From: a virus
Taxonomy: Duplodnaviria; Heunggongvirae; Uroviricota; Caudoviricetes
Virus record (IMG/VR): IMGVR_UViG_2724679293_000007
Location: 32,001 to 96,000 of that record
Reading direction: 5' to 3' (one strand)
DNA: 64,000 nucleotides
The notes under the pieces were generated by a model that was not told the origin of the DNA, did not search any database, and saw only the letters and a list, made by a program, of their open reading frames with translations. Below, piece by piece: positions 1 to 64,000 of this stretch (positions within the stretch are counted from its first letter, which is position 1; every line of letters begins with the position of its first letter). A program made the position numbers and the translations under genes.

Positions 1-19061: not shown

Positions 19062-22000
19062 TCAACTCTCGCGTAGTCATTCATCAACGGATCATCAATT
19101 GACAGTGGCACCGTGCGCATAACGCCCGGTTGAGGCGTGCTGACCTTTACGACAGTTCCCTGGCCTTTCGCCGAGTCTTTAGTGTGCTCTTCAATCCTGG
19201 CAAGCAATGAGGTCATCTGCGCAAACAGCCGCTTCGTTTCACCATCAAGTGAAACGGTATTATCAGCCAACTGCATTGTCGGCTTGGCACCGGAGCCGCC
19301 AAGGTCACTAATAACCTGTCCGTCTATCTGCATACGACCGGTTGGTTGCTGCAAATCGTTGGCGGCAGTCGTCACCTGGGACGTGGAGGCTGGTTGAGGA
19401 GAATTATTTGAGCGCATTCCCCGGGCATTAATGAGTTTGTCATACAGCCCATCAATCCCCATTTGTGCACCGAGTTGGTCAAAGTAACTTGAGTTGTTTG
19501 CTACCGGACGTGCCTCTTCAACTGGCATAGGTGTATCAACATACACATTGCCAGCTGCCGTTGCGGTTCCCCTTCCTCGTGCACGTTCTTCGAGGGTTCC
19601 CTGAACGACTTCCCGACGCATCCCCCGGCCATTCATGAATTTGTTGACCAGATCGTTAACGCCAACAGCATTGCCGATTTTGTCTACCAGACCGCCTTTC
19701 TCAAACGGGCTATCACCAGGGGTAAACGCCAGGCCAGTAGACTGATCGATAACGGCGTTATCAGGCAGTGGTCCCCTCACTCCATATTGCGCCCCACCCT
19801 GTGCTCCTGCTCCAGGTGTATAGATTTCACCACCCAAATAGCGAGCACGATGAGTATTGACCTTGATCGCGTACTCACGGTTTTCTTTCGATAAGTCACC
19901 TGTGCCTTTTTTCCACTTATTGATAGTGCCAAACCCAGCGTTATATGCAGTGATGGCCTCGTTTAAGTCTCCATTGGCTTGCTTCAGATACTTGCTCATG
20001 AGAAGAGCCGCAGCTTCTGCCGATTTCACAGGATCAAATGCATCCGGTTCCGATATCCCTGTCTCTTTACGAGCAATACTCGTGAACTGGAACATCCCGA
20101 GTGCGCCACCACTTAACTTTCCATCTGGTGATCTTGTAAGCGGAGACTTTGCGTTAGGATCCCCTCCTGATTCAGTTGCAGCAATCGCGTAAAGAGTGCC
20201 TTCTGGAAGACCATATTTATTCTCTAGTTCAGCAAAATATGGAGCCAACTTATCGAGATTTGCCTTACCTTCAGCGCCAAGACTTCCTACTTTTACATCC
20301 AAGTTGCCATTGTTGTAGGTATCCGCAGCTTTCTGAATATCATTCCTGGTTCCAGTAGTATTACGCGACGATGATGACGAGCTATTTTGACCAATGGCTT
20401 TATCAATTTTCTGCAACGCGCGATTGCCCGTTTCTACGGCATTTGCATTGATAATCTGATTAGCAGTTTCTTTAACTGTTTTATTGCTATCTTTCGCCGT
20501 ATCTAAGGATGCATTTACAACACGAGTGACAATATTAGCCTTTTTAGGGGTATATTCAGTCTTAGGAGCATTGCCCTCCTGACGTTCTTTAGCAGGTGTT
20601 TTTAATTCAGGTGTAACCTCTTTCGCATCCGCTTTATTGACTAGCTTTGATGCAACCCAGGCCACAGGGGTGCTCTGAACAGCGGCATCAGCAACCTCAC
20701 CTGAAAGCTCTTTTGCGGCACTCCATAGATTACTGCCAGCCTCTTTAATGTATTTCCCCGGGTTCTTAATGAAATCAATTGCACTATCAATTGCATCACT
20801 GAAAACCTTTTTCAGGTTATCGACAGTAAAGAAGTCTTTGATGGCGTCTAATTTTTCGTTCAGACTCTTGGTTGTGTCACTGAACCAGGCTGAAATAGCA
20901 TCGCCAATCTTGGCTGTGTAATCGTTGAATGTTGTGGATATGGTGTCACCAAGGTTAGAAATGTATGTTTCTAAATTGGTAATCCCACTATCAATGGCCT
21001 GTGCAATACTTTCCGTCGAAAATGATTGCAACATATTGCCGATATCCTCAAATCCAAGTGATTTGAGAACGCCACCAATGGCACTGCTAATACCAGATAC
21101 CAGTCCTCCCATATCGAGAACGTTAGCCAGTGTATAAGCCGCTTTTTGCTGAAAAGATGGATCTTCCCCATCCTTAAGCCCAAAGGTCCGACGTTGTGCT
21201 TCTGTATCATTCCAACCGGTTACCGCATCATAGATACCTCCAACCACCGTGCCGACTAGCGGAATTGCGCGTAAAACCCCCTTTGCAAGTGCCTTAACAC
21301 CTAGTTTCCCCAATCCCTTAGTTGCAAGTTTTCCGGCACCGCGAGTAGCCAATTCGCCAGCTTCTTTGGCAGCAGCTTTTTTCCCACCAAAGCCCAATAA
21401 GCTTGCAACTTTTTTTATACCTAAAGCGCCTAGTGCCATCGAGCCAACTTTCTTTAGTGCCCCACGGCCAAAAATGAGGGAAGCAATACCACCGGCCCCC
21501 TTCCCTAACAGGCTAAATAATTTGGACAGCAAGCCGCCCTTCTTTTTCCCGGTGTTTTTGGCTATCTGATCAAGGGCGCTGAGAATCTTGTCATTGCCCT
21601 CTTTAATTTCGCTGGTCTGATCCTGAAGTTCCTGAACCGTCCGTTTTTGGGTGTTAACCTGAACGACATCGGCACTACTTTGCGATTTACGCCTAAAAAA
21701 ACCTTTTTTACGGCTGTTATCGTCATTGCCACGAATCACATCGGCAATAGACTTTCTGGCACCATTAAGCGATCCGCCAACTTCTTTTGATATCCCGCCA
21801 AGCTCTTTTCCCGCTGCCCACAATGGGCCAGCAACGGCATAACCTAAAGCATCGACGGCACGAGTCTCTGAAGGGTTACCTATACCTTCAGCTACTTTTG
21901 ACAGTTTTTTTAATAAACCTGATTCAGCATTTAGACGCTCATCATCCTCTTTGCGCCTGGTCTTTTCAGCGCGTTCAGCACGGGCATCTTCCGCTGCGGC

Positions 22001-22486
22001 CTTACTCCCTGACTTTCCAATAAAACGACCACGCGCATCGCGTTGGTTTTGGCTTTTTTGCGTACCGCCTTTTTGACCGAACATTTCGCGGGCGTGTTCG
22101 GCTGCTTCGGTCCGTTGCGCCTTTACATCTTCTGTTATAGCCTTCCTGCCTCGTTTTTTACCCTTTCGCGTAGTTGATTTGGCCTGCGGTTCCTGTAGAG
22201 CAACATCCTCCTGAACTACACGAGGAACGTCCCCTAAATTAAGCCGTTTCATTGCCTCAACAATAGGGTCCACTGATGGCGCATTGGCCACAAAGTCTGG
22301 CCGGGAATTTTCGATTGTGCGATTTAATGCCGACACACTGCGAGAGACAGGATCAACAGTTGCAACGCGTCCCCCTTTCAAATCTTCAACAGCTTCCCGG
22401 ATACCTGCAAGCTCTTCCAGCTCTTTTGCGCTGGCGGTTTCAACTGTCCTTATAACATCGTCAATGTTGGCGTTTTTTCTTTCCAT
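19058..22486 (-). CDS. sit: Sit-like structural injection transglycosylase / tape-measure-like protein (1142 aa)
   Basis: Lytic transglycosylase (SLT) motifs GALGMFQFTSIARKETG and AITAYNAGFGTINKW; long Gly/Ala/Lys-rich region. Confidence 0.8.
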   Translation of the reverse strand: MERKNANIDDVIRTVETASAKELEELAGIREAVEDLKGGRVATVDPVSRSVSALNRTIENSRPDFVANAPSVDPIVEAMKRLNLGDVPRVVQEDVALQEPQAKSTTRKGKKRGRKAITEDVKAQRTEAAEHAREMFGQKGGTQKSQNQRDARGRFIGKSGSKAAAEDARAERAEKTRRKEDDERLNAESGLLKKLSKVAEGIGNPSETRAVDALGYAVAGPLWAAGKELGGISKEVGGSLNGARKSIADVIRGNDDNSRKKGFFRRKSQSSADVVQVNTQKRTVQELQDQTSEIKEGNDKILSALDQIAKNTGKKKGGLLSKLFSLLGKGAGGIASLIFGRGALKKVGSMALGALGIKKVASLLGFGGKKAAAKEAGELATRGAGKLATKGLGKLGVKALAKGVLRAIPLVGTVVGGIYDAVTGWNDTEAQRRTFGLKDGEDPSFQQKAAYTLANVLDMGGLVSGISSAIGGVLKSLGFEDIGNMLQSFSTESIAQAIDSGITNLETYISNLGDTISTTFNDYTAKIGDAISAWFSDTTKSLNEKLDAIKDFFTVDNLKKVFSDAIDSAIDFIKNPGKYIKEAGSNLWSAAKELSGEVADAAVQSTPVAWVASKLVNKADAKEVTPELKTPAKERQEGNAPKTEYTPKKANIVTRVVNASLDTAKDSNKTVKETANQIINANAVETGNRALQKIDKAIGQNSSSSSSRNTTGTRNDIQKAADTYNNGNLDVKVGSLGAEGKANLDKLAPYFAELENKYGLPEGTLYAIAATESGGDPNAKSPLTRSPDGKLSGGALGMFQFTSIARKETGISEPDAFDPVKSAEAAALLMSKYLKQANGDLNEAITAYNAGFGTINKWKKGTGDLSKENREYAIKVNTHRARYLGGEIYTPGAGAQGGAQYGVRGPLPDNAVIDQSTGLAFTPGDSPFEKGGLVDKIGNAVGVNDLVNKFMNGRGMRREVVQGTLEERARGRGTATAAGNVYVDTPMPVEEARPVANNSSYFDQLGAQMGIDGLYDKLINARGMRSNNSPQPASTSQVTTAANDLQQPTGRMQIDGQVISDLGGSGAKPTMQLADNTVSLDGETKRLFAQMTSLLARIEEHTKDSAKGQGTVVKVSTPQPGVMRTVPLSIDDPLMNDYARVD

Positions 22487-22567
22487 GATCTTATCGCCTA
22501 CCGTTTCGGTTTAAGTTTTTCTTCCAGTTTCTCCAACAGGAAAAACGCATAGGATTCAGTAAGCCTT

Positions 22568-23449
22568 TCAGCGTCCTGAATCGGTATACCCCCATACAAA
22601 ACCAGGTTGGACACTAAGGTCTGATAGCTTTTCAATCCCCACCTGTGGAATGAAGTCGGTAGCCCGAAAGGGCACCCACAGACGGGTATATGCACCCTCT
22701 GTGGACTCCTTTTTATCCTGATTTGGGCATTTATGCGGCGGGAGACGAAGACGCATTTCACCTTTATCGATGTAGCACGGTAAACCATGTTCGAGCTTTT
22801 CATGAGCCAGTCGGATGTGTGCCGCCAGCTTCATAAATTCAGTATCAATGGCCATCCGTTTAATCGTTTCATAACGACGCTCAGCCTGATCTTCACGAGT
22901 ACCGCTAACATCGTTATAAAGCTCACACTGATAAGCGAATTCCCAAAAACGCAAATCAACGATCGCTTCTTTGAATTCCGCGTCGTCTTCAGGTGGCAAT
23001 GCTGCACGGCGCATCTCCAGCATTTCCATTGCCCAACCATCAAGCGGCACGATACGCCATTGATAAGGTACTCCCTCTACAGACACCTCAATATCGTCAA
23101 TGAAAGGTTCCACTTCCAGGACCTGGATATCTTCAGCCAGAGCATTCATATCACAATCGTAATAATGCTCTTTACCACAATGTTTACAGGTGTAGGTGAA
23201 TGTCTCGACCGGTGTTTCACGGGAGCCGGTAAATATCCACCATAACGCGGTAATCCGGTCCTGCGCCGTCCATGTCAGGGGATCATGTTTCGCGGGTTCA
23301 GCCAGCAAGGCTTTTAAATACGCCGTTGTCTGTTGTTCTTGTTCCTCCGGTGTTATCGAGTTGAAACGCATCGCATCAGCAATATTTGGCTGACGGAACT
23401 GGATCAATTCAGTTGGCCGCGATGGTAGCGGGAAAAGAGGTAAAAGCAT
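22568..23449 (-). CDS. Morphogenetic protein (293 aa)
   Basis: ORF; contains CKHCGKEHYYDC. Confidence 0.4.
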   Translation of the reverse strand: MLLPLFPLPSRPTELIQFRQPNIADAMRFNSITPEEQEQQTTAYLKALLAEPAKHDPLTWTAQDRITALWWIFTGSRETPVETFTYTCKHCGKEHYYDCDMNALAEDIQVLEVEPFIDDIEVSVEGVPYQWRIVPLDGWAMEMLEMRRAALPPEDDAEFKEAIVDLRFWEFAYQCELYNDVSGTREDQAERRYETIKRMAIDTEFMKLAAHIRLAHEKLEHGLPCYIDKGEMRLRLPPHKCPNQDKKESTEGAYTRLWVPFRATDFIPQVGIEKLSDLSVQPGFVWGYTDSGR

Positions 23450-23463
23450 CCTTGCTCCTTAAT

Positions 23464-24075
23464 TCAAAGAGAAAAGCTAAAGCCCAGAAGGGAAGCCAAA
23501 GAACTTGAGGATTGGTTAAACGTGCTGTGCAATGCGAAGGTCATTGGGAATGACTTAAATTCAGTAACCTGATCTCGCGCATAGGTGACATCGCCGGTAG
23601 TGACCGGGAATACCGTCATCTCATTTTCCAGTTTGGTTAAACCGGAAGACAGTAACCGATAAATACGCACATTGAGCAAATATTTAGACGGTATATTCCC
23701 GGTACCGTCCGGATTGATCACCCGACTTTTTGCCGTCTTAAACCAGTCCAAAACGAGGCCATCAACGGTATCCCTGACCATCATTGTTATCTGCCCAGGC
23801 GAACGCTCCGTTGGTTGAAGGATATTCCCTCCGCCGATTTTAATCGTTTCATATTCGATGCTGTAATCGTGGTAGGTAATATCTTTGGCAAAGAAGTCTG
23901 CCCCCTCCAGTCCATCAACTTCGACAGAGAACTGCCATCCTTGCGCGAACAACATTTTGTTCATGATGATTGACGTCAGCTTACCAACTTCCCGCTCACC
24001 AACGCCGGAGCCAAATAATGTCGTCGTTAATGCCGAAGATACATAAGACTTTACTGATGCAACATTAAGTCCCAT
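23464..24075 (-). CDS. Probable tail tube protein (203 aa)
   Basis: Size and position (P1 tub position, from memory). Confidence 0.4.
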   Translation of the reverse strand: MGLNVASVKSYVSSALTTTLFGSGVGEREVGKLTSIIMNKMLFAQGWQFSVEVDGLEGADFFAKDITYHDYSIEYETIKIGGGNILQPTERSPGQITMMVRDTVDGLVLDWFKTAKSRVINPDGTGNIPSKYLLNVRIYRLLSSGLTKLENEMTVFPVTTGDVTYARDQVTEFKSFPMTFALHSTFNQSSSSLASLLGFSFSL

Positions 24076-24085
24076 ATCAACGACC

Positions 24086-24676
<591 letters not shown>

Positions 24677-24805
24677 TTACCCGATTCTACGAGTTGTCAT
24701 TTGTTACCGGTCAGTCTACACATTTCAGATGCTGCGTTAAAAAACCCAAGTACTTCAAGTAGCACATCGTCATCAACACCCAGCCCCAAGATACGGTGAT
24801 AAAAT

Positions 24806-25873
24806 TCAAGCCTTAAGAGGCTTTGTGTATGTTCGTGTAATCCATCCAGTAATAAACTCGTCCCCTGATTTAACCTGCACGAAAAGCCATTGGCGATCTT
24901 TTTTATCTAAAACAGCCACTATAGTATTTTTGCCAATGCATTCAATCACCTCACTATTTATAGAAGGACTGACGTGTAATCTTACGTTCTCACCAGTTAT
25001 AAAACGAAAACCATTGAGATCTTCCCAACTAATTTCTTTGTTTTCTTTAATTAATTGTTGTTTTGATATTGGTTTATCCTCAAACAGAGATATAAAATAT
25101 GATTCTGCCTTGTGTATTCCCAGCAAGGTTTTCTCTTTTCCGTAATCAATAAAAGCACCAAACACAACTTGAGAAAATATAACCATTAGTAACCATTGCA
25201 GTGGATAAGGAAGCTCTTTAAATGAATCAACAAACTTTGAGCTAGGTTTATTTAATCCTTTATTTTGAACATTACTTTTGGTGTGTGATGTTTCAGTAGC
25301 ACCTTCAGCATAAGCCTGCGCAATAGATGAAATCCCCTGCTCTATTATTTGATGTAATGAAGCATTTCTTGTTCTAGCATAGTGATCTAGTACTTTCTTT
25401 ATGTCTTGGCTTACATCTGTTTTATAACTTGCACTTTGTTGTAATTCTTTAAGTATCGCTTGCATGTTATTTAAACCAGCTTGCTTATTAAGCACCTCAA
25501 GCTGTTTTCGTAATGGCATAGCTATTTCGGCCTGTTTCCTTAGCATTTGAATATATCTATTTGCGTCATGAGGGAAAAGAGCCTGAGTCTGTTTCTGTAA
25601 AATCGCGATATGTTCACGATACTTGCTGCCTATTCCAGCCAAGTTCGGCATACTAGCCAATTGTTTTCGAAGAGAGTTACTAATTACAGCTTGTCTATTC
25701 AATCTTGTCATATTTTGAAAAGAATGTTTTTCTATTCCTAATTGTTTTTGCAAGATCGCTACGTGATCTTTGTATGATGGAATGAGCACTGACTGTTTAT
25801 ACAGTAACTTCAACTCATTAGAATTAGTAATTTTTGTCATATTATTCCATTTATATAATAGAATATTACGCAA
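24806..25873 (-). CDS. Hypothetical membrane protein (355 aa): internal repeats, one TM helix, C-terminal SH3b-like segment
   Basis: AT-rich; repeats HVAILQKQ / EHIAILQKQ / RYIQMLRKQ; TM LQWLLMVIFSQVVFGAFI; C-terminal beta-rich domain. Confidence 0.5.
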   Translation of the reverse strand: MRNILLYKWNNMTKITNSNELKLLYKQSVLIPSYKDHVAILQKQLGIEKHSFQNMTRLNRQAVISNSLRKQLASMPNLAGIGSKYREHIAILQKQTQALFPHDANRYIQMLRKQAEIAMPLRKQLEVLNKQAGLNNMQAILKELQQSASYKTDVSQDIKKVLDHYARTRNASLHQIIEQGISSIAQAYAEGATETSHTKSNVQNKGLNKPSSKFVDSFKELPYPLQWLLMVIFSQVVFGAFIDYGKEKTLLGIHKAESYFISLFEDKPISKQQLIKENKEISWEDLNGFRFITGENVRLHVSPSINSEVIECIGKNTIVAVLDKKDRQWLFVQVKSGDEFITGWITRTYTKPLKA

Positions 25874-25914
25874 CCAATGTTTTATTGATTGCGTTAATCT
25901 TTAACACAGAAAGA

Positions 25915-26391
25915 TCATTTGCCTCGTTTAATACATCCATCCATTTTGGCTTGTTGATACAACTTACTTAGCCCAGAAAGAGGGAATGTAGCAATTTTTT
26001 CATTATCAACATAAGCATCAATCATATTAGCATTTGAATCTGCTGCATCTTGCCAAAAGGCATACCACCAAGAATCTCCAACCATTGATCCAAGATTGCT
26101 AAAAGGATATTGCTCACCATCTATAGTTAATACTATTTTATTCTTGTCAGCATTATACTCTTTTTTATTATTCGACGAACTTAGCAACAAGCCTAAACTA
26201 CCTGCACTATCTGGTGAACCATACATGAATCCCATATCACATAAAAAACTTATCTTATCACCATTATGATTATGGATTGTATATTCTCTCCCCCCTCTCT
26301 CTTCAATTACATTCCATTGTAGAGGATCAATTTTTGCAAATGTTCCTGCTGAAACTAACGATACAAATAATAAAAACCATCTCATATTCAT
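25915..26391 (-). CDS. Secreted/periplasmic protein (158 aa) with signal peptide
   Basis: N-terminal MNMRWFLLFVSLVSAGTFA; AT-rich. Confidence 0.5.
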   Translation of the reverse strand: MNMRWFLLFVSLVSAGTFAKIDPLQWNVIEERGGREYTIHNHNGDKISFLCDMGFMYGSPDSAGSLGLLLSSSNNKKEYNADKNKIVLTIDGEQYPFSNLGSMVGDSWWYAFWQDAADSNANMIDAYVDNEKIATFPLSGLSKLYQQAKMDGCIKRGK

Positions 26392-26413
26392 TCTTTTCGC
26401 TTCTTATCTGTAA

Positions 26414-26764
26414 TTATTCTGCAATATCATTTGCCCATTGCACGGCAGCAAAATGAGTACCCAAACCACTCAGGAAAGCAATTACCCCCAAAACAATACT
26501 TGCTGCTGTTGATTCAAACAAAGTACCAATACTATAGCCAATAGCTCCCCATACTAAGCTAAATACAATCATCAATGGTATTGCCAGAAATTTTATTCTT
26601 AAACTAAAAATCAGTCCAAGAAAAGAACCGCCAAAGGCCCACCATGATTTAGACATTAAACCTATCAGTATTGACAGAATTCCTATTTCAATAAAGAGAA
26701 TATTAGATTGCTCTTCATTGAATTTCGCATTTGTTACACCTTTACGAACATGTTCAGATGACAT
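26414..26764 (-). CDS. Small inner-membrane protein (116 aa, about 3 TM)
   Basis: Hydrophobic segments; AT-rich; first gene of the module. Confidence 0.5.
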   Translation of the reverse strand: MSSEHVRKGVTNAKFNEEQSNILFIEIGILSILIGLMSKSWWAFGGSFLGLIFSLRIKFLAIPLMIVFSLVWGAIGYSIGTLFESTAASIVLGVIAFLSGLGTHFAAVQWANDIAE

Positions 26765-26910
26765 GATTAACTATCTCCTGCCACAGATAAAACGCCTTAA
26801 AATAACATTTTGTAGCATAAAGTTTCACCATGCAATGGTCAAAATCTTTGACCCATATCAATTAAACTCATACATTTTAGTTACCAGGGAAATAATTTAC
26901 ATGGTTGCAA

Positions 26911-26927
26911 GTTGCTCTAATTATTTT
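26911..26927 (+). promoter_or_regulatory. C1-operator-like box upstream of immI (Op51-like?)
   Basis: gttgctctaattatttt, 14/17 match to ATTGCTCTAATAAATTT; embedded in an AT-rich promoter-like region. Confidence 0.4.
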
Positions 26928-27104
26928 ATTTTTTTAGCTTCATATGCTACATTAACTTGCTTGCGTGCTAATGCATTTTCGGTTTATCCTAAACAGGCAT
27001 CTTAGTAAAACGGATGCCGGGATTGGAACCCCGGATAATGCAAAAGGCGACACAGACGCCAAAAGCGTCTTTTTTTGTGTCATGCCATCGCACAGCCATA
27101 CGTA

Positions 27105-27200
27105 GCACATAGCTCCGAGATCAATGGTAGTGCTGGCTGGGCTGCCGAAAGGCAGGCCGGTTCCCTTTTGCGCCGGTAGTTCCAACCCAGTCAGTGCTAC
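27105..27200 (+). ncRNA. Candidate c4-type antisense RNA region (boundaries approximate)
   Basis: agttccaacc at about 27180 is complementary to two gattggaacc targets (27022 and 27210), the latter just 5' of the icd Shine-Dalgarno. Confidence 0.3.
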
Positions 27201-27261
27201 CGCCATTGAGATTGGAACCTCACGCGGTAGCTCCTTAAATTAGCAAAAGGAGGCTGCCATT

Positions 27262-27483
27262 GTGGCTACTATCCCTACCCCTACTCATCCTGAATTTATC
27301 TGGCGCTTTTACTCCTGCCAAAAACACCACTATCACTTCGTTATCGCAGCAACAGAAGACGAAGCACGCTCTCAATTGCCTGATGGCCCCTGCATTTTTA
27401 CTGCCCGTTTTTCAACTAACTCGCGCAATTCACTTAGTTACTGGAACCTCCCCTTCTCTGCCGACGTTCAGGGGGGTTTATGA
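27262..27483 (+). CDS. icd: Icd-like small protein (73 aa), translationally coupled to ant
   Basis: GTG start after AAAAGGAGG; stop overlaps the ant start. Confidence 0.55.
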   Translation: MATIPTPTHPEFIWRFYSCQKHHYHFVIAATEDEARSQLPDGPCIFTARFSTNSRNSLSYWNLPFSADVQGGL

Positions 27484-28523
27484 AAAAACCTCTCGTCACC
27501 CGGAATGAAATAGCCGAAGCGATCGCCCTGCATACTGCCTGTATGCCGACACGGGAGATCCCCGGCGCAATTGCCAACTATTTCATGATAACCAAGCGTT
27601 TTTATACCCGGATAGATAAGGCTGTGATCAACAGGCTACTGATAGCCGAGATCAGGGATTATTTGATTGAACAAGGACGTCTACGTTACGCAACAGTGGC
27701 AGCAGAAATGAGAAAGGAGGCACATAGAATGACCGGTAATAATTTGAATGTTGAAAAACCAGCACCTGTTGCTTCAGCTACGCCAGCACCAGCCGTGAAT
27801 GTCATCCCCAACACCGGAGACACAATCGACAGCCAAACATTGTTGAAGATGGTCAATGAGGCACGCAAGTTATGTGGAGAACCATTGGTTAGAAACAATA
27901 AATTCATCGAAAAAATACTCGACGAATTAGAAGGTGAGGACGGTTACACAAAAAGTGCAACCGTGCCGCCAGGTGGCGGTACGCCTATGGTTGTCATAAC
28001 CATGACCTACAAACAAGCCCTGCGAGTTGCCGCGCGCGAGTCAAAAGCGGTCCGCCGTTCGCTGATCGACAAACTGGAAGAATTGCAGCAGGCAAACTCC
28101 CCTGCCCCATCGATCCCCCAAACATTACCAGAAGCCCTACGCCTGGCTGCCGAGTTAGCAGAACAGAAAATGCAGTTGGAACAACAGCTGGTGGCCGCAG
28201 CCCCTAAAGTCGATTTTGCCGACCGGGTATCAGTGGCCAATGGAATCCTGATCGGGAACTTTGCAAAGGTCGTTGGACTTAAGCAAAACGCCCTTTTCTC
28301 ATGGTTGCGCCAGAACGGCATTCTCATGGCTTTTGGTGCGCGCAAAAACGTACCGCGCCAGCAGTACATTAATGCCGGGTATTTCACGGTGAAAGAAGTG
28401 GTGCTGGATGATGAAAATGGCTACCAGATACGGCTGACGCCCCAATTAACGGGTAAAGGCCAGCAGTGGTTAACTCGCAAGCTACTTGATGCTGGTTTGT
28501 TAAAACCAGTAGCAATAGGTTAA
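27480..28523 (+). CDS. ant1: Antirepressor Ant (347 aa) with C-terminal KilA-C/ANT domain
   Basis: C-terminal domain PQTLPEALRLAAELAEQK...NGILIGNFAKVVGL...TGKGQQWL is shared with the downstream KilA-like protein. Confidence 0.7.
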   Translation: MKKPLVTRNEIAEAIALHTACMPTREIPGAIANYFMITKRFYTRIDKAVINRLLIAEIRDYLIEQGRLRYATVAAEMRKEAHRMTGNNLNVEKPAPVASATPAPAVNVIPNTGDTIDSQTLLKMVNEARKLCGEPLVRNNKFIEKILDELEGEDGYTKSATVPPGGGTPMVVITMTYKQALRVAARESKAVRRSLIDKLEELQQANSPAPSIPQTLPEALRLAAELAEQKMQLEQQLVAAAPKVDFADRVSVANGILIGNFAKVVGLKQNALFSWLRQNGILMAFGARKNVPRQQYINAGYFTVKEVVLDDENGYQIRLTPQLTGKGQQWLTRKLLDAGLLKPVAIG

Positions 28524-28600
28524 TAAAAGAAAAAACCTGCCAGCAAACTGGCAGGTTTCTGAGCAGATCGTCCAACCCGATCTGGATCGAGTTAGAAAAA

Positions 28601-28617
28601 TTTGCTCTAATAAATTT
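28601..28617 (+). promoter_or_regulatory. C1 operator upstream of kilA-repL (Op53-like)
   Basis: tttgctctaataaattt, 16/17 consensus match, about 70 bp upstream of the kilA start. Confidence 0.65.
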
Positions 28618-28686
28618 CGTTTTCTAAGTGCAAAGAATCACCATTTCGAGCTGGTGATTGAAGGTTGATGCAAATTTGGAGAAAAA

Positions 28687-29487
28687 ATGCAACAAACATT
28701 CAATGCGGATATGAATATATCAAACCTTCATCAAAATGTCGATCCTTCAACCACTCTGCCCGTTATTTGTGGTGTTGAAATTACGACCGACCGCGCTGGC
28801 CGTTACAACCTTAATGCTCTACACAGAGCGAGCGGACTCGGTGCCCATAAAGCGCCAGCTCAATGGCTAAGAACGCTGTCAGCTAAACAGCTCATCGAAG
28901 AGCTTGAAAAAGAAACTATGCAGAATTGCATAGTTTCGTTCGAAGGCCGTGGCGGCGGCACTTTTGCCCATGAATTGCTCGCTGTGGAGTACGCAGGCTG
29001 GATTTCTCCCGCGTTTCGGCTGAAGGTAAACCAGACATTTATCGACTATCGAGCTGGAAGATTACAACCTGCTATTCCGCAGAGTCTCCCTGAAGCTCTC
29101 CGTTTGGCTGCCGACCTGGCAGAGCAAAAGCAACGGCTGGAGCAAAAAATGCTTATGGATGCACCTAAAGTCGAATTCGCCGAACGCGTTGCTACCGCCA
29201 GCGGGGTTCTAATCGGCAACTATGCCAAAGTGCTCGGCCTGGGCCAAAACTATCTCTTCACCTGGTTGCGTGATAACGGAATTCTGATCGCAACCGGAGA
29301 ACGCAGGAACGTCCCCAAACAAGAATACATCTCCCGTGGGTATTTCCCCCTTAAAGAAACCGTGATCGATACAAGCAATGGAAGCAGGATTTCTTTCACG
29401 ACTCGTATAACCGGCAAAGGTCAGCAGTGGCTGATGAAGCGATTGCTTGATGCTGGTGTGCTGGTACCTGTCGCGGCAACGCGCTAA
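28687..29487 (+). CDS. kilA: KilA (266 aa; KilA-N plus KilA-C domains)
   Basis: Domain architecture and position immediately upstream of repL. Confidence 0.75.
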   Translation: MQQTFNADMNISNLHQNVDPSTTLPVICGVEITTDRAGRYNLNALHRASGLGAHKAPAQWLRTLSAKQLIEELEKETMQNCIVSFEGRGGGTFAHELLAVEYAGWISPAFRLKVNQTFIDYRAGRLQPAIPQSLPEALRLAADLAEQKQRLEQKMLMDAPKVEFAERVATASGVLIGNYAKVLGLGQNYLFTWLRDNGILIATGERRNVPKQEYISRGYFPLKETVIDTSNGSRISFTTRITGKGQQWLMKRLLDAGVLVPVAATR

Positions 29488-29516
29488 CAGACGTAGTAAG
29501 AACCACCAGCATTGTA

Positions 29517-30362
29517 ATGCTGGCTAAAGTCACTTTCCTGAGCTGTATAACGATGAGCGATTTTACTTTTTCTGGCTATGAATTGGCCTGCTTTGTAACA
29601 CACTCCGGTCTATCCCGTAGCGCCGGGCATATCCTGTCGCAATGTGCAAATCTCGCGGCAACAACCAGTGAATACTTCATTCACAAGCCTCACCGCCTGA
29701 TCGCGGCAGAAACTGGTTATAGCCAATCAACCGTCGTTCGTGCATTCCGTGAAGCTGTAAACAAAGGAATCCTGTCTGTAGAGATTGTTATCGGCGATCA
29801 CCGTGAACGTCGCGCTAACCTGTACCGGTTTACACCATCCTTTTTGGCCTTCGCACAACAAGCCAAAAATGCGCTGATTGAAAGCAAATTAAAGATCTCT
29901 TCAGCGGCAACCAAGGTTAAAGCTGTTCTCGCTAAGACATTGGCTTTATTTAATTTTTTATCCACACCCCCATGTCAAAATGATACCCCCTCCCCCTGTC
30001 AGGATGACGTGGCAATAAAGAATAAGAAGTCACAAGTTAAAAAAACAAAAAGATCAGTTTCCGGCGGTGCCGGAACGAGCAGACTCAAAAAATTGACTTC
30101 ATGGATCGCTGAGGCAAAAGCAAAGGCTGACAATCTGCGGTTATCCAAAAAACGCGCTCAAAAACATGAGTTCAAGCAGAAAGTAGAGGCGGCAGCGCGG
30201 AAATATGCTTACCTGAAGAACAAGCGTTCTCCTGATATTTGCGGGATATCAAACTTCGATAATCTGCCGCATTGCATGACGGTAAACAAAGCTCTTAATG
30301 CGGTTTTAGCCAAAAATAAAGATAACGAACAATGGGGTATACCGGCAGGATTCAGAGGGTGA
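29517..30362 (+). CDS. repL: RepL lytic-replicon initiator (281 aa)
   Basis: Sequence and size as recalled for P1 RepL; follows kilA. Confidence 0.75.
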   Translation: MLAKVTFLSCITMSDFTFSGYELACFVTHSGLSRSAGHILSQCANLAATTSEYFIHKPHRLIAAETGYSQSTVVRAFREAVNKGILSVEIVIGDHRERRANLYRFTPSFLAFAQQAKNALIESKLKISSAATKVKAVLAKTLALFNFLSTPPCQNDTPSPCQDDVAIKNKKSQVKKTKRSVSGGAGTSRLKKLTSWIAEAKAKADNLRLSKKRAQKHEFKQKVEAAARKYAYLKNKRSPDICGISNFDNLPHCMTVNKALNAVLAKNKDNEQWGIPAGFRG

Positions 30363-30412
30363 TAGATTGCTCTAATCTGGAGTCACCTGGCGTTTTCAGT
30401 TTGAGGTCGGAG

Positions 30413-30658
30413 ATGCAATCTGATTTTTTACAGTTAGCGATCGCTTTTGCAGGATATGTTTGTATTGGCTTCTGTGTATACATGATCAGCCGAAAAATGC
30501 TTGTCGATATCGACCGCAAAGAACGAGCAGAGGAGATCTTAGTATGGATTTTCTTTGGCGCGGTCTGGCCATTAGGGATCATGTTTGCTGCAACATTTCT
30601 TCTGATGTGGATATTCACCCTTCCAGGTGATTTCTATAGAAAAAAAGCCAGACATTGA
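30413..30658 (+). CDS. Small membrane protein (81 aa from the internal Met)
   Basis: Two hydrophobic helices; start placed after the repL stop. Confidence 0.4.
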   Translation: MQSDFLQLAIAFAGYVCIGFCVYMISRKMLVDIDRKERAEEILVWIFFGAVWPLGIMFAATFLLMWIFTLPGDFYRKKARH

Positions 30659-30781
30659 TACAATCGTTGCGGGTGCTTGAGGCTATCTGCTTCAGGCATG
30701 ACCCGAAAAGCAGATAGAAGAAAGCCCCAGATAACATTACGCGTCCTGCAAGACGCTTAACATTAATCTGAGGCCATATCT

Positions 30782-30988
30782 ATGCTTAGCATACGTAGAT
30801 TAGCCTCTTACCGACCAAAAGGTCAAGGAGAAGCAGGCTATGAAGCAGCAAAAAGCGATGTTAATCGCTCTGATCGTCATCTGTTTAACCGTCATTGTGA
30901 CGGCACTGGTAACGAGGAAAGACCTCTGCGAGGTACGAATCCGAACCGGCCAGACGGAGGTCACTGTCTTCACAGCCTACGAATCTGA
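30782..30988 (+). CDS. mok-like overlapping reading frame of the hok locus
   Basis: ORF overlapping the hok-like gene in another frame and ending 7 bp before its stop, as in hok/mok loci. Confidence 0.4.
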   Translation: MLSIRRLASYRPKGQGEAGYEAAKSDVNRSDRHLFNRHCDGTGNEERPLRGTNPNRPDGGHCLHSLRI

Positions 30989-30995
30989 AAGGTAA
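30840..30995 (+). CDS. hok: Hok/Gef-family type I toxin (51 aa)
   Basis: MKQQKAMLIALIVICLTVIVTALVTRKDLCEVRIRTGQTEVTVFTAYESEER; AAGGAG Shine-Dalgarno 8 nt upstream; conserved LTRKxLCExR...AYES pattern. Confidence 0.8.
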   Translation: MKQQKAMLIALIVICLTVIVTALVTRKDLCEVRIRTGQTEVTVFTAYESER

Positions 30996-31314
30996 GAGAC
31001 CTGGCGGGGAGTGATCCCCGCCACTCTTCGTGTGTCTGGTAACCTCAATGCACCCTTTTCTCCCCAATAGTGTAAAACACAATGAAGTAGAAGGAGTTAT
31101 TTCACATCATGCAAAGATTCAGACCATATCTCCCAATAGCCTTCGCGACATGATGACTTTCAGAAATATCTAGCTGTTAACAAAATTCCATACTTGCTTT
31201 GCTAATACCACCTAGATTATATATGGAAAAATACACCTAAAACTTAAACAAATTATATCCACAACAAACATCCATCTATTAGGATTAAAATTAATTTAAT
31301 AATAAATAATACAA

Positions 31315-31341
31315 CACCGGTTCATTTTCTAACAAACCGGT
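31315..31341 (-). terminator. Rho-independent terminator of the MazG-like gene
   Basis: caccggtt-loop-aaccggtg stem followed on the - strand by a T-rich run. Confidence 0.5.
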
Positions 31342-31349
31342 GGGCACCA

Positions 31350-32420
31350 TTATTGGAATAACTTACTGATTACATTAAAAACATTAAGGGCGTTACTTGC
31401 CACACTAGACATCTTGGCTGAATTTTTTTCGATTGAGTCAAGAACACTTTCGACTTCCGATAAAGTTCTTCTGCTATCTGCATCTTTTCCTGAGTCTATC
31501 GCATCTTTAATTGCAGATATAGCAGACTCTAAATTCTCCTTAAACTCACCTGTCGTCTCATCCTTCAAGAGAAGTTCTAACTCTTGTTTAAGTTTTTCCA
31601 ATGATGCTCTTTTCTCATCAGTTTTACTAATCTTCCCTGAATAACTGACACAAACACATTCTCTTTTATTGCAGACAGGACAACCATTTAGATAATAACT
31701 TTCAAACGCCTCGCCAAGATCATCATCTTTAAAAATAATCCCCCATAAAGAAAACAACCAAGCATATATATCAGCACACTCTTCATGAAGATTTTCTTTG
31801 TTGTAATTTTTATCTTCAATTGATTTAGCATAAGCCTCTTGCAACTCACCCAACTCTTCGAATAACCTGGATGAATGATAAAACCCACCAAAAGTAGACC
31901 AAATGGTTCTATTCGACGGATAGATATCATTAATCATTCGTGGCGCATAAGGCGGAAATTGCATAGGTTTAATAGCGTTATATTTATTGAAAAGCTCATC
32001 TTTAATTCCTTTTGCGCTTCTTATTTTCTCTGGCTTTCTGTGTGTTTGAGAACAGGAACAAGGCGCCCCTAAGCAATAAGGACAGCAACTAGGGAATTTT
32101 TTATAAAATGCTTCCTGTGGTTGTATTTCAAGTTTATCACAGATTGCAAAAAGCCAAGACAATGCTTCTATATAGGTATTTTTTAATAATTCTTTATCCT
32201 GATTACCATCACGAATAAACTCACGTGTTAAATAAGCTGTTTTCCTTGTCAGATAAGAGTACATATACTCAAATGATTTTTCTTCATTTTTTTTGCTGTA
32301 AATACCTACAATAATATTGCTCATATCATTGATACGTAACATGACATTCCTCTTAAATAAGCCAATACTTCCTAGAACCATATATGCTTCGACAAAGATT
32401 AACGGACATCTTGCCTTCAC
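31350..32420 (-). CDS. Tandem MazG/HisE-like all-alpha NTP-pyrophosphohydrolase-like protein with two Cys clusters (about 330-356 aa)
   Basis: Repeat 2 has EELGELQEAYAKS...EECADIYAWLFSLW then CPVCNKRECVCV; repeat 1 is analogous with CCPYCLGAPCSCS; strongly AT-rich. Confidence 0.5.
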   Translation of the reverse strand: MKARCPLIFVEAYMVLGSIGLFKRNVMLRINDMSNIIVGIYSKKNEEKSFEYMYSYLTRKTAYLTREFIRDGNQDKELLKNTYIEALSWLFAICDKLEIQPQEAFYKKFPSCCPYCLGAPCSCSQTHRKPEKIRSAKGIKDELFNKYNAIKPMQFPPYAPRMINDIYPSNRTIWSTFGGFYHSSRLFEELGELQEAYAKSIEDKNYNKENLHEECADIYAWLFSLWGIIFKDDDLGEAFESYYLNGCPVCNKRECVCVSYSGKISKTDEKRASLEKLKQELELLLKDETTGEFKENLESAISAIKDAIDSGKDADSRRTLSEVESVLDSIEKNSAKMSSVASNALNVFNVISKLFQ

Positions 32421-32639
32421 AAACTTTGACGCTACATAAATTTAACCATGTGCATACTAAATATTTAAGGTAGAAAAGTATAGGAGTATTTATTAATAGG
32501 TAACTGTTAGTTTACACTCACTTCATACCAGAGTATTTACAAGATGTTATTTTACTCTATTCGCTAGGCGGTGGAATGCGGTTGTATCAAGGGGAGGTAA
32601 ACCTCCCCCGAAGAAGATTAAAAGTACAAGGGATAACAC

Positions 32640-33149
32640 TTAATCCCACTCAATCCAGTTGTAGACGATACGAAGTGACGGGCGCACAGCGGCAGTCACA
32701 TCTTCGGTACTAAAGTCGATTGCATCACTGTAGATTTTGCAGTCCAACATTTCAATTGTTGTAGCAGCTTTTGTCACAGCGTTAACCCCGGAAGATTTGG
32801 ATTCAGGGGTAGCAGCCATCGTGATATCAACATAGTCCTTCGCCGCAATGCGATCTTTAATGAACTGAAGAATATCGCCTTCGATAGTCTCCACGCACTG
32901 GACCTGGATTTCCCCAGAGTTTCGAATTGGACCGTGCTGATTGAACTTCACACCATTCGGACCATAGTCCTCCACATCCTCGCGGGTCATTTCAGGAATT
33001 TGCGACGTGCGAACCAGTACGCTGATATCTTCATGGCCTGCAAAAGTGAGCTGGAATTCAGAAGATACCAGTCGTTCGCCTTTGGCCGCGTTGGCAGTAT
33101 AGCGGCCCTTAATAAATTTACGGTTTCCCTTAGTGTTATTGTGCCCCAT
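32640..33149 (-). CDS. Structural protein (169 aa), possible tail-tube-like
   Basis: ORF in the structural operon; followed by a perfect GGGGAGGT-AAA-CCTCCCC hairpin. Confidence 0.4.
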   Translation of the reverse strand: MGHNNTKGNRKFIKGRYTANAAKGERLVSSEFQLTFAGHEDISVLVRTSQIPEMTREDVEDYGPNGVKFNQHGPIRNSGEIQVQCVETIEGDILQFIKDRIAAKDYVDITMAATPESKSSGVNAVTKAATTIEMLDCKIYSDAIDFSTEDVTAAVRPSLRIVYNWIEWD

Positions 33150-33160
33150 ATAAAATCCTT

Positions 33161-33742
33161 TTACTGGAACGCCCGAACAATATCGGAGCTGTTATATATC
33201 GAAGAACCGGTCAACTGGAGGTTGACGGTGTTTTTCAGGAAATGCCCATTGCTGTCCCTGGGTGCATCGAGATCGAAACTTATGTCCTGGATAGCGACAT
33301 CAATGATGTTGATCCGGCGACCAATGTTTAGCGTCACACGCTCCGGGATTCGACCACCAATACTGGCATCTTTAAGTTCCGGGCTAATCATCGCTGACAA
33401 TGCGGCGATAGCTCCTGAAACCTCCGTGAATGGGTCAAACAAAGCGATGAAAGTTACTGGCAGCGTGAAAGTCGGCGGTGTTCCCCCCTCCCAAACCATT
33501 AAGCTGTTCCAACGGGCCACCGACGTTGTTTCAGTACCAACCTGCGCAAAACCACTGAAAGCACCAGCAACAGACCCCATGGACATACCGGTAAACGGCG
33601 CTTCCCAATTCTGGGCCATGTTCATTGCTGCCCCCTGGCTGATATATCCGGTAACCTGGTACTGAGAGTTCGTTAAAGTAACTTTCAGAAATGGCGATAC
33701 ACCATCAGCCTGGCTGTAAACCCCATAAGGTATAGGTGCCAT
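33161..33742 (-). CDS. Structural protein (193 aa)
   Basis: ORF in the structural operon. Confidence 0.4.
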   Translation of the reverse strand: MAPIPYGVYSQADGVSPFLKVTLTNSQYQVTGYISQGAAMNMAQNWEAPFTGMSMGSVAGAFSGFAQVGTETTSVARWNSLMVWEGGTPPTFTLPVTFIALFDPFTEVSGAIAALSAMISPELKDASIGGRIPERVTLNIGRRINIIDVAIQDISFDLDAPRDSNGHFLKNTVNLQLTGSSIYNSSDIVRAFQ

Positions 33743-33777
33743 TCAAGTTAAAGGCCGGAGTTCTCCGGCCTCCTCCT

Positions 33778-34593
33778 TTAGCCAAGGCGCTTACGGCGCA
33801 GTTTCATTGACTTTTTGCGGGCAAGTTTTGCCGCGCCGGTCTGGGCTTTTCGACGCGCTTTTTTCAGCGCCGATTTTTGAGCCGCAGTCAGACGTTTTTT
33901 CCGCAGGCGTTTACGGATGAGTTTGATCTCACCGTTACGAACAACCTTCTTAAATGCTTCAGTCAGCATTTCATCAGAAGTGCCAGCAACAACAAACGCC
34001 GCTTCCAGTTCGTCGCGGTCGTCGCTATCTAAGCCAGCGATAGAGGCACCAACATCAGCAGCAGCGTCGTCGTCTTCATCGTCAGCCAGTGCTTCGATCA
34101 TGTCATCATCTACACCGCATGCTGCGAGGAAGTCAGCAACATTTGCCCATGCTTCGTTATAGGCATCGTCCTGTTCTTCTGTAACTTCGGAGTCGTCGTC
34201 ATCAGAGATACCAGCGATAGCCTGAACGAAACCATCAAGGGAGTCGAAAGTCAGATCACCGCTATCAGCCCAGGCGAAAACGGCATCGGCCGCATCACTC
34301 AACGCATTCTGCATCGCACTTCGATTTGCAGCTTCCAGAATCATCTGGTGCGCCTGTTCAACGGTCCATTCTTTACCGTCTTTCTCTTCCAGGATTTGCT
34401 CAGGAGCCGGATCAGATGGAACGTTATCGTTAGTCTGTGCCGCCGGTTCCGGATTATTATTAATAACCGGATCTGTTGGCGGTTCGGCGCTTGCTCGGGC
34501 AGACTCCATCAGCTGCACAGGATCAGAGTTCAAAGCGAAACGGGACAGTCCATTCCCCAAAAATGCCCCGGATTGAAAAAAGTTTTTGCTCAT
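33778..34593 (-). CDS. Highly acidic protein with basic C-terminal tail (271 aa)
   Basis: Asp/Glu-rich core and KR-rich C-terminus; scaffold or internal-protein-like. Confidence 0.4.
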   Translation of the reverse strand: MSKNFFQSGAFLGNGLSRFALNSDPVQLMESARASAEPPTDPVINNNPEPAAQTNDNVPSDPAPEQILEEKDGKEWTVEQAHQMILEAANRSAMQNALSDAADAVFAWADSGDLTFDSLDGFVQAIAGISDDDDSEVTEEQDDAYNEAWANVADFLAACGVDDDMIEALADDEDDDAAADVGASIAGLDSDDRDELEAAFVVAGTSDEMLTEAFKKVVRNGEIKLIRKRLRKKRLTAAQKSALKKARRKAQTGAAKLARKKSMKLRRKRLG

Positions 34594-34602
34594 TGTATTC
34601 CC

Positions 34603-36192
34603 TTACTTAATAAGCAGCGGTACGCCCTGGATACGACGGGCTACGCCAGTCGGGCAGCAGGCCCAGACTGCTTCCCATTTATCGAATTCCGCCTGCGTAA
34701 CTTTCAGCACATACGGTTCTGTACCGTCAGCATCAGGATCACGAGGAGCCACCAGAGCGCCGGAGGCGACAAAGCGATCTAAAAGTTTGGTCATCCCTTT
34801 AGTCAGACCAGCCGCAGTAATACCGTCCGGGCTATGCTTCATCTGTCGGGCTAACTGGACAAAGAAACGGCTGATTGCATTCATCAGGGATGGGACGTGC
34901 TGGAAGTGCAGATAGTTATCCTGCGTGCAGCAAGTTAAAGCATCGTCGATGATCATCTGGCCAGAGGTGCCAACAGATACTTTATTGAGACGGCCCTTGA
35001 CCATTGCTTCTTCGTCCGGGGTATCTTCCGGATACAGCGGTTGAATTGACGCACGAGCAATGACGGCACGTTCTTCACCAGCCGGTGAGTAATGCCAACC
35101 GCCGACATCAGAGTTTTTCTTGACGCCACGAGCTTTCGCCGCATACGCCGAGCCAGACAGACCGAAGACCACACGGGATTGGGTCCATTTGTCTTTGCAG
35201 GAGAACGGGAAGTGATAGACAGCACAGCTTACATAATCGGTACCAAGTAAACCGGTATCTTCAACAGCAGAGATCGCTTCCGTGTACGTCAATGTCGGTT
35301 TGACATCAAAGAAGCCATCAATCAGGCGATCTGCACAGATTTTACCTAATGCGGTGATAGCCGCATTGTCATAGCAGCCCAAGCCAAGAACAGCGGTGTA
35401 CATGTACGGCGCATTGTTCAGCACTTTCACCGCACGCAGGTACGCAGCGGTTGAGATTTTCGACTGATCACCGTTGGTACCACCAGTGAACGCCAACGAT
35501 TTTTTGTTTGTTACTTTCGCTGTAGAAATCAGATCTTCATTAACAACCGCGCGCAGATATTTAGAACGGGCTTCCAGAGCCGTAGGCAGATAACACAAGC
35601 GGCCCATGTCATCTTTCGCTTCTTCCGCCAAAGACACAGTGTGTGTCTCCAGGGTCGTTACCACACCGAGCGAAGTCGTCTGGGTCAGTTTTAAGAGGAA
35701 GCGTTCATTACCCGCGCTGTCCGCTGTTGCCGTTTCGATGGTTAACTCACGGGTAGGTGAAATACACGGATCACCATCATCAACGTAGATAGCAAAGGCT
35801 TCGCCGCTATCAAGTTCAATTTCAGAACCATATGGCAACGCACTGTAAGCCGGTTCGCCTGATTCATCGAACATAATAATCGGGAACTTCGCATCATCCG
35901 GAACAGCACGGACAACATAACCAGACGTTTGCTGAATAGCTTCGTACACATGGCGAATTGGTTCGAACTGTGAGCCGGAAGACGGCTTCAGCGGTTCGCC
36001 GAGAACATCTTCGTAATTGGACTCAGTAACCGCAAGAACAGTAAACGGCTTGCCACGCGCAAATACGCCAATACCAGCCCACAAGCTGCTATTTAATGCA
36101 ACACCGGTAGATAACGTAGCATCGGCATTGATCGGGCTAACCGCGACGCCGGATGCATTACCTAATGACTGTTGAATTGAATATTGAGACAT
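34603..36192 (-). CDS. Probable contractile tail sheath protein (529 aa)
   Basis: Size and position (P1 gene 22 position, from memory). Confidence 0.45.
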   Translation of the reverse strand: MSQYSIQQSLGNASGVAVSPINADATLSTGVALNSSLWAGIGVFARGKPFTVLAVTESNYEDVLGEPLKPSSGSQFEPIRHVYEAIQQTSGYVVRAVPDDAKFPIIMFDESGEPAYSALPYGSEIELDSGEAFAIYVDDGDPCISPTRELTIETATADSAGNERFLLKLTQTTSLGVVTTLETHTVSLAEEAKDDMGRLCYLPTALEARSKYLRAVVNEDLISTAKVTNKKSLAFTGGTNGDQSKISTAAYLRAVKVLNNAPYMYTAVLGLGCYDNAAITALGKICADRLIDGFFDVKPTLTYTEAISAVEDTGLLGTDYVSCAVYHFPFSCKDKWTQSRVVFGLSGSAYAAKARGVKKNSDVGGWHYSPAGEERAVIARASIQPLYPEDTPDEEAMVKGRLNKVSVGTSGQMIIDDALTCCTQDNYLHFQHVPSLMNAISRFFVQLARQMKHSPDGITAAGLTKGMTKLLDRFVASGALVAPRDPDADGTEPYVLKVTQAEFDKWEAVWACCPTGVARRIQGVPLLIK

Positions 36193-36252
36193 AACTTTCC
36201 CTGTTATGCGCCCCGCACGGGGGCGCTATGTTAAACGGAGAACTTCCCCTGA

Positions 36253-37980
36253 TTACTCAGAGTCACCGGCATCAATCGTGTCGCCGCTTATGAAGTTAAG
36301 CCCGCCTTTTTTGGCCATTGTCAGCGTTACACGAGTGAAGTAATCAGCGCCGTTGCGTGGGTGCATATCGTTGATAGCCGAACCCCACAGTGTGGTACGG
36401 TTGACCAGCGCCGGAGTGGTCGGATGCTGGAACGGGATAGCCGGGACAGCATCACCAGTCACGAAGCCTGCTTTACCCGGATTTTCATCACGGACGTAGC
36501 ACAGCACATCCATCGAGCTGAACTGAATGTTCTCTGTCGTTAAGTTCTTACAAATACCAGCAGGTACTTCGTACACTTTCACGTTACCGAACAGGGTACC
36601 GATGTAGTGAACATACGGAGTCTGGATATAGTCTTCGGCTGGCTGGAAGAAATCCTTCGGCAACTGTTTGAAGAAAGATGCTGCATCAGCACCAGCAAAC
36701 ATCCCCATCGCACCAGAAGATTTAACGCGCTCAATAATGTCGCGATATACAGTCTGGAATTTGCCACGAATGATGGTTGCCCATACATCAAAGGACTGGT
36801 TAACCGGCAGAGCGATGTCAAAGGTGTCGGTCGCAAGAGTACGCCAGATCATGATGCGAAGACGCAGCATATCCTGTTCATGAGACAGGTATTCCTTCAG
36901 GGTGCGGAACTGTAGGGAACCCAGGTCCAGACCAAATTCACGCTGTGCTTCATACGCCGCCTGTACCGTGTGCTCAGCCGCGATAACGAACTGGCTTGGG
37001 AACAGGGTGTATTTCTTCATTTCGTGGTTGATCAGCGGGATCAGCTCAGGAGCGGCTTCAATATTGATTTCCGTCTCAATTGCGATCTCAGTGCCTTTAT
37101 CCGGCGCTTTGGAGAACGACAGGGCAATCTGACCAATGTTGTAGTTCAGAGAGCAGGTAACAGTGATTTGCTCACCAGCAGCATTAGTAAACGAGTGAAG
37201 TAGGCTGCCGGAACCGTTATCAACAACAGACTTAATACGGTTAACGTAGATGTTAGTGCGACCTTTTCGGATTGGTACATTCTGGCCTTCGAAGTCTTCC
37301 ATCTTGAAGGTTGCGGTTTTGCTGGTGCCATCGGAGCTTGCCACCAGCACATAGCGGCGGCGTAACTGGCTGTACACACCGACGGATTGCATGTCCAGAA
37401 CATCACCAGCAGCATAAGAACCAAAAGAGGAACCTGCCACGTTAAAGACTTCATAGATGTCGGACTGGTCACGCGTAACCGGAATGAAGGTACACGCATC
37501 AGCGGTAGCTGCCCCCAACTGAACAGGCAGGATCATCGCGAGGAATAAAGGCAGACGCATAACACCGTCAGAAACGCTCATCATCTCTGCTGCGACGGAT
37601 TCCAGCATCGCTTTATTAGTGGCATCCATGCTATTGCGGGTGGACTCAATCAGGCAGTTTTCCAGCGTCTGGTGGCAGGAGGCCAGAATTTCCGGACGCG
37701 GCATAGATTTATGTGCTGCGGCGTAGTCAGCCAGTGCACTTGCCCACGCGGTAGCAATTTGAGCGGTGGCATTATCAGAGATACCCGCAAAAATTGGGTC
37801 TTTACGTGCAGCTTCAAGGATAGATGCGGCACGCGCGGCATCATCTTTGATGAATTGGTTATCAGTACCGAACTGTGCTGTACTTGCCCAGCCAAGAACG
37901 GCTTTAGAGCGTTTTGCGATATCTGCAATACGATTCTGGTATTCGCGTAAGTTACTCAAGTTACTCTTCCTTAAACACAA
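36253..37980 (-). CDS. Major structural protein, probable major capsid protein (575 aa)
   Basis: Size and position adjacent to parS (P1 gene 23 position, from memory). Confidence 0.45.
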   Translation of the reverse strand: MCLRKSNLSNLREYQNRIADIAKRSKAVLGWASTAQFGTDNQFIKDDAARAASILEAARKDPIFAGISDNATAQIATAWASALADYAAAHKSMPRPEILASCHQTLENCLIESTRNSMDATNKAMLESVAAEMMSVSDGVMRLPLFLAMILPVQLGAATADACTFIPVTRDQSDIYEVFNVAGSSFGSYAAGDVLDMQSVGVYSQLRRRYVLVASSDGTSKTATFKMEDFEGQNVPIRKGRTNIYVNRIKSVVDNGSGSLLHSFTNAAGEQITVTCSLNYNIGQIALSFSKAPDKGTEIAIETEINIEAAPELIPLINHEMKKYTLFPSQFVIAAEHTVQAAYEAQREFGLDLGSLQFRTLKEYLSHEQDMLRLRIMIWRTLATDTFDIALPVNQSFDVWATIIRGKFQTVYRDIIERVKSSGAMGMFAGADAASFFKQLPKDFFQPAEDYIQTPYVHYIGTLFGNVKVYEVPAGICKNLTTENIQFSSMDVLCYVRDENPGKAGFVTGDAVPAIPFQHPTTPALVNRTTLWGSAINDMHPRNGADYFTRVTLTMAKKGGLNFISGDTIDAGDSE

Positions 37981-38019
37981 GGCACTTGTGTGAATCCCTT
38001 TTCGGAAGAGATTTTATTG

Positions 38020-38180
38020 AAAGTCACTTGTTGACTTTCTCGCGAAAAGTAATTTTTTAAATTTTTTGTGCGGGGAAGTGGACGGTGAATGCAGGCGTTA
38101 AATCGTGGGAATTTCAGTCTGAAATTCTCCTAAAAAACACATGCAAATCATAATGTTAGCAATGAAATTGGTGCGGGACA
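38020..38180. other. Candidate parS centromere region
   Basis: Downstream of parB; palindromes gaaagtcacttgttgactttc and gaatttcagtctgaaattc with ATTTCA-type heptamers. Confidence 0.45.
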
Positions 38181-38223
38181 TTTTAGGAAGGGGAGGGGCT
38201 AACACCACCTCCCACCAGCGGGA

Positions 38224-39189
38224 TTATTCCCCAGCAGACATTTTCCCAATGATTTTTTTTATTGCTTCGTCAATTTCAGTTTGCACTTCAGACGGGAGTC
38301 TGGAGAACTCGTAGGCGACAACCCGTTTTTTCGGATCGGACTTCTTTCGAGCATATTGGCGACGGTCAGAGAAGTCTCGCAGCTTCTCAACCACCACAGA
38401 TTTAACCGGCGCGGGCTTCAGGCTTTTGCTTTCCGCTTTGAAGATAGCCAGTATCTTCGCTTTATCCTCTTTCGCGCCCTCAGTCTCTGCAATTCGTTCG
38501 CGCACCGTATCAACCAGCTCTTCAATAGGCACGCTTTTAGCGTTGGCATCCTCGGAGATCTGGAGCAGTAACTGGTAATCTGGCAGGGCGAGATCGCTGG
38601 CAACAGGGAAGACAGCAATCATCTCATCCGGCACCGCTGCCGCCTGGAACGCGCGCGTAACTTTAGCCTTTGAAATGTTCTCAGCGCGGGCGATCTCTTC
38701 TTTGGTCATGCTCTTACCATACATAACCTCGAAGCGTTTACCCAGTTCGCGCAGGGTGTGTTCGCGGGCTGTCTGGATATCAATGGCCAGCTGGCGTGCA
38801 TCCGCCAGGCTGATCTCATCTTTCGTCACCAGAATCTCAAATTTCGTTTCATTGAAGATACACGCAGCGCGGCGACGTGATCCGTCCAATACCTCAATGC
38901 GCTCCCCAACCATACGACCGATAGCCGGGAAGAACTGTTGCAATTTAATGGTGCGGGAAATATCGCTTACCGACTCAGGGGTGAGCAGAGACTGATCGCG
39001 GCCGTTAACTGCCGGGTCAACGAACGTGCGCGACTCAATCTCACCACTCAGCACAACGGTAAGCAAAAATTTAGCCTGGCGGCCAGATTTTAGGGTAAAG
39101 GTTTTGGTGCCTTCACTGCCTTCAAGCATGCGAGCAAACTCGGAGCTATTCTTGCCCAGCACTCGTCCACGGGAAACTATTTTTTTCAT
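38224..39189 (-). CDS. parB: ParB partition protein (321 aa)
   Basis: ParB motifs (ILDGSRRR, HTH); overlaps parA by 4 bp. Confidence 0.9.
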   Translation of the reverse strand: MKKIVSRGRVLGKNSSEFARMLEGSEGTKTFTLKSGRQAKFLLTVVLSGEIESRTFVDPAVNGRDQSLLTPESVSDISRTIKLQQFFPAIGRMVGERIEVLDGSRRRAACIFNETKFEILVTKDEISLADARQLAIDIQTAREHTLRELGKRFEVMYGKSMTKEEIARAENISKAKVTRAFQAAAVPDEMIAVFPVASDLALPDYQLLLQISEDANAKSVPIEELVDTVRERIAETEGAKEDKAKILAIFKAESKSLKPAPVKSVVVEKLRDFSDRRQYARKKSDPKKRVVAYEFSRLPSEVQTEIDEAIKKIIGKMSAGE

Positions 39190-40397
39190 GCCGCCTCACC
39201 CCTAACAAACTCAATTCGATCAAACACAGCCTTAGTGAAACGCTCGGCCTCGGTTCGAGCCTTCTTCAGCGCCTCTGCACTGCCTGGATACGATTGCGGG
39301 TTGGCACTGATTACGGTGTCGAAAGACTCGCCGCATCGCTCAAATCCATCCAGACGAGGTAGAGAAGAGTCCAGAATGTTGCTGGCGTAAACCTCACGCG
39401 CAAGGCTGTGTGATGTCTCGTGATCGCGCTTGCCGGTCATCTTCGACATAAAACCAATGCTGGCGCTTAAACGCGGTTCTACGCCTTCCTCCTCCAGTTG
39501 CTCCAGCATTTCTGGCAGACGGGTGAGATATTTCAGTGTTGAGTGGAAGTCAACCTGGGCTGGTGGGGTAGGGGTAAGCAGCAAATCGCTGGCCGCCAGA
39601 CCGTTGAGCAGGAACGGATCCAGGTGTGGACCGGTATCAATAAAGATAAAGTCATAATCATCCGCAACACGATCAATGATATTGCGTCGAAGGATTTCGT
39701 ACTGATTTTGTCCGGGAAGATGCTCTTCAACCAGCTCTTTCCATTGGCTGGCAACAAAGCCATCGTCGATAGAGGCTGGAATCACGTCTACGCCAGGAAC
39801 GATGGTCGGACGAATCACCTCTTTGCGTAGCGTCTCCGCGTCCAGGTCGTTCAGCATCGCCTGCGCGGCGGTTTCCAGGATGGAACCAATACTGTGAGTA
39901 TGGTCGAGGAACATTGTGCTGGATGCCTGAGGGTCAAGGTCAATTACCAGAATGCGCAGATCGTGACGCAGTAAATCCTGATGCACACGCAGAGCGTGCG
40001 CCAACGTGACTGTGGAAACCGTTTTGGATACGCCACCCTTCAGGTTTACGACAAAAATAACGTAAGGCGATTTGTGAATGTCGCGATATTTTGGGATCTT
40101 ACGGTGGGCATAGATATCAATGACGTTCTGGATGGTCAGCGCGTACTGTTCAACGTTACCGACCTGTTTCTTGTTGAACTGGTACCCATCATCTTCCATC
40201 TCTTTGATGGCCTGCTCCACAATGCGGCGGCTCAGCTTCGGCAACTTTGCCACAGCGTTACGAGTGAACGTCTGATAATACTCGGTCTGATTGAACTCTT
40301 TGCGCTGATCTTCAATATCCTGACTCATGGCCTTAAGTAATGCGCTTGCACGAAGAGCTATGGTGCCGACACCGCCGTAATCGCGTTTCATCATCAT
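39186..40397 (-). CDS. parA: ParA partition ATPase (403 aa), type Ia with N-terminal HTH
   Basis: Walker A KGGVSKT; strong resemblance to P1 ParA as recalled. Confidence 0.92.
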   Translation of the reverse strand: MMMKRDYGGVGTIALRASALLKAMSQDIEDQRKEFNQTEYYQTFTRNAVAKLPKLSRRIVEQAIKEMEDDGYQFNKKQVGNVEQYALTIQNVIDIYAHRKIPKYRDIHKSPYVIFVVNLKGGVSKTVSTVTLAHALRVHQDLLRHDLRILVIDLDPQASSTMFLDHTHSIGSILETAAQAMLNDLDAETLRKEVIRPTIVPGVDVIPASIDDGFVASQWKELVEEHLPGQNQYEILRRNIIDRVADDYDFIFIDTGPHLDPFLLNGLAASDLLLTPTPPAQVDFHSTLKYLTRLPEMLEQLEEEGVEPRLSASIGFMSKMTGKRDHETSHSLAREVYASNILDSSLPRLDGFERCGESFDTVISANPQSYPGSAEALKKARTEAERFTKAVFDRIEFVRGEAA

Positions 40398-40506
40398 CTC
40401 CTTATCATTTCGTATGAGTGAATTGTACGTTTGATTCTGCTACGTGCAACTTATTTTGATTCGTGCGTAAATTATTGCACGTAAAGAAATAGCGATGAGG
40501 CTATTA

Positions 40507-40790
40507 GATGTGTGCTGGAGGGATGATGCAGGACCAGAATGTGCGATAGAGGGAAGTCGCATTGAATTATGTGTTGTGGAGGGATCGCTGGTATCAAATA
40601 TGTGCGCTGAAGGGAAAGATAGAAGATTAGATGTGCGCTGGAGGGAAACTTGGATGGTTAGATGTGTGCTGGAGGGAATGTCTGGGCAAACTGCGTGGCG
40701 CAACCCTCCAGCGCACACCAAAAACAGGAAAATGGGCAGGCATTCCCGGCAGCGCACATTTTTCAAATGCAGCTGCCCTCCAGCACACAC
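40507..40790. repeat. incA-type iteron array (about nine 19-bp RepA-binding repeats)
   Basis: Repeats of GATGTG(T/C)GCTGGAGGGA in both orientations between repA and parA. Confidence 0.85.
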
Positions 40791-41651
40791 TTATTCGGGA
40801 AGTTTCAGCTTTGGATTGCGAGAATGGACGATTACAAAACTTTCCCGGCCTTTCTTCTCAATTGAACAGTCGAGATAGCCGATTGTTTTAAGCTGTTCTA
40901 TCGCTTTCTTAATGATACGGTTTTGCTCGCCAACAGCTGACTGCAAAGCCAGGCGCTCACGGATTCGCGCGAACGATAGCGGCAACGGGTTCTGCGGAAG
41001 GCTTTCGATGAAAGTGTAAATGGCTTGTGCAGCTTCTTTCTTCGGAAGAGCACGCAAGGCGTGGTGTTGCAACAGAACGCGATAATCAAGCTGGAACAGC
41101 TCCCAGAGCTTCGAATCGGCCTCCAGCTCTATCAGATCAAGGTCAGCATCAAAACGCCCGACCTTCAGCAGACCAGTCTGATAGCCGCCTTTAGCATCTT
41201 TTCCGCGCTTAAAAGCGATACCCTTGTTACGCAAGCGTCCAAGTGATTCATGAATGGTTAAACGCAGTTTCGCATCCAGACGTTTTGAGGGGAAACCACA
41301 GGCTTTAGCGAACTCCTGAAACGATAACTGGATGGTGTTTGAAGACAAGCCGTATTTGCTGAACGCGTAGATGACACCGATCCACGTTTTGAAATCAGTA
41401 TCCATATCGAGTCGAGGACCGGTGATTTTAATATCATCGTAACCCTCGGCTTTAGCTATCTCCAGCTGGGAAAACGCTTTGGTGGCATCAATCTCTTTAC
41501 TTTCTCCTTTGCTCTTTGATGGCTTCGGAACGAATACCCCCAAGCGCATCAACGCTACAGGCTGCACAGTGTTGTTTGAATTAACTGTTAGTTCTTTTGC
41601 CTTACTTTCAATGTCTGCGTAAAGAATATCGGAGATAAATGATTGATTCAT
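40791..41651 (-). CDS. repA: RepA plasmid replication initiator (286 aa)
   Basis: Matches P1 RepA as recalled; flanked by iterons. Confidence 0.93.
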   Translation of the reverse strand: MNQSFISDILYADIESKAKELTVNSNNTVQPVALMRLGVFVPKPSKSKGESKEIDATKAFSQLEIAKAEGYDDIKITGPRLDMDTDFKTWIGVIYAFSKYGLSSNTIQLSFQEFAKACGFPSKRLDAKLRLTIHESLGRLRNKGIAFKRGKDAKGGYQTGLLKVGRFDADLDLIELEADSKLWELFQLDYRVLLQHHALRALPKKEAAQAIYTFIESLPQNPLPLSFARIRERLALQSAVGEQNRIIKKAIEQLKTIGYLDCSIEKKGRESFVIVHSRNPKLKLPE

Positions 41652-41707
41652 ATTACTTTTTCCGAATTATGTGGATAGTTTTTATAAGTGATGATAACTA
41701 CCCAGGC

Positions 41708-41812
41708 TTTCCCGTCAGCACACATCCTATATCCCGCCAGCACACATTAGCAACCCGTCAGCACACATTTTTATCCCGCCAGCACACATCGTTTTCCCTC
41801 CAGCACACATCG
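41708..41812. repeat. incC/oriR iterons (five 19-bp repeats)
   Basis: Five copies of (t/c)ccc(g/t)(t/c)cagcacacat(c/t) immediately upstream of repA. Confidence 0.85.
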
Positions 41813-41849
41813 CGATACACTTCTAGGCCAGACGTGGCGCGGCCTGCAA

Positions 41850-41930
41850 CGATCAGGGATCTATATGGATCTAATTGGGATCTGTATGGACCTAATTATT
41901 GGATCTATCCAGTGGATAATGTGGATAAGT
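41850..41930. promoter_or_regulatory. oriR origin core: GATC cluster plus DnaA boxes
   Basis: Five GATC sites within about 55 bp (41851..41905) followed by tandem DnaA-box-like agtggataa / tgtggataa. Confidence 0.7.
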
Positions 41931-41969
41931 GAAAAACCGGCCAACAAAGCCGGTTGGAAGGAAGCTGTA

Positions 41970-42362
41970 TTATTCTATGCTTTCGATGAGAAGACCATGT
42001 TCATAACATTTAAGCTCATCGCCTTCGTACAGGAATTGGTATCCAATACCACCATCTTCATGGACATTAGGGAATAACTCATAACTCACTGAAGAGCAAA
42101 TCACACCAATACAGCGATCAACGCCTTCTCGTTCTTCAGTGCTGAAAAAATCCTCTTCGGTAAGAACATGAGTACATTGCTCATCAGCATAGGTCGGAAA
42201 TACATGCTCAATGCAATCCGGGTGTTTTAAACCAAGCTGATCGGCAAGCTCGAAAGCACGACGGTATTGTTCAGATCCTAGCTTGCCAACAGTGATTTGC
42301 TCAATTTTGTAGATTGAAGTCGCTTTGTTGATAGTTTGCTTTACTGTTACTTTATCAGACAT
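41970..42362 (-). CDS. Hypothetical protein (130 aa)
   Basis: ORF; Cys/His-containing. Confidence 0.4.
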   Translation of the reverse strand: MSDKVTVKQTINKATSIYKIEQITVGKLGSEQYRRAFELADQLGLKHPDCIEHVFPTYADEQCTHVLTEEDFFSTEEREGVDRCIGVICSSVSYELFPNVHEDGGIGYQFLYEGDELKCYEHGLLIESIE

Positions 42363-42373
42363 AAAAATCCCTT

Positions 42374-42625
42374 TTAGTTACCGCTAATAGCTCGGTTGTA
42401 ATCATTAACGTTGCGATTCTTCCTGTTAATCCCCATCAGCATCGTTTCTGTATCGAGGATATACGCTGGCAGATCATCAAAATATTCACTGCTAAACTCT
42501 GGCATCCTGCACATAAATGCACTTTTTGGGTCAGGGTGGTTAACCTTTGTCGGCGTCGGCGTTAAATTCGCTGATCGACTCCCGGAGCAACCGCTGAGTG
42601 TCAGCAGGAATACGCTGGCGAACAT
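42374..42625 (-). CDS. Pro-rich lipoprotein (o-spanin-like; start at internal Met)
   Basis: Lipobox LTLSGC; Pro-rich TPTPTKVNHPDPKS; overlaps the 3' end of the upstream TM/coiled-coil gene. Confidence 0.45.
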   Translation of the reverse strand: MFASVFLLTLSGCSGSRSANLTPTPTKVNHPDPKSAFMCRMPEFSSEYFDDLPAYILDTETMLMGINRKNRNVNDYNRAISGN

Positions 42626-42962
42626 TACCCGCCGCAACCAGTTGTTTCTGAACTTCAGCTTTTCGTTCCATTTGCCCGTCAGCATATTTGGCTTGTTCTG
42701 ATTCATTTTTCACTTCCTGGCTGTGAAAATGTTGCTCTGCTTTGTTCATCGTCTCAATGGTCTGGTTAAGATCCATTATTGACTTATCACGTTCCTTAAC
42801 AGCCTGATCAAGACTGCCAATTTTCTCCATGGCTTGCTTTAGCTGATGACGTTCCCATGCAAACCCAGCACCAACAAGTGCGCAAATCAGAACAAGAACA
42901 CCAGTAGCAGCATGTTTCTCCTTCAAAGACAAAGCTGTTTTTAACGTAGAAAAGAATGACAT
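42540..42962 (-). CDS. N-terminal TM plus coiled-coil protein (i-spanin-like)
   Basis: TM ATGVLVLICALVGAGFAW followed by a charged helical region. Confidence 0.45.
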   Translation of the reverse strand: MSFFSTLKTALSLKEKHAATGVLVLICALVGAGFAWERHQLKQAMEKIGSLDQAVKERDKSIMDLNQTIETMNKAEQHFHSQEVKNESEQAKYADGQMERKAEVQKQLVAAGNVRQRIPADTQRLLRESISEFNADADKG

Positions 42963-43001
42963 GTCTTCCTCCTGAAGAAAAATTATCAATGAAGTCCTTT
43001 G

Positions 43002-43790
43002 TTACTGTGCCGCTTTGTTTAATTCATCAAGAACAGAATCAGGAACCAAAGCGGCAACTGCGCTGGCTGTGCTGGCCTTATTTGCTGATGCTTCCGCAAG
43101 CGCGGTACCGATAGCATGGTTATAAGCAGTTATGGCTACGTTGGCGCTTTCATTCGCTCGTTCATACTGCTGTTGTAACGCAGTTGTGGGCGCTGTTGTC
43201 TGGTTGAAAACAACCCCAAACTGTTCAGTTGCTACTTTCAGAGATTCAATTTGCTCTTCTGTTAGTGCTGGTGGGGGAGTGGCAGTGCCGCCGCCTGAAC
43301 CAGAGCCTGACGAGCTTCCTGAGCCAGTGTTAAGGGTCTGGTTAATCTCCCCCATAGCAGCGACTAAACTTGATGTATTAAGCGCGTTAACAGCGTCCTC
43401 AAGCGATTTAGTAATATTCACATCACCAATGGCAATAGAGATCGGCAGTTCTGAAACTTCTCGCTCATTAGCACGGCAGTAAACATCCCAACCAATATCG
43501 AGTTGAAGCAGCATTGACAGATCGGCATAACCAGCCAACAGGTCCGCGTGCTTAGTTGCCAGTTCTCCAATGTTCGTTAAGCCGGTTGTGGTTGTTCTGA
43601 TCGTTGAAACATAGCTGGTAATAGTGTCAGGATAGACAATTGTATCCAGAATTAATCCGGTCAATTCTTCTGCAAGCAGTTTTGCTGTGTTAGCACTGTT
43701 TCGTGCCGATGTTATGGCACCAGGTGTTTTCATCCCACCGGCGGCGGCCAATTTTTTATATGCGGATAACTGGTAGTCTTTTTCCAGCAT
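43002..43790 (-). CDS. Hypothetical protein with Gly/Ser-rich linker (start at MLEKDY)
   Basis: ORF; GSGSSSGSGSGGG linker. Confidence 0.4.
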   Translation of the reverse strand: MLEKDYQLSAYKKLAAAGGMKTPGAITSARNSANTAKLLAEELTGLILDTIVYPDTITSYVSTIRTTTTGLTNIGELATKHADLLAGYADLSMLLQLDIGWDVYCRANEREVSELPISIAIGDVNITKSLEDAVNALNTSSLVAAMGEINQTLNTGSGSSSGSGSGGGTATPPPALTEEQIESLKVATEQFGVVFNQTTAPTTALQQQYERANESANVAITAYNHAIGTALAEASANKASTASAVAALVPDSVLDELNKAAQ

Positions 43791-43798
43791 GATATCTC

Positions 43799-44083
43799 CT
43801 AACTTACCTGAACCAGGCCGTCTCCGGACGCTACGGTAGATCCGCATGAAACAGGGTCACCAACGCATACGATCCCTTTACCATTGACGGTAAACCATGC
43901 CCTGGTTGATATAGCTTGCCCACCGTGCGTACTGTTTCCATCGGTATGCTGTGCATATTGCTTACCATCAACTAACACTTCGACTCCGTTGACTTTAAGT
44001 AGTGGTTCACTCTCTACAGGAGGCCTGGATGGGAATCCTCCGTGCCCCGAACAAATGCTGTCTTTTGTTGCAATACTTGCCAC
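43799..44083 (-). CDS. PAAR-like spike-tip protein (94 aa)
   Basis: Gly/Cys/His pattern (CSGHGG...HTDGNSTHGG...CVGDPVSCGS) typical of PAAR domains. Confidence 0.45.
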   Translation of the reverse strand: MASIATKDSICSGHGGFPSRPPVESEPLLKVNGVEVLVDGKQYAQHTDGNSTHGGQAISTRAWFTVNGKGIVCVGDPVSCGSTVASGDGLVQVS

Positions 44084-44164
44084 GCCATCACCAATTATTT
44101 GCTCTGATTTTCGTTATTTTAACTTAAGTTATTTGTGGGCTGTATGGCGTTTACTTATTACAAA

Positions 44165-44181
44165 ATTGCTCTAATAAATAT
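44165..44181 (+). promoter_or_regulatory. C1 operator
   Basis: attgctctaataaatat, 16/17 match to consensus, upstream of the 44253 gene. Confidence 0.65.
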
Positions 44182-44252
44182 TGTTTTTTGTGTCGTATTT
44201 TCGGTACCATTCAGCCATCGCCCTTCAATGGGCATTTGTTTGGAGTCGTCAG

Positions 44253-44537
44253 ATGCAGATGGAGCTAATAAGCCGCAAAGAGTTCGATAGCCGTGTAACC
44301 AGCGGTGAACTCGACAACTTGCAGGCTATCAAGGTGAAAGAAGGCTTTTGCCTCATTGGGAATCAGAGCGGAACAAATCGCGTTTTTATGCTTCGCCGTA
44401 CGGATTTGAAGCCATTTGTCTGGAAGAACGAAATTGGTCCCAGCTCATACGCTCAAACGAGGGGGTGCCACAACCTGGCCTTTTTCTACAAAGACGAGCT
44501 TTCTGTGGTTGATATTCAAGGGTTACAACATGTTTAA
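44253..44537 (+). CDS. Hypothetical protein (94 aa from MQMELISRK)
   Basis: ORF; overlaps the rdgC-like start by 8 bp. Confidence 0.4.
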
Positions 44538-45435
44538 GCACTGGAAAAACATTACTATTTATAAACTTTCTCGTGAGGCGGATCTGACCGACTTAGAAGA
44601 TAAAAAGAAAATGATCCTTTTCACGCCATGCGGTAGTCAGGATATGGCCAAGTTCGGTTTTGTATCGCCATTTGGTGATAATTCCGAAGTTATCGCTATG
44701 CATGGAAATGGTTTTATCCTTGTTGAAGCAAAGCGCGAAACAAAAATTCTTCCCCCGCCGGTTATCCAGCGAGCTATTCAAGAAAAAATTGAAAAACTTG
44801 AGCAAGAACAAGCGCGTAAACTGAAGAAAACAGAGAAGGACTCCCTGAAAGACGAAGTTCTGCATTCTCTTCTTCCACGGGCTTTTTCAAAGTTTTCTGT
44901 TATCCAGGCGATCTACGACGGTTCAACTAAACGTATCTATATCAATGCCAGCGCGCGGCAGGCAGAAGATATGCTCGCGCTTATGCGTAAGTCTCTGGGT
45001 TCTCTTCCTGTTGTTCCCCTGAGTGTTGAAAATCCCATTGAATTAACGCTGACCGACTGGGTACGTGATGGTAGTGCTCCACAGGGATTTCAAATGGGGG
45101 ATGCGGCAGAACTTAAGGCAGTGCTTGAGGATGGCGGTATTGCCCGAGTGAAAAAGCAGGATTTGGGAAGCGATGAAATTTCCACACACCTGGAAGCTGG
45201 CAAGCTCGTCACTAAGTTGGCACTCGACTGGCAGAACCGCATTAAATTTACACTGGACCATAACTTCAGCCTTACCAGCGTCAAATTTGCGGATGAATTG
45301 CTTGAGCAGAACTCTGATATTGATAGTGAAGATGTTGCGCAGCGACTGGACGCAGATTTCTTCCTGTTGACCAGTGAAATTTCGTGCCTGGTTGATGCTC
45401 TGGTAAATGCCCTTGGTGGAGAGGCTAAGCAGTGA
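44530..45435 (+). CDS. RdgC-like recombination-associated protein (start refined to [13 protein letters not shown])
   Basis: Strong similarity to RdgC along its length ([45 protein letters not shown]). Confidence 0.85.
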
Positions 45436-47450
45436 AAGAGCTGTGCTATGGATCTGTTTGCAGTGGAATTGAAGCCGCGAGTATTGCCTGGGAACCGTTG
45501 GGTATGCGTCCGGCGTGGTTTGCTGAAATCGAGCCTTTTCCATCTGCCGTTCTTGCGCACCGCTGGCCCCATGTCGCCAACCTTGGCGACATGACAAAAC
45601 TTGCCAAAAAAGTCCTGGCTGGGGAAATCGAATCCCCTGATGTGCTCGTCGGGGGAACACCTTGTCAGGCATTCAGTATCGCGGGATTAGGTGGTGGGCT
45701 TGATGATGAGCGTGGCGCGCTAACTTTAAAGTATGTGGAGCTTGCAAATGCAATTGACGACAAACGGGCTGAGTCATTTCTCAAACCAGCAGTTATCGTC
45801 TGGGAAAATGTCCCAGGAGTCTTGTCATCGGCAGATAACGCCTTCGGATGTTTCCTTGCCGGATTGGCTGGAGAAGATGCGCCATTCGAACCAGGTGATC
45901 GACCTGAATCAGGAAAAAGTAACGCGTTCTGGCGGTGGGATGTCAAAACCGGTTGCCATGCTCCAAAGTGGCCGCAGTGTGGTTGTATTTATGGACCGCA
46001 GCGAAAAGTGGCCTGGAGAATCCTTGATGCCCAATACTTCGGAGTGGCACAACGACGCCGACGCGTGTTTGTTGTCGCAAGTGCTCGAACAGACCTCGAT
46101 CCCGCAACGGTACTTTTTGAGTTCGAAGGCGTGCGCCGGAATATTGCGCCGAGCAGAGGCGAGGGGAAGGAAACTACCAGATATACTTCAAACATCGCTA
46201 TCAGAACTTGCGATGATACAAACATAATTGCCATGGCACATGGGCAAGGAGGGGCTGAGATAAAAACCGATAATTCGGCACCAACTTTGACATGTAACCA
46301 TGAAGCACCAATTGTATTGCTCGGCGACGGTAGAATGCGCCGTCTTACCCCTGTCGAATGTGAAAGGCTGCAAGGTTTTCCTGATGGACATACATTGATC
46401 CCTACGGAAAAGCGTAAAAAAGTTTCTTCAGATGAACTGGCATACCTTCGCAAAAACTATCCTGATTTGAGCGAAGAAGAGGCCGCGATGCTTGCAGCTG
46501 ACGGACCGCGTTACAAAGCGATCGGCAATAGTATGGCGATACCAGTAATGCGCTGGATTGGCGATCGGATTACCAAGGCTGCATGTCGGCAGAATGAAGG
46601 GAATGAAACAAAAGAGCGAAAAGTTAAACCAGCGGCAGAATTCGAACGGTCCATATTCAAATGGGCTGGTGGAAAATTTGGTGTTCTGGAACAAATCTTT
46701 CGCTATTTGCCAGAAGGGAAGCGCCTGATTGAACCTTTTGTCGGTGGCGGAGCTGTCTTCATGAATGCCGGATACAAGGAAAATCTGCTAAATGATGTGA
46801 ATGCTGACCTGATTAACTTTTACAAGACTTTGCAACGTGAGGAACGTTCACTTATCACTCTGGCGCATCGGTTTTTCCAGGACTACAACACACAGGAAGG
46901 ATACCTGGCAGTACGGAATGCGTTTAACAAACAAGTCTATGATGATTTACATCGCGCAGCGGCGTTTTTGTTCCTGAACCGACATTGTTTTAACGGATTG
47001 ACGCGTTACAACCAGGCCGGTGAGTTCAATGTCGGTTATGGGAAGTATAAAACTCCGTATTTCCCATTGCAGGAGATGGAAGCCTTCCTTGGTGCGGAAG
47101 GGCGTTCTGAGTTTGTATGTGGTGATTTTGCTGCGGTGATTGAAGCTGCCGGAGAAGGAGATGTCATTTTTTGCGATCCGCCATATGAACCGCTTCCAAA
47201 TACAGAGGGATTCACGAACTATTCCGGTCATGACTTTAAGTTTGAAGAGCAAAAACGCCTGGTGTCTCTGTTGACGGATGCTCATCGCCGAGGTGCAAAG
47301 GTTCTCATTACTAACAGTGGCGCGCCAAACATCAGAGAGCTTTATCATGACAATGGCTTCAGAGTGGAACCTCTTTTTGCCAGACGTTCTGTGTCTTGTA
47401 AGGGGGACACTCGAGGTGTTGCTCATGACGTTTTAGGTATATTGCTCTAA
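45432..47450 (+). CDS. dmt: Bifunctional DNA methyltransferase: N-terminal C5-cytosine MTase plus C-terminal Dam-like N6-adenine MTase
   Basis: C5 motifs [28 protein letters not shown]; Dam-like [35 protein letters not shown] and DPPY. Confidence 0.85.
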
Positions 47451-47457
47451 TAAATTT
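47441..47457 (+). promoter_or_regulatory. C1 operator (perfect consensus) with overlapping inverted partner
   Basis: attgctctaataaattt; continues as the palindrome ctaataaatttattag, giving a second imperfect operator on the - strand. Confidence 0.7.
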
Positions 47458-47631
47458 ATTAGTGTAATATCGCCTCAATGAATCGTGATTTATAGAGCGA
47501 TTTAGCTGTTAGCCGCGACAGGCGCGGCGGTAAGCATGGCTGGGCCTAGTCCTCCCAGACAAACCACCGAGTTGCCAGGTTGACCATGCGCCTAAGTGGC
47601 AACGCCGAAGTGCGTTACGAGCTTCCAGTTT

Positions 47632-47657
47632 GCCCATCTTCGGGTGGGCGTTTTTTT
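47632..47657 (+). terminator. Rho-independent terminator
   Basis: gcccatc-ttcg-ggtgggc stem-loop followed by TTTTTTT. Confidence 0.6.
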
Positions 47658-47835
47658 CAGGGTTTTCGTCATGGTTAGCGACTTTGCGGCGGTTTAGAAA
47701 CTGACCATTAAAGTAAATGCAAACGATAATCTGATGATGGTAGCGGCCTAAGAAGCCAGACGCCACGGGGTATGAGTCGTCCCCCGTCAAAAAATCGACC
47801 ACAGAGTGTCCCCGTCTGTGTATTAGGGAACGGGG

Positions 47836-48415
47836 AGGCACAACAGGTAAGGGCATTCTCCCTTATGGGGCTTGGCTTAAATGCATCGAGTGCTCTTACC
47901 GTTGTGATGAAGTGCAGCTCTTTGAAGCAACCAGAAGATAAGCATCTGGCTTCACAACATAAACCGCAGGAACGACCAATAAACGGTAGTCCGTATGGAG
48001 AACACCCCGTTGAGGAAGAGGCCTGGCCGGAACCGTAACCGGCACTACAACGTTGAGAACATTGGCGTAACGGGGTCATATCCCAATCTATGAATAAATG
48101 TCGCGAGGCAGCGTGACAACCAGTGTTCTCAACATTGTGGTGAATGCACAGGCTGATGTGCCGCAACTACAGTAGTGCGCGCTTTGCGGGGCTTGCTACA
48201 ACCCTGTGTCGGAGTTCAGCACCGACCATCACAGTTTGATTCTCTGGCATGAGCATAACGCTGAAATAAGTCCAGTCTGGTGCGGTCTGATCACCCGCCG
48301 TTAGCTCCACGAAACGGAGCACGTAACAGGTAAGAGCATTCTCCTGTAACGGGTTCATATCCCAATCTACAGGTCCACCAAGAATGCTCTTTCCGTTGCG
48401 GTGAATGCGGCTAAG
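47836..48415 (+). repeat. Three related hairpin repeat units in a non-coding region (about 47836..47912, 48048..48152, 48326..48412)
   Basis: Shared ggtaagRgcattctcc / gtaacgggKtcatatcccaatcta / gttgYgRtgaaKgc segments; each unit has an 11-13-bp stem; ORFs here are not protein-like. Confidence 0.5.
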
Positions 48416-48549
48416 CGCACGCGGGGAAATGGTTATATCTGTCCATTATTTCTCCTTGTTTCCCCGTCCACGGTAGATAACCAGCCAAAGGATACCGGGA
48501 GGCACCCGGCACCGCAGCTTTTTTATTCGTTAAATAATGGAGTGAGAGG

Positions 48550-48786
48550 ATGCAGAACAATCCGAACAAATGTCGAACGCTATGGGTGCGGTTATATATT
48601 TATGCCGTCCTCTGTTTGATTGTGTCACTGGTTCTGTATGTTTGGCTTTTGCCAAATATGATCTCATCTAACAGCACAATACTTGTATTGTTGGGAGTCC
48701 TTCTCGCGCTCATTTACCCGGCTTTCGCAGTAGTCTTTTTTCGTGAAAAAACCAGGAAATTAATTAATGAAAAAAACGTTGATTAG
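48550..48786 (+). CDS. Small membrane protein (78 aa)
   Basis: Two hydrophobic helices; precedes the lipoprotein gene. Confidence 0.45.
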   Translation: MQNNPNKCRTLWVRLYIYAVLCLIVSLVLYVWLLPNMISSNSTILVLLGVLLALIYPAFAVVFFREKTRKLINEKNVD

Positions 48787-49594
48787 TGCAGCGATTATTT
48801 TGGGTTCTTTATGTCTGACCGGATGCGATCGGGTAGAGCCAGGTAACGTAGGGATCAAAGTAAATAAGCTGGGGGATGATAAAGGTATCGGTGAAGTAGT
48901 TGGCGTTGGTCGCTACTGGACAGGCTTGAATACTGAAGTTTATATCTTCCCGACCTTTAAGCAAATGAAGACATACGATGAGCCGTTCAGCTTCCAGATG
49001 AGCGACGGAACAACCATTGGTTACCACATCGGCGTAGCCTACAAGGTTGATCCAGCAAAAGTCACAACGGTATTTCAGACCTATCGCAAAGGTGTAGATG
49101 ATATTACTGATACCGATCTACGCCAGAAGGTTGCAGATGCTCTGAACCGGTTAGCCAGCAAAATGACCACCGACAAATTTATCGACGGTGGCAAATCTGA
49201 ATTGCTTGATGCAGCCCTTAAAGACATTCAGGAAGAAATGACGCCAATCGGCATTCAGGTGATGAGCCTCTCTTATGTAGGTAAGCCAGAATACCCGCCA
49301 ACAGTTATTGACAGTATTAACGCCAAAGTCACGGCAAACCAAAAAACCCTGCAACGCGAGCAAGAGGTCAAACAACGTGAAGCAGAGGCCAACATGCTGC
49401 GCGCGGAAGCTGCCGGACAGGCTGATGCTATTCGCACAAAAGCCCAGGCCGAAGCTGATGCCATTCGTTTACGTGGTGAAGCTCTGCGCCAGAACCCCGG
49501 TGTTATGGAGTTGGAAGCGATCAACAAATGGAACGGTACATTACCGCAGTATATGACCAGTAATACCGCTGTTCCGTTTGTTCCGGTGAAATAA
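48767..49594 (+). CDS. plp: SPFH/band-7 (prohibitin-like) lipoprotein (275 aa)
   Basis: Lipobox LCLTGC; SPFH-like core; C-terminal coiled coil. Confidence 0.65.
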   Translation: MKKTLISAAIILGSLCLTGCDRVEPGNVGIKVNKLGDDKGIGEVVGVGRYWTGLNTEVYIFPTFKQMKTYDEPFSFQMSDGTTIGYHIGVAYKVDPAKVTTVFQTYRKGVDDITDTDLRQKVADALNRLASKMTTDKFIDGGKSELLDAALKDIQEEMTPIGIQVMSLSYVGKPEYPPTVIDSINAKVTANQKTLQREQEVKQREAEANMLRAEAAGQADAIRTKAQAEADAIRLRGEALRQNPGVMELEAINKWNGTLPQYMTSNTAVPFVPVK

Positions 49595-49621
49595 AAGTGT
49601 AAGCAAAATTGGCAGTAATCC

Positions 49622-49697
49622 GGCCCTTTAGCTCAGTGGTTAGAGCTGGCGACTCATAATCGCACGGTCACCGGTTCAAGTCCGGTAGGGGCCACCA
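49622..49697 (+). tRNA. tRNA with CAU anticodon, tRNA-Ile2 (lysidine)-like, with encoded CCA
   Basis: 76-nt cloverleaf; anticodon loop CUCAUAA; G1-C72 pair; T-arm GGTTCAAGTCC; near-identical to E. coli ileX as recalled. Confidence 0.9.
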
Positions 49698-49983
49698 CAT
49701 TTGGTTGTAACACGGCGTCTGGCACATGCGTCGTTAGCGGTCTGGTGACGTTAAAAGGGGGGAACCTTGCCCCTAGCTCAGGCAACGAACCAGGTAGCCG
49801 GAATGTGCAAGCCACCGTTTGTTGTTTTTCGGGTAAAGGGATTCACCATCCTGGCGATTCGGTGTGACAGCCGGGAAGAGTCCGGCGCATTAATCCTGAT
49901 TTTCTGGTGATGACTCATATCGTTAGGAGTGATTTGAGTATGCCGATTATATCTGACATTCAGCACACCAGGATGGAGTGTTA

Positions 49984-63178: not shown

Positions 63179-63919
63179 ATGAAAGGCGAAGTGAAAGAGC
63201 GCGGCATGATTTTCAACGATGAGATGGTCCGGGCCATCCTCGAAGGAAGGAAAACGCAGACGCGGCGGATAATGAAAAATCAGCCTGCGGAAGTTGGTCC
63301 AGAAGCACCAGTGATGGTTAGAAAAATTGGTGCAGGTTTTCAGTGGTACGGGGCTGATGGTGTAAGCAGTGTTTTCAATTGCCCCTTTGGTATCGTCGGC
63401 GATCGAATTTGGGTTCGTGAAACATGGGCGATATTAGGCAATGAGGATGGTTGCAGTGTGGACTGGAACGACAACCTTTGTCGTGGCGATGAGAAGAACG
63501 CAGCAAGGATTTATCGGGCCAGTTGCGAGCAAAAACCTGGTGATTACGGCTTATGGTCGATACCCGATGATGCCGACTGGAAACCTCACACTGTGAATGA
63601 AAAGTTTGATGGTGGGTGGCGTCCATCAATTCACATGCCGCGATGGGCATCACGCATTCTGTTGGAAATTACCAACGTGCGCGTTGAGCGGTTGAACGAT
63701 ATCAGCGAATGCGATGCAAGGGATGAGGGCGTTCAGCCTGCTGGAAGTTTGCTTCCTGATCACCCGGGAACATTCCTAACTCCCAAGGGAGATTTCGCAA
63801 TGGCCAAGGTTGCGTTCCAGCGCCTGTGGGAATCCATCTATGGTGAAGAAAGCTGGAACGCTAATCCCTGGGTGTGGGTAATCGAGTTTGAGCGTATTCA
63901 GGGGGCAACCAGTGAGTGA
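63179..63919 (+). CDS. Hypothetical protein (246 aa)
   Basis: ORF. Confidence 0.45.
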   Translation: MKGEVKERGMIFNDEMVRAILEGRKTQTRRIMKNQPAEVGPEAPVMVRKIGAGFQWYGADGVSSVFNCPFGIVGDRIWVRETWAILGNEDGCSVDWNDNLCRGDEKNAARIYRASCEQKPGDYGLWSIPDDADWKPHTVNEKFDGGWRPSIHMPRWASRILLEITNVRVERLNDISECDARDEGVQPAGSLLPDHPGTFLTPKGDFAMAKVAFQRLWESIYGEESWNANPWVWVIEFERIQGATSE

Positions 63920-64000
63920 GTCAAAATGCCAAATTAATGGCAACAAGATAGAACCGTGCGCGGCGTTGGCACAATCCCTGGAGCATGACGCTGAATACAC

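What the first reader, a model, noticed from the sequence alone, without database searches (positions are those of the whole stretch)
24806..26910. AT-rich three-gene envelope module between the sit operon and immI
Three co-directional, visibly AT-rich genes encode (i) a 116-aa 3-TM inner-membrane protein, (ii) a 158-aa protein with a signal peptide, and (iii) a 355-aa protein with internal HxAILQKQ repeats, one TM helix and a C-terminal SH3b-like domain. The composition contrasts sharply with the flanking backbone of about 50% GC, indicating horizontal acquisition. From memory, P1 has the sim superimmunity genes at this position, but these proteins do not resemble what I recall of Sim. An envelope-located module in a phage-plasmid is a plausible superinfection-exclusion, defence or toxin-immunity system.
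Basis: partly seen in the sequence, partly recalled or inferred. Interest (0 to 1): 0.6.

Follow-up and report, generated by a model that had tools for sequence, protein, structure and literature searches.

The report
Alternative gene cassettes in P1's sim slot
In this P1-like phage-plasmid, three AT-rich envelope-protein genes of unknown function sit where phage P1 keeps its superinfection-exclusion (sim) genes; they are two independently shuffled cassettes, and I think they most likely block entry of rival phage DNA, though nothing here tests that.

Summary
Three minus-strand genes, at 34% GC against 47% for the window, fill exactly the slot between the late promoter LPsit/pmgC and the C1 operator/c4 RNA, where P1 has simC-simB-simA. 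None resembles SimA, SimB or SimC. All three are under purifying selection.

It is not one indivisible module:
- **orfA + orfB.** orfA is a small protein with four hydrophobic segments. orfB is secreted and is a clear homologue of E. coli K-12 YfjT. The pair recurs in other variants of this slot.
- **orfC.** It has a repeat-rich N-terminus, one marginal TM helix and a conserved SH3b domain. Elsewhere it occurs alone, and in other plasmids a DUF4760 gene takes its place.

YfjT-like genes sit in most non-P1 variants of the slot, and elsewhere are repeatedly preceded by small membrane-protein genes. The orfB model is confident but has no solved structural relative. No defence-system model matches.

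Function is inferred only. The most likely role is lysogen-expressed envelope proteins that block DNA entry by superinfecting phages, as Sim or T4 Imm/Sp do (about 0.4). The slot's variability was already published; its alternative contents are uncharacterised. Interest is moderate.

The parts
26414..26764 (-). orfA: 116-aa small polytopic inner-membrane protein. It has four hydrophobic segments, a basic N-terminus, and an AGGAG Shine-Dalgarno 9 nt upstream of the ATG.
   Evidence: ORF; hydrophobicity; RBS read; dN/dS 0.08-0.09. There are 13 clusters of homologues, including Salmonella P1-like plasmids, Vibrio and metagenomes. PHROG 15014 is of unknown function, and there is no Pfam or PADLOC hit.
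25915..26391 (-). orfB: 158-aa secreted (Sec signal peptide, ...AGTFA|K) YfjT-family protein. It has a conserved Cys51/Cys153 pair and conserved Trp26 and Trp109.
   Evidence: ORF. Precomputed PF27224. hhalign against K-12 YfjT gives 99.7% probability, E 2e-25. Conserved columns. AF2 model pLDDT 87.3, pTM 0.79. dN/dS 0.21.
24806..25840 (-). orfC: 344 aa from the ATG (355 aa from the TTG at 25873). The N-terminal ~200 aa are helical, repeat-rich and fast-evolving. A moderately hydrophobic helix follows, then a highly conserved C-terminal SH3b-type domain.
   Evidence: ORF; annotated start; family alignment; SH3_3 hits; dN/dS 0.36-0.59 for the N-terminal part and 0.22-0.34 for the C-terminal part.
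25139..25204 (-). Putative transmembrane/signal-anchor helix of orfC (aa ~213-234, LQWLLMVIFSQVVFGAFI).
   Evidence: Kyte-Doolittle maximum 1.81. A hydrophobic helix is present at this position across the family. The AF2 helix 212-253 has low confidence.
24827..24988 (-). SH3b (SH3_3) domain of orfC (aa 285-338).
   Evidence: Pfam PF08239: E 1e-5, 26.0 bits against a cutoff of 27. 15 of 15 family members match, best E 2.3e-9. There are 35 invariant columns in the C-terminal 90 aa.
26814..26842 (-). Sigma-70-like promoter candidate for the cassette (TTGACC-17-TATGCT). The palindrome GGTCAAAGATTTTGACC overlaps the -35.
   Evidence: Consensus scan (the number of such sites in the region is not above chance). 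Sequence read. Inferred, not shown.
26911..26927 (+). C1-operator-like site (GTTGCTCTAATTATTTT) in the position of P1 Oc4. It marks the right boundary of the variable slot.
   Evidence: Pattern search: 8 sites in the window against 0.31 expected. P1 annotation of Oc4.
24653..24705 (-). Conserved LPsit late-promoter region upstream of pmgC. It marks the left boundary: homology to P1 ends at 24705.
   Evidence: blastn breakpoints; P1 annotation; match to P1 46524-46629.
25868..25894 (-). Hairpin between orfB and orfC (11-bp stem, weak T tail). It may act as an attenuator or mark a cassette junction.
   Evidence: Terminator-like scan; sequence.

Best explanation
The region is the hypervariable 'sim' slot of a P1-like (IncY) phage-plasmid. 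Here it is filled by two independently exchangeable cassettes instead of simABC.

- Cassette 1 is orfA, a small roughly 4-TM inner-membrane protein, plus orfB, a secreted YfjT-family protein.
- Cassette 2 is orfC. I infer it is a bitopic protein with a cytoplasmic repeat domain and an SH3b domain facing the peptidoglycan.

Proposed mechanism (inferred): the genes are transcribed from their own promoter in the lysogen, independently of the late promoter LPsit. Their products sit in the inner membrane and periplasm, where an incoming P1-type tail must cross the peptidoglycan (using the Sit transglycosylase) and then the inner membrane. There they block DNA entry by superinfecting phages. This would be a functional replacement of Sim, with a logic like T4 Imm (membrane) plus Sp (periplasm-facing).

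Shown: location, composition, mosaic structure, family membership, envelope targeting signals and purifying selection. Inferred: expression in lysogeny, orfC topology, and the exclusion function itself.
For: - The slot and orientation are the same as simC-simB-simA, with breakpoints at LPsit and Oc4.
- The sim genes are likewise low-GC (0.336), encode signal-peptide proteins, and are dispensable for plaque formation (PMC10695390).
- All three products carry membrane or secretion signals.
- YfjT-like genes occupy the slot in at least four other variants, in E. coli, Salmonella and Cronobacter P1-like elements.
- In 5,426 complete E. coli genomes at >=80% coverage, the counts are 79 + 33 + 37 for three YfjT-containing variants, plus 46 genomes with the DUF4760 gene that accompanies orfA+orfB in the one plasmid read (L018). 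P1-type simABC is in 127.
- YfjT-like genes are preceded by small TM-protein genes in unrelated contexts: K-12 ypjK-yfjS-yfjT, L020 and L022.
- Distant YfjT-like proteins occur in lytic Serratia jumbo phages.
- The 'SimA-long' partner of YfjT-like genes in sister variants carries a segment 49% identical over 47 aa to Sit. This links the slot to the injection apparatus.
- The orfC SH3b domain is of the cell-wall-binding type.
- dN/dS is below 0.45 for all three genes.
Against: - There is no experiment and no homology to any characterised exclusion protein. Sim. Pfam and PHROGs give no Imm, Sp or Sie hit.
- The promoter is only a consensus match, in a region where such matches are not enriched.
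- The orfC TM helix is marginal and its full-length model failed (pLDDT 40), so a periplasmic SH3b is unproven.
- orfA and orfC homologues also occur outside phage contexts: L013 is chromosomal, and L006 lies next to umuDC.
- Position in a recombination hotspot is weak evidence of function. The same slot also accepts a DUF4760 gene.
Confidence: 0.4

Rival explanations
1. Abortive-infection or other post-entry defence. orfA, perhaps with orfC, is a membrane-disrupting effector that kills or arrests the cell on infection. orfB acts as a sensor or regulator.
For: orfA is a small protein with four hydrophobic segments, as many defence effectors are. A Vibrio orfA homologue lies 309 bp downstream of an ATPase that matches the PADLOC candidate HEC-04 at E 1.6e-54. 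The slot is a low-GC hotspot, as defence islands are.
Against: None of the three proteins matches a PADLOC model. There is no cytoplasmic sensor or enzymatic domain. orfB is secreted, which does not suit sensing a cytoplasmic infection. The Vibrio contig is only 3.4 kb and the genes there may not be co-transcribed.
Confidence: 0.15
2. Lysogenic-conversion morons unrelated to phages. These would be envelope proteins that change host fitness, for example envelope stress tolerance, adhesion or serum resistance.
For: orfC homologues are free-standing, oppositely oriented single genes at other plasmid loci, and one lies next to umuDC in Yersinia. An orfA homologue sits among metabolic genes in an environmental contig. 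A BFVD relative of orfB is labelled 'putative adhesin'. K-12 yfjT lies in a cryptic prophage with no phage phenotype reported in the papers found.
Against: The families are almost confined to phage, plasmid and prophage contexts. The YfjT-like gene stays in the sim slot across Escherichia, Salmonella and Cronobacter elements. This points to a phage-centred benefit.
Confidence: 0.15
3. Orphan immunity against periplasm-acting toxins such as colicins, T6SS or CDI effectors. orfB would be a periplasmic immunity protein, and orfA a membrane immunity protein.
Against: No toxin gene is adjacent in any variant examined. The hcp is divergently oriented. The structural hit is below significance.
Confidence: 0.1
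4. An accessory function in the phage's own lytic cycle. Examples are modulating lysis timing or peptidoglycan remodelling, or helping the neighbouring pmgC-tub-pmgB-sit tail operon.
For: The cassette lies immediately upstream of the sit operon. The orfC SH3b domain resembles the wall-binding domains of endolysin amidases (phrog_1794, E 0.008). Lytic jumbo phages carry YfjT-like genes.
Against: LPsit lies downstream of the cassette, so the late promoter does not drive it. The slot is dispensable in P1 and its content is freely swapped among otherwise near-identical plasmids.
Confidence: 0.1

Closest known systems
Phage P1 superimmunity genes simA-simB-simC
   Same: The genomic slot and orientation are identical, between LPsit/pmgC and Oc4/c4. 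Both have low GC (0.336 against 0.342). Both are three small co-directional genes whose products carry export or membrane signals. The sim slot is non-essential in P1.
   Different: There is no detectable sequence or profile similarity. The window has no SimA-type gene. It includes a polytopic membrane protein and an SH3b protein, which Sim lacks.
E. coli K-12 YfjT (CP4-57 cryptic prophage; Pfam PF27224), function unknown
   Same: orfB is a homologue: BLASTP E 4e-11, hhalign 99.7% probability and E 2e-25. Both are about 155-aa secreted proteins with the conserved Cys pair. Both lie in mobile elements downstream of a small hydrophobic protein gene (ypjK in K-12, orfA here).
   Different: Identity is only 28%. 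K-12 has a lipoprotein gene (yfjS) in between and no SH3b gene. Neither protein has a known function, so the match names the family but not the mechanism.
T4 Imm and Sp superinfection-exclusion proteins (own knowledge; Lu & Henning 1994, cited in PMC13128918)
   Same: The proposed logic is the same: a small inner-membrane protein plus a periplasm-facing protein, made by the resident phage, block DNA entry and tail-lysozyme action of related phages.
   Different: There is no homology (Pfam and PHROG scans list no such family). This is analogy only, and function here is untested.
Bacterial SH3b (SH3_3, PF08239) cell-wall-binding domains
   Same: The C-terminal 55 aa of orfC match the SH3_3 profile across the whole family.
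   Different: The domain is fused to a TM helix and a repeat-rich N-terminal domain, not to a hydrolase. The window protein scores 1 bit below the Pfam cutoff. No solved structure is detectable by sequence.

Membership tests
P1 Sim (SimA/SimB/SimC) | Sequence homology to SimC, the processed exclusion protein, or to SimA/SimB | tested here: not met
   BLASTP best E 2.4, or no hit. hhalign of the YfjT-like profile against SimC and SimB gives 1-2% probability, over the signal peptide only. tblastn of SimA, SimB and SimC against the window finds nothing.
P1 Sim (SimA/SimB/SimC) | Location between pmgC/LPsit and Oc4/c4, transcribed towards pmgC | tested here: met
   P1 annotation and blastn breakpoints at 24705 and 27289; operator at 26911-26927.
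P1 Sim (SimA/SimB/SimC) | Confers exclusion of superinfecting P1 | not testable with these tools
   Needs plating, transduction or DNA-entry assays.
YfjT family (PF27224) | Significant profile similarity to E. coli YfjT over the full length | tested here: met
   hhalign 99.7% probability, E 2e-25, 145 aligned columns. BLASTP E 4e-11. PF27224 is precomputed on the orfB cluster. The local Pfam copy lacks this model.
YfjT family (PF27224) | N-terminal signal peptide and conserved Cys pair/Trp residues | tested here: met
   C51 and W109 are invariant; W26, G33 and C153 are at least 90% conserved in 16 sequences. The signal-peptide region has low pLDDT in the model.
SH3b / SH3_3 (PF08239) | Match to the Pfam profile at or above the gathering score | tested here: inconclusive
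   The window protein scores 26.0 bits against a cutoff of 27, E 1e-5. All 15 family members match at E<=0.01, best 2.3e-9, and the database precomputes PF08239 for most. The full-length AF2 model is too poor to confirm the fold.
Known anti-phage defence systems (PADLOC-DB v2) | Match of any component to a defence-system model | tested here: not met
   No hits at E<=1 for any of the three proteins.
Periplasmic lysozyme/transglycosylase inhibitors (Ivy, PliC/MliC, PliG) | Shared fold with a solved inhibitor | tested here: not met
T4 Imm / Sp, lambda SieB, P22 SieA-type exclusion proteins | Sequence homology to a characterised exclusion protein family | tested here: not met
   Pfam, PHROGs and NCBIfam scans at E<=1 list no such family. 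The three PHROGs matched are of unknown function.

The most novel reading that the evidence does not exclude
YfjT-family secreted proteins, with their small inner-membrane partners (orfA, YpjK and others), are a widespread but unrecognised class of phage- and prophage-encoded blockers of DNA entry. In P1-like elements they would act on the Sit-dependent step of crossing the peptidoglycan and inner membrane, alongside a secreted 'SimA-long' protein that mimics a Sit segment. orfC would add an SH3b anchor to the peptidoglycan. This would give a function to the K-12 y-gene yfjT and would recast P1's classical sim operon as a late replacement of an older exclusion cassette.
Probability: 0.2. Interest if true: 0.65.

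Novelty: new variant of a known kind. Interest (0 to 1): 0.42.

Why it matters
P1-like phage-plasmids are common in E. coli: 509 of 5,426 complete genomes carry the pmgC flank. They also spread resistance genes. What fills their sim slot may decide which related phages can superinfect or transduce into a lysogen.

In these genomes, slot variants with a YfjT-like gene together outnumber the textbook simABC. The counts are 79 + 33 + 37 by direct match, plus 46 with the DUF4760 variant, whose link to orfA+orfB I saw in one plasmid. simABC is in 127. No member of the YfjT family has a known function, including K-12 yfjT.

Showing that these cassettes exclude phages would define a new exclusion family, explain turnover at this hotspot, and give a handle on P1 DNA entry, which is poorly understood. 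If they do something else, they are still among the most frequent accessory genes of this plasmid type.

Tried and rejected
- **Homology to SimA/B/C.** Rejected by BLASTP, hhalign and tblastn.
- **Known defence system.** No PADLOC hit.
- **Weak phmmer hits of orfB.** The hits to a META-domain repeat protein (P0076) and a Cna-B-like repeat protein (P0083) were judged spurious or compositional.
- **Full-length orfC structure.** The model failed (pLDDT 40), so no fold search was done on it. A profile of its C-terminal domain finds no solved structure by sequence.
- **AFDB50 fold library.** Unavailable.
- **Transposon-type insertion.** No flanking direct or inverted repeats.
- **Internal paralogy.** orfA, orfB and orfC match no other window gene.
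- **orfA against other upstream partners.** orfA is not homologous to YpjK or to the L020 116-aa protein.
- **Literature.** Searches for yfjT, ypjK, yfjS, DUF4760 and the contents of the sim slot found no functional data. The P1 genome paper (PMC523184) is not held.
- **Local Pfam copy.** It lacks PF27224, so YfjT membership was tested against the K-12 protein directly.
Full report
**1. What is there**

The window is a P1-like (IncY) phage-plasmid. The region 24600-27300 is 100% identical to E. coli plasmid CP099272.1, and 27 PLSDB plasmids cover at least 80% of that 2.7-kb query. No INPHARED phage carries it at the DNA level.

Three minus-strand ORFs are present:
- orfA, 26414-26764, 116 aa.
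- orfB, 25915-26391, 158 aa.
- orfC, 24806-25873, 355 aa from a TTG. RefSeq starts it at the ATG at 25840, giving 344 aa.

GC is 0.342 for 24806-26910 against 0.470 for the window.

Pairwise Nei-Gojobori estimates against diverged copies give dN/dS of 0.08-0.09 for orfA, 0.21 for orfB and 0.36-0.43 for orfC. These are real genes under purifying selection. The N-terminal half of orfC evolves faster than the C-terminal half (0.36-0.59 against 0.22-0.34).

**2. Where it sits**

In P1, the interval between the late promoter LPsit (upstream of pmgC-tub-pmgB-sit) and the C1 operator Oc4/c4 RNA holds simC-simB-simA, in the same orientation.

- Homology of the window to P1 stops at 24705, just past LPsit, and resumes at 27289 in icd.
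- A C1-operator-like site lies at 26911-26927. The window has 8 such sites against 0.31 expected by chance.
- Rfam finds an isrK-like element at 26997-27075 and C4 RNA at 27120-27207.

So the finding's coordinates are those of the sim slot. P1's own sim region has the same low GC, 0.336. A published comparison lists simABC among eight hypervariable low-GC regions of P1-like phage-plasmids (PMC9603915). In P1, CRISPRi knockdown scored simA, simB and simC as non-essential for plaque formation (PMC10695390).

**3. The proteins**

*orfA.* It has a basic N-terminus and four hydrophobic stretches separated by 2-5 residues, so it is probably a 4-TM inner-membrane protein. It matches no Pfam, NCBIfam or PADLOC model, and its PHROG (15014) has unknown function. 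The indexed search found only 13 clusters of homologues.

*orfB.* It has a Sec-type signal peptide. Its cluster carries a precomputed PF27224 (YfjT) assignment. My local Pfam copy lacks that model, so I compared orfB directly with E. coli K-12 YfjT.
- BLASTP gives E 4e-11, and a 16-sequence profile gives 99.7% probability, E 2e-25.
- C51 and W109 are invariant, and W26, G33 and C153 nearly so. This fits a periplasmic disulfide.
- The family is small: 21 representatives at E<=1e-3 among 1.84 billion cluster representatives.
- AlphaFold2 on 13 sequences gives a confident model (pLDDT 87.3, pTM 0.79) of a beta-rich domain with a long helix.
- In BFVD its only good matches are uncharacterised phage proteins.

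*orfC.* It belongs to a narrow family: 48 clusters, all Enterobacterales, mostly on 90-100 kb contigs.
- The N-terminal part is hypervariable, helical, repeat-rich and of variable length (family members are 344-481 aa).
- A moderately hydrophobic helix follows.
- The C-terminal 90 aa are almost invariant and match SH3_3. The window protein scores 26.0 bits against a cutoff of 27. All 15 members scanned match, best E 2.3e-9.
- The full-length model failed (pLDDT 40).
- The topology, N-terminus in and SH3b in the periplasm, is inferred from the absence of a signal peptide and the single hydrophobic helix.

**4. It is a mosaic, not one module**

At least six fillings of the slot were seen:

| Filling | Where seen |
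|---|---|
| simA-simB-simC | P1 |
| 'SimA-long' (189-215 aa, secreted) + YfjT-like | Ro157c2YLVW, Cronobacter JK004 |
| SimA-long + YfjT-like (168 aa) + orfC-like (60-69% identity) | L008-L011 |
| SimA-long + orfA-like (72%) + YfjT-like | Salmonella L015/L016 |
| orfA + orfB (95% DNA identity) + opposite-strand DUF4760 gene | L018 |
| orfA + orfB + orfC | this window |

Homologues of orfC at 40-45% identity stand alone elsewhere. In Citrobacter and Salmonella plasmids they lie near a darB-like gene, and in Yersinia next to umuDC. No orfA or orfB relative lies within 5 kb of them. Homologues of orfA also occur alone.

The units are therefore orfA+orfB and, separately, orfC.

Counts in 5,426 complete E. 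coli genomes at >=80% coverage:

| Query | Genomes |
|---|---|
| pmgC flank | 499 (509 with any match) |
| P1 simABC | 127 |
| SimA-long + YfjT-158 | 79 |
| SimA-long + YfjT-168 | 33 |
| window cassette | 37 |
| DUF4760 gene | 46 |

Outside P1-like elements, YfjT-like genes are again preceded by small membrane-protein genes. In K-12 these are ypjK (TM) and yfjS (lipoprotein) before yfjT. In L020/L021 it is a 116-aa TM protein. In L022 there are three 2-TM proteins.

**5. Mechanism**

Nothing here measures function. The best-supported inference is a lysogen-expressed envelope system that blocks DNA entry by superinfecting phages. It would functionally replace Sim and be logically similar to T4 Imm plus Sp.

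The grounds are these:
- The slot is the same as sim.
- Both Sim and these proteins are targeted to the envelope.
- The cassette is independent of the late promoter.
- YfjT-like genes persist in the slot across genera.
- They are paired with small membrane proteins.
- They occur in lytic jumbo phages.
- orfC carries a wall-binding-type domain.
- The SimA-long partner in sister variants contains a segment 49% identical over 47 aa to Sit residues 939-981, just after the SLT domain of the injection transglycosylase (pairwise E 8e-9).

Against it:
- There is no homology to any characterised exclusion protein.
- The promoter is only a consensus match.
- The orfC TM helix is marginal.
- Some homologues lie in non-phage contexts.
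- Location in a hotspot is weak evidence of function.

I put this explanation at about 0.4. The rivals are an abortive-infection effector, host-fitness morons, orphan toxin immunity, and an accessory role in lysis or morphogenesis. Each is scored separately in the rivals section.

**6. Novelty**

The slot's variability is published, and the three families already exist as 'unknown function' entries (PHROGs 7086, 3429 and 15014; Pfam YfjT). The searches of the held literature found none of the following:
- the cassette structure of the slot;
- the prevalence of YfjT-like genes there;
- the link to K-12 yfjT;
- the Sit-like segment in SimA-long.

If the function is exclusion, this is a new variant of a known kind.

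Noticed in passing
window 19544-19675 (minus; Sit aa 939-981) versus L003:3302-3949, L016:4234-4902, L010:2901-3419: The secreted 'SimA-long' proteins in the sim slot of other P1-like elements share a segment with the Sit injection transglycosylase/tape measure (core GMRxxVQGTLEERARGxGT). Identity is 49% over 47 aa, pairwise E 8e-9, and the segment lies just downstream of Sit's SLT domain. It may be a periplasmic decoy or mimic of Sit. SimA-long is absent from this window.
   Followed up: partly
L002:3913-4071 (P1 simA) versus L010:2901-3419 and L003:3302-3949: P1 SimA (52 aa) is identical to the first 45 aa of the 172-215 aa SimA-long proteins, then diverges to a stop. P1 simA therefore looks like a truncated remnant left when simB-simC replaced an older SimA-long + YfjT-like cassette. 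That older cassette is present in Escherichia, Salmonella and Cronobacter elements.
   Followed up: partly
window 27120-27207 and 26997-27075 (+): Rfam finds C4 antisense RNA (76.7 bits) and, upstream, an isrK-like element (58.5 bits). RefSeq and GenBank records annotate a 39-aa 'ash family protein' CDS over the C4 RNA (window about 27124-27243), which looks like an annotation artefact. The c4 leader matches D6, JL22 and RCS47, not P1, so immI is probably heteroimmune to P1.
   Followed up: partly
window 31000-32450: A second AT-rich island (GC 0.33-0.36) holds a 356-aa minus-strand ORF (31350-32420) with no Pfam or PADLOC match. It lies near the hok and rlf variable region of P1-like plasmids.
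   Followed up: partly
L014:950-3060 (Vibrio metschnikovii contig): A 62%-identical orfA homologue lies 309 bp downstream of a 482-aa ATPase that matches the PADLOC candidate defence protein HEC-04 (E 1.6e-54). This may link orfA-type membrane proteins to a defence system.
   Followed up: partly
L017:8446-9616 (E. coli K-12 CP4-57 prophage): ypjK (78-aa hydrophobic protein), yfjS (inner-membrane lipoprotein) and yfjT form a run of envelope genes. It is comparable to orfA-orfB here. All three are uncharacterised in the literature searched.
   Followed up: partly
L018:1550-2443 (NZ_CP019075.1) and 46 complete E. coli genomes: A 297-aa DUF4760 membrane protein gene, on the opposite strand, takes the place of orfC next to orfA+orfB. 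It has no PADLOC hit, and the only paper that holds the term mentions it once.
   Followed up: partly
L005, L007, L012 (Citrobacter/Salmonella ~95-kb plasmids) and L006 (Yersinia): orfC homologues with expanded N-terminal repeats (up to 481 aa; for example, repeated copies of an SVSLSERITKLAQGSTIAD-like unit in P0046) occur as lone, oppositely oriented genes. Some lie near a 2262-aa DarB-like gene, and one lies next to umuDC. Repeat number varies between close relatives.
   Followed up: partly
window 24653-24699: A 21-nt inverted repeat (86% complementary, 5-nt loop) lies just upstream of the pmgC start codon, which its left arm overlaps, in the leader conserved with P1. Its function was not examined.
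   Followed up: no

What the first reader, a model, noticed from the sequence alone, without database searches (positions are those of the whole stretch)
30660..31080. hok/mok-type type I toxin locus missing from the ORF track
A 51-aa ORF (30840..30995) encodes a clear Hok/Gef-family membrane toxin with an AAGGAG Shine-Dalgarno. It is overlapped by a longer mok-like frame (30782..30988), and GC-rich fold-back sequence follows its stop. It is shorter than the ORF-track cutoff. A Sok-like antisense RNA is expected on the opposite strand near 30760..30840 but cannot be delimited by eye. This would give the phage-plasmid a post-segregational killing or abortive-infection module; from memory, P1's classical addiction system is phd-doc.
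Basis: partly seen in the sequence, partly recalled or inferred. Interest (0 to 1): 0.5.

Follow-up and report, generated by a model that had tools for sequence, protein, structure and literature searches.

The report
Known hok/mok/sok toxin-antitoxin cassette
This is a complete hok/mok/sok type I toxin-antitoxin cassette in a known variable cargo slot of a P1-like phage-plasmid; it is real but ordinary, because the identical locus is already annotated as hokD in hundreds of public plasmids.

Summary
The 51-aa ORF at 30840..30995 is a Hok/Gef toxin (Pfam PF01848, 78.7 bits against a cutoff of 22). Its leader matches Rfam RF01794 (113.9 bits against 59). All regulatory parts of a hok locus are present:
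- an out-of-frame mok, 58 nt upstream of hok as in plasmid R1;
- 5'/3' end-pairing (tac/fbi);
- an anti-SD (ucb) that sequesters the mok ribosome-binding site;
- dcb;
- a protective 3' hairpin;
- a 71-nt antisense Sok RNA at 30790->30720 with its own promoter.

The Sok -10 aligns with the -10 that was inactivated experimentally in the 88%-identical hokW-sokW locus. Across 20 loci from Escherichia to Photorhabdus the mRNA fold is kept by compensatory changes.

The cassette lies in a 2.2-kb segment (30377..32606) that replaces rlfA-rlfB-pmgF of reference P1. This is a published hypervariable region. Between 284 and 417 PLSDB plasmid records carry the locus, against about 507 that carry P1-type repL. 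PGAP already names it hokD. One plasmid with an identical hok locus also has phd-doc, so hok/sok is a second addiction-type module.

The biological role was not tested. Candidates are post-segregational killing, help with lysis on induction, and phage exclusion. Novelty: already known. Interest: low.

The parts
30637..30664 (+). Candidate hok mRNA promoter: -35 TAGAAA (30637-30642), 16-nt spacer, extended -10 TG-n-TACAAT (30656-30664). It lies inside the 3' end of the upstream small ORF.
   Evidence: Consensus scan, (9/12 matches, TG present). A -10-like hexamer sits at the same distance from the conserved GCGGGTGC in the other loci. No transcript data are available.
30671..31060 (+). Full-length mok-hok mRNA. 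The 5' end is inferred at G30671. The 3' end is approximate, just after fbi, and no canonical terminator was found there.
   Evidence: Rfam RF01794 starts at 30671. Homology to the phage and chromosomal hok loci runs from 30659-30669 to 31055 only. Fold: -156 kcal/mol, z = -8.8.
30671..30682 (+). tac (translational activator element), GGGUGCUUGAGG, at the extreme 5' end of the mRNA.
   Evidence: Pairs with 31043-31055 in the MFE structure. Duplex energy -21.9 kcal/mol. Covariation at alignment columns 55/474: UA 10, CG 7, UG 2, none unpaired.
30724..30733 (+). ucb (anti-Shine-Dalgarno). GCCCC and the following bases pair with the mok SD region in the full-length, closed form.
   Evidence: MFE partners G30724:C30774, C30725:G30773, C30726:G30772, C30728:G30770. 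Helix 5 has 8 pairs with changes on both sides. Element name as defined in PMC9841398.
30770..30773 (+). mok Shine-Dalgarno GAGG, 8 nt upstream of the mok ATG.
   Evidence: Read directly from the sequence. Sequestered by ucb in the MFE structure. The same GAGG motif is the mok SD in R1 (PMC9841398).
30782..30988 (+). mok, a 68-codon leader ORF that overlaps hok out of frame. Its translation is expected to be needed for hok translation.
   Evidence: ORF list. The 58-nt offset to hok equals the R1 offset (A116 against A174 in PMC9841398). No Pfam or NCBIfam match, as expected for a frame whose product is not what matters. Frames compared across homologues.
30803..30807 (+). dcb, GCCUC, the alternative partner of the mok SD in the open form. 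It lies inside the Sok promoter spacer region.
   Evidence: When tac/ucb pairing is enforced on the 3'-truncated RNA, G30770-C30774 pair with C30807-G30803. Placement agrees with the R1 description.
30840..30995 (+). hok, a 51-aa Hok/Gef-family membrane toxin of the HokD/HokW subgroup. Its SD, AAGGAG, is at 30825-30830.
   Evidence: Pfam PF01848, 78.7 bits against a cutoff of 22. PGAP product WP_001313475.1 'HokD' on identical DNA. 47/51 identical to HokW. dN/dS about 0.15-0.25 against divergent loci.
30991..30998 (+). GGUAAGAG, spanning the hok stop codon. It is the 3' arm of a conserved long-range helix whose 5' arm is CCUCUUACC at 30805-30812.
   Evidence: MFE partners. Helix 7 is 89.7% paired and almost invariant in the 20 loci. 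I did not match it to a named R1 element.
31002..31023 (+). GC-rich 9-bp hairpin after the stop codon. It is the expected 3'-terminal protective stem-loop of the processed (truncated) hok mRNA.
   Evidence: Present in the MFE structure. Helices 16-17 are 81-98% paired, with 2 pairs changed on both sides. The role is inferred from R1, where mutations in the last stem-loop of Tr-hok abolish toxicity.
31043..31055 (+). fbi (fold-back inhibitory element), CCUCAA(U)GCACCC, which pairs with tac. Homology among hok loci ends exactly here.
   Evidence: 12 bp with one bulged U31049; covariation; end of conserved sequence.
30720..30790 (-). Sok-type antisense RNA, about 71 nt. A 15-nt single-stranded 5' tail is complementary to the mok start region (30776-30790). 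It is followed by a long hairpin and a U-rich tail.
   Evidence: Mapped from the annotated, experimentally detected sokW (L001 1554..1624) through alignment A1. Fold -33.6 kcal/mol, z = -5.3 for the 79-nt stretch 30712-30790, and -29.1 kcal/mol for the 71 nt. The ends were not determined experimentally.
30797..30826 (-). Sok promoter: -35 TTGACC (30826->30821), 18-nt spacer, -10 TAATCT (30802->30797), start near 30790. The -35 overlaps the hok SD on the other strand.
   Evidence: Read from the sequence. Conserved in 18 of 20 loci. The -10 is homologous to the sokW -10 that was mutated in the 'pro-less' construct. The consensus scan did not report it because the -10 matches only 3 of 6 positions.
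30377..32606 (.). Cargo segment that replaces P1 rlfA-rlfB-pmgF (P1 51586..53420). It holds a small membrane ORF (30413..30658), the hok/sok cassette, and a MazG-like gene (31350..32420, minus strand).
   Evidence: blastn of the window against reference P1. P1 annotation. Annotation of a plasmid with an identical hok locus. This is a known hypervariable 'region 5' (PMC9603915) and the replacement was noted in PMC6906374.

Best explanation
The locus is an intact hok/mok/sok type I toxin-antitoxin cassette of the HokD/HokW subgroup. It is carried as cargo in the rlfA-rlfB-pmgF variable slot of a P1-like (IncY-type) phage-plasmid.

Inferred mechanism, by analogy with R1 hok/sok and Sp5 hokW-sokW:
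1. A weak constitutive promoter makes a stable mRNA of about 385-390 nt.
2. The extreme 5' end of that mRNA (tac) pairs with the 3' element fbi, and the mok ribosome-binding site is sequestered by ucb. The full-length RNA is therefore neither translated nor bound by Sok.
3. Slow 3' trimming back to the GC-rich hairpin removes fbi. The RNA can then refold: tac pairs with ucb and the mok SD moves onto dcb.
4. Ribosomes translating mok open the hok start region, and the 51-aa Hok peptide inserts into the inner membrane and kills the cell.
5. In cells that keep the element, the short-lived 71-nt antisense Sok RNA covers the mok start region of the processed mRNA and blocks its translation. The duplex is probably cleaved by RNase III.
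6. If Sok synthesis stops, through loss of the plasmid prophage or a shut-off of transcription, the stable mRNA pool is activated.

What was shown here: family membership, presence of all elements, the predicted closed fold, covariation, the conserved antisense promoter, and purifying selection on the peptide. What is inferred: toxicity, processing, refolding and Sok instability.

The most likely biological role is post-segregational killing that stabilises the low-copy plasmid prophage alongside phd-doc. I put this at about 50%. Help with lysis on induction is about 25%. The remainder is split between phage exclusion and no significant role.
For: - Pfam HOK_GEF 78.7 bits, cutoff 22. Rfam RF01794 113.9 bits, gathering score 59.
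- 88% nucleotide identity to hokW/mokW/sokW of phage 933W across the cassette, roughly 30669..31055.
- hokW-sokW has been shown experimentally to be a type I TA. Its Sok promoter mutation unmasks toxicity (PMC8621323).
- The full-length fold is -156 kcal/mol with z = -8.8. It contains tac:fbi pairing and ucb:mok-SD pairing.
- Over 20 loci, 85.9% of cells are paired against about 40% in slid controls. 36 pairs change on both sides, and 0 of 500 shuffles reach the observed values for percent paired, pairs and cells changed on both sides, or the covariation score.
- The Sok hairpin has z = -5.3. The Sok -35 and -10 are conserved across genera.
- The mok-to-hok offset of 58 nt is the same as in R1.
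- dN/dS is about 0.15-0.25.
- The locus is conserved at 95-100% identity in hundreds of P1-like plasmids and is annotated hokD.
- phd-doc is present on a plasmid with an identical hok locus.
Against: - There are no transcript, toxicity or stability data for this locus.
- The consensus promoter scan did not call the Sok promoter, because its -10 matches only 3 of 6 positions.
- Thermodynamic prediction does not reproduce the activating refolding. The truncated RNA keeps the closed form in its MFE, and the open form costs about +10 kcal/mol.
- No canonical terminator follows fbi, so the 3' end is uncertain.
- Many chromosomal hok loci are known or seen to be decayed. In this set L017, L028 and L043 are examples, so sequence intactness does not guarantee activity.
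- The closest tested homologue, hokW-sokW, was linked to lysis on prophage induction rather than to plasmid stabilisation.
Confidence: 0.9

Rival explanations
1. Same cassette, different role. As with hokW-sokW in Stx prophage Sp5, Sok is lost when the prophage is induced. Hok then permeabilises the membrane early and increases or accelerates phage release. On this reading it is a lysis helper rather than a plasmid-addiction module.
For: - The closest tested homologue behaves this way: sokW RNA disappears after mitomycin C, HokW appears about 1 h before the endolysin, and phage yield is halved without the locus (PMC8621323).
- Here the cassette lies directly downstream of the C1-controlled kilA-repL lytic operon and in the same orientation. 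The nearest C1 operator is at 28601 and none lies after repL. Only a weak terminator-like hairpin (30615-30630) sits in between.
- Transcription on induction would therefore run head-on into the Sok promoter.
Against: - No data exist for P1-like elements.
- Sp5 is an integrated lambdoid prophage induced through RecA. This element is a low-copy plasmid, for which post-segregational killing is the classical benefit of hok/sok.
- Read-through and transcriptional interference are conjecture.
- The two roles are not mutually exclusive.
Confidence: 0.25
2. Same cassette acting mainly as an anti-phage exclusion or abortive-infection module. Host transcription shut-off by an infecting lytic phage would deplete Sok and release Hok.
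For: R1 hok/sok on a high-copy plasmid is reported to reduce T4 efficiency of plating by 42% and plaque size by about 85% (as cited in PMC8621323). Cargo slots of phage-plasmids often hold defence genes (general knowledge).
Against: The reported effect is modest and was obtained at high copy number. Nothing in this locus distinguishes it from stabilisation-type hok loci. This was not tested here.
Confidence: 0.1
3. The locus is an inert relic. It looks intact but is not expressed at toxic levels, like several chromosomal hok loci of E. coli K-12.
For: Decayed relatives exist in the comparison set: L028 and L043 have lost the leader and L017 has a degenerate fbi. The hok -35 is poor.
Against: - The ORF, both SDs, mok, tac, fbi, ucb, dcb, the 3' hairpin and the Sok promoter are all intact.
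- The sequence is kept at 95-100% identity in hundreds of plasmids.
- There is purifying selection on the peptide.
- A weak hok promoter is normal for the family (established knowledge of R1 hok/sok).
Confidence: 0.07
4. The ORF is a chance short ORF and its resemblance to Hok is spurious.
For: None beyond its short length.
Against: Pfam E 2.4e-22 over the full model, an Rfam hit above the gathering score, covariation, and PGAP annotation of the same sequence.
Confidence: 0.01

Closest known systems
hokW-mokW-sokW of Stx2 phages 933W / Sakai prophage 5
   Same: About 88% nucleotide identity over the whole cassette, from the mRNA start to fbi. Hok is 47/51 identical. The leader hairpins, the Sok position (71 nt) and the Sok -10 position are the same. 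This is the experimentally validated type I TA (PMC8621323).
   Different: - In 933W one base is missing between dcb and the hok SD. The mok ATG is then 57 nt upstream and in frame with hok, giving an N-terminally extended Hok. Here the offset is 58 nt and mok is out of frame.
- The Sok promoter is -35 TTGCCT with a 17-nt spacer and -10 TAACCT in 933W, against TTGACC, 18 nt and TAATCT here.
- The host element is an integrated lambdoid prophage, not a plasmid prophage.
hok/mok/sok of plasmid R1 (parB), the founding member
   Same: The architecture and the set of named elements are the same: tac, fbi, ucb, dcb, a GAGG mok SD, an out-of-frame mok 58 nt upstream of hok, a 3' protective hairpin, and an antisense Sok covering the mok start region. 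The Rfam family is the same.
   Different: The protein is only distantly similar: HokW is reported as 44% identical to R1 Hok. The window's leader is a few nucleotides shorter, with the mok ATG at +112 against +116. I did not make a direct nucleotide alignment to R1.
Chromosomal hokD (relF, Qin prophage) and hokC/gef of E. coli
   Same: HokD is 48/51 identical, and PGAP names the window's product HokD. The loci L007 (HokD-type) and L017 (HokC-type) align along the whole cassette.
   Different: Those chromosomal and prophage copies have an in-frame mok. Some are decayed: L017 lacks a functional fbi. From established knowledge (Pedersen and Gerdes 1999), several K-12 chromosomal hok loci are inactive. 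I did not re-check that here.
phd-doc of P1 (type II addiction module)
   Same: Both are candidate post-segregational killing modules of the same replicon type. Both are present on plasmid NZ_CP074369.1.
   Different: They are unrelated in sequence and mechanism. phd-doc has a protein antitoxin and a Fic-family kinase toxin, whereas hok/sok has an RNA antitoxin and a membrane peptide. phd-doc lies about 40 kb away, outside this window, and belongs to the conserved P1 backbone, whereas hok/sok is in a variable slot.

Membership tests
Hok/Gef toxin family (Pfam PF01848) | Matches the family HMM above the curated threshold over its full length | tested here: met
   78.7 bits against a cutoff of 22, profile positions 1-42 of 42, E 2.4e-22. 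The NCBIfam Hok subfamily models give 49.5 and 38.1 bits, which is below their strict subfamily and equivalog cutoffs.
Hok/Gef toxin family (Pfam PF01848) | Peptide of about 50 aa with an N-terminal hydrophobic helix and a conserved C-terminal part containing Cys | tested here: met
   51 aa. Residues 7-24 (MLIALIVICLTVIVTALV) are hydrophobic. The RKDLCEVRIRTGQTEV motif is conserved across 38 loci. No transmembrane predictor was run.
Hok/Gef toxin family (Pfam PF01848) | Kills or arrests the cell by damaging the inner membrane when expressed | not testable with these tools
   Shown for HokW, which is 47/51 identical (PMC8621323), but not for this peptide.
hok/sok type I toxin-antitoxin locus | Leader RNA matches the curated covariance model (Rfam RF01794) | tested here: met
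   113.9 bits against a gathering score of 59, model positions 1-157 of 157, on the plus strand at 30671..30845. Despite its name 'sok', the model matches on the hok-sense strand, from tac to the hok AUG.
hok/sok type I toxin-antitoxin locus | Overlapping upstream mok frame with its own SD | tested here: met
   ATG at 30782 with GAGG 8 nt upstream, 68 codons, 58 nt before hok as in R1.
hok/sok type I toxin-antitoxin locus | Long-range 5'/3' end-pairing (tac/fbi) that closes the full-length mRNA | tested here: met
   12 bp with one bulge, -21.9 kcal/mol, present in the MFE structure. Compensatory UA/CG exchange in 7 of 19 sequences.
hok/sok type I toxin-antitoxin locus | mok SD sequestered by ucb in the closed form, with alternative tac/ucb and SD/dcb pairings available | tested here: inconclusive
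   The closed form is predicted, and the complementary boxes exist (tac/ucb -11.2, SD/dcb -9.3 kcal/mol). However, the open form is about 10 kcal/mol above the MFE of the truncated RNA.
hok/sok type I toxin-antitoxin locus | Cis-encoded antisense RNA with its own promoter, complementary to the mok translation-initiation region | tested here: met
   -35 TTGACC, 18-nt spacer, -10 TAATCT, conserved in 18 of 20 loci. Homologous to the annotated and mutated sokW. Stable hairpin with z = -5.3. This is sequence-level evidence only; the consensus scan missed the promoter.
hok/sok type I toxin-antitoxin locus | Slow 3' processing of a stable mRNA, an unstable Sok, and RNase III cleavage of the duplex | not testable with these tools
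   Requires northern blots, half-life measurements and an rnc mutant.
hok/sok type I toxin-antitoxin locus | Post-segregational killing or plasmid stabilisation phenotype | not testable with these tools
   Requires plasmid-loss assays.

The most novel reading that the evidence does not exclude
The position of the cassette may wire it into the P1 lysis-lysogeny switch. It lies directly downstream of the C1-repressed kilA-repL lytic-replication operon and in the same orientation. The C1 operator that follows repL in reference P1 (Orlf) is truncated at the slot boundary, and there is no strong terminator in between. On induction, read-through transcription would collide with the convergent Sok promoter, deplete Sok and release Hok. 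This would give a concrete mechanism for the still-unexplained loss of sokW RNA on prophage induction, and would make hok/sok a lysis-timing device in most natural P1-like phage-plasmids.
Probability: 0.12. Interest if true: 0.4.

Novelty: already known. Interest (0 to 1): 0.1.

Why it matters
It matters little for discovery. The family, its mechanism and this exact sequence are already in public annotation, and the replacement of rlfA-rlfB-pmgF in P1-like elements has been published.

It is still useful for annotating this window. It adds a toxin gene, a leader ORF, an antisense RNA and their promoters that a length-filtered ORF track misses.

It also shows that most natural P1-like phage-plasmids in PLSDB carry a type I TA in addition to phd-doc, whereas the laboratory P1 reference has rlfA-rlfB-pmgF at this position. 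That is worth remembering when P1 is used as the model for phage-plasmid maintenance.

Tried and rejected
- The consensus promoter/terminator scan found the hok promoter but not the Sok promoter, and found no terminator after fbi. I placed the Sok promoter by homology instead.
- I first labelled the box at 30800-30812 as 'ucb' and the box at the hok stop codon as 'dcb'. Reading PMC9841398 showed this was wrong. I reassigned ucb to 30724-30733 and dcb to 30803-30807 and recomputed. The -15.9 kcal/mol duplex is therefore tac/dcb, not tac/ucb.
- Folding the 3'-truncated mRNA to see the activating switch did not work. The MFE keeps the closed ucb:SD form and puts tac into a local hairpin with 30689-30704, which resembles the described co-transcriptional metastable structure. 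The switch was not reproduced.
- An ungapped 12-mer search for tac/fbi missed the E. coli-type loci because of the bulged base. The gapped alignment recovered them.
- Pfam and NCBIfam searches with the Mok product found nothing. This is expected.
- The weak minus-strand RF01794 match at 30580..30728 (20.3 bits, E 0.12) and the ceN48 snoRNA match (25.7 bits against 70) are below threshold, and I dismissed them.
- tblastn of Phd and Doc against the window found nothing.
- I did not check whether reference P1 carries hok somewhere outside the 50-62 kb stretch I fetched.
Full report
**1. Observation**

The region reads as the first-stage reader described it. There is a 51-aa ORF at 30840..30995 on the plus strand, MKQQKAMLIALIVICLTVIVTALVTRKDLCEVRIRTGQTEVTVFTAYESER. 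AAGGAG lies at 30825-30830. A 68-aa ORF at 30782..30988 overlaps it in another frame. A GC-rich hairpin follows the stop codon.

This is not a chance ORF.
- The peptide matches Pfam HOK_GEF over the whole model: 78.7 bits against a cutoff of 22, E 2.4e-22.
- It gets sub-cutoff matches to the NCBIfam Hok models.
- Rfam RF01794 matches 30671..30845 at 113.9 bits, against a gathering score of 59.
- That match is on the plus strand. It begins at the conserved 5' box and ends at the hok AUG. So the Rfam family named 'sok' in practice models the hok mRNA leader, and the Sok gene itself is the reverse complement of part of it. This is my inference from the alignment.

**2. What replicon this is**

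The surrounding genes are the immI / lytic-replicon region of a P1-like phage-plasmid.
- C4 antisense RNA lies at 27120-27207.
- It is followed by icd, two KilAC-domain antirepressor genes, and repL at 29517-30362.
- On the other strand are bplB, pmgG and the tail sheath genes.
- Plasmids whose hok locus is 100% identical over the 501-bp query are non-mobilizable, and NZ_CP074369.1 is typed IncY.

Compared with reference P1 (NC_005856), backbone homology runs 28791-30376 at 98.6% identity and resumes at 32607 at 97.5%. The 2.2-kb segment 30377..32606 replaces P1 51586..53420, which holds rlfA, rlfB and pmgF. In this window the slot holds a small membrane ORF (30413..30658), the hok cassette, and a gene PGAP calls MazG-like (31350..32420, minus strand).

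This slot is one of eight published hypervariable regions of P1-like phage-plasmids ('region 5', PMC9603915). Venturini et al. 2019 already reported '3 orfs between repL and bplB substitute rlfA-rlfB-pmgF' in pTZ20_1P, and '2 orfs including antibacterial toxin' in pSvP1 (PMC6906374). The 130,134-bp record NZ_MN510447.1 matches the length given for pTZ20_1P and is 99.8% identical to the locus.

**3. Prevalence and existing annotation**

The 501-bp query 30600-31100 matches 571 PLSDB plasmid records. 417 of them cover at least 80% of it, nearly all at 95-100% identity, and PGAP annotates the ORF as 'type I toxin-antitoxin system toxin HokD' (WP_001313475.1). A 961-bp query that joins the repL 3' end, the small ORF and hok is covered at 80% or more in 284 records. 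P1-type repL is found in 507 records.

So roughly 55-80% of P1-type repL plasmids carry the cassette in this slot. I did not intersect the record lists, so this is an estimate. Six phage records also carry it, and one annotates it 'MokW'. [quoted passage not shown] The plasmid NZ_CP074369.1, which has an identical hok locus, also has phd-doc about 40 kb downstream. That is beyond the end of this window, consistent with the negative tblastn result.

**4. Anatomy of the cassette**

Homology to the hok loci of lambdoid phages (933W, VT2-Sakai, Rac and others, 86-91% identity) starts at about 30659-30669 and ends at 31055. That span is the -10 or transcription start through to the 3' complementary box.

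I took the element names from the R1 description in PMC9841398. The parts are:
- hok promoter: TAGAAA, 16 nt, TG-n-TACAAT, at 30637-30664;
- inferred +1 at G30671;
- tac at 30671-30682;
- ucb (anti-SD) at 30724-30733;
- mok SD GAGG at 30770-30773;
- mok ATG at 30782;
- dcb at 30803-30807;
- hok SD at 30825-30830;
- hok at 30840-30995;
- 3' hairpin at 31002-31023;
- fbi at 31043-31055.

The predicted fold of 30671-31060 is -156 kcal/mol, with z = -8.8 and 0 of 100 shuffles as good. It contains the 12-bp tac:fbi helix and the ucb:mok-SD helix, which is the closed, untranslatable form.

The mok ATG is 58 nt upstream of the hok ATG. R1 has the same offset (mok A116, hok A174, from the mutant names), so mok is out of frame. 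In 933W, hokC-type, hokD-type and Photorhabdus loci the offset is 57 nt, and 'Mok' is an in-frame N-terminal extension of Hok.

**5. The antisense RNA**

The annotated sokW lies at L001 1554..1624 on the minus strand. It is 71 nt and has been detected by northern blot. Through alignment A1 it maps to window 30790->30720.

That RNA has a 15-nt unpaired 5' tail complementary to 30776-30790, which includes the mok AUG. It also has a long hairpin whose complement covers the mok SD, and a U-rich 3' tail. The fold is -33.6 kcal/mol with z = -5.3 for the 79-nt stretch 30712-30790, and -29.1 kcal/mol for the 71 nt.

Upstream on the minus strand are -35 TTGACC (30826->30821), an 18-nt spacer and -10 TAATCT (30802->30797). 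The consensus scan did not call this promoter because the -10 matches only 3 of 6 positions. Two observations support it anyway.
- The primers used to make the 'pro-less' sokW mutant (YO-421/422) change AGGTTA on the hok strand. That is the TAACCT -10 of sokW, and it aligns base for base with the window's AGATTA/TAATCT. The mutation unmasked HokW toxicity.
- The TTG(A)CC ... TAA(T/C)CT arrangement is conserved in 18 of 20 loci, from Escherichia to Photorhabdus and Pantoea.

**6. Comparative test of the RNA mechanism**

A genome scan with the peptide returned 47 loci. I aligned the window, 933W and 18 of those loci from Escherichia, Kluyvera, Citrobacter, Pantoea, Photorhabdus and a metagenome-assembled genome (alignment A2).

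I mapped the window's MFE structure onto A2 and counted pairs.
- 85.9% of cells are standard pairs, against 37-42% when partners are slid by 1-3 columns.
- 36 pairs change on both sides, against 14-24 in the slid controls.
- No shuffle of 500 reaches the observed values for percent paired, pairs or cells changed on both sides, or the covariation score. For further pair types, 134 of 500 do.

One caveat applies: the structure was derived from one member of the alignment, which favours it in the slid control.

The most informative pairs are these.
- tac/fbi, columns 55/474: UA 10, CG 7, UG 2, none unpaired. The window has GGGUGC...GCACCC and Photorhabdus has GGGCGC...GCGCCC.
- The ucb / Sok-target hairpin has eight pairs with changes on both sides.
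- The 3' hairpin is 81-98% paired.

An almost invariant long-range helix, CCUCUUACC (30805-30812) with GGUAAGAG (30991-30998) across the hok stop codon, is also present. L028 and L043 have lost the leader, and L017 has a degenerate fbi. These are examples of decayed loci.

Hok itself is under purifying selection: dN about 0.16-0.24 against dS about 0.85-1.36 for the divergent pairs.

**7. What could not be reproduced**

Removing the 3' end (30671-31025, -31030 or -31035) does not flip the predicted MFE to the open form. tac goes into a local hairpin with 30689-30704, which resembles the metastable co-transcriptional structure described for R1, and ucb stays on the mok SD. Enforcing tac/ucb pairing costs 10-15 kcal/mol. 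For the two shorter truncations it does move the mok SD onto dcb, as the R1 model says. The boxes needed for the switch are therefore present, but the switch itself remains an inference. No canonical terminator follows fbi, so the 3' end of the primary transcript is approximate.

**8. Function**

The identity and the regulatory logic are well supported (confidence 0.9). The biological role is not.
- For a low-copy plasmid prophage the classical role is post-segregational killing, as on R1. Here it would operate alongside phd-doc.
- The closest tested relative, hokW-sokW, instead promotes lysis and doubles phage release on induction. Its Sok disappears by an unknown RecA-dependent route.
- In this window the cassette lies just downstream of the C1-controlled kilA-repL operon and in the same orientation. 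There is an operator at 28601 and none after repL. P1's Orlf operator is cut at the slot boundary. Only a weak hairpin at 30615-30630 lies in between. Read-through on induction could therefore interfere with the convergent Sok promoter. This is speculation, and I give it as the novel case.
- Phage exclusion, reported for R1 hok/sok against T4, is a third possibility.

**9. Verdict**

The locus is a textbook hok/mok/sok cassette. Its exact sequence is annotated in RefSeq, and its presence in this P1 variable region has been noted in the literature. Novelty: already known. Interest: low (0.1).

Noticed in passing
window 30413..30658 (+); a longer ORF runs from 30332 and overlaps the repL 3' end: An 81-aa predicted membrane protein lies between repL and hok. 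PGAP calls it hypothetical (WP_001426344.1). The only Pfam match is sub-threshold (B12D, 18.4 bits against 21.5). The hok promoter lies inside its last 25 bases. In some P1-like records (MH422554) no ORF is annotated here.
   Followed up: partly
window 31350..32420 (-): The other cargo gene of the slot is named 'MazG-like family protein' by PGAP on a plasmid with an identical hok locus. The 356-aa ORF gave no Pfam hit at E <= 0.01. The P1-like phage MH422554 lacks it and has hok directly next to bplB. The hok cassette and this gene are therefore separate modules.
   Followed up: partly
window 30366..30376 compared with P1 51575..51591: The backbone/cargo junction falls inside P1's C1 operator Orlf (Op55). 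Only its first 11 bases are retained, and no C1 operator-like site within 3 mismatches lies between repL and hok. Eight operator-like sites occur elsewhere in the window (0.31 expected by chance), including 26911 and 28601.
   Followed up: partly
window 26997..27075 and 27120..27207 (+): Rfam isrK (58.5 bits) lies immediately upstream of the C4 antisense RNA (76.7 bits) in the immI region. The two hits probably reflect the c4 RNA and its repeated target region.
   Followed up: no
window 11111..11309 (+): Strong Rfam hit to IS009 (RF02111, 192.7 bits against 117), an RNA family whose meaning in a P1-like genome I did not examine.
   Followed up: no
window 49622..49697 (+): ARAGORN and Rfam find a single tRNA gene in the window, tRNA-Met (CAT). 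From memory, reference P1 is described as having three tRNA genes. I did not compare.
   Followed up: no
loci L001, L007, L015, L017, L020, L029-L042 compared with window, L005, L025, L027: There are two mok architectures in the HokD/HokW/HokC subgroup. One is in frame, with a 57-nt offset, so Mok is Hok with a 19-aa N-terminal extension. The other is out of frame, with a 58-nt offset as in R1. The difference is a single base between dcb and the hok SD, which also changes the Sok -35 (TTGCCT against TTGACC) and the spacer (17 against 18 nt).
   Followed up: partly
L014 (Acinetobacter idrijaensis, 275-bp contig), L026 (Xanthomonas pisi, 431-bp contig), L051 (Candidatus Scatousia MAG): Segments of Hok 100% identical to the window's sit on tiny contigs of non-enterobacterial assemblies. 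This most likely reflects contamination of those assemblies with E. coli or P1-like DNA.
   Followed up: no
L017 (E. coli chromosome, HokC-type), L028 (Kluyvera), L043 (Photorhabdus): These are naturally decayed hok loci. L017 keeps the leader but has a degenerate fbi (GAAGAATGCGACG). L028 and L043 have unrelated sequence in place of the leader and Sok promoter, yet keep an intact hok ORF.
   Followed up: partly
NZ_CP074369.1 87060..88364 (locus L052 43061..44365): The plasmid with an identical hok locus carries a SIR2-family protein gene next to ref, in another variable region. It is possibly a defence gene. It lies outside this window.
   Followed up: no

What the first reader, a model, noticed from the sequence alone, without database searches (positions are those of the whole stretch)
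31350..32420. AT-rich protein with tandem MazG-like domains each followed by a Cys cluster
The protein contains two repeats resembling the all-alpha MazG/HisE NTP-pyrophosphohydrolase helix pair (EELGELQEAYAKS...EECADIYAWLFSLW). Each is followed by a Cys-rich motif (CCPYCLGAPCSCS and CPVCNKRECVCV), and the protein ends in a C-terminal coiled coil. It sits, with its own terminator, in an AT-rich island between the hok locus and the structural genes, where from memory P1 has the rlf/pmg genes. Nucleotide-hydrolysing proteins of this kind occur in phage defence and counter-defence, for example dNTP or alarmone depletion.
Basis: partly seen in the sequence, partly recalled or inferred. Interest (0 to 1): 0.6.

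Follow-up and report, generated by a model that had tools for sequence, protein, structure and literature searches.

The report
Tandem MazG-like zinc-knuckle prophage cargo gene
A rare, AT-rich, single-gene cassette in a P1-like phage-plasmid encodes a predicted nucleotide-pyrophosphate-cleaving enzyme of unusual build, whose relatives ride in accessory slots of several prophage types and are fused to immune-type domains, so it is probably an untested phage-conflict (most likely anti-phage defence) protein.

The parts
31068..32604 (.). Single-gene AT-rich cassette (1,537 bp, 33.9% GC) inserted between hok and bplB
   Evidence: BLASTN against 'empty-site' P1-like plasmid NZ_CP148988.1: homology ends at 31067 and resumes at 32605, and only 9 bp lie between in the empty site. 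GC is 0.339 against 0.492 in the flanks.
31350..32342 (-). Coding sequence of the 330-aa MazG-like protein (stop codon 31350-31352)
   Evidence: dN/dS is about 0.04-0.05 against the P2-like and lambdoid copies.
32348..32354 (-). Shine-Dalgarno AAGAGGA, 5 nt before ATG 32342
   Evidence: Read directly from the sequence.
32097..32342 (-). Half 1 (residues 1-82): degenerate, non-catalytic MazG-like helical module. It keeps Y15, N19 and W63 but has basic residues where half 2 has acids
   Evidence: Alignments, model helices 4-82 at pLDDT about 90, hhalign against half 2.
32046..32096 (-). Cys cluster 1 (residues 83-99; KFPxxCPYC-x4-CxC; C87, C90, C95, C97), an inferred zinc knuckle
   Evidence: Invariant in A1 and present in 124-126 of 130 representatives. 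Zinc binding is inferred, not shown.
32016..32045 (-). Low-confidence linker (residues 100-109)
   Evidence: pLDDT below 60, with residues 100-103 below 50.
31695..32015 (-). Half 2 (residues 110-216): catalytic-type MazG module
31845..31859 (-). EELGE (E162, E163, E166): first metal-binding motif
   Evidence: Invariant in A1. Present in 117, 122 and 118 of 130 representatives respectively.
31770..31781 (-). EECAD portion E188-x2-D191: second metal-binding motif, 21 residues after E166
   Evidence: Invariant in A1. Present in 119 and 120 of 130 representatives.
31644..31694 (-). Cys cluster 2 (residues 217-233; CPxC-x4-CxC; C221, C224, C229, C231), an inferred zinc knuckle
   Evidence: Invariant in A1 and present in 128-129 of 130 representatives.
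31353..31634 (-). C-terminal helical domain (residues 237-330; four predicted helices), poorly conserved in sequence
31305..31342 (-). Terminator-like hairpin (12-bp stem) plus T-rich tail, directly after the stop codon
   Evidence: Pattern scan. This is a consensus match only.
32343..32604 (-). 262-bp AT-rich upstream region belonging to the cassette. No strong sigma-70 match, no P1 C1 operator and no late-promoter box
   Evidence: negative results.
32591..32609 (-). Hairpin GGGGAGG-TTTA-CCTCCCC after the bplB stop, straddling the cassette junction
   Evidence: Read from the sequence. Junction mapped.

Best explanation
The gene is a horizontally acquired, autonomously expressed accessory gene (moron) of a P1-like phage-plasmid. 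It encodes a stand-alone enzyme of phage-host nucleotide conflict, most likely a defence or superinfection-exclusion protein that benefits the lysogen. The two halves fold into one intramolecular pseudo-dimer of the all-alpha NTP-pyrophosphatase type. Half 2 supplies the Mg2+-binding acids E162/E163/E166/E188/D191. Half 1 supplies a complementary, mostly basic, non-catalytic face. Each half is stapled by a four-Cys knuckle that presumably binds zinc. The single composite site would bind a nucleoside triphosphate and cleave it between the alpha and beta phosphates, giving NMP and pyrophosphate. The best candidates are a pyrimidine dNTP (dUTP or dCTP), given the dimeric-dUTPase-like geometry and the deaminase fusions. 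The variable C-terminal helical domain would control activity or oligomerisation, possibly in response to an infecting phage. The result would be depletion or sanitation of a nucleotide pool that a superinfecting phage needs. Shown here: the fold, the conserved catalytic-type residues, the duplication, the cassette boundaries, purifying selection, the mobile-element contexts and the fusion partners. Inferred: zinc binding, enzymatic activity, substrate, regulation and the defence phenotype.
Against: There are no functional data of any kind. The window protein itself hits no PADLOC model and falls below Pfam's MazG threshold (14.5 bits against 22). Prophage accessory slots also hold counter-defence and metabolic genes. 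Some contexts are plainly non-immune: metabolic neighbours in Pseudomonas and a position downstream of nrdAB. A constant module with swapped output domains, including GGDEF and kinase, is the signature of a sensor rather than an effector. A subgroup has lost the acids yet keeps the fold and the cysteines. In the P1-like and P2-like elements the gene points the same way as the late structural operon, so late lytic expression is not excluded. I made no neighbourhood-enrichment statistic with a background control.
Confidence: 0.4

Rival explanations
1. Nucleotide-sensing switch. The tandem MazG/zinc-knuckle unit is mainly an input module that binds, and slowly hydrolyses, a nucleotide alarm or signal, and so controls an output domain. 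In relatives the output is TIR, CHAT, deaminase, kinase, GGDEF or a phosphorylase. In this protein it would be the C-terminal helical domain, through oligomerisation, partner binding or membrane action, or the 2TM protein in the subclade that has one. This is still an immune or conflict role, but hydrolysis acts as the timer rather than the weapon.
For: One constant module is joined to at least six unrelated output domains at either end. An N-terminal input followed by a C-terminal GGDEF or kinase is the canonical signalling layout (established knowledge). Half 1 keeps Y15, N19 and W63, which parallel Y141, N144 and W195 of half 2, but has basic residues instead of acids, so it could be a second, non-hydrolytic nucleotide pocket. 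A stand-alone subgroup has lost the catalytic acids but keeps all eight Cys. A 2TM partner, which is effector-like, occurs in one subclade.
Against: The catalytic pentad is conserved in about 90% of members, including most fusions. The C-terminal domain is the least conserved part of the protein and has no recognisable effector fold. No ligand is known.
Confidence: 0.2
2. Counter-defence or host-takeover enzyme that serves the phage. It would hydrolyse an immune signalling nucleotide or (p)ppGpp, as the phage MazG-like protein Atd1 does, or skew host nucleotide pools in favour of the phage during lytic growth.
For: A phage MazG-like pyrophosphatase, Atd1, depletes (p)ppGpp and protects against TIR-STING toxicity (bioRxiv 10.1101/2022.06.09.495361). 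The gene is always found on temperate phages in the close clade. In P1-like and P2-like elements it has the same orientation as late genes.
Against: The wider family is chromosomal in many phyla and is fused to TIR, CHAT and kinase domains, which is not the pattern of known anti-defence proteins. It is absent from the 19 matching records in the GenBank phage collection and has no significant structural relative among catalogued viral proteins. There is no link to P1 lytic regulatory sites. It is much larger and more elaborate than single-domain phage MazG proteins.
Confidence: 0.15
3. Ordinary house-cleaning enzyme. It would be a dimeric-dUTPase-like or dCTPase-like nucleotide sanitiser that helps the phage-plasmid replicate by keeping dUTP or other non-canonical dNTPs out of its DNA, with no conflict role.
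Against: Sequence identity to dUTPases is about 7%, and no dUTPase family hit was found. The rarity (2.5% of P1-like plasmids), the variable-slot location, the extra zinc knuckles, the C-terminal domain, the 2TM partner and the immune-type fusions are not expected of a housekeeping enzyme.
Confidence: 0.15
4. Non-enzymatic protein. It would be a morphogenetic or structural accessory replacing pmgF, or a DNA- or RNA-binding zinc-finger regulator that merely retains a MazG-like scaffold.
For: It occupies the position of pmgF ('putative morphogenetic function') directly after bplB and in the same orientation. It has two Cys4 clusters.
Against: There is no similarity to pmgF or to any structural protein. 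The catalytic-type acids are invariant. Homologues occur in non-structural contexts and in bacterial chromosomes.
Confidence: 0.03

Closest known systems
MazG-type all-alpha NTP pyrophosphohydrolases (Pfam PF03819; e.g. Sulfolobus SSO3215 PDB 1vmg, Archaeoglobus AF_0060 2p06, E. coli MazG 3cra)
   Different: Half 1 has lost the metal-binding acids. Each half ends in a CPxC-x4-CxC cluster that was not seen in the matched solved structures. There is an added C-terminal helical domain of about 95 aa. The window protein itself scores below Pfam's MazG cut-off.
Dimeric (all-alpha) dUTPases, e.g. staphylococcal phage Dut PDB 5myd, Campylobacter jejuni 1w2y, Leishmania 2yay
   Different: About 7% sequence identity and no dUTPase family hit. 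dUTPases have no zinc knuckles and no C-terminal bundle. Substrate was not tested.
Nucleotide-depleting anti-phage enzymes (dCTP deaminase, dGTPase; PUA-Calcineurin-CE-HAD system and its rare MazG-containing variants)
   Same: The proposed logic is the same: starve the infecting phage of dNTPs. Relatives are fused to cytidine/dCMP deaminase domains. MazG-like domains are reported to replace the dNTP-cleaving Calcineurin-CE effector in some PUA-HAD systems (PMC12871103).
   Different: No homology to the validated enzymes (no PADLOC hit). No PUA or HAD partner is present here. No phenotype is known.
Atd1, a phage MazG-like (p)ppGpp pyrophosphatase (anti-TIR-STING counter-defence)
   Same: A MazG-family enzyme encoded by a phage and acting in phage-host conflict.
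   Different: Atd1 is described as a MazG catalytic domain from a Pectobacterium phage (PcCB7V), identified in a screen of phage genes chosen for proximity to NTase genes. The protein here is a tandem, zinc-knuckled, three-part protein on temperate elements, and its wider family is fused to TIR itself.
P2 non-essential AT-rich morons (old, tin, fun/Z, orf30) and prophage defence hotspots (Rousset et al. 2022, PMC9122126)
   Same: A small, AT-rich, high-turnover locus between conserved phage genes. A 79%-identical homologue sits exactly in the S-V (orf30) slot of a P2-like phage.
   Different: The S-V slot and the P1 repL-bplB slot are not among the hotspots validated in that study. The protein family is not mentioned there.

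Membership tests
MazG / all-alpha NTP pyrophosphohydrolase superfamily | All-alpha four-helix-bundle core fold | tested here: met
MazG / all-alpha NTP pyrophosphohydrolase superfamily | Metal-binding signature E-x2-E-(12-28)-E-x2-D | tested here: met
   E163-x2-E166, 21 residues, then E188-x2-D191 in half 2. Invariant in 23 homologues and at least 90% conserved in 130 representatives. Not present in half 1.
MazG / all-alpha NTP pyrophosphohydrolase superfamily | Significant sequence match to the family model (Pfam PF03819 gathering score 22 bits) | tested here: inconclusive
   The window protein scores 14.5 bits, E=0.045, below the cut-off. However, 29 of 130 family members match at E<=1e-3, best 4.3e-11. 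The family profile hits 1vmg at E=8.4e-5, and phrog_2245 'NTP pyrophosphohydrolase' hits at E=4.3e-6.
MazG / all-alpha NTP pyrophosphohydrolase superfamily | NTP to NMP + PPi hydrolytic activity | not testable with these tools
   Requires an enzyme assay.
Dimeric dUTPase family | A single chain of two helical modules forming one active site | tested here: met
Dimeric dUTPase family | Sequence membership (dUTPase motifs or family model) | tested here: not met
Known anti-phage defence systems (PADLOC-DB 2.0.0) | Match to a model of a known or candidate defence protein | tested here: not met
   The only hit is a spurious coiled-coil match to LmuB at E=0.018. Fusion relatives match through their TIR, kinase or deaminase parts only.
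Known anti-phage defence systems (functional definition) | Confers resistance to phage infection when expressed | not testable with these tools
   Requires plaque or burst assays. No report was found in the held literature.
Prophage moron / variable-slot cargo | A discrete insert with deviant composition between conserved phage genes, absent from most relatives | tested here: met
   Cassette 31068-32604 against the empty site. GC 0.339 against 0.492. Present in 17 of about 680 P1-like plasmids. The slot is a published variable region.
Cys4 zinc knuckle / zinc ribbon | Four conserved Cys in a CxxC...CxC arrangement that coordinate Zn2+ | tested here: inconclusive
   The pattern and conservation are met twice, and the loops are modelled with pLDDT about 75-93. 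Metal coordination geometry could not be checked because no coordinates were available, and metal content needs measurement.

The most novel reading that the evidence does not exclude
The tandem MazG/double-zinc-knuckle unit is a previously unrecognised nucleotide-binding and nucleotide-hydrolysing control module of prokaryotic immunity. It would be comparable in role to SAVED/CARF sensors or STAND NTPase switches. It is plugged into TIR, CHAT, deaminase, phosphorylase, kinase and GGDEF outputs across many phyla. The P1 cassette would encode its minimal stand-alone, prophage-borne form: a protein that detects a phage-derived or infection-induced nucleotide (for example a modified dNTP or dUTP) and then shuts down infection.
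Probability: 0.2. Interest if true: 0.8.

Novelty: new variant of a known kind. Interest (0 to 1): 0.55.

Why it matters
If the protein protects lysogens, it would be the first experimentally approachable MazG-type defence enzyme. Two recent studies list MazG among predicted defence domains (PMC13092281, PMC12871103), and the first states that none of its predicted domains has been validated. The gene is a 1-kb single-gene system in E. coli on a well-understood phage-plasmid, so it is easy to test. It would add a pyrophosphohydrolase route to the nucleotide-depletion theme alongside dCTP deaminases and dGTPases. It would also flag the P1 repL-bplB slot and the P2 S-V slot as places to look for further single-gene systems. 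The fusion catalogue (TIR, CHAT, deaminase, kinase, GGDEF, phosphorylase) suggests a widespread module whose biochemical logic, weapon or sensor, is open. If it turns out to be a dUTPase-like house-cleaner, the finding is ordinary.

Tried and rejected
- Foldseek against viral predicted structures (BFVD) gave nothing at E<=1e-3.
- PADLOC, NCBIfam and Pfam on the window protein alone gave only sub-threshold hits. The homology became clear only with a family profile.
I used A1 instead, so distant multidomain relatives are under-sampled.
- I looked for the 2TM partner gene, or a remnant of it, in the window and in other loci by tblastn and found none. The P1 gene is therefore truly stand-alone.
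- I looked for a P1 C1 operator (up to 4 mismatches) and the LP23-type late-promoter box inside the cassette and found none. The sigma-70 scan gave no convincing promoter upstream of the gene, so timing of expression is unresolved.
- I considered the GTG-32420 start and rejected it on the Shine-Dalgarno, the homologue N-termini and the RefSeq call.
- I considered that the cassette is a mobile unit with defined ends, and rejected it. Only the ORF is shared with copies in other phages, and I noticed no terminal repeat in the printed junction sequences (no repeat search was run).
- Literature searches for a described MazG defence protein of this build, or for this P1 gene, found none. Burroughs et al. 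2015 (PMC4678834), which may discuss MazG in conflict systems, is not held.
- I did not compute a controlled defence-neighbourhood enrichment. The contexts are a sample of about 15 loci.

Full report
**What is at the coordinates**

The biologically likely start is the ATG at 32342, for three reasons:
- It is preceded by AAGAGGA at a 5-nt spacing.
- RefSeq annotates the identical 330-aa product WP_000944483.1 in several plasmids.
- Most of the 22 aligned homologues begin within one residue of this position.

All residue numbers below use the 330-aa numbering. The surrounding DNA is AT-rich, at 33-36% GC against about 50% in the flanks. A terminator-like hairpin with a T-rich tail follows the stop codon.

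**The replicon and the slot**

The window is a P1-like (IncY-type) phage-plasmid. The gene lies between the lytic replicon (kilA, repL, a small ORF, hokD) and the late genes bplB, pmgG, 21, 22 and 23. P1 itself has rlfA, rlfB and pmgF at this position. This is one of eight published highly variable, low-GC regions of P1-like phage-plasmids (PMC9603915).

Other elements carry different genes there. JL22 has rlfAB and pmgF. One plasmid has a 198-aa unknown. SJ46 has Lom and a 210-aa unknown. One plasmid has nothing between hokD and bplB.

Comparison with that 'empty site' maps the insert exactly. Window 31068-32604 is 1,537 bp at 33.9% GC, and it replaces 9 bp. It contains this one gene, 262 bp upstream and 282 bp downstream.

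The cassette is rare and nearly clonal:
- 17 of about 680 matching plasmids carry it.
- 19 of 5,426 complete E. coli genomes carry it, all on plasmids and at 99.6% identity or more.
- None of the 19 matching GenBank phage records carries it.

**Anatomy of the protein**

Halves 1 and 2 are homologous. BLASTP gives E=4e-6 over 81 aa. A family profile of half 1 against half 2 gives hhalign probability 93.7%, E=1.9e-7.

Each half ends in CPxC-x4-CxC. All eight cysteines are invariant in 23 close homologues and present in 124-129 of 130 divergent representatives.

Only half 2 has the MazG metal-binding signature: E162/E163-x2-E166, then 21 residues, then E188-x2-D191. It is invariant among close homologues and at least 90% conserved family-wide. 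Half 1 has lost the acidic residues; positions 40 and 59 there are mostly K or R across the family. Both halves keep a parallel Y...N and W (Y15/N19/W63 and Y141/N144/W195).

Residues 237-329 are predicted as four helices. They are poorly conserved and modelled at moderate confidence.

**Fold**

- The full AlphaFold model has pLDDT 83 and pTM 0.70.
- By sequence, the family profile hits 1vmg at E=8.4e-5, and below it 2p06, 5ie9, 2q73 and 2gta.
- 29 of 130 family members hit Pfam MazG, best E=4.3e-11.

The protein is best described as an intramolecular, asymmetric pseudo-dimer with one predicted active site, as in dimeric dUTPases.

**It is a working gene**

Against the P2-like and lambdoid copies (75-77% nucleotide identity), synonymous sites are saturated (pS about 0.73-0.75) while pN is about 0.13. 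This gives dN/dS of about 0.04-0.05.

**Family size and spread**

A word-indexed search found only 28 clusters at 90% identity. A full HMM scan of 1.84 billion representatives with the family profile found far more: 995 clusters at E<=1e-3, 446 at E<=1e-10 and 101 at E<=1e-30. Among the 130 aligned members, 81 are 321-380 aa, the same build as here. Another 23 are 260 aa or shorter; at least some of these are the tandem unit alone and others are fragments. A further 18 are longer than 380 aa. Reference genomes with relatives span Pseudomonas, Aliivibrio, Celerinatantimonas, Chloroflexota, Acidobacteriota, Bacteroidota, Patescibacteria and an archaeon.

**Contexts of close, stand-alone homologues**

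- Between gpS and gpV of P2-like phages, at 79% identity. This is the variable orf30 slot (PMC6823313).
- At the end of a Providencia prophage, after the tail-fibre genes.
- In the nin region of a Pantoea lambdoid prophage.
- As an inverted insert between replication and nin genes of another lambdoid prophage.
- Beside the integrase of a P2-like prophage.
- In a P2-like prophage of Celerinatantimonas, between an AAA_15/AAA_21 ATPase and gpD.
- Beside a 1,234-aa RT-like protein.
- In small chromosomal islets in Pectobacterium and Pseudomonas.
- Once directly downstream of nrdAB.

Only the ORF is conserved between phage types; the flanks are unrelated. In the 52-55%-identity subclade, a protein of 248-255 aa with transmembrane helices at both ends always follows, 33-75 nt downstream, in three unrelated contexts. 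It has no PADLOC hit and no Pfam hit on record. The window has no copy or remnant of it.

**Fusions**

The same tandem module is joined to:
- TIR at the N- or C-terminus (11 of 130 members).
- Cytidine/dCMP deaminase.
- Ser/Thr kinase.
- GGDEF.
- CHAT.
- A nucleoside-phosphorylase (PNP_UDP) domain, as a marginal hit at 23.4 bits, just under Pfam's 25.1-bit cut-off.

The TIR parts match PDC-S66, ThsB, SAVED-TIR and RT-TIR models. The kinase parts match PD-T4-6 and mad6. These would be expected of any TIR or kinase domain, so they are supportive only. Most fusions retain the catalytic pentad. A small stand-alone subgroup has replaced the acids with K/R but keeps all eight Cys.

**Expression**

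The cassette contains no C1-operator-like site and no LP23-type late-promoter box. No convincing sigma-70 promoter was found either. The hairpin after bplB straddles the cassette junction. Timing of expression is therefore unresolved.

**Interpretation**

The shown facts fit an accessory gene of phage-host nucleotide conflict. These facts are the cargo behaviour in several prophage types, the AT-rich autonomous cassette, purifying selection, a conserved catalytic-type site, immune-type fusion partners, and an optional membrane partner.

I rank a lysogen-protecting (d)NTP pyrophosphohydrolase first, at about 0.4. The dimeric-dUTPase-like geometry and the deaminase fusions point to pyrimidine dNTPs, but that is inference.

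The main rival, at about 0.2, is that the module is a nucleotide-sensing and nucleotide-hydrolysing switch. The swapped output domains, especially GGDEF and kinase, and the acid-less subgroup argue for that.

Counter-defence in the manner of Atd1 and plain dUTPase-like house-cleaning each get about 0.15. A non-enzymatic role is unlikely.

**Prior knowledge**

RefSeq already names the protein 'MazG-like family protein'. MazG is listed among predicted but unvalidated defence domains (PMC13092281). It is also noted as an alternative to a dNTP-depleting effector (PMC12871103). I found no paper describing this tandem, zinc-knuckled architecture, its fusion spectrum, or this P1 cassette. One possibly relevant paper, Burroughs et al. 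2015, is not held. The finding is therefore a new variant of a known kind, experimentally untested but easy to test.

Noticed in passing
L006:11038-11805, L007:11080-11826, L011:11077-11823, L024:5157-5924: A conserved protein of 248-255 aa with predicted transmembrane helices at both ends and a helical middle lies 33-75 nt downstream of the MazG-like gene in one subclade. It occurs in three unrelated genomic contexts, so this is probably a two-gene module. It has no PADLOC hit and no Pfam hit on record, and it is absent from the window.
   Followed up: partly
L037, L038, L057, L058 (CHAT); L034 (PNP_UDP_1, marginal); L032 (TIR); L035 (deaminase); L040 (GGDEF); P0145/P0167/P0169 (kinase): Distant relatives carry the tandem MazG/zinc-knuckle module fused to a wide range of immune-type or signalling output domains. 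Two further multidomain relatives (L045 at 401 aa, L048 at 445 aa) have C-terminal regions with no Pfam hit.
   Followed up: partly
P0111, P0112, P0116, P0121, P0122, P0131, P0136, P0146 (proteins): A stand-alone subgroup of 340-355 aa has K/R in place of the catalytic acids of half 2 but keeps all eight cysteines. These are probably pseudo-enzymes that retain the scaffold.
   Followed up: no
window 32591-32609 (-): The hairpin GGGGAGG-TTTA-CCTCCCC that follows the bplB stop codon straddles the cassette junction at 32604/32605: four G of one arm are backbone and the rest is cassette. In the empty-site plasmid a different sequence (CCCCCGAAGGAGC, preceded by a T-run on the minus strand) follows bplB.
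   Followed up: partly
window 30840-30995 (+) and 30413-30658 (+): A hok-type toxin ORF (51 aa; RefSeq calls it hokD) and a small predicted membrane ORF (81 aa in RefSeq) lie between repL and the cassette. Both are also present in the empty-site plasmid, so they belong to the backbone variant and not to the cassette.
   Followed up: partly
L066:3766-4362 (WP_000268407.1, 198 aa); L067:3766-4398 (SJ46 gp016, 210 aa) and L067:2760-3275 (Lom): Other P1-like elements carry different uncharacterised genes in the same slot, with the same orientation as bplB. The slot behaves as a cargo hotspot whose contents are mostly unknown.
   Followed up: no
L063:3155-9029: A 35%-identical homologue (P0028) lies directly downstream of the ribonucleotide reductase genes nrdA and nrdB. 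This is a possible link to dNTP metabolism rather than to a mobile element.
   Followed up: no
L064:2552-6256: A 1,234-aa protein with a weak reverse-transcriptase (RVT_1) hit lies next to homologue P0020. Its size and type are reminiscent of defence-associated RTs.
   Followed up: no
L002:4320-5024 (P1 rlfA): P1's own occupant of this slot, rlfA, is annotated as a DUF3800 protein 'possibly associated with lytic replication'. Its real function appears to be untested, so the slot's reference content is itself poorly understood.
   Followed up: no

What the first reader, a model, noticed from the sequence alone, without database searches (positions are those of the whole stretch)
47441..48540. 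About 1 kb non-coding locus with three related hairpin units, downstream of a perfect C1 operator
Between dmt and the small membrane protein gene there is no credible ORF; the six-frame ORFs here are Cys/Arg-rich and low-complexity. The region starts with a perfect, palindromically extended C1 operator (47441..47460) and a strong terminator at 47632..47657, which would delimit a possible about 170-nt transcript. It then contains three related structured units (about 47836..47912, 48048..48152, 48326..48412) that share sequence blocks and each form an 11-13-bp stem. From memory, P1 carries tRNA genes at the equivalent position; I find no tRNA here except the tRNA at 49622. This looks like a family of structured RNAs or a novel regulatory repeat array under repressor control.
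Basis: seen in the sequence. Interest (0 to 1): 0.7.

Follow-up and report, generated by a model that had tools for sequence, protein, structure and literature searches.

The report
Phage RNA that targets host tmRNA
The "empty" 1.1 kb of this P1-like phage-plasmid is a string of structured RNAs whose centrepiece looks like the message half of the bacterial ribosome-rescue RNA (tmRNA) fused to a stretch that can base-pair with the host's own tmRNA, a design that is present but unannotated in hundreds of enterobacterial phage genomes.

Summary
There is no tRNA and no supported ORF. The C1 operator is P1's annotated Oban/Pban, there is a strong terminator, and three related hairpins of 19-24 bp fold well.

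The absence of tRNAs is a deletion. All close relatives carry a 439-bp tRNA-Asn/tRNA-Thr cassette, lost here between 17-bp repeats in the hairpin stems.

The hairpins belong to a phage-wide family of covarying "clamp" stems around exchangeable loops. They alternate with STnc100-like units.

The main finding lies between terminator and first hairpin (47661-47835). It has a 10-codon tmRNA-type tag frame (ANDNLMMVAA). The frame is kept in all 143 related loci searched with the model, with third-position and synonymous variation. A stop-in-loop helix and two covariation-supported pseudoknots follow. No tRNA-like domain was found.

Its conserved 5' domain is antisense to host tmRNA nt 57-105, which includes U85/A86 and the resume codon (38 bp, -46 kcal/mol). 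72 of 73 variants align best to that reverse complement.

I infer that the RNA docks on host tmRNA, either substituting its own tag template or simply blocking the host's. No description was found in the literature searched.

The parts
47441..47468 (.). Bivalent C1 operator Oban (Op72a/b), overlapped by promoters P1ban/P2ban (about 47425-47470)
   Evidence: 17/17 and 15/17 to the operator consensus, which I recalled from memory. Sequence is identical to P1 from 47436 to 47472. P1 annotation of operator and promoters.
47513..47657 (+). sRNA-like element ending in an intrinsic terminator (stem 47631-47650 plus T-run). Overlaps P1's 'dicF-like region'.
   Evidence: Terminator scan. P1 annotation. 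47513-47607 is about 76% identical to lambdoid phages, with a compensatory CTGGG/CCCAG to CGGGG/CCCCG change. No Rfam DicF hit. Its fold is not better than shuffles, z = -0.2.
47661..47706 (+). Anti-tmRNA domain: 38 predicted base pairs in 7 helices with E. coli tmRNA nt 57-105 (PK1 3' half, A-rich linker, A86 to C91 including the resume codon, and most of codons 2-6)
   Evidence: RNAduplex gives -46.3 kcal/mol, with a helix list. 0/200 shuffles reach it. For 73 variants the median is -44.1 against -31.1 for shuffled targets, with the same target site. 72/73 align best to the reverse complement of ssrA. It is the only such segment in the region.
47707..47717 (+). 11-nt A-rich linker before the resume codon, with U at -5 (47713) and A at -4 (47714)
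   Evidence: Read from the sequence. The host equivalent is AAAAAAUAGUC, with U85/A86 as frame determinants (PMC2481249).
47718..47750 (+). tmRNA-type tag reading frame: GCA AAC GAT AAT CTG ATG ATG GTA GCG GCC TAA = ANDNLMMVAA*
   Evidence: All 125 loci found with a motif spanning the first two codons carry a 10-codon frame. So do all 73 distinct aligned modules, while the other two frames vary. There are 44 distinct ORFs and 27 peptides. Entropy by codon position is 0.67/0.52/1.09 bits, and the last Ala uses all four codons. Synonymous GCT AAT variants occur.
47751..47835 (+). Helix with the stop codon in its loop, then two H-type pseudoknots. PKa: stem 1 47764-47769 with 47781-47786, stem 2 47775-47778 with 47795-47798. 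PKb: stem 1 47799-47804 with 47814-47819, stem 2 47808-47813 with 47830-47835.
   Evidence: Covariance model hit 47678-47839, 73.3 bits, E 1.9e-12. 90.9% of cells paired against 79.4% shuffled, 17/25 pairs with double changes, 0/500 shuffles. Stem 2 of PKa was not in the model and still covaries. Variant table for PKb.
47838..47906 (+). Hairpin unit 1 (clamp stem CACAAC-A-GGTAAGGGCATTC / GAGTGCTCTTACC-GTTGTG). 47838-47854 is the 17-bp repeat at which the tRNA cassette was lost.
   Evidence: Fold z = -2.7. Family covariation. Junction mapping. The same loop follows the module in MK54 and in a Felixounavirus-like phage with a different stem.
47907..48042 (+). Spacer unit that starts like the STnc100-like units and ends in GTAACCGGCAC, which resembles the 3' end of tRNA-Thr
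   Evidence: Direct repeat D5. Compared by eye with the tRNA-Thr 3' end in L002. Weakly characterised.
48043..48142 (+). Hairpin unit 2 (23-nt arms, 87% complementary). The loop holds a degenerate T-arm-like GGGGTCATATCCC.
   Evidence: I1. Fold z = -4.85.
48137..48238 (+). STnc100-like unit 1 (GTGGTGAATGCACAGGCTGATGTGC ... CAGCACCGACCATCAC)
   Evidence: Motif scan. Grammar of related arrays. Not detected by Rfam.
48300..48327 (+). Small conserved hairpin GTTAGCTCC-ACGAAAC-GGAGC(ACG)TAAC. It resembles a tRNA-Ala/tmRNA 3' end but is a local hairpin.
   Evidence: Local covariation GCTCC/GGAGC, GCCAC/GTGGC, TGTCC/GGAC(T) with an invariant loop. No consistent distant partner.
48322..48400 (+). Hairpin unit 3 (14-nt arms, 93% complementary, plus outer helix CGTAAC/GTTGCG)
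   Evidence: I3. Fold z = -4.98.
48395..48527 (+). STnc100/PasD-like unit closed by GUUGCGGUG/CACCGCAGC, followed by a U-run (likely the 3' end of the array)
   Evidence: Rfam STnc100 33 bits, E 4.5e-5, below the gathering score of 47. Fold.

Best explanation
The region is the transcribed, non-coding leader of the C1-repressed ban operon of a P1-type phage-plasmid. It is built from RNA cassettes shared among enterobacterial phages.

After the operator/promoter and a terminated sRNA-like element comes an RNA of about 175 nt (47661-47835) with two halves.
- The 5' 46 nt are antisense to host tmRNA nt 57-105. This stretch holds the 3' half of pseudoknot 1, the frame-setting A86 and the resume codon.
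- The 3' part is a tmRNA-like message domain. It has an 11-nt A-rich linker with U-5/A-4, a 10-codon tag frame (ANDNLMMVAA), a stop-in-loop helix and two pseudoknots. It has no tRNA-like domain.

Proposed mechanism (inferred): when C1 is inactivated, the RNA is made and docks on host tmRNA. This masks the host's resume signals. The phage's own resume codon then sits at about the native distance from a helix that takes the place of PK1. Ribosomes rescued by host Ala-tmRNA/SmpB would therefore append the phage-encoded tag.

The three hairpins are ~19-bp clamp stems.
- They bracket exchangeable cargo loops and alternate with STnc100-like units.
- They probably let each cassette fold on its own and provide double-stranded processing sites.
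- At the DNA level they act as recombination points. One such event deleted the tRNA-Asn/Thr cassette here.
For: Shown:
- Operator and promoters equal P1's Oban/Pban, annotated as controlling ban.
- The tag frame has a fixed length in every module found by motif scan or model search. It shows coding-type variation: entropy 0.67/0.52/1.09 bits by codon position, four synonymous codons for the last Ala, and GCT AAT for GCA AAC.
- The helices are supported by covariation. Stem 2 of pseudoknot PKa was not in the model and still covaries.
- The model finds exactly one module per locus, co-oriented with nearby tRNA genes.
- No tRNA-like domain was found. ARAGORN calls no tmRNA. Rfam tmRNA models match only the tag region, at 25-33 bits against a gathering score of 47.
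- Near-consensus sigma-70 promoters end 7-8 nt before (A)GUUUUCG in two other phage lineages, so that 5' end leaves no room for an acceptor strand.
- Antisense domain: 38 bp, -46.3 kcal/mol. Median is -44.1 against -31.1 +/- 2.8 for shuffled targets, 68/73 beat all shuffles, and 65/73 start at nt 50-59. 72/73 align best to the reverse complement of ssrA.
- Complementarity to the phage's own message domain is weak, -20.4.
- It is the only such segment in the locus.
- The target is identical in E. coli and K. pneumoniae ssrA and differs by one extra A in Salmonella.
- U-5/A-4 match the host frame determinants. PK1 and the coding sequence are known to tolerate replacement (PMC2481249).
- Hairpin family: 103 distinct units, with the outer helix 84% paired against 68% when partners are permuted.
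- Deletion mapped to the 17-bp repeats.
Against: - No expression, processing or interaction data were available. Every functional step is inferred.
- In this window and in P1 the module sits directly behind a strong terminator, and no promoter of its own was detected. Its synthesis therefore needs read-through or processing.
- An intermolecular duplex of ~40 bp on tmRNA might simply block it or trigger RNase III cleavage.
- Whether a ribosome can thread a message carried on a second RNA molecule is unknown.
- RNAduplex ignores the intramolecular structure of both RNAs.
- The covariation counts for four of the five helices were made on an alignment fitted to the model.
- The phage tags still look like degrons, so the benefit of swapping tags is unclear.
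- RNase III processing at the clamp stems is pure inference.
Confidence: 0.55

Rival explanations
1. Pure anti-tmRNA. The RNA base-pairs with host tmRNA only to block its resume codon or to have it cut by RNase III, shutting down tagging or rescue. The tmRNA-like 3' half only recruits the same protein partners or is an evolutionary leftover, and is not translated.
For: The antisense complementarity is the best-supported functional feature. A phage-encoded partial tmRNA (DS6A, tRNA-like part only) is reported to inhibit host tmRNA (PMC11915505). A long duplex is a plausible RNase III substrate (established knowledge).
Against: The tag frame shows peptide-level constraint: fixed length, third-position variation, synonymous changes in codons 1, 2 and 10, and conservative replacements. 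The U-5/A-4 determinants and the linker length are kept. A non-translated leftover would not be expected to keep these across at least five phage groups.
Confidence: 0.25
2. Graveyard of decayed tRNA and tmRNA genes. The hairpins, T-arm-like loops and tag module are non-functional remnants of a phage tRNA/tmRNA cluster.
For: Degenerate T-arm-like loops occur in units 2 and 3. There are tRNA-3'-end-like remnants. A tRNA-Ala-like AGCTCCA string is present. tRNA genes are gained and lost at this spot.
Against: Compensatory changes keep the stems. The tag frame is intact in every copy. The module is in 775 phage records of unrelated families. The antisense domain matches the host rather than the phage's own sequence.
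Confidence: 0.05
3. The stretch is protein-coding on the minus strand (P1's Plp and Upl), and the RNA structures are incidental.
For: The P1 reference annotates plp and upl here. PHROG families exist for them. The upl ORF is intact in 22 relatives.
Against: No Pfam match. plp overlaps tRNA-Thr antisense in P1, and its ORF differs in this window because of the deletion (152 aa here). All 4 variable upl columns are at codon positions 1-2. G-U pairs in the stems fit RNA on the + strand only.
Confidence: 0.05
4. The hairpins act mainly at the DNA level, as inverted-repeat recombination sites or MITE-like elements that shuffle cassettes, rather than as RNA.
For: The tRNA cassette was lost exactly between two 17-bp stem repeats. 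The same loop cassette occurs in unrelated phages.
Against: Frequent G-T/T-G pairs would be A-C mismatches on the other strand. Orientation is always that of the tRNAs. Interiors are hypervariable, unlike MITEs. This reading can coexist with an RNA role.
Confidence: 0.1

Closest known systems
tmRNA (SsrA, Rfam RF00023)
   Same: GCA resume codon preceded by an A-rich linker with U-5/A-4. 10-codon tag AN(D/E)...AA, like ANDENYALAA. Stop codon in the loop of a helix. H-type pseudoknots downstream.
   Different: No tRNA-like domain and no PK1. Scores 25-33 bits against a gathering score of 47 on tmRNA models. Carries a 5' domain antisense to the host's tmRNA. Phage-encoded and embedded in tRNA/sRNA arrays.
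Two-piece tmRNA from circularly permuted genes (alpha-, beta-proteobacteria, cyanobacteria)
   Same: The idea of a working tmRNA assembled from two RNA molecules held together by base pairing.
   Different: There both pieces come from one gene and pair through the acceptor and P2 helices. Here the proposed partner is the host's intact tmRNA, and pairing is through its message region. This is hypothetical.
CDS-less tmRNA of mycobacteriophage DS6A
   Same: A phage-encoded partial tmRNA, reported to inhibit host tmRNA (PMC11915505).
   Different: The mirror image. DS6A keeps the tRNA-like domain and lacks the tag. This RNA keeps the tag and lacks the tRNA-like domain.
Prophage anti-sRNAs and sponge RNAs (AgvB, AsxR) and 5'-seed sRNAs
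   Same: A phage RNA that base-pairs with a host non-coding RNA. The seed lies at the 5' end, right after the promoter, in two lineages.
   Different: The target is tmRNA. The complementarity is much longer (~38 bp). It is fused to a replacement message domain.
STnc100 / PasD prophage sRNAs (RF02076)
   Same: The last unit (48395-48527) aligns to STnc100 positions 31-147: closing helix, internal hairpins and a terminal CCGGG-AGGCA-CCCGG hairpin.
   Different: 33 bits, below the gathering score of 47. It is part of a longer array rather than a stand-alone gene.
P1 ban operon control region (Op72/Oban, Pban, 'dicF-like region', trnA/trnT)
   Same: Same locus at about 98% identity. Same operator and promoters.
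   Different: This copy lacks the 439-bp tRNA-Asn/Thr cassette. Downstream it carries a small membrane protein and an SPFH/Band-7 lipoprotein instead of tciABC.

Membership tests
tmRNA | tRNA-like domain: acceptor stem with G3-U70, T-arm, 3' CCA end | tested here: not met
   ARAGORN finds no tmRNA in the window or in any related locus scanned. Rfam tmRNA models align only the tag. Promoters abut the 5' domain. The AGCTCCA hairpin is local.
tmRNA | Tag reading frame that opens with a resume codon rather than a start codon, and ends in a hydrophobic Ala-rich C-terminus plus a stop codon | tested here: met
   10 codons plus stop in all 73 distinct aligned copies and in every full-length match of the second set. 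AN(D/E/S)x...(A/V)A. Coding-type variation.
tmRNA | Upstream frame determinants (U85/A86 equivalents at -5/-4) | tested here: met
   UAAAU|GCA in the window. UAAUC|GCU in phage Marshall. Determinants as described in PMC2481249.
tmRNA | Pseudoknots around the message domain (PK1 upstream, PK2-4 downstream) | tested here: inconclusive
   Two downstream pseudoknots with covariation. No PK1. Homology of the two to PK2/PK3 was not tested.
tmRNA | Reaches the Rfam gathering score | tested here: not met
   tmRNA_permuted 25.3 bits in the window and up to 33.5 in relatives, against 47.
Base-pairing anti-RNA directed at host tmRNA (proposed) | Extended complementarity to the target, beyond chance, conserved in position across variants | tested here: met
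Base-pairing anti-RNA directed at host tmRNA (proposed) | Physical interaction with SsrA and an effect on tagging | not testable with these tools
   Needs RIL-seq or MAPS and tagging assays.
STnc100 (RF02076) | Rfam gathering score | tested here: not met
   33 bits against 47, E 4.5e-5, model positions 31-147.
DicF (RF00039) | Match to the DicF covariance model | tested here: not met
   No hit at E <= 10 in 47300-48700. The label comes only from the P1 annotation.
tRNA | Cloverleaf recognised by ARAGORN or Rfam | tested here: not met
   None in 47441-48540. tRNA-Asn/Thr are present at this spot in relatives.
P1 C1 operator | 17-bp asymmetric consensus ATTGCTCTAATAAATTT (from memory) at the position of P1's annotated operator | tested here: met
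   17/17 and 15/17. Annotated as Obana/Obanb in NC_005856.
Bacterial Y RNA (YrlA) | Match to an Rfam Y-RNA model | tested here: not met
   No Y-RNA family among the hits at E <= 10 in the window region or at E <= 0.1 in five related loci. I have not confirmed which Y-RNA models the library holds.

The most novel reading that the evidence does not exclude
Enterobacterial phages, including P1, Felixounavirus-like, Vi1-like and G7C-like phages and Drexler-type siphoviruses, encode an RNA that reprograms the host's ribosome-rescue system in trans. The RNA anneals to host tmRNA over its resume region and supplies a phage-specified tag template. The result would be a host-phage heterodimeric two-piece tmRNA, so that proteins from stalled ribosomes receive a phage-chosen C-terminal peptide.
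Probability: 0.35. Interest if true: 0.95.

Novelty: new variant of a known kind. Interest (0 to 1): 0.85.

Why it matters
tmRNA is nearly universal in bacteria, and several phages are known to depend on it. I know of no phage RNA described as pairing with tmRNA or as carrying a tag template without the tRNA part, and the searches run here found none.

The module described here is in 775 of 50,697 deposited phage records, including P1. It is annotated as nothing or as a 'hypothetical protein'.

If the docking model holds, it would be a new way for a virus to take over translational quality control. It would also be a natural example of a tmRNA whose two functions sit on separate molecules from two genomes.

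It would also give a direct experimental handle. Expressing one small RNA should change the tag found on rescued proteins.

Even if the RNA only blocks tmRNA, it would be a widespread phage counter-measure against ribosome rescue.

On the practical side, the results argue that P1's plp and upl annotations are probably spurious. They also show how clamp-stem repeats drive gain and loss of tRNA cassettes.

Tried and rejected
1. **tRNA and tmRNA finders, Rfam at gathering score.** Nothing in the region.

2. **A hidden tRNA-like domain.**
   - Rfam tmRNA models on compact loci match only the tag.
   - Duplex searches of the 5' domain against 1.2 kb of flanks found no consistent partner.
   - The string CCCGCCGTTAGCTCCACGA at 48293-48311 looks like a tRNA-Ala/tmRNA 3' end. 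It is a local hairpin that covaries with its own 3' strand and has no conserved distant partner. Rejected.

3. **My first reading of the 5' domain.** I took it for a sense homologue of the tmRNA D-loop analogue and P2a. Sense alignment scores (median 15) are far below antisense scores (median 27). Rejected.

4. **Canonical translation.** The ATG one frame over gives ORFs of variable length. An invariant in-frame TAG lies 8 codons upstream, and there is no in-frame ATG, GTG or TTG. Rejected.

5. **Pairing of each 3' stem strand with the next unit's 5' strand.** Compensatory variants match within hairpins, not across them. Rejected.

6. **Y-RNA (YrlA) identity for the hairpins.** No Rfam hit.

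7. **P1's T-arm-bearing hairpin as a tmRNA tRNA-like domain.** Only insignificant tRNA-like hits: mascRNA 14.9 bits, tRNA-Sec 14.6 bits.

8. **DicF membership of the first element.** Not supported.

9. **A hammerhead-like core in one cargo loop of related loci.** Not called by Rfam at gathering score.

10. **Further complementarity to ssrA elsewhere in the locus.** Only one marginal window, at 48056 (z = -3.3 among 72 windows). Not pursued.

11. **Host-specific co-variation, for example Erwinia.** Could not be tested.

12. **Literature.** Six searches and five papers gave no description of such an RNA. The P1 genome paper was not available.
Full report
**1. What the window is**

The window is a P1-type phage-plasmid.
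- The flagged stretch is 100% identical to E. coli plasmid pO165_PV01-97_1 (AP026755, IncY) and about 98% identical to phage P1.
- It lies between dmt (45432-47450) and a small membrane-protein gene (48550-48786).
- That gene is followed by an SPFH/Band-7 lipoprotein gene, a tRNA with anticodon CAT and the ban helicase gene.

**2. Checking the observation**

- 47441-47457 matches the C1 operator consensus 17/17. A second, overlapping site on the other strand matches 15/17. The block is identical to P1's annotated bivalent operator Obanab (former Op72), which overlaps promoters P1ban and P2ban and is annotated as controlling ban.
- The terminator at 47631-47650 plus its T-run is found by the scan.
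- ARAGORN finds no tRNA in the region, and Rfam finds nothing at gathering score.
- The three units share 24-29-nt blocks. They fold into long stems with z-scores of -2.7, -4.9 and -5.0.

One point needs care. P1's record annotates two minus-strand genes, plp and upl, across this stretch.
- I think they are spurious. There is no Pfam match. plp runs antisense across tRNA-Thr in P1. The four variable columns of upl are all at codon positions 1-2. The G-U pairs in the stems fit only the + strand.
- This is not proven.

**3. Why there are no tRNAs**

Relative to AP026755 and P1, the window lacks 439 bp that carry tRNA-Asn and tRNA-Thr.
- The two flanks overlap by a 17-bp direct repeat (CACAACAGGTAAGGGCA, 47838-47854). 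This is the 5' strand of a hairpin stem.
- None of the best matches listed from 72,556 plasmids, 20,395 E. coli replicons and 50,697 phage records has this junction in one piece.
- It is therefore a rare deletion by recombination between stem repeats. Less likely, it is an assembly or editing artefact.

**4. The hairpins are members of a large family**

I used a tag-module motif to collect more than 120 related loci from viral contigs. In them I found 103 distinct units of one form:
- CACAAC-A-GGTAAGRGCATT, then a loop of 21-172 nt, then AGTGCTCTTWCC-GTTGTG.

The evidence that the stems are real RNA helices:
- The inner helix shows GC to TA, AT to GC and CG to TA exchanges.
- The outer helix was not used to select the units. 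It is 84% paired, against 68% (maximum 74%) when partners are permuted.

The loops fall into about 51 unrelated clusters, and 14 units carry a T-arm-like motif. The stems are therefore conserved clamps around exchangeable cargo.

The clamps alternate with multi-branched units that resemble the prophage sRNA STnc100. The last one (48395-48527) scores 33 bits against a gathering score of 47. It ends in a closing helix plus a U-run. STnc100 is a prophage sRNA related to PasD (bioRxiv 10.64898/2026.05.13.724894).

The loop of unit 1 follows the tag module directly in Klebsiella phage MK54. It does the same in a Felixounavirus-like phage, where the stem sequence is different.

**5. The tmRNA-like module**

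A weak Rfam hit to permuted tmRNA drew attention to 47718-47750: GCA AAC GAT AAT CTG ATG ATG GTA GCG GCC TAA = ANDNLMMVAA*. The E. coli SsrA tag is ANDENYALAA.

*The tag frame is conserved as a coding frame.*
- All 125 loci found with the motif carry a 10-codon frame that ends at the same place.
- In 73 distinct aligned copies this frame always stops at codon 11, while the other two frames vary.
- Retrieval that did not constrain the tag gave further versions. These include GCT AAT GAT AAC ACG TTC CTG GCA GVA GCT TAA-type sequences in Vi1-like phages, with synonymous changes in the first two codons, and ANDNYALAAA.
- Over 44 distinct ORFs (27 peptides), entropy is 0.67, 0.52 and 1.09 bits at codon positions 1, 2 and 3. 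The last Ala uses all four codons.

*The structure downstream is supported by covariation.*
- A covariance model built from 13 copies finds exactly one hit per locus. The window hit is 47678-47839, 73 bits, E 2e-12.
- On the resulting alignment, 90.9% of cells are paired against 79.4% in shuffles. 17 of 25 pairs have changes on both sides, and 0 of 500 shuffles reach the observed values.
- The second stem of the first pseudoknot was not part of the model and still covaries.
- The second pseudoknot has many compensatory versions of both stems.

*Distribution.* BLAST finds the module in 775 phage records (Salmonella 272, Escherichia 229, Klebsiella 112, Erwinia 53).
- These cover P1-like phages, Felixounavirus and relatives, Ackermannviridae, G7C-like Schitoviridae and ~46-kb siphoviruses.
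- In the records listed it is annotated as nothing or as a hypothetical protein.
- It usually sits in or next to tRNA clusters, on the same strand.

**6. No tRNA-like domain**

- ARAGORN calls no tmRNA in any related locus scanned.
- Rfam tmRNA models align only the tag.
- A string that looks like a tRNA-Ala 3' end is a local hairpin.
- In MK54 and in phage mistaenkt, near-consensus promoters (TTGACA-17-TAGATT, TTGACA-17-TATAGT) end 7-8 nt before the conserved (A)GUUUUCG. The RNA therefore starts there.

**7. The 5' domain is antisense to host tmRNA**

The E. coli ssrA sequence was taken from MG1655 and verified with Rfam.

*The window's duplex.* 47661-47706 forms 38 predicted base pairs (-46.3 kcal/mol) with tmRNA nt 57-105. 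The main helices are:
- GGUUUUCGUC with GACGAAAACU (nt 96-105, codons 3-6);
- GCGACU with AGUCGC (nt 86-91: A86, the -1 triplet and the start of the resume codon);
- UUGCGGC with GCCGCAA (nt 74-80, the 3' strand of PK1).

*Across 73 distinct variants.*
- Median energy is -44.1, against -31.1 +/- 2.8 for dinucleotide-shuffled ssrA. 68 variants beat all shuffles.
- 65 start at nt 50-59 and 63 end at nt 100-109.
- The same domains pair poorly (-20.4) with the phage's own message region.
- At the sequence level, 72 of 73 align best to the reverse complement of ssrA at nt 60-109. Median score is 27, against 13-16 for the sense, reversed and complement controls.

*Specificity.*
- Different lineages use different registers against the same host segment.
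- In a sliding scan of the whole locus, only this segment stands out.
- The target is identical in E. coli and K. pneumoniae and has one extra A in Salmonella.

**8. How it most likely works**

*Shown:*
- a C1-controlled promoter upstream, by annotation;
- a structured RNA with a peptide-constrained tag frame;
- absence of a tRNA-like part;
- strong, position-conserved complementarity to host tmRNA.

*Inferred:*
- On derepression the RNA anneals to SsrA. This unfolds PK1 and sequesters A86 and the resume codon.
- The phage strand leaves the duplex near host nt 57. After an 11-nt A-rich linker with U-5/A-4 it reaches its own GCA.
- The native spacer between PK1 and the resume codon is also 11 nt. 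A86 is the main frame determinant. PK1 and the coding sequence tolerate replacement (PMC2481249).
- The geometry therefore suits a swap of templates. Host Ala-tmRNA/SmpB would enter the stalled ribosome, and translation would resume on the phage frame.

The alternative is plain inhibition or RNase III-mediated destruction of tmRNA. There is a precedent for a phage-encoded partial tmRNA that inhibits the host's: the DS6A form that has only the tRNA-like part (PMC11915505). Peptide-level selection on the tag favours the swap, but only experiments can decide.

I take the clamp hairpins to be folding insulators and processing sites of the polycistronic precursor. At the DNA level they are the recombination points that shuffle cassettes. 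This part is the least supported.

**9. Comparison with what is known, and novelty**

- The module works like, and clearly descends from, the message half of tmRNA. It fails the defining tRNA-like-domain test, so it is not a tmRNA.
- The nearest concepts are two-piece tmRNAs, the DS6A tag-less tmRNA and prophage anti-sRNAs.
- Searches of the available literature found no description of a tmRNA-directed or tag-only phage RNA. The P1 genome paper could not be read.
- The tmRNA database pipeline relies on ARAGORN and Rfam hits and rejects truncated forms. That would explain why this RNA was missed.

**10. Verdict**

- The locus is not ordinary. It contains a widespread, unannotated phage RNA that very probably acts on host tmRNA.
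- Interest 0.85.
- Novelty: a new variant of known kinds (tmRNA-derived and antisense). It would become a categorically new mechanism if the template swap is real.

Noticed in passing
window 47838-47854; L002 2898-3353: The window lacks the 439-bp tRNA-Asn/tRNA-Thr cassette that is present in every close relative listed. The break lies in a 17-bp direct repeat. No one-piece match to the junction appeared among the best hits from the plasmid, E. coli genome or phage collections. It could be a natural deletion or an assembly or editing artefact.
   Followed up: yes
window 47889-48358 minus strand (P1 plp 69472-69849, upl 69850-70041): P1's annotated genes plp and upl lie antisense over the hairpin and STnc100-like units, and plp overlaps tRNA-Thr. 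They are probably spurious ORF calls that have spread into PHROG families of unknown function.
   Followed up: partly
window 47513-47607; L131 1501-1596 (phage cdtI, downstream of cI): The core of P1's 'dicF-like' element is about 76% identical to a segment in the immunity regions of lambdoid and Stx phages, with a compensatory CTGGG/CCCAG to CGGGG/CCCCG change. Rfam's DicF model does not match either copy. It may be an undescribed phage sRNA family.
   Followed up: partly
L057 about 7962 (minus strand), L096, L123: One clamp-stem cargo loop contains a hammerhead-like core (GCGCGC-CUGACGAG-UCC..GGGA-CGAAAC-GC..GC-GUC-GCGCG). Rfam does not call a hammerhead in L057 at gathering score.
   Followed up: partly
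L140 6331-6479 (minus strand) and downstream: A divergent module (tag ANDNYALAAA, stop TGA) sits about 100 nt upstream of an ORF that by eye looks like a Phd/YefM-type antitoxin. Toxins of such systems (RelE- or YoeB-type) create the stalled ribosomes that tmRNA rescues. This is a single case, and the protein was not checked.
   Followed up: no
L001 3340-3420 (P1, just after tRNA-Thr); L011, L029, L037: Some clamp hairpins carry a good T-arm (GAGGGTTCGAATCCCTAC) plus a small hairpin, giving a tRNA-like shape with a 12-bp 'acceptor'. Only insignificant Rfam hits were found (mascRNA 14.9 bits, tRNA-Sec 14.6 bits). They might act as RNase P/Z processing signals.
   Followed up: partly
window 48056-48095 (loop of hairpin 2): In the sliding scan this 40-nt window had the only other notable complementarity to ssrA (nt 7-57, z = -3.3). 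This is one of 72 windows tested, so it may be chance.
   Followed up: no
window 11111-11309, 26997-27075, 27120-27207, 30671-30845: Rfam gathering-score hits elsewhere in the window: IS009, isrK, C4 antisense RNA and a sok-like antitoxin RNA. C4 is the known P1 immunity antisense RNA.
   Followed up: no
window 48550-49594: Downstream of the RNA array this plasmid carries a small membrane protein (phrog_1130) and an SPFH/Band-7 lipoprotein, where P1 has tciA/tciB/tciC. AP026755 labels the second protein 'serine protease'.
   Followed up: partly
L004 2522-2530 and 2739-2747 (phiEa2809); 5' domain GUUCUCGUCG: The Erwinia phage's 5' domain differs from the E. coli-type GUUUUCGUC in a way that predicts GAG instead of GAA in the Erwinia SsrA tag. 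This would be a direct test of host tracking, but it could not be run. The same phage has a 9-nt complement of its 5' domain inside the next hairpin's loop.
   Followed up: no
L022 264-330, L013 1709-1862: Related arrays are flanked by other known RNAs: int-alpA RNA (43.7 bits) and SIB RNA (98.6 bits).
   Followed up: no
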